This document shows, piece after piece, positions 1 to 64,000 of a stretch of 64,000 nt of DNA. The number at the start of each line of letters is the position of its first letter. Position 1 is the first letter of the stretch. The DNA comes from Dendrobates tinctorius (lineage: Eukaryota), in the NCBI RefSeq assembly GCF_039654945.1, contig NW_027361739.1:10168001-10232000 (forward strand), in the 5' to 3' direction. The notes under the pieces are model-generated. The model saw only the letters and a list, made by a program, of their open reading frames with translations. It had not been told where the DNA came from and did no database searches. The position numbers and the translations under genes were made by a program.

Positions 1-332
1 GAGAGAGAGAGAGACAGAGAATTTTTCAGCCGCCAGAACAGAGTTTAGGGTTAAATTTGCGGCTGAGTGAAGTCCTCCGGGCATGCGCAATGAGAAATGC
101 GGATCCAGCCGCCTGAAAAAACGTTGCATTGTCCGTCCGGGCATGTCAGCAGACGCCAAAATTTTGGCGGATCCGCAAAAAAAGGATCCAACGGATGGCC
201 ATCCGTCAAGATCCGCCAGTAATGCAACTCAATGGGACAAAAAACGGATCCGCCAAGCAAAATGGCGGATCCGTTTTTTTTGCAAAACAGCGGATTTTGA
301 CTGATGGTAACAGACGGATGTGTGAAGCAGGC
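1..332. mobile_element. Right part of a Harbinger-type non-autonomous MITE (ggatcc-rich family)
   Basis: Ends in gtgtgaagcaggcc followed by taa. The interior resembles the complete MITE at 25113-25577. Confidence 0.6.
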
Positions 333-344
333 CTAAGACACGCC

Positions 345-2047
345 CACCTGAAGTGATCTGCCTATCAAATATAACAACAAATACAGGCAATCAGCTTCTG
401 ATAACCATTTGCCGATCGAATCCTCGAGTTCTTGCCACAGACGCCAAACTGTCACATACCTACACCAAGTACCTAAAGCGACAGAACTCCTCACCAGCCT
501 CAACGCCATATGGAAACTAGATCCCACAACCACCTGGGGTATGCTGTCTGGAGCTGCACTGCGTCCGGTGCCAGCTCTCGAAAGCAATTCCACTGGAAGC
601 AAGACAATGCATCAGCTATTGAGTTCTGATCCTCTGGCACATGATCAGCACATAACCAATCATTGTAATCTAGACATCTGAGCACTAGATGGCATAACAG
701 AGATAAAAACAGAAGCAAATCAGCTGATAAGTTGGTATTACACTGCACCACACCTAGATTGTCACAAAAGGAGCATACCCTCTTATTCCTGAGTTCTGTT
801 CTCCAGATCTCCAAAGCTACAATGATAAGAAACATTTCCAACAATGTCAAATTCCTCAGCAAACCTGCAGCTTTCCATGCCTCCAGGCATTCCCCCAAGC
901 ACCTTTTTCCATCAAAGAAAGCCCCAAATCCACAAGAACCAGACGCGTCCACAAACACCAAGTTAACGTTAGATACCACCTGATCTATCCAAACTGATCT
1001 TCCATTATATGTCTTCAAAAACCTCGAAATTAATTGCACATGGTGCATAGGATGCTTAACACTAGCCATAGCCTGGACCCATCTCCTTGAATAACTCTAC
1101 CCATGGAAAGAATTCTGCTAACAAAACGGAGTTTACCCAAAAGAGATTGCAATTGCCGGAGATGCACTTTTTCGGCCTGTAATTTCTTCTGGGCATAAGC
1201 CTTCAAATCCTTCAACTTATCCTCTAGTAGGTGGCATTTCATCTTAAGAGTATCCATTTTGTTACCTTAACACTTTAAAACCATAGAAGGGCCCTTGGTT
1301 TTTACCAGAGCCAACAGAACGTCAAAACAGGAGGCCACATATTTAACTGTCCTGAGCAGCAATGAACAAACTGTGGAGCAAGCGGGCCCAATACACAAAA
1401 AATTGATTCAGTAAATGCAAAACCGAATCTATGCCTGATTCTTCCTTTGCTACCCACTTCGAATAACCCATGGGTAAACAACAATCCACATAAAATGTCT
1501 CTTCACAATAACAACCTAGCAAATAAAAACTTTCTGGATGTACCGGCTACAAGCAAAACGTGGACTCAATATCTGTTTTTGCCAAAAGAGACCAATTTCC
1601 CAAAAATGCCTACCCAGTCCACTGCCTTGTCAAACGAAACATAAGAAACAAACAACAGCAGGGGATCAATTCTGTCATTAACTGAATTGCCTGTAGGATA
1701 CAACAAATGGATCAGTCTAAATTTTCTTTTCAATCGCGGTCACTGCTGTCGTTATCTAATACCCTCTGGTTTTGTTCTTCTGTGGCAAAGTCAGGCTCAG
1801 GGACATCGCCAATGGCAACTTGCAAAGTTGACCCGCCGCTTGAACTGGACCTCCGACCTTGCAAACTGCGCTGTGTTGGAAGAGGAGAGACTTCAGCTGC
1901 ATGCCTTCGGCCAGCATCCCTGGAGCTCCTCTGTCCCCTCTCAGTCCCATCACGTCGCTTCTCCCTGTCATTCGCTTCTGGGTTAATCCTCTTCCGGCTT
2001 CTCTTACAGGTCTGCCTGACCTGCGACGCTGTGATCCTGATGCCACA
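345..2047 (-). mobile_element. Decayed DIRS1-like (tyrosine recombinase) retrotransposon; RT/RNase H region and start of the recombinase N-domain. Continues at ~6457-6600 beyond the CR1 insertion
   Basis: Fragmented ORFs carry DIRS-type motifs: LRQLQSLLGKLRF (RT end), FVDASGSCGFGA...LLE...CDNLGVV...HVP..NSIADALS (RNase H) and LVRSSVALGTW (integrase SAM-like). Confidence 0.75.
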
Positions 2048-2137
2048 GAATCATAGAATCATAGAATCATAGAATCGTAGAGTTGGAAGGGACCTCCTGG
2101 GCCATCTGGTCCAACCCCCTGCTCAAAGCAGGATTCG

Positions 2138-4870
2138 CTAAATCATCCCAGTCAGATGTCTGTCCAGCCTCTGTTTGAAGACTTCCATTGAAGGAGAACT
2201 CACCACTTCTCGTGGCAGCCTGTTCCACTCATTGATCACTCTAACTGTCAAAAAGTTTTTTCTAATATCTAATCTGTGTCTCTTCCCATTCAGTTTCATC
2301 CCATTGCTTCTAGTCTTTCCTTGTGCAAATGAGAATAAAGTTGATCCTTCTACAATGTGACAGCCCTTTAGATATTTGTAGACAGCTATTAAGTCTCCTC
2401 TCAGTCTTCTCTTTTGCAAACTAAACATTCCCAAATCCTGCAACCTTTCCTCATAAGACAGGGTTTGCAGACCGGTCACCATTCTGGTCGCTCTTTTCTG
2501 AACTTGCTCCAGTTTGTTGATGTCTTTTTTAAAATGTGGTGCCCAAAACTGGACACAATATTCCAGATGAGGTCTGACCAAAGAGGAGTAGAGGGAAATA
2601 ATGACTTCACGTGATCTAGACTGTATGCTTCTGTTAATACATCCTAGAATTGCATTTGCCTTTTTTGCTGCTGCATCACACTGTTGACTCATATTCAGTC
2701 TGTGATCTATTAGTATACCCAAGTCTTTTTCACATGTGCTGTCACTTAGCCCTATTCCTCCCATTCTATATATGCTTTTTTCATTTTTATTGCCCAGATG
2801 TAGTACTTTGCATTTCTCCCTGTTAAAAACCATTCTGTTAGTTGCTGCCCACTTCTCCAGTTTATTTAAATCTTTTTGAATCCTCTCTCTCTCTTCTCTA
2901 GTATTAGCTATCCCTCCTAGCTTTGTGTCATCAGCAAATTTAATCAGTTTACCCTCAATTCCTTCATCTAAATCGTTGATAAAGATGTTGAACAATACAG
3001 GGCCCAGGACAGAGCCCTGTGGTACCCCACTTGAGACATTCTTCCAACTGGATGTGCAGCCATTTACGACCACTCTTTGGGTCCGATCACTAAGCCAGTT
3101 ATGAATCCACCTAACAGTTGCCTTGTCCATTCCATACTTAGTCATTTTTTCAATAAGGATTGTATGAGAGACTTTGTCAAATGCTTTGCTGAAGTCAAGA
3201 TATACTATATCTACAGCATTTCCTTGATCCACCCAATCAGTGATACCGTCATAGAAGGAAATTAAGTTAGTCTGACATGACTTATTAGTTAGAAACCCAT
3301 GCTGACTCTGTTTAATCACTTCATTCTTATCCAGGTATTGACATACATGTTGTTTAATAATTTGTTCAAAGATCTTTCCTGGTATAGAAGTCAGACTCAC
3401 CGGCCTATAGTTGCCTGGGTCCACCTTCTTCCCCTTTTTGAAGATAGGAACAACATTTGCTCTTCTCCAGTCTTCTGGCACTTCTCCTGTTCTCCAAGAA
3501 TTTTCAAAGATTATGGAGAGGGGTTCAAAAATTTCTTCTGCTATCTCCTTCAGTACTCTGGGGTGTAATTCATCTGGACCTGGAGACTTGAATTCATTTA
3601 GGTTAGCTAAGTGTTTCCTCACTATCTTTCTGTTTATAGATATCCTGGATTCTTCTATTCCCTTAATAGGACAGTGAATAACAGTTGATGTTGCATTTCC
3701 TTTCTGAGAGAAAACAGATGCAAAATAGGAATTTAAAAGTTCAGCCTTCTCAACATCCTGTCTTACCATTTCATCATTTTCATCCTGTAAAAATCCTATA
3801 GCATCTTTGACTTTTCTTTTACTTTTGACATATCCCCAAAATCCTTTATTATTGCTTTTGACATCTCTTGCAAGCCTCAGTTCATTTTCAGCTTTAGATA
3901 ATCTGATTTGTGCCCTGCAAGTTCTGCAGACAGCATTATATTCTTCTTTAGATATGCCTCCCTCTTTCCATTTTATAAACATTTTTTTCTTCCTTTTTAG
4001 CATGTGCTTAAGTTCTGTGTTCATCCATCCTGGTTTCCTTAAATGCTTCCTATTCTTCCCTCTTTTCGGAATTGTTAACAACTGTGCTTTGAGAATTTCA
4101 TTTTTCAAGATTTCCCATCCTTCCTGGACATTTTTGTCTTTAAGGATATCCAGCCATTGGATCCCTCCAATTCTCTTTCTGAATCCCTTAAAATCTGCCT
4201 TTCTGAAATCTAACCTTGACGTCTGAGTCTTCACAGGTCTTCCACCTCTAGTAATCCAAAATTCTAAAATAGCATGGTCGCTACCTCCTAGGGTCCCAGC
4301 CACTTTTACCTCCTCAACCATTTCCTCCCTGTTTATAAGGATTAGATCCAAGGTAGCAGTTCCCCTTGTTTTCTCCCTTACCTTTTGGAAGATAAAGTTG
4401 TCAGCAAGAGAGGATAAGAATTTCCTTGACCTGTTAGTTTTGCCTGAGAGAGATTCCCAACAAATGTCTGGATAGTTGAAATCTCCCATGACAACTATGT
4501 GATATTTTTTGGAGAACTTGGCCATCTGATGCATAAAGAGTTCATCTATATCTTCGGCTTGCACAGGCGGCCTGTAGTAAATGCCTACAATGGTGTCCTT
4601 TCCATTGTTCTGTCCTTGTATTCTTACCCAAACAGTTTCCACAGAACTCCCAGTCTCTGAAGCTTCAATCTCTGTGCAGATATACGCGTTTCGAACATAC
4701 AATGCGACACCCCCTTCTCGTTTATCAAGTCTGTTTCTTGCAAATAAGTTGTATCCTTCTAGTCTTGTATTCCAATCATGTGTATTGTCCCACCAAGTTT
4801 CAGTGATTCCAATTACATCATATTTCTGTTCCTGTGTTAGTAGTTCCAATTCTCCTTGTTTGTTGCCCAT
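2138..4870 (-). CDS. CR1 ORF2: APE endonuclease + reverse transcriptase (frame stays open upstream to at least 5059)
   Basis: 910 aa with no stops. Motifs: ITETWW, GDFNYP, SDH (APE); YRPVSLTS, YLDFSKAFD, GVPQGSVLGP, FADD (RT). Confidence 0.96.
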   Translation of the reverse strand: MGNKQGELELLTQEQKYDVIGITETWWDNTHDWNTRLEGYNLFARNRLDKREGGVALYVRNAYICTEIEASETGSSVETVWVRIQGQNNGKDTIVGIYYRPPVQAEDIDELFMHQMAKFSKKYHIVVMGDFNYPDICWESLSGKTNRSRKFLSSLADNFIFQKVREKTRGTATLDLILINREEMVEEVKVAGTLGGSDHAILEFWITRGGRPVKTQTSRLDFRKADFKGFRKRIGGIQWLDILKDKNVQEGWEILKNEILKAQLLTIPKRGKNRKHLRKPGWMNTELKHMLKRKKKMFIKWKEGGISKEEYNAVCRTCRAQIRLSKAENELRLARDVKSNNKGFWGYVKSKRKVKDAIGFLQDENDEMVRQDVEKAELLNSYFASVFSQKGNATSTVIHCPIKGIEESRISINRKIVRKHLANLNEFKSPGPDELHPRVLKEIAEEIFEPLSIIFENSWRTGEVPEDWRRANVVPIFKKGKKVDPGNYRPVSLTSIPGKIFEQIIKQHVCQYLDKNEVIKQSQHGFLTNKSCQTNLISFYDGITDWVDQGNAVDIVYLDFSKAFDKVSHTILIEKMTKYGMDKATVRWIHNWLSDRTQRVVVNGCTSSWKNVSSGVPQGSVLGPVLFNIFINDLDEGIEGKLIKFADDTKLGGIANTREERERIQKDLNKLEKWAATNRMVFNREKCKVLHLGNKNEKSIYRMGGIGLSDSTCEKDLGILIDHRLNMSQQCDAAAKKANAILGCINRSIQSRSREVIISLYSSLVRPHLEYCVQFWAPHFKKDINKLEQVQKRATRMVTGLQTLSYEERLQDLGMFSLQKRRLRGDLIAVYKYLKGCHIVEGSTLFSFAQGKTRSNGMKLNGKRHRLDIRKNFLTVRVINEWNRLPREVVSSPSMEVFKQRLDRHLTGMI

Positions 4871-5049
4871 GCTTTGTGCATTAGTATAGAAACATTTTAG
4901 TTTGTGATTGGTTTCTCTTTCTCCAATATTTTTATTAATTAGATTCTTTCGTCTTTGTTCTTCCTTTCCACTTCTAATAGCAGAGTTCTCAATAGCATTT
5001 GTCAGGTGTATGGCTTTTTCTGGTCTTTTGCTTCCCTTCCCATGTTGTT

Positions 5050-6012
5050 CTAGTTTAAAGCTCTCCTTACAAGTGTAGCAAGGCGACTTCCAAATACATG
5101 CTTTCCAGTCTTCATAAGGTGCACCCCATCTCTAGCAAGTAGTCCATCGTATAAGTAGTTCACTCCGTGATCCAGAAATCCAAATCGTTGCTGACGGCAC
5201 CATCGACGTAGCCAGTTGTTCACCTGCAGAATCTTATTCCACCTCCTTGTTCCATGGCCATCCACTGGGAGGATGGAAGAGAAGACCACCTGCGCTCCCA
5301 GTTCTTTCACTTTCTTGCCTAAGTCTTCAAAGTCTCTGCAGATGATTTCCAGGTCGTTTCTTGCGGTGTCATTTGTCCCCACATGTAGTAGCAGGAATGG
5401 GTAGTCATCTGTAGGTCTGAAGAGTCCTGATATCCTGTCAGACACATCTTTAATTTTTGCACCTGGAAGACAGCACATTTCTCTTGTAGTTATATCCGGT
5501 CTGCAGATAGCGGCCTCTGTTCCTCTCAGCAGGGAATCCCCCATGACCACCACTCTCCGTTTCTTCTTCACAACATTTTTCTTTCTCCATCCAGGAGGAC
5601 TCTGAGGGAGTACAAGGTTGCTGTTTGTTGGCAAAGTCTTATCCTGATGTATTTCTTCATCGTTTTCCTGCGTGAGAGCCTGGTACTGGTTTCTGAGCAG
5701 TATGGGTGCTGACTGCCTCCTGATCCTCCTGCTTCTCTGGGTCACATGTCTCCATTCCTCTGTTTCTTCAGGTGCACTTCGAATTTCTTCTCTTTCTGTA
5801 ACATGAAGAGATAATTCTGCTCTGTCCAAGAACTCTTCACCTTCCTTAATGATCTTCAACGTAGCTAACCTCTCTTCGAGATTTTGCAACTTTTCCTCCA
5901 ACAGGGACACAAGCTTGCATTTGTGGCATGTGAAGTTTGGCTTTTCCACTGGTAAATCTGTGAACATGTAGCAAGAAATGCAGCTCACCAAATGGCTCCT
6001 GGCCTCTTCCAT
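5050..6012 (-). CDS. CR1 ORF1: zinc finger/leucine zipper + SGNH esterase-like domain
   Basis: CxxC...CxxC followed by a coiled coil, then GDSLLRG, HVGTND and DGVH motifs. First ATG is at 6012; the ORF track extends to 6102 from a non-ATG start. Confidence 0.92.
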   Translation of the reverse strand: MEEARSHLVSCISCYMFTDLPVEKPNFTCHKCKLVSLLEEKLQNLEERLATLKIIKEGEEFLDRAELSLHVTEREEIRSAPEETEEWRHVTQRSRRIRRQSAPILLRNQYQALTQENDEEIHQDKTLPTNSNLVLPQSPPGWRKKNVVKKKRRVVVMGDSLLRGTEAAICRPDITTREMCCLPGAKIKDVSDRISGLFRPTDDYPFLLLHVGTNDTARNDLEIICRDFEDLGKKVKELGAQVVFSSILPVDGHGTRRWNKILQVNNWLRRWCRQQRFGFLDHGVNYLYDGLLARDGVHLMKTGKHVFGSRLATLVRRALN

Positions 6013-6075
6013 CTTGAGATTTCTTAAAAACGATGAAAGATGAGCCAAATTTCGCACGCCGATAGGCGCGCGGTT

Positions 6076-6456
6076 TTTCCAATTTCCTCTTTTCAGCTGC
6101 AACGGCCAAAACCCAGTGATCGTTGAGCTCGCGGAGACTCTTCACTTATCCCAGAAGGCACTGGGAATATGCAAATGATCTCCTCAAGACTCTTCCCCTG
6201 GTTTTCCGATTTCCTCTTTTCAGCTGCAACGGCCAAAACCCAGTGATCGTTGAGCTCGCGGAGACTCTTCACTTATCCCAGAAGGCACTGGGAATATGCA
6301 AATGATCTCCTCAAGACTCTTCCCCTGGTTTTCCGATTTCCTCTTTTCAGCTGCAACGGCCAAAACCCAGTGATCGTTGAGCTCGCGGAGACTCTTCACT
6401 TATCCCAGAAGGCACTGGGAATATGCAAATGATCTCCTCAAGACTCTTCCCCTGGT
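6076..6456 (-). repeat. Three tandem 127-bp monomers forming the CR1 5' end (candidate internal promoter)
   Basis: Near-identical 127-bp units (the identical ORFs at 6123 and 6250 are 127 apart). Each contains the octamer ATGCAAAT. Confidence 0.9.
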
Positions 6457-6770
6457 CGTTCCCTTAAATACCCCTTCCTGAGGACCATCCCACCCACCAA
6501 TTAGGTAAGCACCATTCCCCCCTGGATTTCACTGTCTCCCTTCCCTAAATCTTCACATTTTTCCCACATCATATCCCATTAACCACTTAGAACCCAAAAC
6601 TCAGGGTTGAAAGTAAAATAAACAATCAAGATAGTGATAAAATATGCAAAAACATAAAAAGATAATAAGTGGAATCAAACTTGTCATGGAGCATTTTTTA
6701 AAAATAAGAGGAGGTATGTGAATGTTGGTCTGAGATGTGTTTGGAAAAATATTCTGTTTGTATAATCAAA

Positions 6771-7420
6771 CAGACGTGCGAGCAAAAGTTTTAGGCAGGT
6801 GAGGAAAAAATGCTGCAAAGTAAGAATGTTTTCAAAAATAGAAGTCTTAATAGTTTATCAATTAACAAAATGCAAAGTGAATGAATAAAAGATAAATCTA
6901 AATCACTTCAATATTTGGTGTGAACACTTTTTCCCTTCAAAAACATGATTTCTTCTAGGTACATTCACACAAAAGGATTTTGTAGGATTATAGTCAGGTG
7001 TGAGTAGGATAATGATCATGATGATGATTTTCATATGTAGGTTGAAACATTACTAACTGAAACAGGAGCAGCTTATAGGAGGTATAAAAAAGGTAAGAAA
7101 CAGCCAAACTCTGCTACAAAGGTTATTTGTGAAAAACAGTTTCATGTCACAGGTCATACATCATGGTAAGACTAAGCACAGCAACAAGACACAATGTAGT
7201 TATACTGCATCAGCAAGGTCTCTCCCAGGCAAAGATTTTAAAGCAGACTGGTGTATCAAGATGTGCTATTCAAGCTCTTTTGAAGACCCGTCAAGTAATG
7301 AGCAATGCTGAAGATCGTAAACTCCCTCATCAGCCAAGGTAACTTAGTATAGAAAATTAAAGTAACTTCATACTTACATCCCTTTAAAATAGGAGGATGT
7401 ACAGCAGAACCACTGGCAGC
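6771..7420 (+). mobile_element. Degenerate Tc1-like transposon 5' fragment
   Basis: TIR-like start (cagacgtgcgagcaaaagtttta) and a decayed transposase N-terminal region. Confidence 0.5.
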
Positions 7421-8025
7421 ATAGGTCTATTATAATGAGGGCAATCTAGGCTACCGCCTAGGGCCCGAGGCTCCATGGGAACCATTGCCAAATTGCCCTC
7501 ATTATAATGTTTTGTGGGCTGCCATCTGCAGCTCACATATCCTGGCAGGGACTATTCCTGGTGCTGTTCTGCAGACGATGCTGAATGGCAGCGCACCTCT
7601 AGGGGAGCTCTCCCGTTGCCTCTGCTGTGATGTGTCATCGCGCTAGCATGTAAACGCTGGCCAGACTAGAAATGAAGCCTTGGGGACCAGACCAGAGCGC
7701 TAGGGGAACTGGAGGGAGGCGAGTATGTGTTTTGTTTTTATTTATTAATATGTTATGGGATGTGCAGGCTCACATTGTATACTGGAGCATATATAGAGGT
7801 TTCATTCTGTATATAGGGGGCTATATGGGGCACACACTGTATATAGGAGGCTTTGTGCAGGCTCACACTGTATATAGGAGGCTAGATGAGGTCTCATACT
7901 GTATATAGGGGGATATGTGCAGGTTCATACTGTGCATAGGAGGATAAGTGTGGGCTCATACTGTATACAGGAGGCTATGTGTGGGCTCATACAGTATATA
8001 GTAGGCTATATGGGGGTTAATACTA

Positions 8026-10660
8026 TACTTTAGTGGCCAAAATTGTAGATACACTTGAAGTTTTTAATAATTTTCGAGGCTTCTGGAACTTTCAGCAATT
8101 TTACTTGCTTAATTACGTAATTATATTTATAGCCCAGGCAAGCAATCTGTTACTAAAGATATCGGGAGACTTGTTCTTGATATTTTATCGGTAGTTTTTG
8201 TAATTTTGACAAGAAATACTGGACTTCGTTCTCTGTGAGTAAAATTCATACATTTTTAGTTATATGTTAACTTTTCTTTATGTCCGCATTAAATTAAAAA
8301 TAGTGTTTTAAAGCTACAGTTGTCACTTGATCCTTTCATTATAGGTCCTACAGGCTTTAATTTCTTTAATTTCAAACTATTTAGAATTTTTATTTCTTAT
8401 ATTTTATTAATATTTAAAATTTAATTTTTTTAAATAAATAATTAATTATAAATGTCTATTTTGAGCTCACAAACTCCTGAATGATTGTTTGTTTGTTTTT
8501 TCAGATTTTAGTCATGCCAGCCAAAAAGAGGTCTGATTGGTCTCCAAAAAAGAGAGCTACGGCTATTGCTTTGATTAAAGTTTCAGGGAAATTGCTAGGA
8601 AGATGGGTGGTTGAGTTACTGCTTCTGGAGTGCAAAAGCTGCGTTCACATTTTGCTTATAGTTGCAGCATCAAAATTAAGAGTGGAAGAGGAAGGAAAAA
8701 GGCAACAACTCCAAAAACAGACGGAAGAATTGTTAGGTTAACCTTGCAAAATAGAAGAGCATCAGCCAAGGAATTCAACCAGTTCTTGCACAATGGAGGA
8801 GTTTCGGTGTTGCATAGAGCAGTACGTCGTCGATTACTTGATACCGGTCTGAAAGCATGAATACCAAGAAAAAAGACATAACTAGATCTTAAACAGAGAA
8901 GTAAGAGAATTTCCTGGGCCAAAAAACATCTTAGCTGGACAACTAAAGATTGGAAGAAAGTAATCTGCAGCGATGAAACGAGAATATCAATTTTTGGTAG
9001 TGACGAGTGAGTTATGTCTGGAGAAGGCCAAAGGAAGACTGTGTTCCAGAGTGTATGACAGCTACAATGAAATATCCTGAGAGTGTTATGATATGGGGCT
9101 GTATGTCCTGGCATGGGATTGGGAGAATACAGGTCCTTGAGGGAACTGTAAATGCTTCGAAATATATTCATGATGTCCTTGAACCAAAGCTCATCCCATC
9201 AATTTGTGACCTTGGCAGGGAACAGACCGAAATTATTTTTCAACAGGATGGAGCACCATGTCACACTGCAAAGCAATATCTAAAATGGCTTGAAAGCAAA
9301 CAAATTTCTGTGCTTTTATGGCCAGGAAACAGTCCTGATCTGAATCCCAATCAAAAATCTGTGGTCAAGATTAAAGCTATTGGTTTCTAGTAAGCGACCG
9401 AGCAACAAACAGGCATTGACTGCAGCTGTTACCAGTTCCTGGTACCATGTTATCACCACAGAGAACCTGAGAAGTCTTGCTGAATCAATGCCAAGGAGGT
9501 GCAAAGCTGTTATTGATGCTAAAGATACCCTACACGCTACTAAAGAAAGAACACATAGGGATAGCATGAAATTAACATACTAGGACGTTGTTGTGAATTC
9601 CCTTGCTCGGAGTTCTGAGCCGAAGCTCCATCTGGTGGTTACTGAGAGTAGTGGAGCTGGCCAGGTTGATGGAGGTTCTCCACCTGATGACGATAATTGG
9701 GAACCTGGGATTCCTGGATGGGAGCATATAATTGAGCTGGCTGCTCATGGAGATTGCTGGTGATTTCCTCCGTGTGCATTTGGAGTTCATTTGTCCCCTG
9801 CCTGATCTGCATGGTTCAGCTAAGTGATTCTTTTGCTAATCCTTTGCATCTAATCTGGTTGTGTCTTTTTTTGCTTTCTGTTTTGCTGCTAGGGTTCAGC
9901 GTGCTCCCTGCTGGGGGCAGCGCTGGGCCCTGCTTCATATGTTGCAGCTTGTTCAGTCCCCTGCTATGTTGGTATCTTTTTGCTTTGCTGAGAGTTTATA
10001 CCAGAGGGCTGATCTAGCGGGGATGAGGTCATGTGACCTCAGTTTTTTTGTATATCAGAAAGGTTGGACTTTTTTAGGGTTTTGTGCGTGATTGCAGACA
10101 GTATCTTTTCTGTCCTGTCCTGTCAAGACAGCTTGGGCCCCACCGTTTGCTCAGTCTGTTCTCTGCCTGTGTTTGTGTTTCATCTTGTCTCACCGACAAT
10201 ATATGTTTGGGGGCTGTCTATTCCTTTGGGGATCTGCTCCGGGGCAGTTTAGATTTCACTTTTCTGTCTTTAGGCTTAGTTAGTTCTCCGGCTGTGATGA
10301 AACGTCTAGGGCATCGTAGGAATGCTCCACGGCTACTGCTAGTTGTGTTGATAGGATCAGGTGTCTGCAATCCGCTATGTTACCAACCTCTCTGGTCTTC
10401 TGGTGGCTTAGCCTGTTCCTGCCATCCTCCTCGGTGACCCATTCATAGCAGAACATGATATTTTGATTCAGCCATTCCGCTGTCATTACCGAAGTAATAA
10501 AATATTTTGCATTATGGTAACCTTTTTTCTATGTAGAGGTGTCTAATCTACCTTAGACTACTTGTGGCATTATTGTTATAAACACTTTGTATGATTGCAT
10601 GCTAAAAACTTTAAAAAATTACAAAAATTTGAAGTGTATCCACAGTTTTGGTCACTGGTG
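8026..10660 (+). mobile_element. Tc1-like DNA transposon with a pseudogenised transposase (~8514-9530)
   Basis: Imperfect TIRs (agtggccaaaattgtagatacac / gtgtatccacagttttggtcact) with a TA flank. Transposase motifs SDETR, FQQDGAPCH and WPGNSPDLNP are spread over frameshifted ORFs. Confidence 0.88.
9589..10450 (+). mobile_element. Solo LTR related to the Gypsy family at 40665 and 50804, inserted in the Tc1 3' region
   Basis: TG...CA ends (tgttgtgaattc ... cattcatagca). Similar to the reverse complement of those LTRs. Degenerate flanks ggacgt/gaacat. Confidence 0.8.
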
Positions 10661-12096
10661 TATATAGGAGGCTATACAGGACCTCATACTGGATACAGGA
10701 GGCTATGTGCAGGCTCACACTGTATATAAGGGGCTATGTGTGGGCTCATATTGTATATAGGAGGATATGTGCAGGTTCACACTGTATACAGGAGGCTATG
10801 TGCTGGGTCATACTGTATATAAGAGGCTATATGCGGGCTCATACTGTATATAAGAGGCTATGTGTGTGCTTATACTGTATACAGGATGCTATATGGGGGC
10901 TTACACTCTATATAGGAGGTTATGTGTGTACTCATACGCTATACAGGAGGCTATGTGCAGGCTCACACTGTATACAAGAGGCCATGTGCAGGCTCTTACT
11001 GTATATAGGAGGCTATATGGGGCTTACACTATATAGGAAGCTGTGTGGGCTCATACTGTATCTAGGAGGCTATATGGGGGCTGATACTGTTTCAACTTAT
11101 TGTGCAAACCTCCACTGTCAGGAACGGAATTGTGAAAACTAGTCCCTATCTTCCCTCATTTCTGCTCTAATTTTTTTAAATCACTGTTTTTCTGTGGAAA
11201 TGTGTGTGCATTTATGTCTTTATGTGTGGGGTTTTTAAACTAACCAAAAAAAGAAAGAATTTTTTAATGTTTTTTTTGTTATGGTTTACATGTATAATGG
11301 CCCCATAGGTTGATTGCTTTGCTTGTTAATTGAGGGGGCTATGTGGAAGCTCATATTGTATGTAAGAGGCTATGTGGGGGGTCATACTGTATATAGGGGG
11401 TTGTCGGCATGCTTAATTCTGCTCAATATTTAGTCATACAATTATTAATAATTATTTTTTTATGTTGTATTAATATTGAGCAAAATTAATTTCAGCCTAT
11501 TCGTTCGGCCTCCACAATAGTCACAGTCTGTCATGTGGCTCCTTGAGAACATTAATCTCCCATCCCTACTCTGTTTTGTATAGTGCTATATTATTTATAC
11601 TGCTGTACATAAAAAACGAAAAATTTTGCTATGCGCCGTGATCTCTGCCGTTTTCCGTGTACAGATGTGCCTCAGAACACCCTTGTGTTACTCACAAGAC
11701 CTATCAATGGGAGTCATGTGACATGTCACGTGATACAGCGGGTACCTGAAAGGGTGATTGTGGGGAACCCACACCTTCTGAACTTCCCAGGGTCCTGGCT
11801 ACTCCTAATCCACCCCTGACTGTGGGACACAGTTACACATATTTCCTGTTTGGAGTAGCCATTCCCTTATTTATTCAGACAGTATATTTCTGTACACAGA
11901 CTGTTTGCATACAATGTGCAGATCTTTGCTAAGCAGCAGTTAAAAGGAGCCTCTAAAGAAACAAGAAATCGGCATTAAAACAGCACTTTAATATAGTGTT
12001 TATGAGAAAAGGAAGCAAAGTAAGGAAATAAAGATTATTACAACAATTCATAACTTTCCAATGCCTGGAAGATAATTAAAAAAAACGTATTCATTG

Positions 12097-12495
12097 AGGA
12101 AGCACTTCCACAAAACTTTTTTATGGCCTAACCTGTGTATAAATGTATGTAGTGTAGCGTAAATGGGGTAATATACTCACCAATCCCTGTCTTGCCCAGT
12201 TTGGTCCTCTTCAAACTCACTTGACTGCAATTCCTACTTGCGAGATCACACTGGGGTCTGTGTGTCAGCCAGAAGTCCCTTTTACAATTTAAATCTAAGA
12301 AGCGTCAGTGACTTCCGGTTCACACAGCGTCACCTGACAGGTTGGAATAGAAGTCAAGTGACCCAGAACAGGACCAGACCGGCACTGAAAATAGGGGAAA
12401 ATCTCGATCAGTGAGTATATTAATGCACTTACATTGCACTACTTATACATTCACATAGGTTTAGGCAATAAAACATTTTGCTGAAGTGCTTCTCT
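12097..12495. mobile_element. Fold-back MITE with ~80-bp imperfect inverted ends
   Basis: gaagcacttc...atatactcac at the left end; gtgagtatat...gaagtgcttc at the right end. Confidence 0.6.
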
Positions 12496-13133
12496 AGTCA
12501 CTATTTGGTTTTTGAAGACAGTATATGCGGAAATCAATAAATGCCCAGTGCAAATACATAGTGACTAATCTGTAATGCATTGGAAAGAAGGCAATATCTG
12601 GTTGACTGCTATGGTATTGCCCTGACTCAAGGCAAAAAATGCAGTAAATTGTGAAGGGTTTTATTACAGTTTATTGTGGAAATGTTGCAGATTTGAATTA
12701 CAAATGGTAAAATCCACTGTGATAATCTGAGGAGTTAAAAATCCGCCCCGCAATCAATTTATGCTGTGGTTTTATATATCTCATCTCCTTTGATGGTACT
12801 GTAGTATGCTGAGGATTTCTCGTGTGCAATTCTACAGCAGAAAATGTGCCGGGTATTCGCTATGTGATAGTATATCTGTACATACAACCTCCATGGCTGT
12901 AGCTTTTATAGGTGCTTAGCCTCTAATAAATGGAGTTAGGCAGCTGCTGTCCATGGTGCTACAGTATGAGTGGGTCTAAGGCAGAATGCTAATTATGCAA
13001 ATTGTCTCTTCAGAGAGGAAGAGGACTAGAACTCTAGTGCCACCTATTGGAGGTAGCAATCCTAAAAGTCAATGTCGACCCTTTAACGAGCCTTGTTACA
13101 TGACTTAGGATAAAAGCCAAGCCAGAATCTCCA

Positions 13134-13178
13134 TTTGCAGACACTGTGTTTCGGGGTACTGCCCCTCATCAGTGCAAA
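13134..13178 (-). ncRNA. Type I hammerhead ribozyme, copy 1
   Basis: Minus strand reads UUUGCA-CUGAUGA-GGGG cagua CCCC-GAAA-CACAGUGUC^UGCAAA. Canonical core with a GUC cleavage triplet. Confidence 0.93.
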
Positions 13179-13459
13179 GTGAGAGATCTGGTTTGGCTGT
13201 GAGAGAGGCGTCTGACCGATATCCAAGAAGTATAATTTCTCCTTGTGGAGAATGACATGCTAAGCATGTCGAGGTGAGGAGACTTAAAGCCGCAATGCTC
13301 CTCTGGGAAATATGCTAATTATCCAAATTGTCTCTTCAGAGAGGAAGAGGACTAGAACTCTAGTGCCACCTATTGGAGGTAGCAATCCTAAAAGTCAATG
13401 TTGACCCTTTAATAAGCCTAGTTACATGACTTAGGATAAAAGCCAAGCCAGAATCTCCA

Positions 13460-13504
13460 TTTGCAGACACTGTGTTTCGGGGTACTGCCCCTCATCAGTG
13501 CAAA
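13460..13504 (-). ncRNA. Type I hammerhead ribozyme, copy 2
   Basis: Identical core, 326 nt from copy 1. Confidence 0.93.
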
Positions 13505-14811
13505 GTGGGAGATCTGGTTTGGTAAGGCTGAATGCTGATATACGGTAGTAACCCTTTACCTAATCACATTGCGCTATATTATCGCTTTCTTGCAGAAGAG
13601 GAGAATTGCTCTTCCATATTGACATATAAATGTAAGATAAAAGCATCCGCTGCCAAGGTGATGCTGGTACTCTGCCCCGATGTACTACAGATGGGAGCAA
13701 TGAGACAGGTAATTGGCTGTCACTTAGATCACAGCCATCATTATACGAGTACATCACTTATATTCACTATTACATTCATGACCTTTACAGTCAATGATGC
13801 AGGAAGGGATCCTGAACATACACAGCTGCATAATCTGTAGGATGAAGAAAGGGTTCACAAACTTTAGATTCTGGGTCTTCACCTGCCAATTTATGACTGC
13901 ACAGCAAAAGTGCACGGAAATCAAAGTACTGCAAAACTGCAGCTAAGGGCTCATTCACATGCTGCTTTTTTTGGCATATTTATCTGTGCATTTTTGCAAA
14001 AGAAAAACGCAGCAAGTTACAGTACCAGCAAAGTGAATGAGATGTCTACAACCTCAAGGACATTCTGTGCAGGTATTTCATGCAGCAATTTTCGTGCCAA
14101 CATTTTGAATTTTTTTGCTGCTGAAAATACTGAACGTGTGCCTTAGTCTTACCGAGTTTAACAGATGGGTTCATTAAAGTTTATATTTTGAAAGACCAGA
14201 TTGTTAGGAATGCAGTTATTTGTTTCATGTCATTATTTTTTATGGAGAAGAGGGGGTGATTTGAATTTTGATGGGTAAGAGCGTCCTGCCAAATACCTAA
14301 GACAAAGGCGAATTGATGTGAATTTTTTTTTCCAGATTCTGTCTCTCACAGGTGAAGTGTACCTACAATGAAAATTAGACCTCGCCATTCTTTGTAGGTT
14401 GGAATAATTGCAAAATCGTCAATGAAACAAATACTTATTTTCCCCACTGGATAGATCGGGGCTGATATGTCCTGTGCTGGGTGCTATTTTGGACACCGAC
14501 CTTTGTGTCTACTATTCTTTATTCATCTGACTTGTGCACTCATATCAATAAACCTAGCTTTGATACTATCATATGTACTGTACTGTGTAGTTGCTAAAAC
14601 ACTCTTTGTAGTCGACCTGCTTTTATGGTATCGCTCTGTTTCCTACATATGTAATTTCAATAATGTATAAATTTTAGTTGTAAAAATTCCTTTTTATTCT
14701 TTTCTGTGTAAAGCCGATGTGGAGTCAGCTTTTCTCAACTAAATTACAATGGTTGTATAATGGCTGAATTGACTGTTTGATAAAATGTACCGAGTGGACA
14801 CATTTTGTTTA

Positions 14812-15620
14812 ACTACACTGGGCCCTGTATGTAATCCCATCATGTGATACACTACACTGGGCCCTGTATCTAATCCCATCATGTGATACACTACACTGGG
14901 CCCTGTATCTAATCCAATTGTGTGATACACTACACTGGGCCCTGTATCTAATCCCATCATGTGATACACTATACTGGGCCGTGTATCTAATCCAATTGTG
15001 TGATATACTACACTGGGCCCTGTATCTAATCTAATTGCATGATAAACTACACTGGGCCCTGTATGTAATCCCATTGTGTGATACACTACACTGGGCCTTG
15101 CATGTAATCCCATCATGTGATACACTACACTGGGCCATGTATCTAATCCCATCATGTGATACACTACACTGGGCCCTGTATCTAATCCAATTGTGTGATA
15201 CACTATACTGGGCCCTCTATGTAATCCCATCATGTGATACACTGCACTGGGCCCTGTATGTAATCCCATTGTGTGATACACTACACTGGGCCTTGTATGT
15301 AATCCCATCATGTGATACACTACACTGGGCCATGTATCTAATCCCATCATGTGATACACTACACTGGGCCCTGTATCTAATCCAATTGTGTGATACACTA
15401 TACTGGGCCCTCTATGTAATCCCATCATGTGATACACTGCACTGGGCCCTGTATGTAATCCCATTGTGTGATACACTACACTGGGCCTTGTATGTAATCC
15501 CATCATGTGATACACTGCACTGGGCCCTGTATCTAAACCCATCATGTGATACACTACACTGGGACATGTATCTAATCCCATCATGTGATACACTACACTG
15601 GGCCCTGTATCTAATCCAAC
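14812..15620. repeat. 39-bp minisatellite (~21 units) with a 195-bp higher-order duplication
   Basis: Unit gtgatacactacactgggccctgtatctaatcccatcat. The pattern of variants repeats every 5 units. Confidence 0.95.
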
Positions 15621-17752
15621 AGCTATTAGTCCAGCACAGAATTGCAATGCAATGTAGATTGAGCAGAAAGTCAGAAAATAGTTTTCATCAGATTGTATGG
15701 TCTATTATGTGTCATGATCCAGACTGGATTTTTCTTGTCTCTCCTTTCCCCGGTCTGGTCAAGTCAGGGGTTAACTGTTCTCTGCCTCGTTCTGGTGTCT
15801 GGTCTGCTATTTCTCTGCGCTGCATCCTGCAGGCAGTGTCCGTTATATTTCCTGCCTATGCATGTGTAGCTGGCTCTGGTGAATCCCTGGTTTGTCCTGC
15901 TGTGTTTAGCTGACTTTGCTTGTGTCTGTGTATTCCGTCCCTGCCCGTCCCGTCTCTGTGCATCCCTGTGTGTTTGGGTTCCCCGGTACTCGACTCGGCT
16001 TTGGCTCTTACCTTATTCTGTGTCTTCCTTCTACTGACCGACACTGACCTATTTGCGCTCCTCTGACTCTGAGTTTGTAATTTCCCTTGGTACTTCGCTA
16101 CTGTCTGGTATCGACCCGGCTTGCTGACTATTCTGCAGCCATCTGGTGGTAGCTTCGCTGAAGTTCTGTAGTTCTGCTCTGTGCAGAACTTCTGTTCATT
16201 CTCCACTCTACTGCCAGATAGTGGAATTTACACTACTCTACTGCTACCTGAAGTGCGCAGCGTGATATTATAGCTAACCATAGACAGTTTTTTCTTCCCT
16301 TTTTGCTATGGATCCGCTTTGTACCCTTGCAGATCAGATTTGACTCAAATGATGCAGGATTTGTCTGTGGAACATAGAACTCTGGCTACTTTCCATAATC
16401 AACTCCAGAGGGAACTTACTGAGTCGGTTAAGTCTGGTCAGAGTTCTATGACATAATTAGCCTGTAAGCACTCAGACTCCATAGATGTCTCTTTACACTC
16501 TCCTGAACCAACGGTCAGGCTCCCAGATATTTTCTCCAGGGAAAGAGAGAAGTTCTTTACATTCAGAAAGAGTTGTAAGCTGCTTTTTTCCCTCAGACCC
16601 AGATCTTAAGGAGACGTGAGTCAACGGGTGGGGATAATCATTTCTTTACTCCGGGAGGGTCCTCAAACTTGGGCTTTTTCTTTACCTGTGAATGCCCTGA
16701 ACATGTGTCTGTGGATAAGTTCTTTGAGGCTTTAGGACAGATTTACAACGAACCAGACCAGGTCAGGGTGGCAGAGGACACAATCATTGCCTCGCTGCCG
16801 ACTGGTATTGTTCAGTTTTTAGACAGTAGTCCACCGAAGTGTCTTGGGACGACTCTGCGTTAAGATGTCAGTTCAGGAGAGTACTATCAGATCAGCTTAA
16901 GGACGCTCCGACTCTCCATCCGCCACCCAGCTCCTTGGAGGAGGCCATGACTCAGGCCATTCATATGGATTGGAGGTTGCGGGAGAGGAATAATCCAGTG
17001 AGAGGATCCTATACATCTTGCTAAATCCGAGGTGATGCCCTATACGGAACCTTTGGAGGTTGGGGCAACTAACCTCCAGGAGGAGAGGAAGCGATGACGT
17101 GAAGGAAGGTTATGCTTTTACTGTGGAAGTCCGGGACATTGGAAAAAGGACTGCTCCTCTTGTCCACCGACTAAAAAGCTGCCGAGTATGGGTGATTGTC
17201 GAGGAGGTCACCCAAACTCTCAGGTACCTTTTTTCTCATTCCAAAGAATTTTGTTAGCGGTAGAATTTTGTTGTGGGGATTGCTACACACCAACTTCAGC
17301 TTTTGTGAACTGTGAGTCCATGAACTTCATTGACTCCAGTCTGGTATCCAGGAATAAGATAGGGAGAGTTAGGCTTAAGACCCCAATCCATATCTTTGCC
17401 ATTGATAAGACACCGTTGGCGAAAAATTTTGTTAAATTTGACTCTGAAGAGTTTCTCCTCAAGGTGGTTTCCTTGCAGCAGGAACAAATTTCATGTTATG
17501 TTCTGGATAATCTTCCATCGGGACTGGTGTTAGGATTCCCCTGGTTACAATTGCATCATCCTGTTATTGACTGGGAATCTCGGGATATTGTGAGATGGGG
17601 TCCTAATTGTTCAAATGGTTGTCTTTCGGCTGTGTTGACGGCGTCCGTTAATCTGGAGGGTATTCCGGAGTACCTGAAAGATTTTGAGGACATGTTTTCT
17701 GAAAGAGAGGCTGAGGTATTGCCACCCCATTGCCCCTATGATTGTACTATTA

Positions 17753-20700
17753 GGCTAGAGCCACACTTAACGTATAAATAATCAGCCCGATTTTGACAGC
17801 TGAGAATCGCACAAATGTTCCCTGAACGGTGACCCATATATAATCCGTTTGCAATGCGAGGATGCAATTTCCAGTGTGAAATCCGTATGTCATCCGTATA
17901 TAATGCGATTTTAACATGAGCTTTTACATACAGCAGTTCTCTCTATGTAAAAGGTCATACACCGTCTGTGACACACATATATAGCAGATAGCACTCAACG
18001 ATCTTGTGAAAAAATGACGGAATTTTTTCACAAGATTGGTGCGTGCTACCTGCTTTCTTTTTGTTGGAATTTATAATACAGTGGTTTTCTGGACAAGCAC
18101 CCATGATCATGAGGTAAAGCCTGCAACATGGTGTAATACCAACAGCATAGACTCTCAGCGGTACCGTCCGTCTTTTCTTCTGAAATACTGTGGATATATA
18201 TATATATATATATATTTCATAGAGAGATAACGGAATAGCCGTTAATTCATTTGTCGGCTTCTGTAATATCATTGCAGAAGCCGACAGGATAGGAGACATG
18301 GTTTACATACAGTAAACCATTGCAGAACAGTTAGATTTATAGATGTCAGTGACTAATACTGTTAGTACTATGTGTGTGTAAAATTTGGGACCTGTATGTA
18401 TTAAATTAAAGCATGTTTTCAAGGAAAAAATGGCATGGGCTCCCACGTAATTTTCTGGCCCAGAGAAGGAAAGCCAGTGACTGAGGGCAGATATTAACAG
18501 CCTAGAAAGGGACCATTTTTATTGCCCCCCCTGGCTAAAAACATCTGCCCCCTGCCACCCCAGAAAAGGCGCATCTGTAAGATGCGCCAAATCCGGCACT
18601 TAGCCTTTTTCTTCCCACTGCCCTGTAGTGGCATATGGGGTAATAGAGGGTTAATGTCACCTTTATATTGTAAGGTGACATTAAACCTGGCTTAGTAATG
18701 GAGAGGTGTCAATAAGACACCTATTGATTACTAATCCTAAAGTTTGTAAAGGGTTAAATAAACACACACACAGGCAGAATAAACTATTTTACTGAATTGA
18801 AAGAACACACAGTTTTGCCATCTTTATTCTTCTGTTAAACTAAGCGATGCCTACGATCTCCTGTAATAAATAAAAAAATAAAAAAACAAAAATATACCAT
18901 ACCTGTCTGCCGTTCAGTCCCATGGTGAAATCCATATCTGGGGGTTAAATAGTTTACAACCGGGAGTGGTGCTAATGCTACCGCCCCGGCTGTAAACCAC
19001 TGAGGAATGAATGAGAAGCTGCCAGCGGCACCATCAGTGAAATCAGCGCAGCCTCCCATCCTGACCCGCAGTGAACTCAGCAGCGTGAAACAAAATGATC
19101 TGTCATTTTCCCACTCTCAAGATGTCATTATAAAGGTGACATTAACCCTCTATTACCCCATATGCCACCACTACAGGGCAGTGGGAAGAGAGAGGCTAAG
19201 TGCCGGAATTGGCGCATTTTACAGATGCGCCTTTTCTGGGGTGGCTGGGGGCAGATGTTTTTAACCGGGGGGCCAATAAGCATGAACCCTTTCTAGGCTA
19301 TTAATATCTGCCCTCAGTCACTGGCTTTCCCTCTCTGGAGCAGAAAATTGCGTGGGAGCCCACGTCATTTTTTTTCCATGAAAACATTCTTTTATTTAAT
19401 ACATACAGATCCCAAATTTTACACACACATACACTACCGTTCAAAAGTTTAAAGTCACTTAGAAATTTCCTTATTTTTGAAAGAAAAGCACAGTTTTTTT
19501 CCAATGAAGCTAACATTAAATGATTCATAAATACACTCTATACAATTTTATTGTGGTAAATGACTATTCTAGCTGCAAATGTCTGGTTTGTAATGCAATA
19601 TCTTCATTGGTGTATAGAGGCCCATTTCCAACAACCATCACTCCAGTGTTCTTATGGTACTTTGTGTTTGCTAACTGTGTAAGAAGGCTAATGGATGGTG
19701 AGAATACTCTTGAAAACCCTTGTGCAAGTATGTTAGCACAGCTGAAAACAGTTTGGCTCATTAGAGAAGCTATAAACCTGACCTTCCTTTGAGCTAGTTG
19801 AGAATCTGGAGCATTACATTTGTTGGCTCCATTAAACTTTCAAAATGGCCAGAAAAAAAGAACTTTCATGGAAAATTCGACAGTCTATTCTTGTTCTTAG
19901 AAATGAAGGCTATTCCATGAGCGAATTTGCCAAGAAAATGAAGATTTCCTACAACGGTGTGTACTACTCCCTTCAAAGGAGAGCACAAACAGGCTCTTAC
20001 CAGAGTAGAAAAAGAAGTGGGAGGCCCCACTGCACAACTAAGCAACAAGACAAGTACATTAGAGTCTGTAGTTTGAGAAATCAACGCCTCACAGGTCCTC
20101 AAATGGCAGCTTCATTAAATAGTACACCCAAAACGCCAGTGTCAACGTCTACAGTGAAGAGGCGTCTCTGGGATGTTGGCCTTCAGGGCAGAGTGGCAAA
20201 GAAAAATCCATATCTGAGACTGGCTAATAAATGGAAAAGATTAAGATGGGCAAAAGAACACAGACGTTGGAGAGAGGAAGATTGGTAAAAAGTGTTATGG
20301 ACAGACGATTCCAAGTTTGATGTGTTTGGATCACACAGAAGAACATTTGTGAGATGCAGAACAACTGAAAAGATGCTGGAAGAATGCCTGACGCCATCTG
20401 TCAAGCATGGTGGAGGTAATGTGATGGGTCTGGGTTTGCTTTGGTGCTGGTATAGTGGGAGATTTGTATAAGGTAAATGGGATTTTGAATAAGGAAGGCT
20501 ATCACTACATTTTTGCAACGCTATGCCATACCCTGTGGACAGCGCTTGATTGGAGCCAATTTCATCCTACAACAGGACAATGACCCAAAGCACACCTCCA
20601 AATTATGCAAGAACTATTTAGGGAAGAAGCAGGCAGCTGGTATTCTATCTGTAATGGAGTGGCCAGCGTTGTCACAAGATCTCAACCCCATTGAGCTGTT

Positions 20701-21271
20701 GCAGGAGCAGCTTGACCGTATGGTACACAAAGTGCCCATCAAGCCAAACCAACTTGTGGGAGGGGCTTCTGGAAGCATGGGGTGAAATTTCTCCAGATTA
20801 CCTCAGCAAATTAACTGCTAGAATGCCAAAGGTCTGCAATGCTGTAATTGCTGCAAAGGGAGCATTCTTTGACAAAAGCAAGTTTGAAGGAAAAAATTAA
20901 TTATTTCAAATAAAAATCTTTTTTTCGAACCTTGTCAATGTCTGGACTAGATTTTAAATTCATTTGGCAACTCATTTGATTAATAAAAGTATGAGTTTTC
21001 ATGGAAAACACAAGATTGTCTGGGTAACCCCAAACTTTTGAACGGTAGTGTAGTACTAACAGTATTAGTCACTGACATCTATAAATCTAACTGTTCTGCA
21101 ATGGTTTACTGTTAGTAAACTACGTCTCCTAACCTGTTGGCTTCTGCAATGATTTTACAGAAGCCGACAAATGAATTATCGGCTATTCTGCCATCTATCT
21201 CTCTATGAAATATAAATAAATATATATATATATATATAATGTGTGTGTCAATAACATATATACACCTTTAC

Positions 21272-21323
<52 letters not shown>

Positions 21324-21644
21324 TATATACTATAGTAAGCTGTCAGTGTGATTTTAGTGTACACCGCACATGAATTGCCAGCTTTTCAAAGGACACCGGT
21401 GTGTATTTCTCGCAAGTCACACTGATGGTCCGTGTGGTGTGCGAGTTTTTCTCGCATCATTGGCGAGTCTCGGCCGATATACGGTGCAAATCGCAGCATG
21501 CTGCGATTTCCCTCACATGTATAATACAGCCGAGAAAAAATACATTGATGGTAGCTGCCCCATGGATTAACAGTGGTCCGAGTGCTATGCAATTTTTTTC
21601 TCGCATAGCACTCATCTGTATTCTTCTCTAGTGTGACGCCGGCC
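17753..21644. mobile_element. Large non-autonomous Harbinger-type fold-back element
   Basis: TTA TSD (17750-52 / 21645-47). Degenerate TIRs ggctagagccacact / agtgtgacgccggcc and long internal inverted repeats. Gypsy pol is continuous across the site. Confidence 0.75.
19432..21050 (+). mobile_element. Tc1-like transposon with a disrupted transposase (~19845-20900)
   Basis: TIRs cactaccgttcaaaagttt / aaacttttgaacggtagtg with TA TSD. Motifs RSGRP, QQDNDPKH and QDLNPIE, with stops and frameshifts. Confidence 0.93.
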
Positions 21645-23728
21645 TTAATCTTATTCCAGCTGCTGAATTGCCCAACGCCCGTTTCTACAATCTTTCCGGC
21701 CCAGAACGTACTGCTGTGAAAGATTGTACAGTATCTCTGAAAGTTTACGCAAAGGTCATATCTGTCTCTCTGCTGGCCACTGGATTCTTTTATGTTAAAA
21801 AGATGGTGGTTTATGTCCTTTCCTCAATTTTCGGGAACGAAATAAAATTACGGTGAGAAATACTTACCCTCTCCCACGTATTCCAGATCTTTACAACCAA
21901 TTATCTGGGGCTAAGTGGTTTTCCAAGTTGGATCTCAGGGGAGAGTATAATCTTATCCGTATGAGTGGGATGAGTGGAAAGCGACGTTTCTCACCTCTGA
22001 AGGTTTATTTGAAAATTTGGTCATGCCATTTGGTCTCACGAATGCGCCGGCGGTTTTTCAAAATTTCATTAATAATGTATTTTCTGACTTCATTGGGCAC
22101 TTTATGTTAGTATATTTAGATGACATTCTTGTATTTTCATCTGACAAAGAATCTCACACGGGTCATCTACGTGCAGTTCTTCAGGGGTTACGGGAGAACT
22201 CTCTGTTTGCTAAACCTGAGAAGTGCTCATTTTTTGTCCAAGAGCTGTCCTTTCTGGGGCTGACTCTTCTCTATAGCCTCTGATGGTGGGGTTAGACTTG
22301 GCTCCAAATGGATACCAGGTGCTACATAACAACAGACCTCGGACACTTGACAGCTGACCTCAAAGTTCAGGAAGCTGGAATAGCCTAGAAGGGAAGGTTT
22401 AGCTGGTACAGGGAGGCATGGCAGGAACACAGGAGCGGCAGTGACAGCTGGAATACAGACAGGCACAGTCAGATGCAGTCAGGTACAGCTGCACTGGCAG
22501 TTGCAGGCATGTACGGCTGATATACAGGCAGGCACTGGCAAATGCAGGCAGGAACAGCAAGTAGCGCTGGTACACAGGCAGGCACTAGCAGGTGCAGGCA
22601 GATACAGCTGGTATACAGGTGGGCATTGGCAGATGCAGGCAGGTTTGGCTGTTATACAGGTAGGCACAGCACATGCAGACAGATATGGCAAGTTCTGCTG
22701 GTATAGAGGGGCTGGCATGGGCAGGTACAGAAAGGTACTGGAAAATAAACTACAATAAGAGATCTAAGAACTAGCAAGCATGCAAACAAGGAAAGCATAC
22801 ACGTTGCTCACGCACCTCCCATCGGGTGGAGGTGCTGTAACAGGGTCTTTCAAGCTGGTCTACCTCTTTCAGTACCACCCCGTGTTTTCGGAGGTCCGCT
22901 CTGCGTTGGCTGGAGTTTGAATGAATGATGCTGGCTGGAATTCCTCTGAGTGCATGGGCGCATATAAAAGATCACTGCTTCTCCATGTATTTCCAGTCTG
23001 ACAACACTTTACTCACAGGACACAATATATATCACACAGATACAGAGGGCCGGCCAATAGACAAGCGTCAGGCCAAACATGCATTACAAAAGCAGCAGGT
23101 GGCCGGAGCCTGCGTATGTTTACTGTGGGAATTACAAAGGTAGGGGGAGGGCGGACACTGCTGATACATTAGGGACATGCATCTCACATGGAACCTATTA
23201 TATATACATATAACTGCACAACATATTCTGGGTGCTGAGTGGTTCTGTAACAGGTGCCTTAAAAACTTGGTGTCTCACAGCCATTGGCTAGAGACACTTG
23301 AGGATGGTGCGCTCTGTCCCTTTAAGAAGGAGGGAGTGCACGCCCTAAGTACAGTGCCAAGGGACCTACGAGCCATGAGCAGACCTCAGGCAGCAGCAGG
23401 ATAAGGAGGATGTGTGGTATGGAGGCCGTGGCGGTGAGTGAGTCGGCGGCTCGGCCAGGGGAGAAGGGAAACATGCAGAAACACTGGCACTACAGATGTA
23501 ATGAATAAAAAACTTAATGGAAGGACTTCTTTAAGTCATATTCTGTGGATATATCATCATTGTCAGTCATGAGACAACCCCTGTACCTTCTAATAACATG
23601 CTTTAAACTTAGAACCAAGTTTGTGGTGCCACAGGAGCACAATGGTATCTACAGGCAGGGCCGTATTTAGAGTTTATGCTGCCCTAGGCACTTTTTGTGC
23701 TTCCTCCCCCATTGGTGAGTATGACTAA

Positions 23729-24285
23729 GGCTAGTTTCACATTAGCGTTTTTTTGCGCAGCGCATCGTGCGAAAAAAAAACGCAAAGAAAAACGCAAAAC
23801 AAACGCGCATTTTTTTAACGTCATGCGCATGCTGATGCGTCAAAAAAACGCAGCGTTGCTTGCGTTTCGCATGCGTTTTTGCATGCGTCTGCGTTTTTTT
23901 ATGCACATGCGTTTTTAGGTGTGACATTTTTTCCATTGTCTAGAGAACATTCTAGACTTGTTTCACTCAAAAACGCATGCGTAAAAAAACGCAACCGTGC
24001 GCAAGACCATGCGCACGCATGCGTTACCATAGACTTCAATGTGTTGTTTTTGCGCATTCCGTGCGCAAGCGTGCGCATGCGTTTTTTTGCCGAGACAGGG
24101 TGCACCAAAAAATCCAACATGTTGCGTGTGGCGCACCTGGCGCAAAAGACAAAAAAACGCATGCGCACGAAAACGCAAGTGTGCGCAAAAACATGCGCAC
24201 GTCATGTTAAACATAGGTGCGCAGTGTGCATGCGCACGGGTGCGCACGATGCGCTGCGCACAAAAGCGCAAATGTGAAACCGGCC
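23729..24285. mobile_element. Harbinger-type MITE with a gcgcat-rich, palindromic interior
   Basis: TAA TSD; TIRs ggctagtttcacatt / aatgtgaaaccggcc. Confidence 0.8.
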
Positions 24286-24872
24286 TAATGCAGACACTGT
24301 CGGCAGTGACTTAGGCTACTTTCACATCAGCGATTTTTGCCATTCGCGGCAGATCTGGCAGTTTTTCCTCATCTGCCACGTAACGGATCACTTATGGCAA
24401 CACTGCTTTCGGCCTCATTCATTCCCTATGGGACTGGCGGACATGTGTGGCACTTGCGGTTTTGCCGCGATCCTGCAAATGCAGTACTTGCAGCAACAGA
24501 AAAAAAAACGCTGCTAGCGGTGTTTTTTTTGTCTCACCGCAAGTGCAAAACCGCAAGTACCAAACATGTTCGCAAGTCCCATAGGGAATGAGTAAGGGGT
24601 CCGAATCTATGTATATGCTCTTTCAAAGACAATTGCAGCAATATTTTTACATGTTCAGTCCATTCATCTGAAATCGGTTTGCATACATATGCAAATGAGA
24701 GAGTAAATCTGTTACTCGATCTCTATACCCGCTCAGTGCCATCTCTCCCTGATCGACTTACAGCTCTTTTTTCCAGAAGTATATAAAGTGCTCTCAGTGA
24801 GAGAAGCAAAATAGGAATCTTGTGGGTATGATACCTTTTAATGGCTAACAAATAATAGTGAATGATGTTACA

Positions 24873-24913
24873 AAGCAAGCTTTCGAGACAATTTACGTCT
24901 CTTCATCAGGCTG
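24873..24913 (-). ncRNA. Minimal type I hammerhead in the inverted pLTR
   Basis: GC-CUGAUGA-A-GAGAC loop GUCUC-GAAA-GCUU-GC. Confidence 0.75.
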
Positions 24914-25112
24914 ATATAACAAAATATTTGAAGAAACCTTATTTATATACAGTGGAGAGCACATGCATGGTGTGATACATGGACATTTTAATAAACAAAC
25001 ACTGAGCTTGAAGAGAGAAACCTTAATTAGGTAAGATTAGATAACTTCACCATATCCTACACAAGGATGACCGGTTAAAAATACTATTCAAAGACCCCCC
25101 CTTGCTATGTTA

Positions 25113-25577
25113 GGCCTCTTTCACACTTCAGTTATTTGTATCAGTCAAAATCCGCCCAAAATGCGGAAAAGTGGATCCGTCTGTAACTAATGTGAACGGA
25201 TGCAATAGGATCCGTTTTATGACGGATCCGCAGAATGAAGAATTTTAAAGGAGCCACTGGCGAGAGAGAGAGAGAGAGAGAGATTTTTTTGGTCCAGCAC
25301 CCAGACAGAATTTTGGCTTAAATCAGTGTGTGGAGGATCCGCTGGCCAAAAAAACGTTGCAAGCTCCGTTTGAAAGTCTTTGAGGATGTTGACGGACAGT
25401 AACATTTTGGCGGATATGCACAAAAACGGATGCAACGGACGGCAATCCTTCAAGATCCGCCATTAATGAAAGTCATTGGGTAAAAAAACGGATCCGCAAA
25501 GAAAAATGTCGAATCCATTTTTTTCCCAAATTGGCGGATCTTGACTGATTGTCAAAAACAGAAGTGTGAAAGAGGCC
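25113..25577. mobile_element. Harbinger-type MITE
   Basis: Perfect 17-bp TIR ggcctctttcacacttc; TTA TSD on both sides. Confidence 0.9.
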
Positions 25578-26262
25578 TTACAGGCAACCTCCCAATCTAA
25601 GAAACATCATTATCCGAAGTTCAATGCCCTCAGATTCACCAAGAAGAACATATCCTTGCAATGGGAGAAGATGCAAAACCTGAATTCATATAGAGACCAA
25701 AGACAAAATCCAAATTCCCAACACACAGCAGGGCTATAAGATCCCTGGGACATTCACATGTTCCTCTTCCAATGTGGTGTATTTAATTCTATGCAATATA
25801 TGGCTTGTGGGTGGCTTCTATGTTGGAGAAACAGGACAGAGACTGACCGCAAGGATGAGGTTTCATCGTCATACAATTACAGACAAAAAAAAAACAATTT
25901 ACCTGTGGCAAAACATTTCTGTGATCCAGGACATAACATAGACAATATGAAAGTCGTAATTTTAAAAAGCAATTTTAAATCAAAGAAACATTGCAGGGTG
26001 TGGGAACAAGAATTCATTACGATCTTTGATTCTATTCACACAGGACTCAACTTGTCAGAAAGTTTTATGATCCATTACCATATCTGAGCTATTTCCTATA
26101 GCCCTTTGATCTCACAGAACTTTCACACCACTTATCTAATCTTACCTAATTAAGGATTCTCTCTTCAAGCTCATTGTTTGTTTATTGAAATGTCCATGTA
26201 TCACACCATGCATGTGCTCTCCACTGTATATAAATAAGGTTTCGTCAAATATTTTGTTATAT

Positions 26263-26303
26263 CAGCCTGATGAAGAGACGTAAGTTGTCTCGAAAGCTTG
26301 CTT
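26263..26303 (+). ncRNA. Minimal type I hammerhead in the Penelope pLTR
   Basis: cagc-ctgatga-a-gagac gtaagtt gtctc-gaaa-gctt-gct, with a palindromic stem III (AAGCUU). Confidence 0.75.
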
Positions 26304-26369
26304 TGTAACATCATTCACTATTATTTTTTAGCCATTAAAAGGTATCATACCCACAAGATTCCTATTTTC

Positions 26370-29300
26370 TGTCAGAGACACCGCACTGCACTTGCTTATA
26401 GAGCCAGTGCACGTGTCCTGAGTCAGAAGCAGTGCTAAAAGATACCTGTGGAGCGGGCAGCAGAGGTGACCATGCGTGCTTCAGGCTAATAGTGTCAGGG
26501 TCCAGTCAGCGCTGGAAAGTAAAGAGGCATAGGACCTGCGGACACTGAAACTGAATAGTCTGCACGGGACCTATGGTCATGTGACTGCAAGGGGGCGGGG
26601 CTTAGCGTCCTGTATTCAGATAGGACAGGACACCATACAACAACTCAGAGTCAGGCAAAACGGAGGTCACACACAGTACGGGCAAATGAGGTACAGGAGG
26701 GACAAACAGATGGGTAGTCAGACAAAGCCAAAGGTCATACACAAGAGGGTGACGCGGTACCAAGGGGACGAGCAGAGAGAAGTCGGGTCACAAGCAGAGA
26801 GTCATACACGAGAGGTAGCACAGTACAAGAGGGTCAGGCAGAACTCGTAACAGGGACAGAACCAGATCACAACCGAACAAGCAAGCAAGATATCAGGCAC
26901 AAGGCACACGTATACAAGAGGTCACTTAACTCAGCCGAGGGCAGGAGTATAACTGACACCGGACCCAGGTCCAGTGAGCACTAAATAGCCTCCTGCTGCC
27001 AGAGAGAGGCAGCACAATTAACCCATAGTCTGACCAGGATGGGTCAAAGCGAAATCCCGTCCTGGATCATGACAGTACCCTCCTCTCAATGGGGGGCCAC
27101 CGGACCCCCAGGTCTCTCAGGGTACTTGGCGTGAAAGGCTCGGATCAACCGATCCGCATGAACTGATCGAGCAGGAACCCACGAGCGTTCCTCAGGACCG
27201 TAGCCCTTCCAATGTATCAGATACTGAAGGGCGCGACGGACCAACCTGGAGTCGACAATTCGTTCCACCTCGTACTCAGCCTGCCCATCTACCAGAACCG
27301 GTGTCGGGGAAGATGATGATCCTTCCCCACTGGACCTCACAGGTTTCAAAAGGGCCTTATGGAAAACATTAGGGATCCTTAGAGATGGCGGAAGACTCAA
27401 CCGAAAAGCCACCGGGTTAACTGCTTCGGTAATTACATAGGGACCTATAAACTTGGGTCCAAGCTTCGCAGAGGGGACCTTGAGCCTTATATTTTTGGTG
27501 GATAACCATACCTTATCTCCGACCTGAAACACTGGACCCACGGATCGTTTTTGGTCCGCAAAAAATTTAAATTTGTCCTGGGCCTTCGTAATGTTATTCT
27601 GGACCTCCCGCCATACCTCCCCCAACCGCTGGATCGTCTCGTCCGCCCCAGGACACCCAGAATTCAAGCGGGAAAATTCTCCAAAATGAGGATGAAACCC
27701 ATAATTGCAAAAAAAGGAGATGTACCCGTAGACTGGTTAGTGCGGTTGTTAAATGCAAACTCAGCCAATGGTAACACAGAACACCAATCATCCTGTCGGG
27801 CTGAGGTCAAACAACGCAGAATTTGCTCCAGAGACTGATTGGTCCGCTTAGTCTGCCCATTAGTCTCTGGATGGTAGGCGGATGAAAAGGACAGACCAAT
27901 ACCCAACCTCCTACAAAAAGCTCTCCAAAATCTGGACACAAATTGCACTCCCCTATCAGACACCACATTCAGGGGTACCCCATGCAACCGCACCACATGC
28001 TCCACAAACAATCTGGACAATGTTTCCGCATTAGGTAGAGCTGCCAAAGGTACAAAATGTGCCTGCTTACTAAACCTGTCCACTACGACCCAGACCACGG
28101 TATTACCCTTGGAAGGGGGAAGGTTGGTGATGAAATCCATGGACAGATGAGTCCATGGTCTCTCAGGAATTGGCAGTGGTACCAATTCCCCGGCCGGCCG
28201 GTTATGGGGAGTTTTCGCACGGGCACAAACCTCACACGCAGACACATACTCCCCAACATCAGAGGCTAAAGAAGACCACCAGAATATTCTAGCAATGGCC
28301 TTCCGGGTCGCCGAGATCCCTGGATGTCCACCCAGAACTGAGTCATGGAACTCCTGGAGGACCTTGAGACGAAACTGAGCTGGCACAAAAAGTTTATCCA
28401 ACGGCTTAGCTGGAGGTGCAAGAGCCTGGGCTTCTCGAATCTCCCGTTTCAACACATTAGAAACCTCTGCCACCACCACCCCAGGCTGAAGAATGGAGGA
28501 TGGAGGTTCCGGGGGGGACACCGGATCAAGACTGCGTGACAACGCATCCGCTCTGATATTCTTGGATCCTGGTCGAAAAGTGATCGAGAAGTTGAATCGG
28601 GAAAAAAAAAGTGACCATCTAGCCTGTCTGGGAGTCAACCTTTTAGCTGACTCAATGTAAGCTAGGTTTTTGTGGTCCGTGATTACCGTTATAGGATGAA
28701 CAGCCCCCTCCAAAAAATGCCTCCATTCTGCAAAAGCCAATTTTACGGCCAGAAGTTCCCGATTCCCCACATCATAGTTTCTCTCCACAGGGGAGAACTT
28801 CTTTGAGAAAAAGGCGCAAGGTCTTAAATTGGTCAAAGTGGCGGGTCCCTGGGACAATACCGCCCCCACCCCCACCTCTGAGGCGTCTACCTCAACAATA
28901 AATGGTTCAGAGGGGTCCGGTTGGATAAGAACCGGGGCCGACATGAAACATTTTTTCAAAAACTGAAATGCCGCTACCGCTGCGGTTGACCAATTCTTGA
29001 TATCGGCCCCCTTTTGAGTCATGTCTGTGAGGGGTTTAACCACCTGTGAGAACCCCCTTATAAATTTCCGTTAATAATTAGCGAACCCTAGGAAACGTTG
29101 CAGACCCTTCAAATCACACGGTTGAACCCACTCGAGAATGGCCTGCACCTTATTAGGATCCATGCGATACCCTTCAGCAGACACGATGAACCCCAGAAAG
29201 GACAGTTCCTGAACAAAAAATAAACATTTTTCAAGTTTAGCAAACAGACCGTTCTCCCTGAGCCTTTGGAGAACTGCCCGAACATGACCAATGTGAGTCT

Positions 29301-31993
29301 GTTTATCAAGCGAGTAGATTAAAATGTCATCCAAATACACCACCATAAAACGTCCAATCAAATCGGAGAACACATGATTTATGAAATTTTGGAAGACCGC
29401 TGGAGCGTTGGTCAGGCCGAAGGGCATGACCAAATTTTCAAACAACCCTTCAGTAGTGAGAAAAGCGGTCTTCCATTCATCTCCGTCCCAGACTCGGATA
29501 AGGTTATATGCTCCCCGTAGATCTAATTTCGAAAACCACTTAGCTCCGGACAACTGATTGTATAAATCAGGAATAAGTGGAAGGGGATAAGTATTCCTCA
29601 CAGTTATTTTATTTAACTCACGAAAATCGAGGCATGGGCGCAAACCACCGTCTTTTTTTTTTACAAAAAAGAACCCTGCCGCCACAGGAGAAACAGAAGG
29701 ACGAATATGTCCCTTACGGAGGCTCTCGGAAATATATTCCTTCATCGCAGCCCGTTCCGGACCCGAGAGGTTATACAGGCGGGCTTTGGGCAATTTAGCA
29801 CCTGGAACCAGGTCAATGGCACAATCAAATGGGCGGTGTGGTGGTAAAACCTCAGCCTCTTTTTCGGAGAAAACGTCAGTATAATCTATCAGGCACTCCG
29901 GAATGCCTTCTAGACCCACGGACGACACAGACACAGAAACAAGACATTTCTCAGAGCAATAGGGACCCCATTTAACAAGATCCCGAGATTCCCAATTAAT
30001 CACAGGATTATGCAGCTGTAACCAGGGGAACCCCAACACCAGTCCCGCAGGCAGGTTGTTCATTACAAAACATGAAATACGTTCCTGGTGTAAGGAACTC
30101 ACTTTAAGGAGAAACTCTTCAGTACAAAACACAATGTCATTCTTAACCAGTGGTATTTTGTCAATAGCAACAAGGTGAATCGGAGTTTCCAACCTAACTG
30201 TCCCTAACTTACACCTGGCCACCAAGTCAGAGTCAATAAAGTTCAATGATGAACCGCAATCCACGAAGGCAGAAGTGGATGTGGAGACACCCCCACAACA
30301 AAGTTCCACTTGAAATGACATTTTAGAAAATGCAGAAAAGGGTACCTGAGAGCCTGGGTGACCTCCACGATAATCACCCGGGCTCAGTCGCTTGTTGGTT
30401 AGTGGCCGGGAGGGGCAATCCTTTTTCCAATGTCCAGACTCGCCACTGTGAACACAGCATTTTCTCACGTGCCGTTGTCTCCTTTCTTCCTCCTTAAGGT
30501 TGATGGTTCCCATCTCCGTGATTTTCAATGAAGAACTGGCTCCCCTTCCTTGGGAGAATAATGATGTCTCGGTTTGTATCACTCCCCTTGCCCGTAACCT
30601 GCGATCCATTCGGACGGCCTGTGTCATAGCTTCCTCCAGGGCATCAGGTGGTGGGTGGAGAGCCAAGGCGTCTTTCAGATGCTCAGACAGGCCTCTACGG
30701 AACAACCCCCGGAGAGCGGCGTCGTTCCAGCAGACCTCAGCAGCCCAGCGTCTGAACTCTGTGCAAAACCACTCGGCTGAGTGTTTCTCCTGGGAAACAT
30801 TCATCAGCCTGTCCTCAGCCATACGCACCCGGTCAGGCTCATCATAAATATGCCCCAGGGCCTCAAAAAATGCATCCACAGTCATACGCTCAGGGGCCGT
30901 GGTAGGAAGGGAGAAAGCCCAAGCTTGGGGGGCTCCCCTTAACAGAGACATAATGACCCCCACTCTCTGCCTTTCATCCCCAGAAGAGTGTGGTCTTAAG
31001 GAAAAAAAAAGCTTACAGCCTTCCTTGAAAACTCTGAAGTCATTTTTATCTCCAGAAAAGGTATCTGGTAACTTCACTGGAGACTCAGGGGAAATTAATG
31101 TAACATCCCGAGCCCCCCATGAAAGAACTCCCTGCACAATGTCAGCGATCAGCTGCTGAGACTGAGCCAGGACTCTTTGTTCTCCAAAGAGTTTCTGAGA
31201 CATCTGCGTCAGATGCTTAACCTGCGCAGAAAGAGTGTGCACAGGATCCATCACATACACAGGTGAATGGGAGCAGAGAAAAAAAAAATGGTATGGGTCA
31301 GTTATAATGTCAGAGACACCGCACTGCACTTGCTCATAGAGCCAGTGCTCGTGTTCTGAGTACAGAAGCAGTGCTAAAAGATACCTGTGGAGCGGGCAGC
31401 AGAGGTGACCATGCGTGCTTCAGGCTAATAGTGTCAGGGTCCAGTCAGCGCTGGAAAGTAAAGAGGCATAGGACCTGCGGACACTGAAACTGAATATTCT
31501 CCATGGACCTATGGTCATGTGACTGCAAGGGGGCGGGGCTTAGCGTCCTGTATTCAGATAGGACAGGACACCATACAACAACTCAGAGTCAGGCAAAACG
31601 GAGGTCACAGCAGTACGGGCAAACGAGGTACAGGAGGGACAAACAGACGGGTAGTCAGACAAAGAGGGTGATGCGGTACCAAGGGGACGAGCAGAGAGGA
31701 GTCGGGTCACAAGCAGAGAGTCATACACAAGAGGTAGCGCAGTACAAGAGGGTCAGGCAGAACTCTTAACAGGGACAGAACCAGATCACAACCGAACAAG
31801 CAAGCAAGATATCAGGCACAAGGCACACGTATACAAGAGGTCACTTAACTCAGCCGAGGGCAGGAGTATAACTGACACCGGACCCAGGTCCAGTGAGCAC
31901 TAAATAGCCTCCTGCTGCCAGAGAGAGGCAGCACAATTAACCCATAGTCTAACCAGGACGGGTCAAAGCGAAATCCCGTCCTGGATCATGACA
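26370..31993 (-). mobile_element. Near-intact chromodomain Ty3/Gypsy LTR retrotransposon (LTRs 26370-27074 and 31308-31993)
   Basis: TG...CA LTRs of high identity, 5-bp TSD ttttc, and a PPT next to 27074. Domain order gag-PR-RT-RH-IN-chromo. Confidence 0.97.
27086..31251 (-). pseudogene. Gag-Pol polyprotein with one in-frame stop (29071-73) and one frameshift (A-run near 27710)
   Basis: ORFs 29071-31329 and 27664-29043 share a frame. Motifs VDCGS, YLDD, DAS, HSVLGGHPG/CEVC, SDRG and chromodomain EYEVERIVD...YLIHWKGY. Confidence 0.92.
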
Positions 31994-32938
31994 TTTTCTT
32001 TCTCACTGAGAGCACTTTATATATTTTTTTTCTACTGGCTAACACGGTACCAAACCACTTTTTTTGTTTTTTCCAGAAGGAAACACATCATAGAGGCTGT
32101 CAGTGAAGCAAAAGGAGGTAGCACTCTGTAGGAAATAGAGCTGGAGTGATAGAGGGTTAAGATCCACCATAGTCGTTGGGCGTTATTTATATATCAATTG
32201 AAATGCTGATTTCTCAGTACAGCAAAACGGATCTGTTTCACAGATCTGTTTTTTTCACGGATCTGTACAGATCCGTCACCATAGATATCCATGTTATTTG
32301 ACTCAGAAAGCTACGGATCCACGTCTGTTCTTTGTGTGGGAGTTTTTCAAGGCAGCCCAAAACCAGAGCAGTCTCCGATTCTGGGTGCATGAAAAAAACT
32401 GACACACATGGATCATGTTTTTGATTGAAAAAGCATTTGAATTCAGTAATGTGGCCTCTTAGACTGGAGACACAAGGTGTGAGATGCCTGCGAGATACTT
32501 GTACGAGTCTTACATGACTCACCTGGGACGGCTGCAGGAGGGAGCATGTCAGCTGTGTGTGTTTCTATGCAGCCGACGCACTCACGTCCAGAGAGCCTGC
32601 CGCTGTCCCGGGTGAGTTAAGTGACACTCATGCGAGTATCTTGCATGCCTCTCGGTCCGTGTTTCCAGCCTTAATGCTGCAAAATCAACAAATGACCATC
32701 GGAACATAGTGTATAAGTATGGTAAAATAGCAGTCATTATGCCATGAAGCGCTACAACTCCTTCAGTCAGCTGATCAGTGCTGGTGTCAATATTGATAGC
32801 CTATTATAAGGATAGGATATCAATATTACATCCTCAAATAAATCAATAAAAACAGATGTTTAGTGCATATGATGTGCATAGAAAGAGCTAATACACAATG
32901 CTGCCAGCAAAAATATTCTTGCATAGCTATTATGGAAG

Positions 32939-33190
32939 CATGGTGGCTCAGTGGTTAGCACTGTACACGGTGGCTCAGTGGTTATCACTGTACACGGTGG
33001 CTCAGTGGTTATCACTGTATATCGTGGCTTAGTGCTTAGCACTGTATATAGTGGCTCAGTAGTCAGCGCAACAGCTTTGTAGCACTGGGGTCCTGGGTTC
33101 AAATCCCAACAAGGATGACATCTGCAAAGAGTTTATATGTTCTCCCCTTGTTTGTGTGGATTTCCTACCACACTCAAAAGACCTACAAAT
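32939..33190 (+). mobile_element. tRNA-derived SINE with its A-box head amplified as ~5 tandem 27-bp copies
   Basis: (cacggtggctcagtggttagcactgta)n, then B-box ggttcaaatcc at ~33096-33106, then a SINE body (gtttatatgttctcccc). Confidence 0.75.
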
Positions 33191-33289
33191 AGGATGTTTA
33201 TATTTATATATGCTCTCAGCATTGGCATAATGCTGGAGCATTGTAATGTATTATACCTAAAGTGAAAGCGAACATGAAAGTCCCATAAA

Positions 33290-35064
33290 GGGACAAGGTA
33301 AAAAAAAAACATGTAAAAAAATTATTAAAAAATAATATAAAAAATTCCCTAAAAAATCCCCTAAAAATTACACATTTTTATGTAAAAAAAAAAATAAAAT
33401 AAACAAAAAATACACGTTTGGTATCGCCACGTCCGTAAAAATCCCATCTATAAAAGTGTCACCCTAGTTAACCCGTTCAGTGAACGCCGTAAAAAAAAAA
33501 ACACAAAAAAGTAGCAAATTATAATTTTTCCAAGCAGTATCATCATACCGCTTTGAAAAAGTGCAATAACACGCGATCAAAAAGACGAATATAAATAAAC
33601 ATGGTACCGCTGAAAACGTCATCTTGTCCCGCAAAAAACGAGCCACCATACAGCATCATCAGCGAAAAAATAAAGTTATAGCTCGCAGAATAAAGTGATG
33701 CAAAAATATTTTTTCTATAAAAGTTTTTATTGTGTAAAAAACACCAAAACATAAAAAAATGATATAAATGAGGTATCACTGTAATCGTAGTGACCCGAAG
33801 AATAAAGCTGCCATACTAATTTTACCACATGTGGAGCGGAGGGGGAAAAAAAAAAGGATTCCTAAATTGCTGGTTTATGTTCATTCAAAAAATGTACAGA
33901 AAAATCAGAATAGAAAGCGATCAAAAAATGTTATGTGCCTCAAAATGGTACCAATAAAAACGTCAGCTCTTCCCGCAAAAATCAAGCCCGCACATGACTC
34001 TGTCGGCCAAAATATGGAAAAATTATAGCTCATTGAAGATCATTTTTGTGGAAAAAATATGATTTTTTAATTTTACGGCTCTACGTTATAACCTTCTGTG
34101 AAGCCCTTTGGGGTTCAAAGTGCTCAACACACATTTAGATAAGTTCCTTGGGGGGTCTAGTTTCCAAAATGGGGTCACTTGTTGGGGGTTTCCACTGTGT
34201 AGGTACATCAGGGCTTTCCAAACGTGACATGGTGTCCGATCTCGATTCCAGCCAATTTGACATTCAAAATCTCAAATGATGCTCCTTCCCTTCTGAGCAG
34301 TGCCGTGCGCCTAAAGATTGGTCTTCCTCCACACATGGGGTATCGGTGTACTCAGGAGAAATTGCACAACAAATATTGTGGTTCATTCTCTCCTGATACC
34401 CTTGACAAAATAAAAAATTGTGTCCAAATAAAAAATTTTTGGAAAAAAAGTAAAATGTTCATTTTTTCCTTCCACATTGCCTCAATTCTTTTGAAGTAGC
34501 TAAACTGTTAATAAACTTCTTGAATGTGGTTTTGAACACCTTGAGGGGTGCAGTTTTTAGAATGGTGTCACTTTTGGGTATTTTCTGTCATATTGACCCC
34601 TCAAACTCACTTCAAATGTGAGGTGGTCCCTAAAAAAATGGTTTTGAAAAGTTTGTTGGAAAAATGAGAAATCGCTGGTCAACTTCTAACCCTTATAACT
34701 TCCTAAGAAAAAAAAATTTTGGTTCCAAAATTGTGCTGATGTAAAGTAGACATGTGGGAAATGTTATTTATTAACTATTTTTTGTGACATATCTCTCTGA
34801 TTTAAGGGCATAAAAATTAAAATTTGAAAATTGCAAAATTGAAAAATTTTTTGCCATATTTCCATTTTTTTCATAAATAAACGCAAGTCATATCGAAGAG
34901 ATTTTACCACTAATATGAAGTACAATATGTCATGAAAAAACAGTCTCAGAATCAGCAGGATCCGTTGAAGCGTTCCAGAGTTATAACCACATAAAGTGAC
35001 AGTGGTCCGATTTCCAAATTAAGGCCCAGTCTTTAACCTACAAAATGGCTTGGTCGTTAAGGGG
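33290..35064. mobile_element. End of a non-autonomous piggyBac-like element
   Basis: Terminates in ggtcgttaagggg followed by TTAA. The left boundary is approximate. Confidence 0.55.
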
Positions 35065-35758
35065 TTAATAGCACAATATCAATGAATAAATATTATTCTT
35101 AATATTATGTCACATTACCAGGATCTGAGGATCTTCTGTTTTGAGGTCATGAGCTCTCTGATGCGATGTTGCTGCCTGTCTCGCTGTCTTCCTCTTTTGA
35201 CACTGCAGTGTGGTGAACAAGAGAGCATTAACTGGTTAACAACAAGAAGTATGGTGTCTGTACTAACTGAACTAGAAACTCTCCCCATACCATGTCCAGA
35301 AGACATTGTAGGATTACTAGATGGATTTTATTATTCTATTACTGCCCAGTCTCTGACTAAGGCCTTATTCATATGTCAGGGTTTAAACAGATACTTGAAA
35401 AAATGGTATCGGTGTCATTGGTGTATGGTCAGTGTGTCAGATGTTACAATAAGTGTTTTTCAAGGATGGATATAAAAATAAATGTCAAAAATTATCCTAT
35501 ATTTTGCAATGTTAAATATATTATTAATGTATATTATAGATATCCATATACATTATATATTATAGATAAATCTGAACATTTTATATTATAGATCTCCCTG
35601 TATATTATTTATTATAGATCTACTTTGACATTATATATTATAGATCTATCTATAATATATAATGTACAAGGAGATCTATAGTATAAAATGTCCAGAATTA
35701 TCTGTAATATATTATGTACAATCTATCATATATAATGTCCAGTGACATTTATAATGTA

Positions 35759-36169
35759 CTAGAAATAGGCCTGATGCAATTGCATCGGGAGTGCGGTGAA
35801 CTGAAATCCCGCGTGGCACCGCTCATTGGCTGAGCCAATGAGCGGCGCGGGATTCATATCGCCTGCTGGCTGAGTCAATGAGCGTTGCTGTGCGGGATTT
35901 GAATCCCCCGCCAAGCCGCGCAGCATCGCTCATTGGCTGAGCCACCCGCCGGCTGAGGCTTGGCGGGGGAATCAAATCCCGCGCAGCACCACTCATTGGC
36001 TCAGGCGGCGGGGATTTGAATCCTGTGCCACTCATTGCCTCAGCCGGCGCTGATCTCCCGATGGAATAGCGGTGCCATTTTTGTCACAGCTTCCGGCCGC
36101 GGTGCATTGTGGGATAGCGACACAATCGCCGGAAGCTGTGACAGAGCCGATTGGCAATTATATATTAGA
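35759..36169 (-). mobile_element. Non-autonomous Helitron
   Basis: Minus strand starts TC and ends CTAG, inserted between A and T. Subterminal hairpin cctgatgcaattgcatcggg and internal CCAAT-rich repeats. Confidence 0.75.
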
Positions 36170-36762
36170 TAATGTCCAAGGAGATTTGACCATTACTATT
36201 GACCTTTCTTGGAGCTTTCCTATATGCATGGAACGGTTTGGCACTAGCATTTTACTTAACTAAACGTTTTTACGATTTCCATGCATGTATCTGTGGGTTA
36301 TCCTGCCGTAGTCTTGTGACACTTGTATTTATTGTTACCTGGTATGATGTATTTTTCATAAGAATTTTCAAATAAAGTAATATATTTTACCATATCCAGC
36401 TAGTTGCTCTTTTTCCTCCTTATACACATGTCTTCGTGGAGCGGGTGTTTCTTTTCCCTGGTGTGGGATTATCGGTATCTCACCATTTGGCACCGTTCAC
36501 GCCACTGGGGGTTTTTGCATCTACTCAAGATAATACCAAGCCCGATGTTTAGTAATATTTATAATAAAATGGTACATAGAGAGTTAAATAAAGACACACA
36601 CACACACATAAAATCTGCGTTAGGGCGGGGTCACACTTGCAACGAACTGGCACGAGTCTCGTACCTCAATACCCGACCCTGCCGCCGGCACTCAGGACCA
36701 GAGTGTTCAGCTACGTAGAAATACATGCAGCCATACACTCCAGTCCCCTCCTTTTATGCATG

Positions 36763-37760
36763 GCTGGGCTCATTCTCATCCCCCCCCCCTCTGGGCTCAT
36801 TCTCATCCCCCCCCTCTGGGCTCATTCTCATCCCCCCCCTCTGGGCTCATTCTCATCCCCCCCCCCCTCTGGGCTCATTCTCATCCCCCCCCCCCTCTGG
36901 GCTCATTCTCATCCCCCCCCCCCTCTGGGCTCATTCTCATCCCCCCCCCCCTCTGGGCTCATTCTCATCCCCCCCCCCCCCCCTCTGGGCTCATTCTCAT
37001 CCCCCCCCCCCTCTGGGCTCATTCTCATCCCCCCCCCCCTCTGGGCTCATTCTCATCCCCCCCCCCCTCTGGGCTCATTCTCATCCCCCCCCCCTTCTGG
37101 GCTCATTCTCATCCCCCCCCCCTTCTGGGCTCATTCTCATCCCCCCCCCCTTCTGGGCTCATTCTCATCCCCCCCCCCTCTGGGCTCATTCTCATCCCCC
37201 CCCCCTCTGGGCTCATTCTCATCCCCCCCCCCCTCTGGGCTCATTCTCATCCCCCCCCCCCTCTGGGCTCATTCTCATCCCCCCCCCCCTCTGGGCTCAT
37301 TCTCATCCCCCCCCCCTCTGGGCTCATTCTCATCCCCCCCCCCCTCTGGGCTCATTCTCATCCCCCCCCCCCTCTGGGCTCATTCTCATCCCCCCCCCCC
37401 TCTGGGCTCATTCTCATCCCCCCCCCCTCTGGGCTCATTCTCATCCCCCCCCCCCTCTGGGCTCATTCTCATCCCCCCCCCCCTCTGGGCTCATTCTCAT
37501 CCCCCCCCCCCTCTGGGCTCATTCTCATCCCCCCCCCCTCTGGGCTCATTCTCATCCCCCCCCCCTCTGGGCTCATTCTCATCCCCCCCCCTCTGGGCTC
37601 ATTCTCATCCCCCCCCCCTCTGGGCTCATTCTCATCCCCCCCTCTGAGCTCATTCTCATCCCCCCCCTCTGGGCTCATTCTCATCCCCCCCCCTCTGGGC
37701 TCATTCTCATCCGCCCCCTCTGGGCTCATTCTCATCCCCCCCACTGAGCTCATTCTCATG
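36763..37760. repeat. C-tract minisatellite (ctgggctcattctcat-Cn-t), ~26-30-bp units
   Basis: More than 30 units with variable C-run length. The long ORFs across it are repeat artefacts. Confidence 0.97.
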
Positions 37761-38705
37761 ACCACTGCCTTCTAAAAAAAAAACCTTGCTCAGGTGCCGC
37801 CCCCGTATCCTCCTGTACTAGGCATGTGCCCTCCAGTGCCTAGTGGGAAATATGGCCCTGTCTACAGGTATCAACAATTTGGTAGCCACGTACTGTGTGC
37901 CGAAGAGCCACATGTAGCACCTGACCTACTTGTTGGTTAATGTGCACAAACATGACAAGGGTGGATGTTTATAGAGAATGGCCCAGAGAACTGTCATGCA
38001 TGACTCCCAGCCTGCACAAATCCAGACTCTTGACTTGAGCAATTGAATAGCTTTTCGCTTCTTCCTGAAGCCATGATGGAACAATTTATCCCAGGACTCT
38101 CAGAACTAATCTTTATATCTTTCAGTGCTTTAGAATTAAAGGGTTTGTTCAGTTTGGAGACTATTTTCCTTACTGACAACTAAGGGGAGCCCCTTATATG
38201 AACCCTGTTCAGCCGCATGGGGATGCTGTGGACAATGGGGCTTATTCACACTTTAAAACAAAACTAGGGCCAATTTACACTGGCAGATAATCAGCAATGG
38301 GCATTCCTAGGAAAGCTTGTTTCCTCATTATCGGCCTTTCTAAATAGTCTGCAAATTACCCAGCGAACGACATTTTGAAGGTTGTATAAAGATCATCATT
38401 CTTGGCAGCACAATGTGCTGCTGAGGACAATGATATTCTATAGTATTGCATAAAGTGATTGTACTGATGATTGTTCAATAAGAGAATTAGTGCAAATCGA
38501 TTGCAGGACATAGTCCAATCAGTAATGTCAGTAATGTTCAGCCATCGGACAGAAGCCCTAGAAACCACCATCTACCTCCCGGCATCTGCAGCTCTTCTTT
38601 TGATTAGCCGTTCTGGCACAACATCATAATATGTACATCACACCGCAACAATGATGTTGTACCTGGCCGAAGGTTCAGAAGAAGAGACGCATATTCTGGG
38701 AGTTA

Positions 38706-40342
38706 CATTTAGGTCCATATATATTTGGACAGAGACAACATTTTTCTAATTTTGGTTCTAGACATTACCACAATGAATTTTAAACAAAACAATTCAGATG
38801 CAGTTGAAATTCAGACTTTCAGCTTTCATTTGAGGGTATCCACATTAAACTTGGATGAAGGGTTTAGGAGTTTCAGCTCCTTAACATGTGCCACCCTTTT
38901 TCAAAAGTAATTGGACAGATTAAATAATTGTAAATAAAATGCTCATTTCTAGTACTTGGTTGAAAACCCTTTGCTAGCAATGACTGCCTGAAGTCTTGAA
39001 CTCATGGACATCACCAGACGCTGTGTTTCCTCCTTTTTGATGCTCTGCCAGGCCTTCACTGCGGTGGTTTTCAGTTGCTGTTTGTTTGTGGGCCTTTCTG
39101 TCTGAAGTTTAGTCTTTAACAAGTGAAATGCATGCTCAATTGGGTTGAGATCAGGTGACTGACTTGGCCATTCAAGAATATTCCACTTCTTTGCTTTAAT
39201 AAACTCCTGGGTTGATTTGGTTTTATGTTTTGGGTCATTGTCCATCTGTAGTATGAAACGACGACCAATCAGTTTGGCTGCATTTGGCTGGATCTGAGCA
39301 CACAGTATGGCTCTGAATACCTCAGAATTCATTCGGCTGCTTCTGTCCTGTGTCACATCATCAATAAACACTAGTGACCCAGTGCCACTGGCAGCCATGC
39401 ATGCCCAAGCCATCACACTGCCTCCGCCGTGTTTTACAGATGATGTGGTATGCTTTGGATCATGAGCTATACCACGCCTTCGCCATACTTTTCTATTTCC
39501 ATCATTCTGATCGAGGTTGATATTGGTTTCATCTGTCCAAAGAATGTTCTTCCAGAACTGTGCTGGCTTTTTTAGATGTTTTTTAGCAAAGTCAAGTCTA
39601 GCCTTTTTATTCTTGATGCTTATGAGTGGCTTGCACCGTGCAGTGAACCCTCTGTATTTACTTTCATGCAGTCTTCTCTTTATGGTAGATTTGGATATTG
39701 ATACGCCTACCTCCTGGAGAGTGTTGTTCACTTGGTTGGCTGTTCTAAAGGGGTTTCTCTTCACCATGGAGATTATTCTGCGATCATCCACCACTGTTGT
39801 CTTCCGTGGGCGCCCAGGTCTTTTTGCATTGATGAGTTCACCAGTGCTTTCTTTCTTTTTCAGGATGTACCATACTGTAGATTTTGCCACTCCTAATGTT
39901 GTAGCAATTTCTCGGATGGGTTTTTTCTGTTTTTGCAGCTTACGGATGGCTTGTTTCACCTGCATGGAGAGCTCCTTTGACCGCTTGTTTCCTTCACAGC
40001 AAAACCTTCCAAATGCAAGCACCACACCTCAAATCAACTCCAGGCCTTTTATCTGCTTAATTGAGAATGACATAATGAAGGGATTGCCCACACCTATCCA
40101 TGAAATAGCCTTGGAGTCAACTGTCCAATTACTTTTGGTCCCTTTAAAAACAGCGTGGCACATGTTAAGGAGCTGAAACTCCTAAACCCTTCATCCAATT
40201 TTTATGTGGATACCCTCAAATGAAAGCTGAAAGTCTGAACTTCAACTGCATCTGAATTGTTTTGTTTAAAATTCATTGTGGTAATGTCTAGAACCAAAAT
40301 TAGAAAAAGTTGTCTCTGTCCAAATACATATGGACCTAACTG
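38706..40342 (-). mobile_element. Tc1-like transposon with ~210-bp TIRs
   Basis: TA TSDs and long inverted repeats (38706-~38915 / ~40125-40342). Confidence 0.95.
38949..39965 (-). CDS. Tc1 DD34E transposase, open frame; native ATG apparently mutated
   Basis: GRPRKT, WTDET, MDNDPKH and SPDLNPIE, with exactly 34 residues between the second D and E. The ORF-track start is GTG; the first ATG is MQVKQ. Confidence 0.88.
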   Translation of the reverse strand: MQVKQAIRKLQKQKKPIREIATTLGVAKSTVWYILKKKESTGELINAKRPGRPRKTTVVDDRRIISMVKRNPFRTANQVNNTLQEVGVSISKSTIKRRLHESKYRGFTARCKPLISIKNKKARLDFAKKHLKKPAQFWKNILWTDETNINLDQNDGNRKVWRRRGIAHDPKHTTSSVKHGGGSVMAWACMAASGTGSLVFIDDVTQDRSSRMNSEVFRAILCAQIQPNAAKLIGRRFILQMDNDPKHKTKSTQEFIKAKKWNILEWPSQSPDLNPIEHAFHLLKTKLQTERPTNKQQLKTTAVKAWQSIKKEETQRLVMSMSSRLQAVIASKGFSTKY

Positions 40343-40664
40343 TATAAGGCAGTTCTCAGGATTTCTGTGCTTCCAGCCACAGACTGCTGACATGGCTGAT
40401 GGACCGGGTCCTGCTAAACAAGTCCCATCACCTCTATACTGTGCGCATGAAAGTGCGATGGTCGCCCGAAATGAAGAGGCTATTAAATATTCGCCAATTG
40501 GTTTGCATGTAGCTGATCCATGGTCAGACACTATTAGCCGTAGGAAATGTACTCTGCTTCCCTCTGCCTTTAAGAATATATGCAACTGAGTGCAATTTCA
40601 ATAATCATTTCTATAACTAACAATTACTGGTTGATTGGCCTCCAGTAATACATGTTATGCTATG

Positions 40665-43600
40665 TGTTATGACGGAGTCACCGTAGGAGGCAAAAACAGA
40701 AATGCTGGCTAAGTCCAGAAAACCAGAGAAGTTGGCAGCTATCGGATTGCAGACCCCTGAACCTATCAACAGCAACTAGCAGTAGCCGTGGGGGGTTCCT
40801 ACGGTGCCCTAGACCCCTCGATCATAGCCGGAGAACTACATAGCCTAAAGACAGAAAGGGAAATCTAAACTGCCCCAGAGCAGACCCCAAAACAATAGGC
40901 AGCCCCCAACATATAATGACGGTGAAGCAAGAAGAAAAAACACTAACACAGATAGAAAGATAGACTGAGCAAATGATGGGGCCCAAGCTAACTAGATAGG
41001 ACAGGATAGAAAAGCTGCTGTCTGCAATCCGCCAAAAACCCTATCAAAACAAGAGCCAACAGACTGACAGAGAAAAAGGCCCTGAAGATGCTAGGCTTCA
41101 AAAAGACTATGTCAGTACTCAGGTATTTTCTGAAGACAGAGCAAAAAGACACAAAGGAATTCAACTCACCCCAGCAGGGAATGGCAGAATCCAGAAAAGC
41201 AAGGCAAAATAAAACCAAAACACAAATGCAAAAAGCAAAGCAGAAAACTTAGCTTTTAAGGAGCAGGAATCAGATTGGGTCTCCTAGAATCCCTCAGAGA
41301 AATCACCAGCGAGGCAGAAGGGCATCGGCTGCCTTATATCCAGTCAGCAATTCCCGTCACCCAGTCATCCTCTACCAGCTCAGGTGTTTGGTAATCAGCC
41401 TCACTAACTTCCTTCACCAGAAGAGGGAGTTCATCAGACCTCAATGGTGAAGGGGAAAAATGAACTCATAACAGTACCTCCCCCTTGAGGACGGGTCATC
41501 GAACCCTCATCCACGCCACCAGAGCGATCAGGGTGAGCCCGATGAAAGGCACGCACCAATCTTTTGGCATGAATATCAGAGGCAGAGACCCAGGAATTAT
41601 CCTCCTGACCATAACCCTTCCACTTAACAAAATACTGGAGTCTCCGTCTAGCCAGACGGGAATCCAGGATCTTCTCTACCTCATATTCCATGTTACCTTC
41701 AACCAATACAGGGTCCGGAGGTGCCACCCCAGGAACTACTGGTCCAACAAACCTCTTCAACAAGGACTTATGAAACACATTATGGATTTTAAATGTGACA
41801 GGAAGAGCCAACCGAAAAGAGACCGGATTAATGATCTCCAAAATCTTGTAAGGTCCAATAAATCTAGGCTTAAACTTAGGAGAAGCTACCTTCATAGCGA
41901 TATTTTTTGATGATAACCAAACCATATCATCCACCTTAAACCGGGGACCAATGGTCCTATGTCGGTTGGAAAACCGCTGGGCCTTTTCCTGGGAGAGAGA
42001 TAACTTATCCACCACTTGGTCCCAGATCTGGTGCATTCTCTCCACCACAGTGTCAACACCTGGGCAGGCAGAAGGCTCCACCTGCCCTGAAGAAAATCGA
42101 GGATGAAACCCAAAGTTACAAAAAAAAGGTGACATCAAAGTGGCAGAACTAGCTCTATTATTTAAAGCAAATTCGGCCAAGGGCAAAAATGAAACCCAAT
42201 CATCCTGATCAGCGGAAATAAAACATCTCAAATACGACTCCAAGGTCTGGTTTGTTCTCTCCGTCTGCCCATTGGTCTGAGGGTGAAACGCAGTGGAGAA
42301 GGACAACTGAATTCCCAGCTTGGAACAGAAAGTCCTCCAAAATCTAGACACAAACTGAACTCTTCTGTCAGATACAATGTTCTCAGGAATCCCGTGCAAG
42401 CGAACCACCTGTTGCAAAAACAGGGGCACCAACTCAGAAGAAGATGGCAACTTAGGGAGTGGTACAAGATGAACCACCTTAGAGAACCTATTACAAATCA
42501 CCCAAATAACAGTCATTCTCTGAGAGACAGGCATATCAGAGATGAAATCCATTGAAATATGGGTCCATGGCCTCCTGGGGACCGGCAAAGGCATCAACAA
42601 CCCATTAGAGCGAAAACAAGGTTTAGACCGGGAGTCCCACAGGACTGCACAAAATTCCTGACATCACGAGACAAGGCGGGCCACCAAAAAGACCGACTCA
42701 CCAGATCTCTAGTACCAAAAATACCTGGATGACCAGCCAATGCAGAGCAATGAACTTCAGACATAACTCTCTTCTTCCACTGGTCAGGAACATACAACTT
42801 TCCACTGGGACAACGCTCAGGTTTGTCCTCCTGGAACTCTTCCAGAGCATGTCTCAAATCGGGCGAGATGGCAGAAAGAACTACCCCTTCGCCTAAGATG
42901 GTAGCAGGCTTGGTCACCACAGGAGAATCAGCCAAGAAGCTCCTAGAAAGAGCGTCAGCCTTGACATTCTTAGTGCCAGGAAGAAAAGAGAGCACAAAAT
43001 CAAAACGTGTAAAAAAACAAGGCCCATCTAGCCTGTCTAGGGTTCAAGCGTTTGGCCGACTCCAGGTAAATCAAATTCTTGTGGTCAGTGAGGACCACGA
43101 CTTGATGTTTAGCTCCCTCCAACCAATGTCTCCACTCCTCAAATGCCCATTTCATGGCTAACAGTTCCCGATTCCCCACATCATAGTTACGTTCAGATGG
43201 GGAGAACTTTCGGGAAAAGAAAGCACAGGGATTCATTTTAGATGTTACAGGATCCTTTTGGGACAAAACAGCTCCTACACCAATCTCAGAAGCGTCCACC
43301 TCTACCTGGAACGGGAGTGAGACATCAGGTTGCCGCAAAACCGGGGCAGAAATGAATCTTCGCTTCAGCTCCTGAAAGGAAGAAACAGCCTCCGGAGACC
43401 AATTCAACACATCAGCACCCTTCTTAGTCAGATCAGTCAATGGCTTGGCAATACTAGAAAATTTTGCTATAAATTTCCGATAAAAATTAGTAATCAATAC
43501 AAGGCCTTAATGAACCATCCTTTTTTGCCACGAAAAAAAAAACCAGCACCTAATGGTGAAGAGGATGGTCTAATATGACCCTTCTCCAACGCCTCCTTAA

Positions 43601-45902
43601 TATAGGATCGCATAGCCTCATGCTCGGGTACAGATAAATTGAAGAGCCGACCCTTGGGAAATTTACACCCCGGGCTCAGTTCAATTGCACAGTCATAACT
43701 CCTATGAGGAGGCAAAGACGCAGACTCATTCTCACTAAATACATCATGAAAGTCCGCCAAATAGTCAGGAACATCATGTGACTGAGGAGAGGTGGAAAAA
43801 AACAGAGCCTCACTAAGGGCACACCGACAACCCCAACTCACCACAGTCACAGATTTCCAATCCAAAACTGAATTATGAATTTGCAACTAGGGAAACCCCA
43901 GAACAATGGTATCATGCAAATTATGCAACACCAAAAATCTGCAATTTTCTTGATGGTCTGGGGCGACCCGCATTACTACCTGGGTCCAAAACTGAGGTTT
44001 ATTTTTCGCCAAAGGAGTAGCATCAATCCCCCTCAAAGGGATAGGCGTCCGCAGAGGTGTCATAGGAAATCCACAACGTTTAGCAAAATCCAAGTCCATT
44101 AGGTTCAGGAATCCACAAAAGCCTTGGCGGAAAATGTGGACAGGGAGCAGATCAGAGTAATTGCCAGAAGAAACTTAGGTTGAACACCACCCACAGAAAA
44201 CGTGTGTACAAAACGTTTCTCTCATTTAGGACAGAAATAATATGCGAGGCATCTCCACACAAAAAAACACAGCTTATTATGCCTTCTGAACTCCTGACGT
44301 TGCTCCCTGGACAAAACTCTGTCACATTGCATAGGTTCAGACACTTGTTCAACAGGTGGAAACACCTCTCGTGCAGTCCTGCGTTCACGTAAACGCCGAT
44401 CAACCTGAATGGCTAATGACATAGAATCGTCAAGACCAGAGGGAACAGGAAATCCCACCATAGTATCTTTTACGGCTTCTGACAAACCCTTCCGAAAGAA
44501 AGCTGCCAAGGCATTATCATTCCAGGTAAGGACCGCCCACTTTTGGAATTTTTGACAGTACAATTCTGCAGAATCTCGACCCTGGCTCAGTGCCAACAGG
44601 GTCTTTTCAGCCTGATCAATAGCATTAGGTTCATCATACAACAACCCCAAGGCTTGAAAAAATGCGTTCACATTAGTCAGAATAGGATCATCTGGTTTCA
44701 AAGAAAACGCCCAATCCTGGGGATCGCCACGCAGCAAAGAGATGACAATTTTAACCTGCTGCGCGGAGCTCCCTGACGAGTTAGGCTTCAAGGCAAAAAA
44801 TAATTTACAATTATTTTTGAAATTCAAAAATTTAGACCGATCCCCAAAAAACACATCAGGAGTAGGGATCTTTTGGTTCAACAGCATTTGAATGAGCAAG
44901 GTAGGCGGAAATTCCCCGCACTTCCGCAGCGAGCTGCTCCACACGATCAGACAATTGCTTTATCTCCATTGAGAGAAAAAAAATTCCCCCTACGGCCTCA
45001 GAGATATAGAGGAAAAAATATACACACCTTTTTTTTTTTTACAATTCTTTCCTGCTATTGAGTACCCTAGGATCTGCGGTATGGCTGGTGATTCTGTTAT
45101 GAATGAGTCACCGTAGGAGGCAAAAACAGAAATGCTAGCTAAGTCCAGAAAACCAGAGAAGTTGGCAGCTATCGGATTGCAGACCCCTGAACCTATCAAC
45201 AACAACTAGCAGTAGCCGTGGGGGGTTCCTACGGTGCCCTAGACCCCTGGATCACAGCTGGAGAACTACATAGCCTAAAGACAGAAAGGGAAATCTAAAC
45301 TGCCCCAGAGCAGACCCCAAAGCAATAGGCAGCCCCCAACATATAATGACAGTGAAGCAAGAAGAAAAAAACACTAACACAGATAGAAAGATAGACTGAG
45401 CAAATGATGGGGCCCAAGCTAACTAGATAGGACAGGATAGAAAAGCTGCTGTCTGCAATCCGCCAAAAACCCTATCAAAACAAGAGCCAACAGACTGACA
45501 GGGAAAAAGGCCCTGAAGACGCTAGGCTTCAAAAAGACTATGTCAGTACTCAGGTATTTTCTGAAGACAGAGCAAAAAGACACAAAGGAATTCAGCTCAC
45601 CCCAGCAGGGAATGGCAGAATCCAAAAAAGCAAGGCAAAATAAAACCAAAACACAAATGCAAAAAGCAAAGCAGAAAACTTAGCTTTTGAGGAGCAGGAA
45701 TCAGACTGGTCTCCTAGAATACCTCAGAGAAATCACCAGTGAGGCAGAAGGGCGTCGGCTGCCTTATATCCAGTCAGCAATTCCCGTCACCCAGTCATCC
45801 TCTACCAGCTCAGGTGTTTGGTAATCAGCCTCACTACCTTCCTTCTCCAGAAGAGGGAGTTCATCAGACCTCAATGGTGAAGGGGAAAATGAACTCATAA
45901 CA
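40665..45902 (-). mobile_element. Chromodomain Gypsy element lacking the RT core (LTRs 40665-41473 and 45095-45902)
   Basis: Paired LTRs, PPT and 6-bp TSD gctatg. At ~43490, CIDY is fused to NFYRKF, a ~0.5-kb deletion relative to the sister copy at 58-62 kb. Confidence 0.95.
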
Positions 45903-46458
45903 GCTATGGTTACATGGCGGTATGTGTCAGGTGACAATTACATTGTGTGTCTCATTGCAAGATAGAATATAACGATTTCTTAGGGTGTTACGTTGCGATT
46001 TTAACCTAACACGATTGCAGCATAGAGATACAAATGTAGAAATGTTTCCAAATGTGCTGGATTTTCTATTTTTCTTTATTACAGTAAAATAAAGGAGGCA
46101 ACACAGTTATATTGATAATATTGGGCGTTTTATTACTTCCTTACTTTCTATCATTATAAATTTGGGGTTCTTAGTGCATATTTTGATCAAATTGTGCAAG
46201 CCCATCTGCCAACGCAAGGCGACCTCATCAGATGGGGCCCTACACTAACAGACTAACCTATTTATTGTGTTTAAATTTTTCTTATTATCATTGCAATCCT
46301 TTCATTACTATTACATTATACATATTATTGCTATTATTACTGACAGGGATTACTATGGGATCCCTAGAATTAAAGCTGTTGATCCAGAAGAAGGCAAAGA
46401 CCCCTGGACACATTACGCCAATTTGTGTCAAAGGGAAAAATTCCTTCTTGACCCTGTG

Positions 46459-48380
46459 AAAAGGCGATCAGTCCTAGAACCCTGGATCCAACCTGCTGAT
46501 GCCTAATACTATACTATGCTATTATTATGAATATAGAAGAAAAAAAAGGTGTTCAGCTCACCATTAGATGAATTCCTGTGGCTTTGGGTGTGGACTCCAG
46601 GATGGTGCTCGGAAAAAGCGGCTGTGGTAATCAAACAAAAAAGTTCCAGCAACAAACATCTAAATCAGATTGTTGAATAGATGTTAAAACTTCATCTTTA
46701 TTGCAATGCCTTTAAAAAATTAATTTTTAAAGGCATTGCAATAAAGATGAAGTTTTAACATCTATTCAACAATCTGATTTGGATGTTTGTTGCTGGAACT
46801 TTTTTGTTTGATATGCTATTATTATGGTATTTCTGATAATACTATAGCATTAAAATTTATATTGCTATTTTATTACCACCACTATTTATTAAACATATTT
46901 ATTTATATTTTTTTAACTTAATATTGCTCATATTATAACTATTGTTACTAATATTTCTATAATCTCTCTATTTAATATTAATTAGATTTCTATTCCTAAT
47001 GCTATTGATCCAGAAGAAGGCAAAAAAAAATCTAGACACTTTCTGCCAATTCATGTCACAGGGGAAAAATTCCTTCTTGACCCTGAGAAAAAGGCGATCA
47101 GTCCTAGAACCCCTGATCAAATCCCCTAATACCTATTAAAAGTTACTATTATTAATATCTTATTTCTAAAATTATGATTTAATGTTATTATTTCTTTACT
47201 AGTGAAAATATTACTGTTTTATGATCACTAATATAACACTTTATACTATATTATATTACTATCCCAGTAGTGATAATTCTACTATAATCTTACTAATACC
47301 TAGGTTCTTTATTCCTAAAGGTGTTGATCCAGAAGAAGGCAATAACCCCTAGAAACATTCAGCCAATTGGTGTCTCAAGGGGAAAATTCCTTCTTGACCC
47401 CAGGAAAAGGCGATCAGTCCTAGAACCCTGGATCCAACCTGCTGATGCCTAATACTATACTATGCTATTATTATGAATATAGAAGAAAAAAAAGGTGTTC
47501 AGCTCACCATTAGATGAATTCCTGTGGCTTTGGGTGTGGACTCCAGGATGGTGCTCGGAAAAAGCGGCTGTGGTAATCAAACAAAAAAGTTCCAGCAACA
47601 AACATCTAAATCAGATTGTTGAATAGATGTTAAAACTTCATCTTTATTGCAATGCCTTTAAAAAATTAATTTTTAAAGGCATTGCAATAAAGATGAAGTT
47701 TTAACATCTATTCAACAATCTGATTTGGATGTTTGTTGCTGGAACTTTTTTGTTTGATATGCTATTATTATGGTATTTCTGATAATACTATAGCATTAAA
47801 ATTTATATTGCTATTTTATTACCACCACTATTTATTAAACATATTTATTTATATTTTTTTAACTTAATATTGCTCATATTATAACTATTGTTACTAATAT
47901 TTCTATAATCTCTCTATTTAATATTAATTAGATTTCTATTCCTAATGCTATTGATCCAGAAGAAGGCAAAAAAAAATCTAGACACTTTCTGCCAATTCAT
48001 GTCACAGGGGAAAAATTCCTTCTTGACCCTGAGAAAAAGGCGATCAGTCCTAGAACCCCTGATCAAATCCCCTAATACCTATTAAAAGTTACTATTATTA
48101 ATATCTTATTTCTAAAATTATGATTTAATGTTATTATTTCTTTACTAGTGAAATTATTACTGTTTTATGATCACTAATATAACACTTTATACTATATTAT
48201 ATTACTATCCCAGTAGTGATAATTCTACTATAATCTTACTAATACCTAGGTTCTTTATTCCTAAAGGTGTTGATCCAGAAGAAGGCAATAACCCCTAGAA
48301 ACATTCAGCCAATTGGTGTCTCAAGGGGAAAATTCCTTCTTGACCCCAGGAAAAGGCGATCAGTCCTAGAACCCTGGATC
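46459..48380. repeat. Near-identical 946-bp tandem duplication
   Basis: Landmarks recur at exactly +946 (46465/47411 and 47007/47953). Confidence 0.95.
46530..46811 (-). mobile_element. Short Penelope-like terminal insertion with a ~180-bp near-perfect palindrome (duplicate at 47476-47757)
   Basis: 15-bp TSD tatgctattattatg. Palindrome at 46630-46812. Minus-strand end ggtgagctgaacacc followed by a T-tract. Confidence 0.7.
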
Positions 48381-48616
48381 AAACTTGCTAATGTTATTTA
48401 TATGTTCCTATCTTTATTATACAATTAATATTAGTTACTGCTCTTATTAGACTATTACACACTATATTATTACTCCTAATATTATAAAAGTAATTTATAA
48501 TTTTTTACTACATTTTTAATATTTTTTAATCTAATAATTACTATTTTATCTATGCTTTTTATTAGTATTAGATTTGAAGCTGCCGATGTTACCCAACTCA
48601 GATGTCCATCAGCGTC

Positions 48617-48940
48617 TCATTGCTTTGAGGAGGATGGTCCAGATGATATTCCTCTTTCCTCTGAGGTTGGTGTGTTTATATAATGGAGGATGGACTGCTG
48701 GCGGATCTTCTGTCTTCATGCCGGCTGCTTCTGAACTCTTTTTGTTGAATTACTGTTCTTCTGCACATTTTCTATTTTCTCTTCTGATGCCTTCTAATCT
48801 TCTTCTTCTTCAGTGTCTCCTGCCTCATCTTCTTCAAGCTCTTTTACCCCCTGATATTTCATTGCTTCCCTGGGCATCTTCATCTCCTCTTTTTTTGGCT
48901 CCTCTGTCGTCATTGATTTTGGCTCCGGTTTTTCTTCATA
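48617..48940 (-). pseudogene. Decayed reading frame of an unknown charged/acidic protein
   Basis: After an acceptor-like tttccttag the frame reads YEEKPEPKS...ELEEDEAGDTEEEED*KASEEK...QPA*RQKIRQQSILHYINTPTS...KQ*, with two internal stops. Confidence 0.35.
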
Positions 48941-51900
48941 CTAAGGAAATTGCAGATACAGTATTTCTTCTGAGCTTCTCTGTTGGTCGGCATGAGGCGC
49001 TAAGGAAAGAATATATTCAGTCAGTTGTCTAATGAGACATTCCTTTACATGTATGGACAGAACATGGACGACATAATATGCGGTATGATCAGTGACCACC
49101 ATCTTGAAGATGGTGACGGCAGTAGATCAGAAGTTGTTTTCGCTCCTTCTTTGTGCTGGGAGAAGCTGGAAAGAAAACACAGGCAGATAAGGGATCAATC
49201 ACACAATGTCCAGAGGAATCAAATCATTGAAATTACAGGAAAATTCCTTTAACCCAACAGCAATGTGACCTGATAGATTGTGAATGATTCTGGGCATAGT
49301 GTCACACTGCAGCACTGCAGGTAGCTGCAGAGTAGTGCAAACTCCACTAGATGGCAGCAGATTGGAGAATGAACAGAAGTCCTGCACAGAGCAGGGATAC
49401 AGGACTGCAGTGAGGCTACCACCAGGTGGCAACAGAATAGTCAGCAAGCCATGTCGATACCAGAGAGTAGTGAAGTACAGGGGAATTACAAACTCAGTCG
49501 GAGGGGAGCAAATAGGTCAGTGCTGGTCAGTAGAAGAGGTATCAGAAGGAAGACACAGAATCAGGTCAGAGCCAAAGACGAGTACTGGGGAATCCAAACA
49601 CCCAAGGACACACAGAGATGGGACGGGCAGGGATAGAGTACACAGACACAAGCAAAGTCAGCTAAACACAGCAGGACAATCCAGGGATTCTCCAGAGCCA
49701 GCTACACACGCCGTAGGCAGGAAATATAACTGACACTGCCTGCAGGATGCAGCGCAGAGAAATAGCATACCTGACACCTGAATGAGGCAGAGAAAAGTTA
49801 ACTGCTGACATGACCAGACAAGGGAAAGGAGAGACAGGAAAAACCCGGTCTGGATCATGACAGTACCCTCCTCTCAAGGGGGGCCACCGGACCCCCAGGA
49901 TAGCGTGCATGCAAAGCCCAGACCAACCGATCAGCATGGACTGATCGGGCCGGGACCCAAGATCGATCCTCAGAAATGTACCCCCTCCAATGTACCAAGT
50001 ACTGAAGCGAACTGCGAACCATCCGAGAATCAACATTCAGTTCCACTTCATACTCAGTTTGACCATCCATAGAGACAGGAGGCGGAGGGGATGGAGACGC
50101 AGCAGAAGAAGGTACAAATGACATAAGAAGTGACTGATGGAACACATTGGGGATACGAAGCGACGGAGTTAAGCGTAAGCGAAAGGCCACTGGATTGACA
50201 GTCTCAATGATCTCTTAAGGACCAATAAACATAGGACCCAGCTTAATGGAAGAAAGTTTCAGACGAATGTTCCCGGTAGACAATCACACCTGAAATATAG
50301 GTCCTACCGATCATTGCTTATCAGCAAAATGTTTCTGTTTGCCCTGAGTCACCTCAATGTTATTTTGGACCTCCCTCTATTCCTCCCCCAACCAAAATGG
50401 GGGTGAAAACCGTAGTTACAAGAAAAAGGAGAAGTGCCAGTGGACTGATTAACTCGATTATTAAATGCAAACTCAGCCACGGGCAACGAGGAACACCAAT
50501 CGTCCTGCTGAGACCTGGCAAGACACTGCAACATCTGTTCAAGTGACTGGTCCTCTCTGTCTGACAGTTGGTTTCGGGATGGTAGGCTGAGGAGAAGGTC
50601 AAGCTAATACCCAATCTTTTACAAAATGCCCTTCAAAATTTGGACACAAACTGCACCCCTCTATCAGACATCAAATTCAGAGGCACACCATGCAACCGCA
50701 CAGCATGCTTAATAAACAACTTCGATAGTGTTTCTGCGTTAGGTAGTCCTGCCAAAGGTACAAAATGCGCCTGTTTACTAACTCTGTCAACCACTACCCA
50801 GACTGTTATGAATGAGTCACCGTAAGAGGCAAAAGCAGAAATACAAGCTAAGTCCAGAAAACCAGAGAAGTTGGCAACTATCAGATTGCAGACCCCTGAA
50901 CCTATCAACACAACTAGCAGTAGCCGTGGGGGGTTCCTACGATGCCCTAGACCCCTCGATCACAGCCGGAGAATTACATAGGCCTAAAGAAAGAAAGGGG
51001 AAATCTAAACTGCCCCAGAGCAGACCCCAAAGCAATAGGCAGCCCCCAACATATAATGACGGTGAAGCAAGATGAAAACACTAACACAGACAGAAAGACA
51101 GACTGAGCAAAGACGGGGCCCAAAAACTACCTAGATAGGAAAGGACAGGAAGGCTGCTGTCTGCAATCTGCCAAAACCCTATCAAAGACATAAGCCAACA
51201 AGCTGATATGAAAAAGGCCCTGAAGCAGCTAGGCTTCAAAAACTAAATCAGCACTCAGGTATTTTCAGAAGACAGAGCTAAATGAATTCAGCACACCCCA
51301 GCAGGGAATGGCAGAAATCCAGAAAAACAAAGCAAAACAAAGTCAAGCACCAAAGCAAAAGGCCGAGCAGCAAACTTAACTTTAGAGGAGCAGGAATTCA
51401 GGCTGGTCTCCAAGGATCCCACAGAGAAATCACCCGCAGGGCAGAAGGGCGTCGGCAGCCTTATATCCAGTCAGTAACTCCACTCAGCCAGTCATCATCA
51501 TCAGCCTCAGGTGTTTGATAATCAGGCTCACTACCTTTCTTTACCAGAAGAGGGAGTTCCTCGGGCCTCAGTAATGAAGGGGAAAATGAACTCACAGTAC
51601 CTCCCCATTGAGGAGGGGTCACCGAACCCTCAACTACGCCACCAGGGCGATCAGGGTGAGCCCGATTAAAGGCACGCACCAATCTTTTGGCATGAATATC
51701 AGAGGCAGAGACCCAGGAATTATCCTCCTGACCATAACCCTTCCACTTAACCAAATACTGGAGTCTCCGTCTAGCCAGACGGGAATCCAGGATCTTCTCT
51801 ACCTCATATTCCATGTTACCTTCAACCAATACAGGGTCTGGAGGTGCCACCCCCGGAACAACAGGTTCAACAAACCTCTTCAACAAAGATTTATGGAACA

Positions 51901-52290
51901 CATTATGGATTTTAAATGTGACAGGAAGAAGCCAACAACCTATATAGCATATACGGATATTCATAGAAAACAATGAAAACCTACTCGACAAATGAATAAA
52001 CCAAATTAAATAGAAGTCCAAATTATAAAGACTTAAAAAAATGTTTTATTAATTACACAAAAAACCAGACAAAAGGACATAATGCAATACCATAAAATGT
52101 CATAATACATGAAGGTAATTACTAAGTAGACACATAAGCCATAAATAAATATAGTGATCATAAAAATTCCATCCGCAATAAAGTGCATATAATAAACAGG
52201 TAAAGAGTAGAAAAACTCAAATAAAGTGCATAGGAAATGTAATAAGATCAAAGATACCCGTGATCAATGGCTACATGCGTCTCCAGCTCC

Positions 52291-52330
52291 CTCCAACGTA
52301 CGTTTCGCCTACCGTGGCTTTCTCAAGGAG
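52291..52330 (-). ncRNA. Hammerhead variant (U3-A8 core) in the inverted pLTR
   Basis: Reverse complement of 53153-53192. Confidence 0.65.
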
Positions 52331-53152
52331 TGAGGTAATAGTGCAAAGGGGGAAATATTTATATGTAACCCAAGCCAATGGAGATTCTTGGTTCCCATAT
52401 CAAAATAATCAAAAGAATAAATGTAAATAATAATAATCAAGCCCCATATTCAATATGAATAATATAATCAAGCCCCATATTCAATATGAATAATAATAAT
52501 TCAATATGAATAATATGAATATGAATGAATAATATGAATATGAATAATCAATAATCAATAATCAAGCCCCATATTCAATATGATGTCTCCCAGACTGAAC
52601 ACATATGCCAAAGATAAGAAGGAAAAAATGTCCACATAAGATAATAACCAAGTGCGTTCCAGCGTGGAGCGCACGCCGCAGCCACCATGAAAGTAATCGG
52701 AAGTGTCTCAGATAATGCGCCCAATACTGCTAGCGGGAAGCCGGAACCCAGAGGTGACGCCCACCCGCTCAGAAGAATCAACAGAGCGGAGACAACTACG
52801 CCCATTCAGAGGGGAACAGCACGTCACCATTACCAAAGCATTTTAAGTTATTCCATCAAAGTAATGAATTATTATTAAAGGTACGAGGGATTGATCATGT
52901 CATATTGAACTCTAGAGGAGGGGATATCAAGAGACGCCTCGCGCAAATTGAGACTAAGTGGATTTTTAGATTGGATACTATTGCACCCAAGGGCCTCAAC
53001 GAACAGTTATCTTTTAATGCGTTTTTATAAATGGTTTATTAATCTGATTTATTTTTTGTCTTCCCTTTTTTTGATTATTTTGATATGGGAACCAAGAATC
53101 TCCATTGGCTTGGGTTACATATAAATATTTCCCCCTTTGCACTATTACCTCA

Positions 53153-53192
53153 CTCCTTGAGAAAGCCACGGTAGGCGAAACGTACGTTGGAG
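53153..53192 (+). ncRNA. Hammerhead variant (U3-A8 core) in the upstream pLTR
   Basis: CUCC-UUGAGAA-A-GCC acggua GGC-GAAA-CGUACG-UU-GGAG. Confidence 0.65.
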
Positions 53193-53645
53193 GGAGCTGG
53201 AGACGCATGTAGCCATTGATCACGGGTATCTTTGATCTTATTACATTTCCTATGCACTTTATTTGAGTTTTTCTACTCTTTACTCTTTACAGGTACCTCT
53301 TTACCTGTTTATTATATGCACTTTATTGCGGATGGAATTTTTATGATCACTATATTTATTTATGGCTTATGTGTCTACTTAGTAATTACCTTCATGTATT
53401 ATGACATTTTATGGTATTGCATTATGTCCTTTTGTCTGGTTTTTTGTGTAATTAATAAAACATTTTTTTAAGTCTTTATAATTTGGACTTCTATTTAATT
53501 TGGTTTATTCATTTGTCGAGTAGGTTTTCATTGTTTTCTATGAATATCCGTATATGCTATATAGGTTGTTGGCTTGTTTATATACCCTCGTTTTCTTGGG
53601 TAATTTAACCACTAAGTTGTGCTCTTTTTTTCTGCTTTCTTTAAG

Positions 53646-56600
53646 ATGGATCTCCGTTCTCTTGAGGCCAATTGGCTCTTACAGGCAGAAAATGTTTTTA
53701 AAGGGGAACCAGTACAGGACAATTCTAACCATAATAATATACGTGAGCTCAAAAGCAAACTCAAGAATTGTTTCCACCGTAGAATAAAAATTTGGTGGAA
53801 TAAAGTTTTTTTAGAAAATTATTTAAGTAAAAATCTTATTCCTAGAGGTTTAAGGGTGCAGTTGTTTCCTTCTTATGGAAGAGATGATGCTAAATTCTCA
53901 TCAGCATGGGAGAATATCTGTAATACCTGTTCTCGTTCCTTTTTGTCATTGATAGTTGAGTATAACTCTCAGTCTTTACCTATACTTGAGAAGGAGATTG
54001 AGGGGCTTAATATGGACCTCAGTAAATTGATTACACCTGCTGAGACTGAGAAATTTAGAAAAGAATTGGAGGATCTACATTTAACTTGGGAAAAACAAAT
54101 TAAAGATGTAAAGACAAAAAAATATACTAGGGACCTATCAGATGCAGAGAATAATAGGGTGTATAAATGGAAGCTCCCTTCAAGACAGAATAGGAAGAGG
54201 AGTAACTCTATGACTTCATCCACATCTATGGAATCCTCTCATTCTGGCCTTGGACGAAGCTATAATACAAGGAACCGCAAGCGGAAGAACAACCCTACAC
54301 GGGTGTCTCCAATCCGGAAAAAAGATACCCCAGGCCCGAGCGGTGTGTCGTCTAACAAGGTAATAAATCTATCCAATATTGATTTGACGCCTCAGCAGAT
54401 CGAAGTTTTAGATTTGGGGCTTAGTTTTTCACCAACTGCTAAATTTGACACGTTTTTAGCAGTAAAAGATCTACATCTCTTTGCCCGTAGACTCCTTCTT
54501 AAAAAATTACACCACAGGACAAATGATAGAATGGATAAGGAATTTGAAACTGAGGAAGAGATAGAGGCATTGGAAACATTAAACGAATTACTTTTGGAAC
54601 AGGAGCCCATAGAGAAGGGTAAGTTTCCTAGAGCTTTGGTTCCCAAATCTAAAAAATTTCCACCTCTTACTTTAAATGCCAATATTGATTTATTTGTCAA
54701 ATTGGTCAGTTTGGATTTGAAAAACATATCTACTGGTATCTCTGATTACAATTGCACCTTGGATCAGAAGAAAGCAATCAAAGAACTTTCCACAAGAACA
54801 GATGTAGTTATAAAACCATCAGATAAAGGTGGTAATACTGTAATCTGGCCATGTAATATGTATGAGAAGGAGGTGTATAAATTGTTGAGGGATACCAAGT
54901 GCTATAGGAGACTTACTTTTAATCCCCTTAATTCTTTCTGTTCACAGTTGAAAGATATTTTGACTAAAGCAGTTGATTCCTCAGTCATTACCAGAAAACA
55001 GATGGAATATTTGATTATGGACCATCCCACTATTGCGACATTTTACATACTCCCCAAGGTACACAAAAATGTTTTGTGTCCTCCTGGCCGCCCGATTGTG
55101 GCAGGCAATAATAATTTTTGCGAGCCTATTTGTAAATTAATTGACTATGTTCTCCATCCTTTGGTAGAAACCCTACCTTCTTATTTGAAGGATACAAATG
55201 ATGTTTTACGAAAAATGGATGGCCTACAGTTGGAAGAGGATATGTTCCTGGTGACTTGTGACATCGAATCTCTTTACACATCCATAAGACATGAAGATGG
55301 ACTGTTTGCCGTCAATCATTTTCTGTCGATGTCCAATGAAGATGGTGAGTTTTGCGAATTCATCATGTGTCTCCTCCAGTTTGCACTCACCCATAATTTT
55401 TTTATTTTTTCTGATCAGTTTTTCCTACAGCTCCAGGGCACAGCTATGGGGGCAGCTTTTGCGCCCTCATATGCTAATTTGTTCCTGGGGCTGTGGGAGA
55501 GAAGAATTTTTCCGACTGATTCTACACCTTTGGTGGATAGGGTGCAATACTGGGGGAGATACATTGATGATATTCTTTGTATTTGGCAGGGTTCCTTGGA
55601 TGAATTACACACATTTATGGACCATCTAAATGAAAACGATTTGAATCTACATTTGACTTACAAAGCGGGAAGATCCAATGTTGAATTTCTGGATGTTTTA
55701 CTCCAAGTGGATGATGCTGGTTTTGTCCATTCCGATGTGTTCCGTAAACCTACCTCGACAAATAGTCTCTTACATTTCTCTTCTTCCCATCAACGTAGTC
55801 TCATTCGTGGTATACCTGTGGGACAATTCTTACGTATGCGACGTATTTGTTCAAAGGAAGAACTGTTTGAAAAACAGAGTAGGGATCTAAGTACGAGATT
55901 TAGAGAAAGAGGATATCCTGATGCATATATTGAGCAAGGCTATTGGCGAGCGAAAAGAACTGAATGCTTATCGGCACTTCATAAACGCAAATCCAGTATT
56001 CAGACCTCTGATAAGGTACGCTATATTCAAACTTTTAATTGTAAGTGGCGTGAAATGAGTACTATTCTGACTAAACATTGGAAGGTTCTTCAGTTGGATC
56101 CGGTCCTTGCACAATATTTACCTCCAAAACCTGCCATTACATTTAGGAGATCTAGGAATATTCGTGATACACTTGTGCATAGTCACTATAAGAAGAAGGA
56201 GGTTAATGCGTTTGGATCACGAGGTCCTAAATGGGGTTGTCGTCCTTGTGGATCATGTGTAGCGTGTCCAAATATAGAGAGGTGTGAGGACTTCTCCAAT
56301 GCTGATGAGAATAGGTCTTTCCAAATTCTGCATCATATATCATGCACTACCACTGCAGTAATCTATTGTGCGAGCTGCCCTTGTAACCTAAAATATGTTG
56401 GTCTAACATCTAGGGAATTTAGGCGTAGGGTGAGAGAACATGTTTTGGATATCAAAGCAGCCAAAAATGTTTCTGATATCGACTCCCTTAAGACATTACC
56501 AAAGCATTTTAAGTTATTCCATCAAAGTAATGAATTATTATTAAAGGTACGAGGGATTGATCATGTCATATTGAACTCTAGAGGAGGGGATATCAAGAGA

Positions 56601-56696
56601 CGCCTCGCGCAAATTGAGACTAAGTGGATTTTTAGATTGGATACTATTGCACCCAAGGGCCTCAACGAACAGTTATCTTTTAATGCGTTTTTATAA
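53646..56696 (+). CDS. Penelope-like RT + GIY-YIG endonuclease, intact
   Basis: Motifs KPSDKGG, PKVHK, GRPIV, DIESLYT, GTAMG, RYIDD, a CxxCxxCxxC linker, VIY...YVG and GLNE. The ATG follows a polypyrimidine/AG acceptor. Confidence 0.95.
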   Translation: MDLRSLEANWLLQAENVFKGEPVQDNSNHNNIRELKSKLKNCFHRRIKIWWNKVFLENYLSKNLIPRGLRVQLFPSYGRDDAKFSSAWENICNTCSRSFLSLIVEYNSQSLPILEKEIEGLNMDLSKLITPAETEKFRKELEDLHLTWEKQIKDVKTKKYTRDLSDAENNRVYKWKLPSRQNRKRSNSMTSSTSMESSHSGLGRSYNTRNRKRKNNPTRVSPIRKKDTPGPSGVSSNKVINLSNIDLTPQQIEVLDLGLSFSPTAKFDTFLAVKDLHLFARRLLLKKLHHRTNDRMDKEFETEEEIEALETLNELLLEQEPIEKGKFPRALVPKSKKFPPLTLNANIDLFVKLVSLDLKNISTGISDYNCTLDQKKAIKELSTRTDVVIKPSDKGGNTVIWPCNMYEKEVYKLLRDTKCYRRLTFNPLNSFCSQLKDILTKAVDSSVITRKQMEYLIMDHPTIATFYILPKVHKNVLCPPGRPIVAGNNNFCEPICKLIDYVLHPLVETLPSYLKDTNDVLRKMDGLQLEEDMFLVTCDIESLYTSIRHEDGLFAVNHFLSMSNEDGEFCEFIMCLLQFALTHNFFIFSDQFFLQLQGTAMGAAFAPSYANLFLGLWERRIFPTDSTPLVDRVQYWGRYIDDILCIWQGSLDELHTFMDHLNENDLNLHLTYKAGRSNVEFLDVLLQVDDAGFVHSDVFRKPTSTNSLLHFSSSHQRSLIRGIPVGQFLRMRRICSKEELFEKQSRDLSTRFRERGYPDAYIEQGYWRAKRTECLSALHKRKSSIQTSDKVRYIQTFNCKWREMSTILTKHWKVLQLDPVLAQYLPPKPAITFRRSRNIRDTLVHSHYKKKEVNAFGSRGPKWGCRPCGSCVACPNIERCEDFSNADENRSFQILHHISCTTTAVIYCASCPCNLKYVGLTSREFRRRVREHVLDIKAAKNVSDIDSLKTLPKHFKLFHQSNELLLKVRGIDHVILNSRGGDIKRRLAQIETKWIFRLDTIAPKGLNEQLSFNAFL

Positions 56697-57737
56697 ATGG
56701 TTTATTAATCTGATTTATTTTTTGTCTTCCCTTTTTTTTTTTTGCTTTTTAGTTTGTACCTGTTCCGTGGAATTCTTTCATCCATCTGACTATTCATCTG
56801 ATACCTGTATTATATTATTTTGATATTTATAATGCTATACTTATATTTATATATGTCCATACACATATATGTATATATATATATTCCTTTTTTTATTTAT
56901 TTTTTTCACTCGATCGCACGTGTGTTTCACTGCACTTTTTATTTTTATTTTTATTTTTTTTATTCTTATTATATTTATGAAATTACTGTAATGTTTATAT
57001 ATTCATATGACTGCACATATTTCTCTATTGAAATGATATACACATTGTGATAGGATTCTGTATAGCTTACTGTCTTCTATTTCTTTTTATGTAAATTTTT
57101 GTTTGCCCCGGTTATTCCTATAATATCTATATCTGGGTTGTTTATATATGTTACTAATTGATATGATATAATTGTTTTAATCGTTATGATTATTTTTTGC
57201 TATATTATTTTGTATTTCTAATTGGAGCATATAATCTCCTCAATGTAATATGTATACTCCTCTGCATTTGCCATGTTTGAGCGTGTCCCTGTGACAACTC
57301 ACTCCCCCTCCCTTTGTAAGGGAGGAGTTATCTGTGTTTACATCTGGTGCTGCAGCACGTGGATGGTGACGTGCTGTTCCCCTCTGAATGGGCGTAGTTG
57401 TCTCCGCTCTGTTGATTCTTCTGAGCGGGTGGGCGTCACCTCTGGGTTCCGGCTTCCCGCTAGCAGTATTGGGCGCATTATCTGAGACACTTCCGGTTAC
57501 TTTCATGGTGGCTGCGGCGTGCGCTCCACGCTGGAACGCACTTGGTTATTATCTTATGTGGACATTTTTTCCTTCTTATCTTTGGCATATGTGTTCAGTC
57601 TGGGAGACATCATATTGAATATGGGGCTTGATTATTATTATTTACATTTATTCTTTTGATTATTTTGATATGGGAACCAAGAATCTCCATTGGCTTGGGT
57701 TACATATAAATATTTCCCCCTTTGCACTATTACCTCA

Positions 57738-57777
57738 CTCCTTGAGAAAGCCACGGTAGGCGAAACGTACGTTGGAG
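57738..57777 (+). ncRNA. Hammerhead variant (U3-A8 core) in the 3' pLTR
   Basis: Same sequence as 53153-53192. Confidence 0.65.
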
Positions 57778-58091
57778 GGAGCTGGAGACGCATGTAGCCA
57801 TTGATCACGGGTATCTTTGATCTTATTACATTTCCTATGCACTTTATTTGAGTTTTTCTACTCTTTACCTGTTTATTATATGCACTTTATTGCGGATGGA
57901 ATTTTTATGATCACTATATTTATTTATGGCTTATGTGTCTACTTAGTAATTACCTTCATGTATTATGACATTTTATGGTATTGCATTATGTCCTTTTGTC
58001 TGGTTTTTTGTGTAATTAATAAAACATTTTTTTAAGTCTTTATAATTTGGACTTCTATTTAATTTGGTTTATTCATTTGTCGAGTAGGTTT

Positions 58092-60644
58092 TCATGTGAC
58101 AGGAAGAGCCAAACGAAAAGAGACCGGATTAATAATCTCCACAATCTTGTAAGGTCCAATAAATCTAGGCTTAAGCTTAGGAGAAGCCACCTTCATAGCA
58201 ATATTTTTTGATGATAACCACACCATATCACCAACCTTAAACTGGGGACCAATGGTCCTATGTCGGTTGGAAAACCGCTGGGCCTTTTCCTGGGAGAGAG
58301 ATAACTTATCCACCACTTGGTCCCAGATCTGGTGCATTCTCTCCACCACAGTGTCAACACCTGGGCAGGCAGAGGGCTCCACCTGCGCTGAAGAAAATCG
58401 AGGATGAAACCCAAAGTTACAAAAAAAAGGTGACAAAGTGGCAGAACTAGCTCTATTATTTAAAGCAAATTCGGCCAAGGGCAAAAATGAAACCCAATCA
58501 TCCTGATCAGCAGAAATAAAACATCTCAAATATGACTCCAAGGTCTGGTTTGTTCTCTCTGTCTGCCCATTGGTCTGAGGGTGAAAAGCAGAGGAGAAGG
58601 ACAACTGAATTCCCAGCCTGGAACAGAAAGTTCTCCAAAATCTAGACACAAACTGGACTCCTCTGTCAGATACAATGTTCTCAGGAATCCCATGCAAACG
58701 AACCACCTGTTGTAAAAACAGGGGCACCAACTCAGAGGAAGACGGCAACTTAGGGAGTGGTACAAGATGAACCATCTTAGAGAACCTATCACAAATCACC
58801 CAAATAACAGTCATCCTCTGAGAGACAGGCATATCAGAGATGAAATCCATTGAAATATGGGTCCATGGCCTCTTGGGGACAGGCAAAGGCATCAACAACC
58901 CACTAGAGCAAGAACATGATTTAGACCGGGAGCACGTCCCACAGGACTGCACAAAATTCCTGACATCACGAGACAAGGAGGGCCACCAAAAAAACTGACT
59001 CACCAGATCTCTAGTACCAAAAATACCTGGATGACCAGCCAAAGCAGAGCAATGAACTTCAGACATCACTCTCTTCTTCCACTGGTCAGGAACATACAAC
59101 TTTCCACTGGGACAACGCTCAGGTTTGTCCTCCTGGAACTCTTCCAGAGCACGTCTCAAATCGGGCGAGATGGCAGAAAGAACTACCCCTTCGCCTAAGA
59201 TGGTAGCAGGCTTGGTCACCACAGGAGAATCAGCCAAGAAGCTCCTAGAGAGGGCGTCTGCCTTGACATTCTTTGTTCCAGGAAGAAAAGAAACCACAAA
59301 ATCAAAACGTGTAAAAAACAAGGCCCACCTAGCCTGTCTAGGGTTCAAGCGCTTAGCCGACTCTAGGTAAATCAAATTTTTGTGGTCAGTGAGGACCACG
59401 ACTTGGTGCTTAGCTCCCTCCAACCAATGTCTCCACTCCTCACATGCCCATTTCATGGCCAACAGTTCCCTATTCCCCACATCATAGTTACGTTCAGATG
59501 GGGAGAACTTTCGGGAAAAGAAAGCACAGGGATTCATTTTAGATGTTACAGGATCCTTTTGGGACAAAACAGCTCCTGCACCAATCTCAGAAGCATCCAC
59601 CTCTACCTGGAATGGAAGTGAGACATCAGGTTGCCGCAAAACCAGGGCGGAGGTGAATCTTCGCTTCAGCTCCTGAAAGGAAGAAACAGCCTCCGGAGAC
59701 CAATTTAACACATCAGCACCCTTTTTAGTCAAATCAGTCAATGGCTTGGCAATACTAGAAAATTTTGCTATAAATTTCCGATAAAAATTAGCAAAACCCA
59801 AAAACTTCTGTAGGGCCTTCAAAGAAGTGGGCTGAACCCAATCGTGAATGGCCTGTACCTTGGCCGGGTCCATTTCAATAGTTGACGGGGACAAAATAAA
59901 TCCCAAAAAAGAAATCCTCTGTACTCCAAAAAGGCATTTAGATCCTTTGACATACAGGGAATTCTCCCTCAAGATCCGGAACACAGTCCGAATATGTTCC
60001 ACATGAGAATCCCAATCCTTGGAGAAGATCAAAATATCATCCAGATAGATAATCAAAAATTTATCGACAAAATCTCGGAAAATATCGTTCATCAAGCACT
60101 GGAAGACAGAAGGGGCATTAGTGAGCCCAAAAGGCATCACCAGGTACTCAAAATGTCCCTCCGGAGTATTAAACGCCGTCTTCCATTCATCCCCATGCTT
60201 AATGCGAATAAGATTATACGCCCCCCTGAGGTCAAGCTTGGTAAACCAGCAAGCACCTTTAACTCTGGAGAATAGATCAGAAATCAGGGGTAACGGATAC
60301 TGATATTTAACAGTAATTTTGTTGAGGGCACGATAATCAATACAAGGTCTTAATGATCCATCCTTTTTGGCTACAAAAAAAAAACCGGCACCTAAGGGTG
60401 ACGAGGATGGTCTAATATGACCCTTCTCCAACGCCTCCTTAATATAGGATCGCATAGCCTCGTGCTCGGGTACAGATAAATTGAAGAGCCGACCCTTGGG
60501 AAATTTACACCCCGGGCTCAGTTCAATTGCACAGTCATAACTCCTATGAGGAGGCAGAGACGCAGACTCATTCTCACTAAATACATCATAAAAGTCCACC
60601 AAATAATCAGGAACATCATGCGACTGAGGAGAGGTGGAAAACAC
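58092..60644 (-). pseudogene. Gypsy Pol (RT-RNase H-integrase), cut by the Penelope insertion
   Basis: 850 aa with YLDD, DASE, HCSALAGHPG/CGTC and SDRGVQF motifs. Confidence 0.92.
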
Positions 60645-63600
60645 CGGAGCCTCACTAAAGGCATACCGTCAACCCCAACTCACCACAGACACAGATTTCC
60701 AATCCAAAACTGGATTATGAATCTGTAACCAGGGAAACCCCAGAACAATAGTATCATGCAGATTATGCAACACCAAAAATCTGCAATTTTCTTGATGGTC
60801 TGGGGCGACCCGCATTACCACCTGGGTCCAAAACTGGGGTTTATTTTTAGCCAAAGGAGTAGCATCAATCCCCCTCAAAGGGATAGGCGTCTGCAGAGGT
60901 GTCATCGGAAATCCACAACGTTTAGCAAAATCCAAGTCCATTAGGTTTAGGGCTGCTCCCGAATCCACAAAAGCCTTGGCGGAAAATGTGGACAGGGAGC
61001 AGATCAGAGTAATAGCCAGAAGAAACTTAGGTTGAACACCCCCAACAGAAAACGTGTGTGCAAAGCGTTTCTCTCGTTTAGGACAGACAGAAATAATATG
61101 CGAGGCATCTCCACAGAAAAAACACAACTTATTACGCCTTCTGAACTCCTGACGCTGCTCTCTGGAAAAAACTCTATCACATTGCATAGGTTCAGACATT
61201 TGTTCAACAGGTGGCAACACCTCTCGTGCAGCTTTGCGTTCGCGCAAACGCCGATCAGCCTGAATGGTAATGACATAGAATCGTCAAGACCAGAGGGAAC
61301 AGGAAATCCCACCATAGTATCTTTTACGGCTTCTGACAACCCCTTCCGAAAGAGAGCAGCCAAGGCATTATCATTCCAGGTAGTAAGTACTGCCCACTTT
61401 CGGAATTTTTGACAGTACAATTCTGCAGAATCACGACCCTGGCTCAATGCCAGCAGGGTCTTTTCAGCCTGATCAATGGCATTAGGTTCGTCATACAACA
61501 ACCCCAAAGCTTGAAAGAATGCGTTCACATTAGTCAGAATAGGATCATCTGGTTTCAAAGAAAACGCCCAATCCTGGGGATCGCCACGCAGCAAAGAGAT
61601 GACAATATTAACCTGCTGCGCAGAGCTCCCTGATGAGTTAGGCTTCAAGGCAAAAAATAATTTACAATTATTTTTGAAATTCAAAAATTTAGACCGATCC
61701 CCAAAAAATACATCAGGTGTAGGAATCTTTGGTTCAGCAGCATGTGAATGAGCAAGGTAGGCGGAAATTCCCCGCACTTCCGCAGCGAGCTGCTCCACAC
61801 GATCAGACAATTGCTTTATCTCCATTGAGAGAAAAAAAAAAAAATTCCCCCTACGGCCTCAGAGATATAGAGGAAAAAATATACACACTTTTTTTTTTTA
61901 CAATTCTTTCCTGCTATTGAGTACCCTAGGATCTGCGGTATGGCGGGTGATTGTGTTATGAATGAGTCACCGTAGGAGGCAAAAGCAGAAATACAAGCTA
62001 AGTCCAGAAAACCAGAGAAGTTGGCAACTATCAGATTGCATACCCCTGAACCTATCAACACAACTAGCAGTAGCCGTAGGGGGTTCCTACGATGCCCTAG
62101 ACCCCTCGATCACAGCCGGAGAATTACATAGGCCTAAAGAAAGAAAGGGGAAATCTAAACTGCCCCAGAGCAGACCCCAAAGCAATAGGCAGCCCCCAAC
62201 ATATTATGACGGTGAAGCAAGATGAAAACACTAACACAGACAGAAAGACAGACTGAGCAAAGACGGGGCCCAAAAACTACCTAGATAGGAAAGGACAGGA
62301 AGGCTGCTGTCTGCAATCTGCCAAAACCCTATCAAAGACATAAGCCAACAAGCTGATATGAAAAAGGCCCTGAAGCAGCTAGGCTTCAAAAACTAAATCA
62401 GCACTCAGGTATTTTCAGAAGACAGAGCTAAATGAATTCAGCACACCCCAGCAGGGAATGGCAGAAATCCAGAAAAACAAAGCAAAACAAAGTCAAGCAC
62501 CAAAGCAAAAGGCCGAGCAGCAAACTTAGCTTTAGAGGAGCAGGAATTCAGACTGGTCTCCAAGGATCCCACAGAGAAATCACCCGCAGGGCAGAAGGGT
62601 GTCGGCAGCCTTATATCTAGTCAGTAACTCCACTCAGCCAGTCATCATCATCAGCCTCAGGTGTTTGATAATCAGGCTCACTACCTTTCTTTACCAGAAG
62701 AGGGAGTTCCTCGGGCCTCAGTAATGAAGGGGAAAATGAACTCACAACACCAGACCACAGTTTGCCATTGGAAGGAGGGAGATCAGTGATAAAATCCATG
62801 GACAAATGAGTCCAAGGTCTATCCGGAATTGGCAATGGCACCAATTCCCTGGTGGGCCGGTTATGGGAGCTTTTAGCACGGGCACACGTATCACAAGCAG
62901 ACACAAACACGGCGATGTCAGAAGACATGGAGGACCACCAAAACAGGCTAGCAATAGCTCTCCGGGTGTCCGAGATTCCAGAGTTCCCACTGAGAGAAGA
63001 ATTGTGGAACTCCCGGAGGACCCTCAACAGATAGTGAACAGGGACGAAGAGCTTGTTATCAGGCAAAGACAGAGAAGCAAGATACTGAGCCTCACGAATT
63101 TCCCACTCCAATTCAGAGGACACTTCAGCAACGACCACCCCACACTGAGGAATGGAGGAAGGAGGTTCAGGAGGTGATATCAGATGCAATCTGCGAGATA
63201 AGGCATCAGCCTTGACATTCTTGGAACCTGGTCGAAAGGTGGTGGAAAAATGAAAACTTGAAAAAAAAGTGACCACCTCCCCTGTCTAGGAGTCAAACAT
63301 TTGGTAGACTCAAGGTAGGATAGGTTCTTGTAGTCCGTAACCACCGTGATACGATGAACAGCCCCCTTCAAAAAGTGCCTCCATTCTTCAAAAGCCAGTT
63401 TTATGGCTAATAATTCCCGATTCCCGACATCATAATTTCTCTCAGCAGGAGAAAATTTCTTGGAGAAAAAGGCACAAGGTCTTAAGTTAGTCAAAGTGAT
63501 GGGTCCCTGTGACAGCACCGCCTCCACTCACACCTTCGATGCGTCCACCTCAACAATGAATGGTTCAGATGGATCGGACTGGACCAATACAGGAGCGGAC

Positions 63601-64000
63601 ATAAAACATTTTTTCAATGTAGAAAAGGCTACCACTGCCGGGGCCGACCAGTTTTTAAGATCAGCCCTCTTACGGGTGAGGTCAGTGAGAGGCTTGACCA
63701 CCTGAGAAAACCCCTTAATAAATTTGCGATAGTATTTGGCAAAACCCAAAAAACGCTGAAGACCTCTGGGTTGCACTCAATCAACAATGGCCTTTACCTT
63801 TCCAGGGTCCATGCAAAATCCCTTGGCAGACAGGCTCTCCTGAGACCACTGCACAGTGGTTCCACTACCACTCAAATTACATAATTTTTTGGTATGTGTG
63901 CATGTAATATAGTGTTCTTCTGCACTTCTCAGTGACATCACTGCGCTGAAGGTTCTCTGGGTCATGCTGCGCTCTATATGACCCGGAAGTGACTTATACA

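What the first reader, a model, noticed from the sequence alone, without database searches (positions are those of the whole stretch)
46381..48382. Tandem array of ENE-like (poly(A) triple-helix) RNA elements with covariation and a possible pseudoknot
Seen: a ~110-nt motif recurs five times (three distinct variants) between diverged AT-rich spacers. The native spacing is ~320-330 nt once the Penelope insertion is removed. On the minus strand each copy folds the same way: outer stem GAUCCAG/CUGGAUC (weakened to UUGAUC/GAUCAA in copies 2 and 4), stem AAGAAGG/CCUUCUU, an internal loop with U-tracts on both sides (AAUUUUU opposite UCUUU, U10 or UUAUU), an inner stem, and a conserved AAUUGGC apical loop able to pair with an upstream UCGCC. 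The inner stem varies yet stays paired (GACACA/UGUGUC, GACA/UGUC, GAGACA/UGUUUC). The G-U pair favours the minus strand. An AATAAA lies ~115 nt downstream (plus tttatt at 46261-66). Established: a U-rich internal loop flanked by short helices is the ENE architecture (KSHV PAN, MALAT1, plant/fungal TE ENEs) that clamps A-rich tails and stabilises RNA. Inference: this is a multi-ENE 3' stabilisation cassette of an unidentified transcript or element. From memory, unverified, a similar motif occurs singly in some amphibian/reptile CR1 3'UTRs. The CR1 in this window lacks it, so it may be a module that moves between elements.
Basis: partly seen in the sequence, partly recalled or inferred. Interest (0 to 1): 0.85.

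Follow-up and report, generated by a model that had tools for sequence, protein, structure and literature searches.

The report
Frog tandem repeat with ENE-like hairpin
A 110-letter module repeated five times behind a decayed frog gene copy belongs to a multi-copy repeat family shared by related frogs; it can fold on paper like an RNA "tail clamp" (ENE), but nothing here shows that it acts as one.

Summary
The repeat is real. Five cores of 110-114 nt lie at the stated places. Only three are distinct, because copies 4 and 5 come from a 99%-identical 946-bp duplication that also copied a 283-bp foldback insertion. Cores are 82-88% alike; the AT-rich spacers align no better than shuffled sequence.

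New here:
- Public contigs show the core is a multi-copy family (summed depth about 6-80 times that of the in-array spacers). It is about 90% alike in other species.
- The array starts about 45 nt behind a decayed minus-strand ORF that matches uncharacterised Ranitomeya protein models.

The ENE reading is partly supported. The hairpin on the ORF's strand has a 7-bp lower stem, a U-rich internal loop closed by G-C pairs, and an upper helix. Most other family copies carry the letter that turns copy 5's interrupted 3' loop side into five U.

Against it:
- No pair shows a double-sided change on either strand.
- No local copy passes a strict U-tract test, and the B copies fail even a relaxed one.
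- Shuffle-normalised folding does not pick a strand.
- The pseudoknot is only 3-4 bp.
- AATAAA is common on that strand.
- No Rfam family matches.
- Transcription is unshown.

Best reading: a lineage-specific 3'-flank tandem repeat, grown by DNA duplication. An ENE-like function is possible, at about 0.2.

The parts
46381..46490 (-). Core copy 1 (variant A). Its plus-strand 3' part, from about 46461, already belongs to the 946-bp duplicated unit.
   Evidence: 129.9 bits with model R1
47007..47120 (-). Core copy 2 (variant B). The 3' loop side is nine U, the GGGG of the upper stem is lost, and the outer stem is UUGAUC/GAUCAA.
   Evidence: no stable common fold, z = +0.69; fails the relaxed ENE descriptor
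47326..47436 (-). Core copy 3 (variant C). The loop sides are AAUUUU and UUAUUG.
   Evidence: (minimum free energy -43.8 kcal/mol, z = -2.25)
47953..48066 (-). Core copy 4, a duplicate of copy 2.
48272..48382 (-). Core copy 5, a 99% duplicate of copy 3. It is the first core behind the ORF on the minus strand.
46431..48322 (.). Two tandem units of 946 bp (46431-47376 and 47377-48322), 99% identical beyond the first ~30 bp. Each holds the insertion, a B core, a spacer and part of a C core. This is growth at the DNA level, after the insertion.
   Evidence: families D1, D2
46530..46812 (.). 283-bp foldback insertion with 89-nt arms that are 99% complementary. The 14-bp target duplication lies at 46516-46529 and 46813-46826. 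A second identical copy lies at 47476-47758. The element is unclassified.
   Evidence: (only generic hairpin hits)
48383..48560 (.). AT-rich spacer between the ORF remnant and the first core. About half of its minus-strand letters are A. It is co-repeated with the ORF flank in paralogous contigs.
   Evidence: (records 2, 3, 15, 17, 18)
48601..49208 (-). Decayed ORF copy similar to uncharacterised Ranitomeya protein models. It has an in-frame TAG at 48943-48941, five extra letters near 48957 and frame changes near 49107 and 48670. Most other copies differ at the TAG and at the five extra letters.
46261..46266 (-). AATAAA on the minus strand, 115 nt behind core copy 1. It is one of 15 on that strand in 45890-49260.

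Best explanation
This is a lineage-specific tandem repeat of frogs. Each unit of about 320 bp has a GC-richer core of about 115 nt and an AT-rich spacer of about 205 nt. The array forms the immediate 3' flank, probably the 3' UTR, of a low-copy ORF-bearing unit. That ORF is known only as 'uncharacterized protein' models in Ranitomeya. The local copy is decayed: the ORF is broken and a Gypsy element lies about 350 bp to the array's left, with Gypsy-like remains to its right.

The array's last growth was DNA-level unequal exchange. A 946-bp block, including a transposon insertion, was doubled. The contrast between core and spacer can be explained largely by faster decay of low-complexity AT-rich DNA, plus some constraint or homogenisation on three invariant blocks of the core.

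On the ORF's strand the core contains a hairpin with an ENE-like outline. Whether it acts as RNA is inferred, not shown.
For: Repeat anatomy and duplication.

Family status:
- In the DNA run of the same species, summed contig depth is 118-806 on the core bins and 10-20 on the in-array spacer bins, with 15-20 distinct contigs. A second species gives 126-1183 against 6-63.
- Contigs stop matching at 48268 and 48384, which are the core's edges, and run on into other AT-rich sequence.
- 'Goes back' joints point to tandem copies elsewhere.
- A run of a third species, listed as 'RNA?', holds cores about 90% alike but none of the spacers.

Link to the ORF:
- Paralogous contigs span core, spacer and ORF flank (records 2, 3, 15, 17).
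- The ORF matches P0001, P0006, P0007 and P0008 of Ranitomeya, and those models end at window 48601-48612.

Faster spacer decay: in the second species the core-plus-spacer piece shows about 12% differences, against about 5% for the ORF-flank piece (records 15 and 19).

Constraint inside the core: variable sites are clustered, with invariant runs of 24, 18 and 17 nt (P about 1.5e-4).
Against: The ORF-array link rests on assembler contigs and on automatic protein models. Those models use different frames in their C-terminal parts, so the 'ORF' may not be a real protein.

Contig depths are not copy numbers. The organisms are coded, so divergence times are unknown. If the third species is distant, 90% identity of the core alone would argue for stronger selection than this reading assumes.

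No transcript was shown to cover the array.
Confidence: 0.6

Rival explanations
1. ENE-like 3' module. Transcribed on the minus strand as part of the ORF's 3' UTR, each core folds into a hairpin whose two U-rich loop sides, closed by G-C pairs, clamp a poly(A) tail or an A-rich stretch as a U-A-U triple helix. This slows deadenylation and decay. Many units with many AAUAAA signals between them would put a clamp near whichever poly(A) site is used.
For: - The minimum-energy fold of variants A and C keeps a 7-bp lower stem, an open internal loop (AAUUUUU opposite UCUUUG or UUAUUG) and an upper helix closed by C-G.
- Nearly all other family contigs, in all four runs, read A at 48289. That makes the 3' side UUUUU. 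The variant inferred for the third species folds with U4 and U5 sides and an 11-bp upper helix.
- The array is on the same strand as, and directly behind, the ORF models.
- Minus-strand spacers are 44-51% A and hold 15 AATAAA, against 3 on the plus strand.
- Both arms of the lower stem and the 5' U-tract lie in invariant blocks.
- G-U pairs in A, B and C would be A-C mismatches on the plus strand.
- The definition of the class is in PMC7583470. ENEs behind transposon ORFs are described in PMC12501189 and PMC13541005.
Against: - No pair changes on both sides.
- Strict descriptor: 0 of 5 local copies pass. Relaxed descriptor: the B copies fail, 6 unrelated places in the window pass, and shuffles give 3.7 hits.
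- The 3' U-tract is the least conserved part of the loop.
- Shuffle-normalised folding is, if anything, better on the plus strand.
- The most abundant and most invariant block is the neighbouring 24-nt stretch, not the hairpin.
- With the majority letter at 48348, the outer stem competes with an alternative 5' hairpin.
- No A-run longer than 7 lies on the minus strand.
- No Rfam match.
- Transcription and its direction are unshown.
Confidence: 0.2
2. Another structured-RNA or small-RNA role. The cores would be repeated protein-binding or localisation modules of a transcript, by analogy (recalled from memory, not checked here) with the tandem-repeat Xlsirt RNAs of Xenopus oocytes. Alternatively they would be precursors of small RNAs, or an unknown self-cleaving motif in a genome rich in 320-350-nt hammerhead repeats.
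For: - A conserved core with unalignable spacers is the usual look of small-RNA gene clusters.
- Clustered invariant blocks include a 24-nt stretch outside the hairpin.
- The unit length of 319-329 nt equals that of the hammerhead repeat at 12977-13536 of this window (earlier notes).
- A run labelled RNA from a third species holds the core.
Against: - No Rfam family matches, ribozymes, snoRNAs and miRNAs included, even in 141-nt searches at E up to 10.
- There is no CUGANGA...GAAA hammerhead core on either strand.
- The hairpin arm of about 26 nt with a 7x6 internal loop is unlike a pri-miRNA.
- There is no sequence similarity to the window's hammerhead repeat.
- Internal T4 and T5 runs on the minus strand argue against an RNA polymerase III gene in that direction.
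Confidence: 0.1
3. DNA-level element. The core would be a short mobile element with 10-bp terminal inverted repeats (GTTGATCCAG ... CTGGATCAAC), or a cluster of protein-binding sites. Candidates are a CCAAT box in the hairpin loop and a near-palindrome around CTAG. The apparent RNA fold would then be a by-product of inverted repeats.
For: - Family similarity ends exactly at the inverted-repeat ends (48268 and 48384).
- High-depth, near-identical contigs suggest recent amplification.
- GCCAATT is invariant in the three local variants, though one other-species contig reads GTCAATT (table 5c).
- The fold scores about equally on both strands once composition is controlled.
Against: - No target-site duplications flank the local cores, and the letters just outside the cores are shared between units. 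The local array therefore arose by unit duplication, not by repeated insertion.
- Spacing is regular at 319-329 bp.
- There is no solitary copy in 64 kb.
Confidence: 0.1

Closest known systems
ENE (element for nuclear expression): KSHV PAN RNA, MALAT1 and MEN-beta, and the single and double ENEs of plant and fungal transposon RNAs (TWIFB1 hAT, Evade/Copia93)
   Same: A stem-loop with a U-rich internal loop closed by G-C pairs, placed behind an ORF on its sense strand, inside a repeated genomic unit. This matches the class definition in PMC7583470, PMC12501189 and PMC13541005.
   Different: - The local copies have interrupted or unequal U sides, and one variant lacks the upper G-C stem.
- Five modules lie about 320 nt apart, not one single or double ENE near the 3' end.
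- There is a large extra 5' domain.
- There is no covariation, no Rfam match and no RNA evidence.
- The host is a frog. The reviews read here (PMC7583470, PMC13541005) name no amphibian example.
Satellite or tandem-repeat families with a conserved part and a hypervariable part, and higher-order repeat units (general class; the frog satellite PcP190 is an example recalled from memory, not checked here)
   Same: Tandem units of fixed length, a conserved segment next to a fast-evolving AT-rich segment, a higher-order unit made by unequal exchange, and sharing between related species.
   Different: The array is short (five units), is tied to the 3' end of an ORF-bearing unit rather than forming long blocks, and has no sequence relation to any satellite I could test.
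Hammerhead-ribozyme tandem repeats (retrozymes) of the same genome
   Same: A unit length of about 320-350 nt, tandem arrangement, and a structured conserved segment within a variable unit (notes).
   Different: There is no hammerhead core, no Rfam ribozyme hit and no sequence similarity.

Membership tests
ENE (poly(A)-clamping triple-helix element) | Stem-loop with an internal loop whose two sides are both U-tracts (about five U each) | tested here: inconclusive
   The 5' side is AAUUUUU (A, B) or AAUUUU (C). The 3' side is UCUUUG (A), UUAUUG (C) or nine U (B). No local copy passes a descriptor requiring U>=4 on both sides. Copies 1, 3 and 5 pass with 4 U of 5. The family's majority letter at 48289 would give UUUUU.
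ENE (poly(A)-clamping triple-helix element) | G-C pairs directly next to the U-rich loop, needed for A-minor contacts (PMC7583470; PMC12501189) | tested here: inconclusive
   Met in variants A and C: the lower stem ends in G-C and the upper stem starts with C-G. In variant B the GGGG partner is replaced by U, so only a displaced 3-bp helix remains.
ENE (poly(A)-clamping triple-helix element) | Lies in a polyadenylated (or A-tract-ended) RNA, close to its 3' end, on the transcribed strand | tested here: inconclusive
   The array is on the same strand as the upstream ORF models. AATAAA lies 115 nt behind copy 1 and 13 nt behind copies 3 and 5, but AATAAA is common there. The contigs carry no direction, so no transcript was shown.
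ENE (poly(A)-clamping triple-helix element) | Stems supported by compensatory changes among homologues | tested here: not met
   0 of 33 predicted pairs (minus strand) and 0 of 27 (plus strand) change on both sides. Only three independent sequences were available.
ENE (poly(A)-clamping triple-helix element) | Binds oligo(A) as a triple helix and stabilises a reporter RNA | not testable with these tools
   This needs a gel shift or melting with oligo(A), plus an intronless reporter assay.
Tandem repeat / satellite-like family | Head-to-tail units of constant length, present at several loci, with higher-order units | tested here: met
   Units are 329, 319 and 319 bp once the insertion is removed. 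A 946-bp higher-order unit is 99% identical. Multi-copy contigs and 'goes back' joints occur in other runs.
Miniature inverted-repeat mobile element | Terminal inverted repeats plus a target-site duplication at each copy | tested here: not met
   A 10-bp inverted repeat is present. No duplicated flanks were found, and the flanking letters are shared between units.
Hammerhead or other known self-cleaving ribozyme | Conserved catalytic core recognised by the Rfam models | tested here: not met
   No hit at the gathering score or at E up to 10. No CUGANGA...GAAA core on either strand.
Coding exon array | An open frame kept across copies, splice sites, and indels in multiples of three | tested here: not met
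   The open frame differs between variants. Variant B is 4 nt longer than A, through 1-, 1- and 2-nt indels. There is no GT donor on either strand.

The most novel reading that the evidence does not exclude
A frog-specific, multi-copy ORF-bearing unit carries behind its stop codon an array of poly(A)-clamping ENE-like hairpins. Each sits in A-rich, AAUAAA-studded spacer, so that any poly(A) site used leaves a clamp near the tail. As far as the reviews read here go, this would be the first amphibian example of the class, and I know of no described tandem array of such elements.
Probability: 0.15. Interest if true: 0.8.

Novelty: new member of a known kind. Interest (0 to 1): 0.4.

Why it matters
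If the cores are only a decaying 3'-flank tandem repeat, this is ordinary repeat biology of a transposon-laden frog genome.

If they work as ENE-like clamps, RNA triple-helix stabilisers would reach amphibians, and in a new format: many spaced modules rather than one. The reviews read here place such elements in viruses, a few vertebrate long non-coding RNAs, plant, fungal and slime-mould transposons, and a stickleback retrovirus.

The family is small (cores at roughly a hundred times the single-copy contig depth; depth is not a true copy number) and shared by several species. A census and a covariation test would therefore be cheap and decisive.

Tried and rejected
- **Rfam.** Searched the whole window at gathering scores, the region at E up to 10, and two 141-nt cores alone. 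Nothing hit the core; only generic hairpin hits fell on the insertion.
- **tRNA scan.** No genes found.
- **Exact-pattern scans.** Metagenome (twice), prokaryote-genome and viral collections, searched for the invariant blocks: 0 hits.
- **Paper search.** Four core strings: 0 hits.
- **Harvesting more copies through spurious ORFs.** The translated core found no candidate. DNA around the Ranitomeya genes could not be fetched, because the file was too large or the protein was not on record. No larger covariation test was therefore possible.
- **Extra copies.** No decayed sixth copy in the flanks, and no copy elsewhere in the window.
- **Pfam.** Nothing on the ORF pieces or on the Ranitomeya models.
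- **Readings considered and rejected.** Exon array, hammerhead or other known ribozyme, pri-miRNA, box C/D or H/ACA snoRNA, 5S- or tRNA-derived unit with an RNA polymerase III promoter, and independent mobile-element insertions. Reasons are in the membership table and the full report.
- **Reads choice.** I laid reads only on 47930-49300, to avoid sending the 946-bp duplicate. Variant A and the left flank, with the proposed 3' end, were therefore not examined with reads.
Full report
**1. What is in the sequence**

Five cores of 110-114 nt lie at 46381-46490, 47007-47120, 47326-47436, 47953-48066 and 48272-48382.
- A 22-mer and a 17-mer are identical in all five, where about 0 matches are expected by chance.
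- A covariance model built from the three distinct variants finds exactly these five and nothing else in 64 kb at E up to 10.
- The copies are not five independent samples. The blocks 46431-47376 and 47377-48322 are 99% identical beyond the first ~30 bp, so copies 4 and 5 are recent duplicates of copies 2 and 3.
- The duplicated block contains a 283-bp foldback insertion (46530-46812) with 89-nt arms and a 14-bp target duplication. The array's last growth therefore came after that insertion and happened at the DNA level.
- The insertion has no match to the Penelope-like element at 53.6-56.7 kb. Its assignment to Penelope is unverified.
- Without the insertion the units measure 329, 319 and 319 bp.

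**2. Core against spacer**

- Cores have GC 0.42-0.48 and are 82-88% identical between variants.
- Spacers have GC 0.20-0.22 and align at 60-64%, against 58-61% for shuffled spacers.
- Inside the core the 25 variable columns are clustered. They leave invariant runs of 24, 18 and 17 nt (P about 1.5e-4 by permutation).
- The invariant runs hold both arms of the lower stem, the 5' U-tract, the 3' arm of the outer stem and a 24-nt stretch in the 5' domain.
- The top of the hairpin and the 3' U-rich side vary.

**3. Surroundings**

- To the left lies a Gypsy-type LTR element on the minus strand (40665-45902, LTRs of about 810 bp, target duplication GCTATG).
- To the right, from about 49250, lie further Gypsy-like remains.
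- Between the array and those remains, the minus strand of 49208-48601 carries a decayed ORF.
- A HMMER search of 1.84 billion representatives with a 61-residue piece gave one meaningful hit, P0001 (E = 5e-17, 77% identity). It is an 'uncharacterized protein' of Ranitomeya variabilis.
- Three more models of R. variabilis and R. imitator followed: P0006, P0007 and P0008.
- Mapped on the window, these models end at 48601-48612, about 45 nt before the AT-rich array begins.
- The local copy has an in-frame TAG at 48943-48941, five extra letters near 48957, and frame changes near 49107 and 48670. Most other copies in public contigs differ at the TAG and at the five extra letters.
- The Ranitomeya models use different frames in their C-terminal parts and have no Pfam domain. 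The protein itself is therefore doubtful; the transcript models are what matter here.

**4. The family in public data (runs)**

I laid contigs of four runs on 47930-49300. This stretch has no long internal duplicate.
- In a DNA run of the same species, summed depth is 118-806 on the core bins and 10-20 on the spacers inside the array, with 15-20 distinct contigs per site.
- A run of a second species, whose contig over the ORF flank is about 95% identical to the window, gives 126-1183 against 6-63.
- Contigs stop matching at 48268 and 48384, exactly the ends of the core, and continue into other AT-rich sequence.
- Several contigs 'go back', which means they hold two cores in tandem.
- Paralogous contigs span core, right spacer and ORF flank together (records 2, 3, 15, 17). 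The order ORF, then array, is therefore a property of the repeated unit and not of this locus alone.
- A run listed as 'RNA?' of a third species holds cores with 9-11 differences per 105-115 nt and none of the spacers.
- In the second species the core-plus-spacer piece shows about 12% differences and the ORF-flank piece about 5% (records 15 and 19). AT-rich spacer therefore decays faster, which explains much of the core-spacer contrast without strong selection.
- Limits: the contigs have no direction, their depths are not copy numbers, and the library types are guesses. Transcription is not shown.

**5. The fold**

There is an outer stem, a 7-bp stem AAGAAGG/CCUUCUU, an open internal loop, a CCC(U)/(A)GGG helix, an inner stem and an 11-13-nt loop.

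| Variant | Minus strand, kcal/mol (z) | Plus strand, kcal/mol (z) |
|---|---|---|
| A | -38.1 (-1.68) | -35.7 (-2.90) |
| B | -29.9 (+0.69) | -22.7 (-0.34) |
| C | -43.8 (-2.25) | -36.9 (-2.69) |

- Variant B does not adopt this fold on the minus strand.
- Raw energy favours the minus strand. Shuffle-normalised energy does not.
- RNAalifold on the three variants finds no pair with changes on both sides, on either strand.
- The inner stem 'staying paired' in variant C is a 2-nt register shift with a G-U pair, not a compensatory change at homologous columns.
- G-U pairs in A, B and C would be A-C mismatches on the plus strand. This is a weak vote for the minus strand.
- The proposed pseudoknot is GGC with GCC (GGCG with CGCC in A). 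The varying letter has no compensating partner, so it is at chance level.
- With the family's majority letter at 48348, the 5' domain forms its own hairpin and competes with the outer stem. The three-way junction is therefore not robust. The ENE-like hairpin persists in every variant folded and in variant A, but not in variant B.

**6. Is it an ENE?**

The class is defined as a stem-loop with a U-rich internal loop next to G-C pairs that allow A-minor contacts. It clamps a poly(A) tail or an A-rich tract (PMC7583470). The flanking G-C pairs and the U residues are essential in the Evade element (PMC12501189). ENEs occur behind transposon ORFs (PMC13541005).

For:
- The outline is present in A and C, on the sense strand of the ORF models.
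- At 48289 nearly all other family contigs, in all four runs, read A (113 of 127, 49.5 of 49.5, 46 of 46 and 390 of 390 in depth). This makes the 3' side UUUUU.
- The main variant of the third species, inferred from the table, folds with AAUUUU(C) and UUUUUG sides and an 11-bp upper helix.

Against:
- A strict descriptor (U>=4 on both sides, G-C closures, lower stem >=5 bp, upper stem >=3 bp) finds none of the local copies.
- A relaxed descriptor finds copies 1, 3 and 5 but also six unrelated places in the window, where shuffles give 3.7 hits. The geometry alone is therefore not rare.
- The 3' U side is the least conserved part of the loop.
- Only one core can be near a given 3' end.
- AATAAA is frequent: 15 on the minus strand against 3 on the plus strand. 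That fits an A-rich strand as well as it fits a design.
- No Rfam family matches.

I put the ENE-like function at about 0.2.

**7. Other readings**

- Exons are excluded. The open frame differs between variants, indels are not multiples of three, and there are no donor sites.
- Hammerhead and the other known ribozymes are excluded as far as Rfam and inspection go. The nearby hammerhead repeat at 12977-13536 has a similar unit length but no sequence similarity.
- A small mobile element with 10-bp inverted ends is suggested by the family's sharp edges. The local cores, however, have no target duplications and share their immediate flanks.
- A DNA-level role cannot be tested here. Candidates are the CCAAT box in the loop and a near-palindrome around CTAG.

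**8. Verdict**

It is unsupported in its function, its pseudoknot and its link to CR1.

Most likely this is a lineage-specific 3'-flank tandem repeat of a low-copy frog unit, here in a decayed copy. The ENE-like possibility is open and cheap to test.

Noticed in passing
window 40665-45902 (minus strand): A full-length Gypsy-type LTR retrotransposon. Its LTRs of about 810 bp are 97-99% identical and it has a 6-bp target duplication, GCTATG. Its gag, protease, RT and integrase reading frames are split into several ORFs.
   Followed up: partly
window 46530-46812 and 47476-47758: An unclassified 283-bp foldback insertion with 89-nt arms (99% complementary) and a 14-bp target duplication. Rfam gives only sub-threshold generic miRNA-hairpin hits. 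It has no match to the Penelope-like element of the same window.
   Followed up: partly
window 48601-49208 (minus strand): A decayed copy of a small family of 'uncharacterized protein' models of Ranitomeya variabilis and R. imitator (121-194 aa, acidic tail, no Pfam domain). The models use different frames in their C-terminal parts, so the coding status of the family is doubtful. The match suggests the genome is a dendrobatid or a relative.
   Followed up: partly
window 53619-56696 (plus strand): An intact-looking 1025-aa ORF that I read, without a domain search, as a Penelope-like element (reverse transcriptase with a cysteine-rich C-terminal endonuclease-like part).
   Followed up: no
window 38949-40025 (minus strand): A 358-aa ORF that looks like a Tc1/mariner transposase, just left of the Gypsy insertion.
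   Followed up: no
window 12977-13536 (minus strand): A tandem repeat of about 326 nt carrying a canonical hammerhead core (CUGAUGA ... Its unit length resembles that of the array studied here, but there is no sequence similarity.
   Followed up: partly
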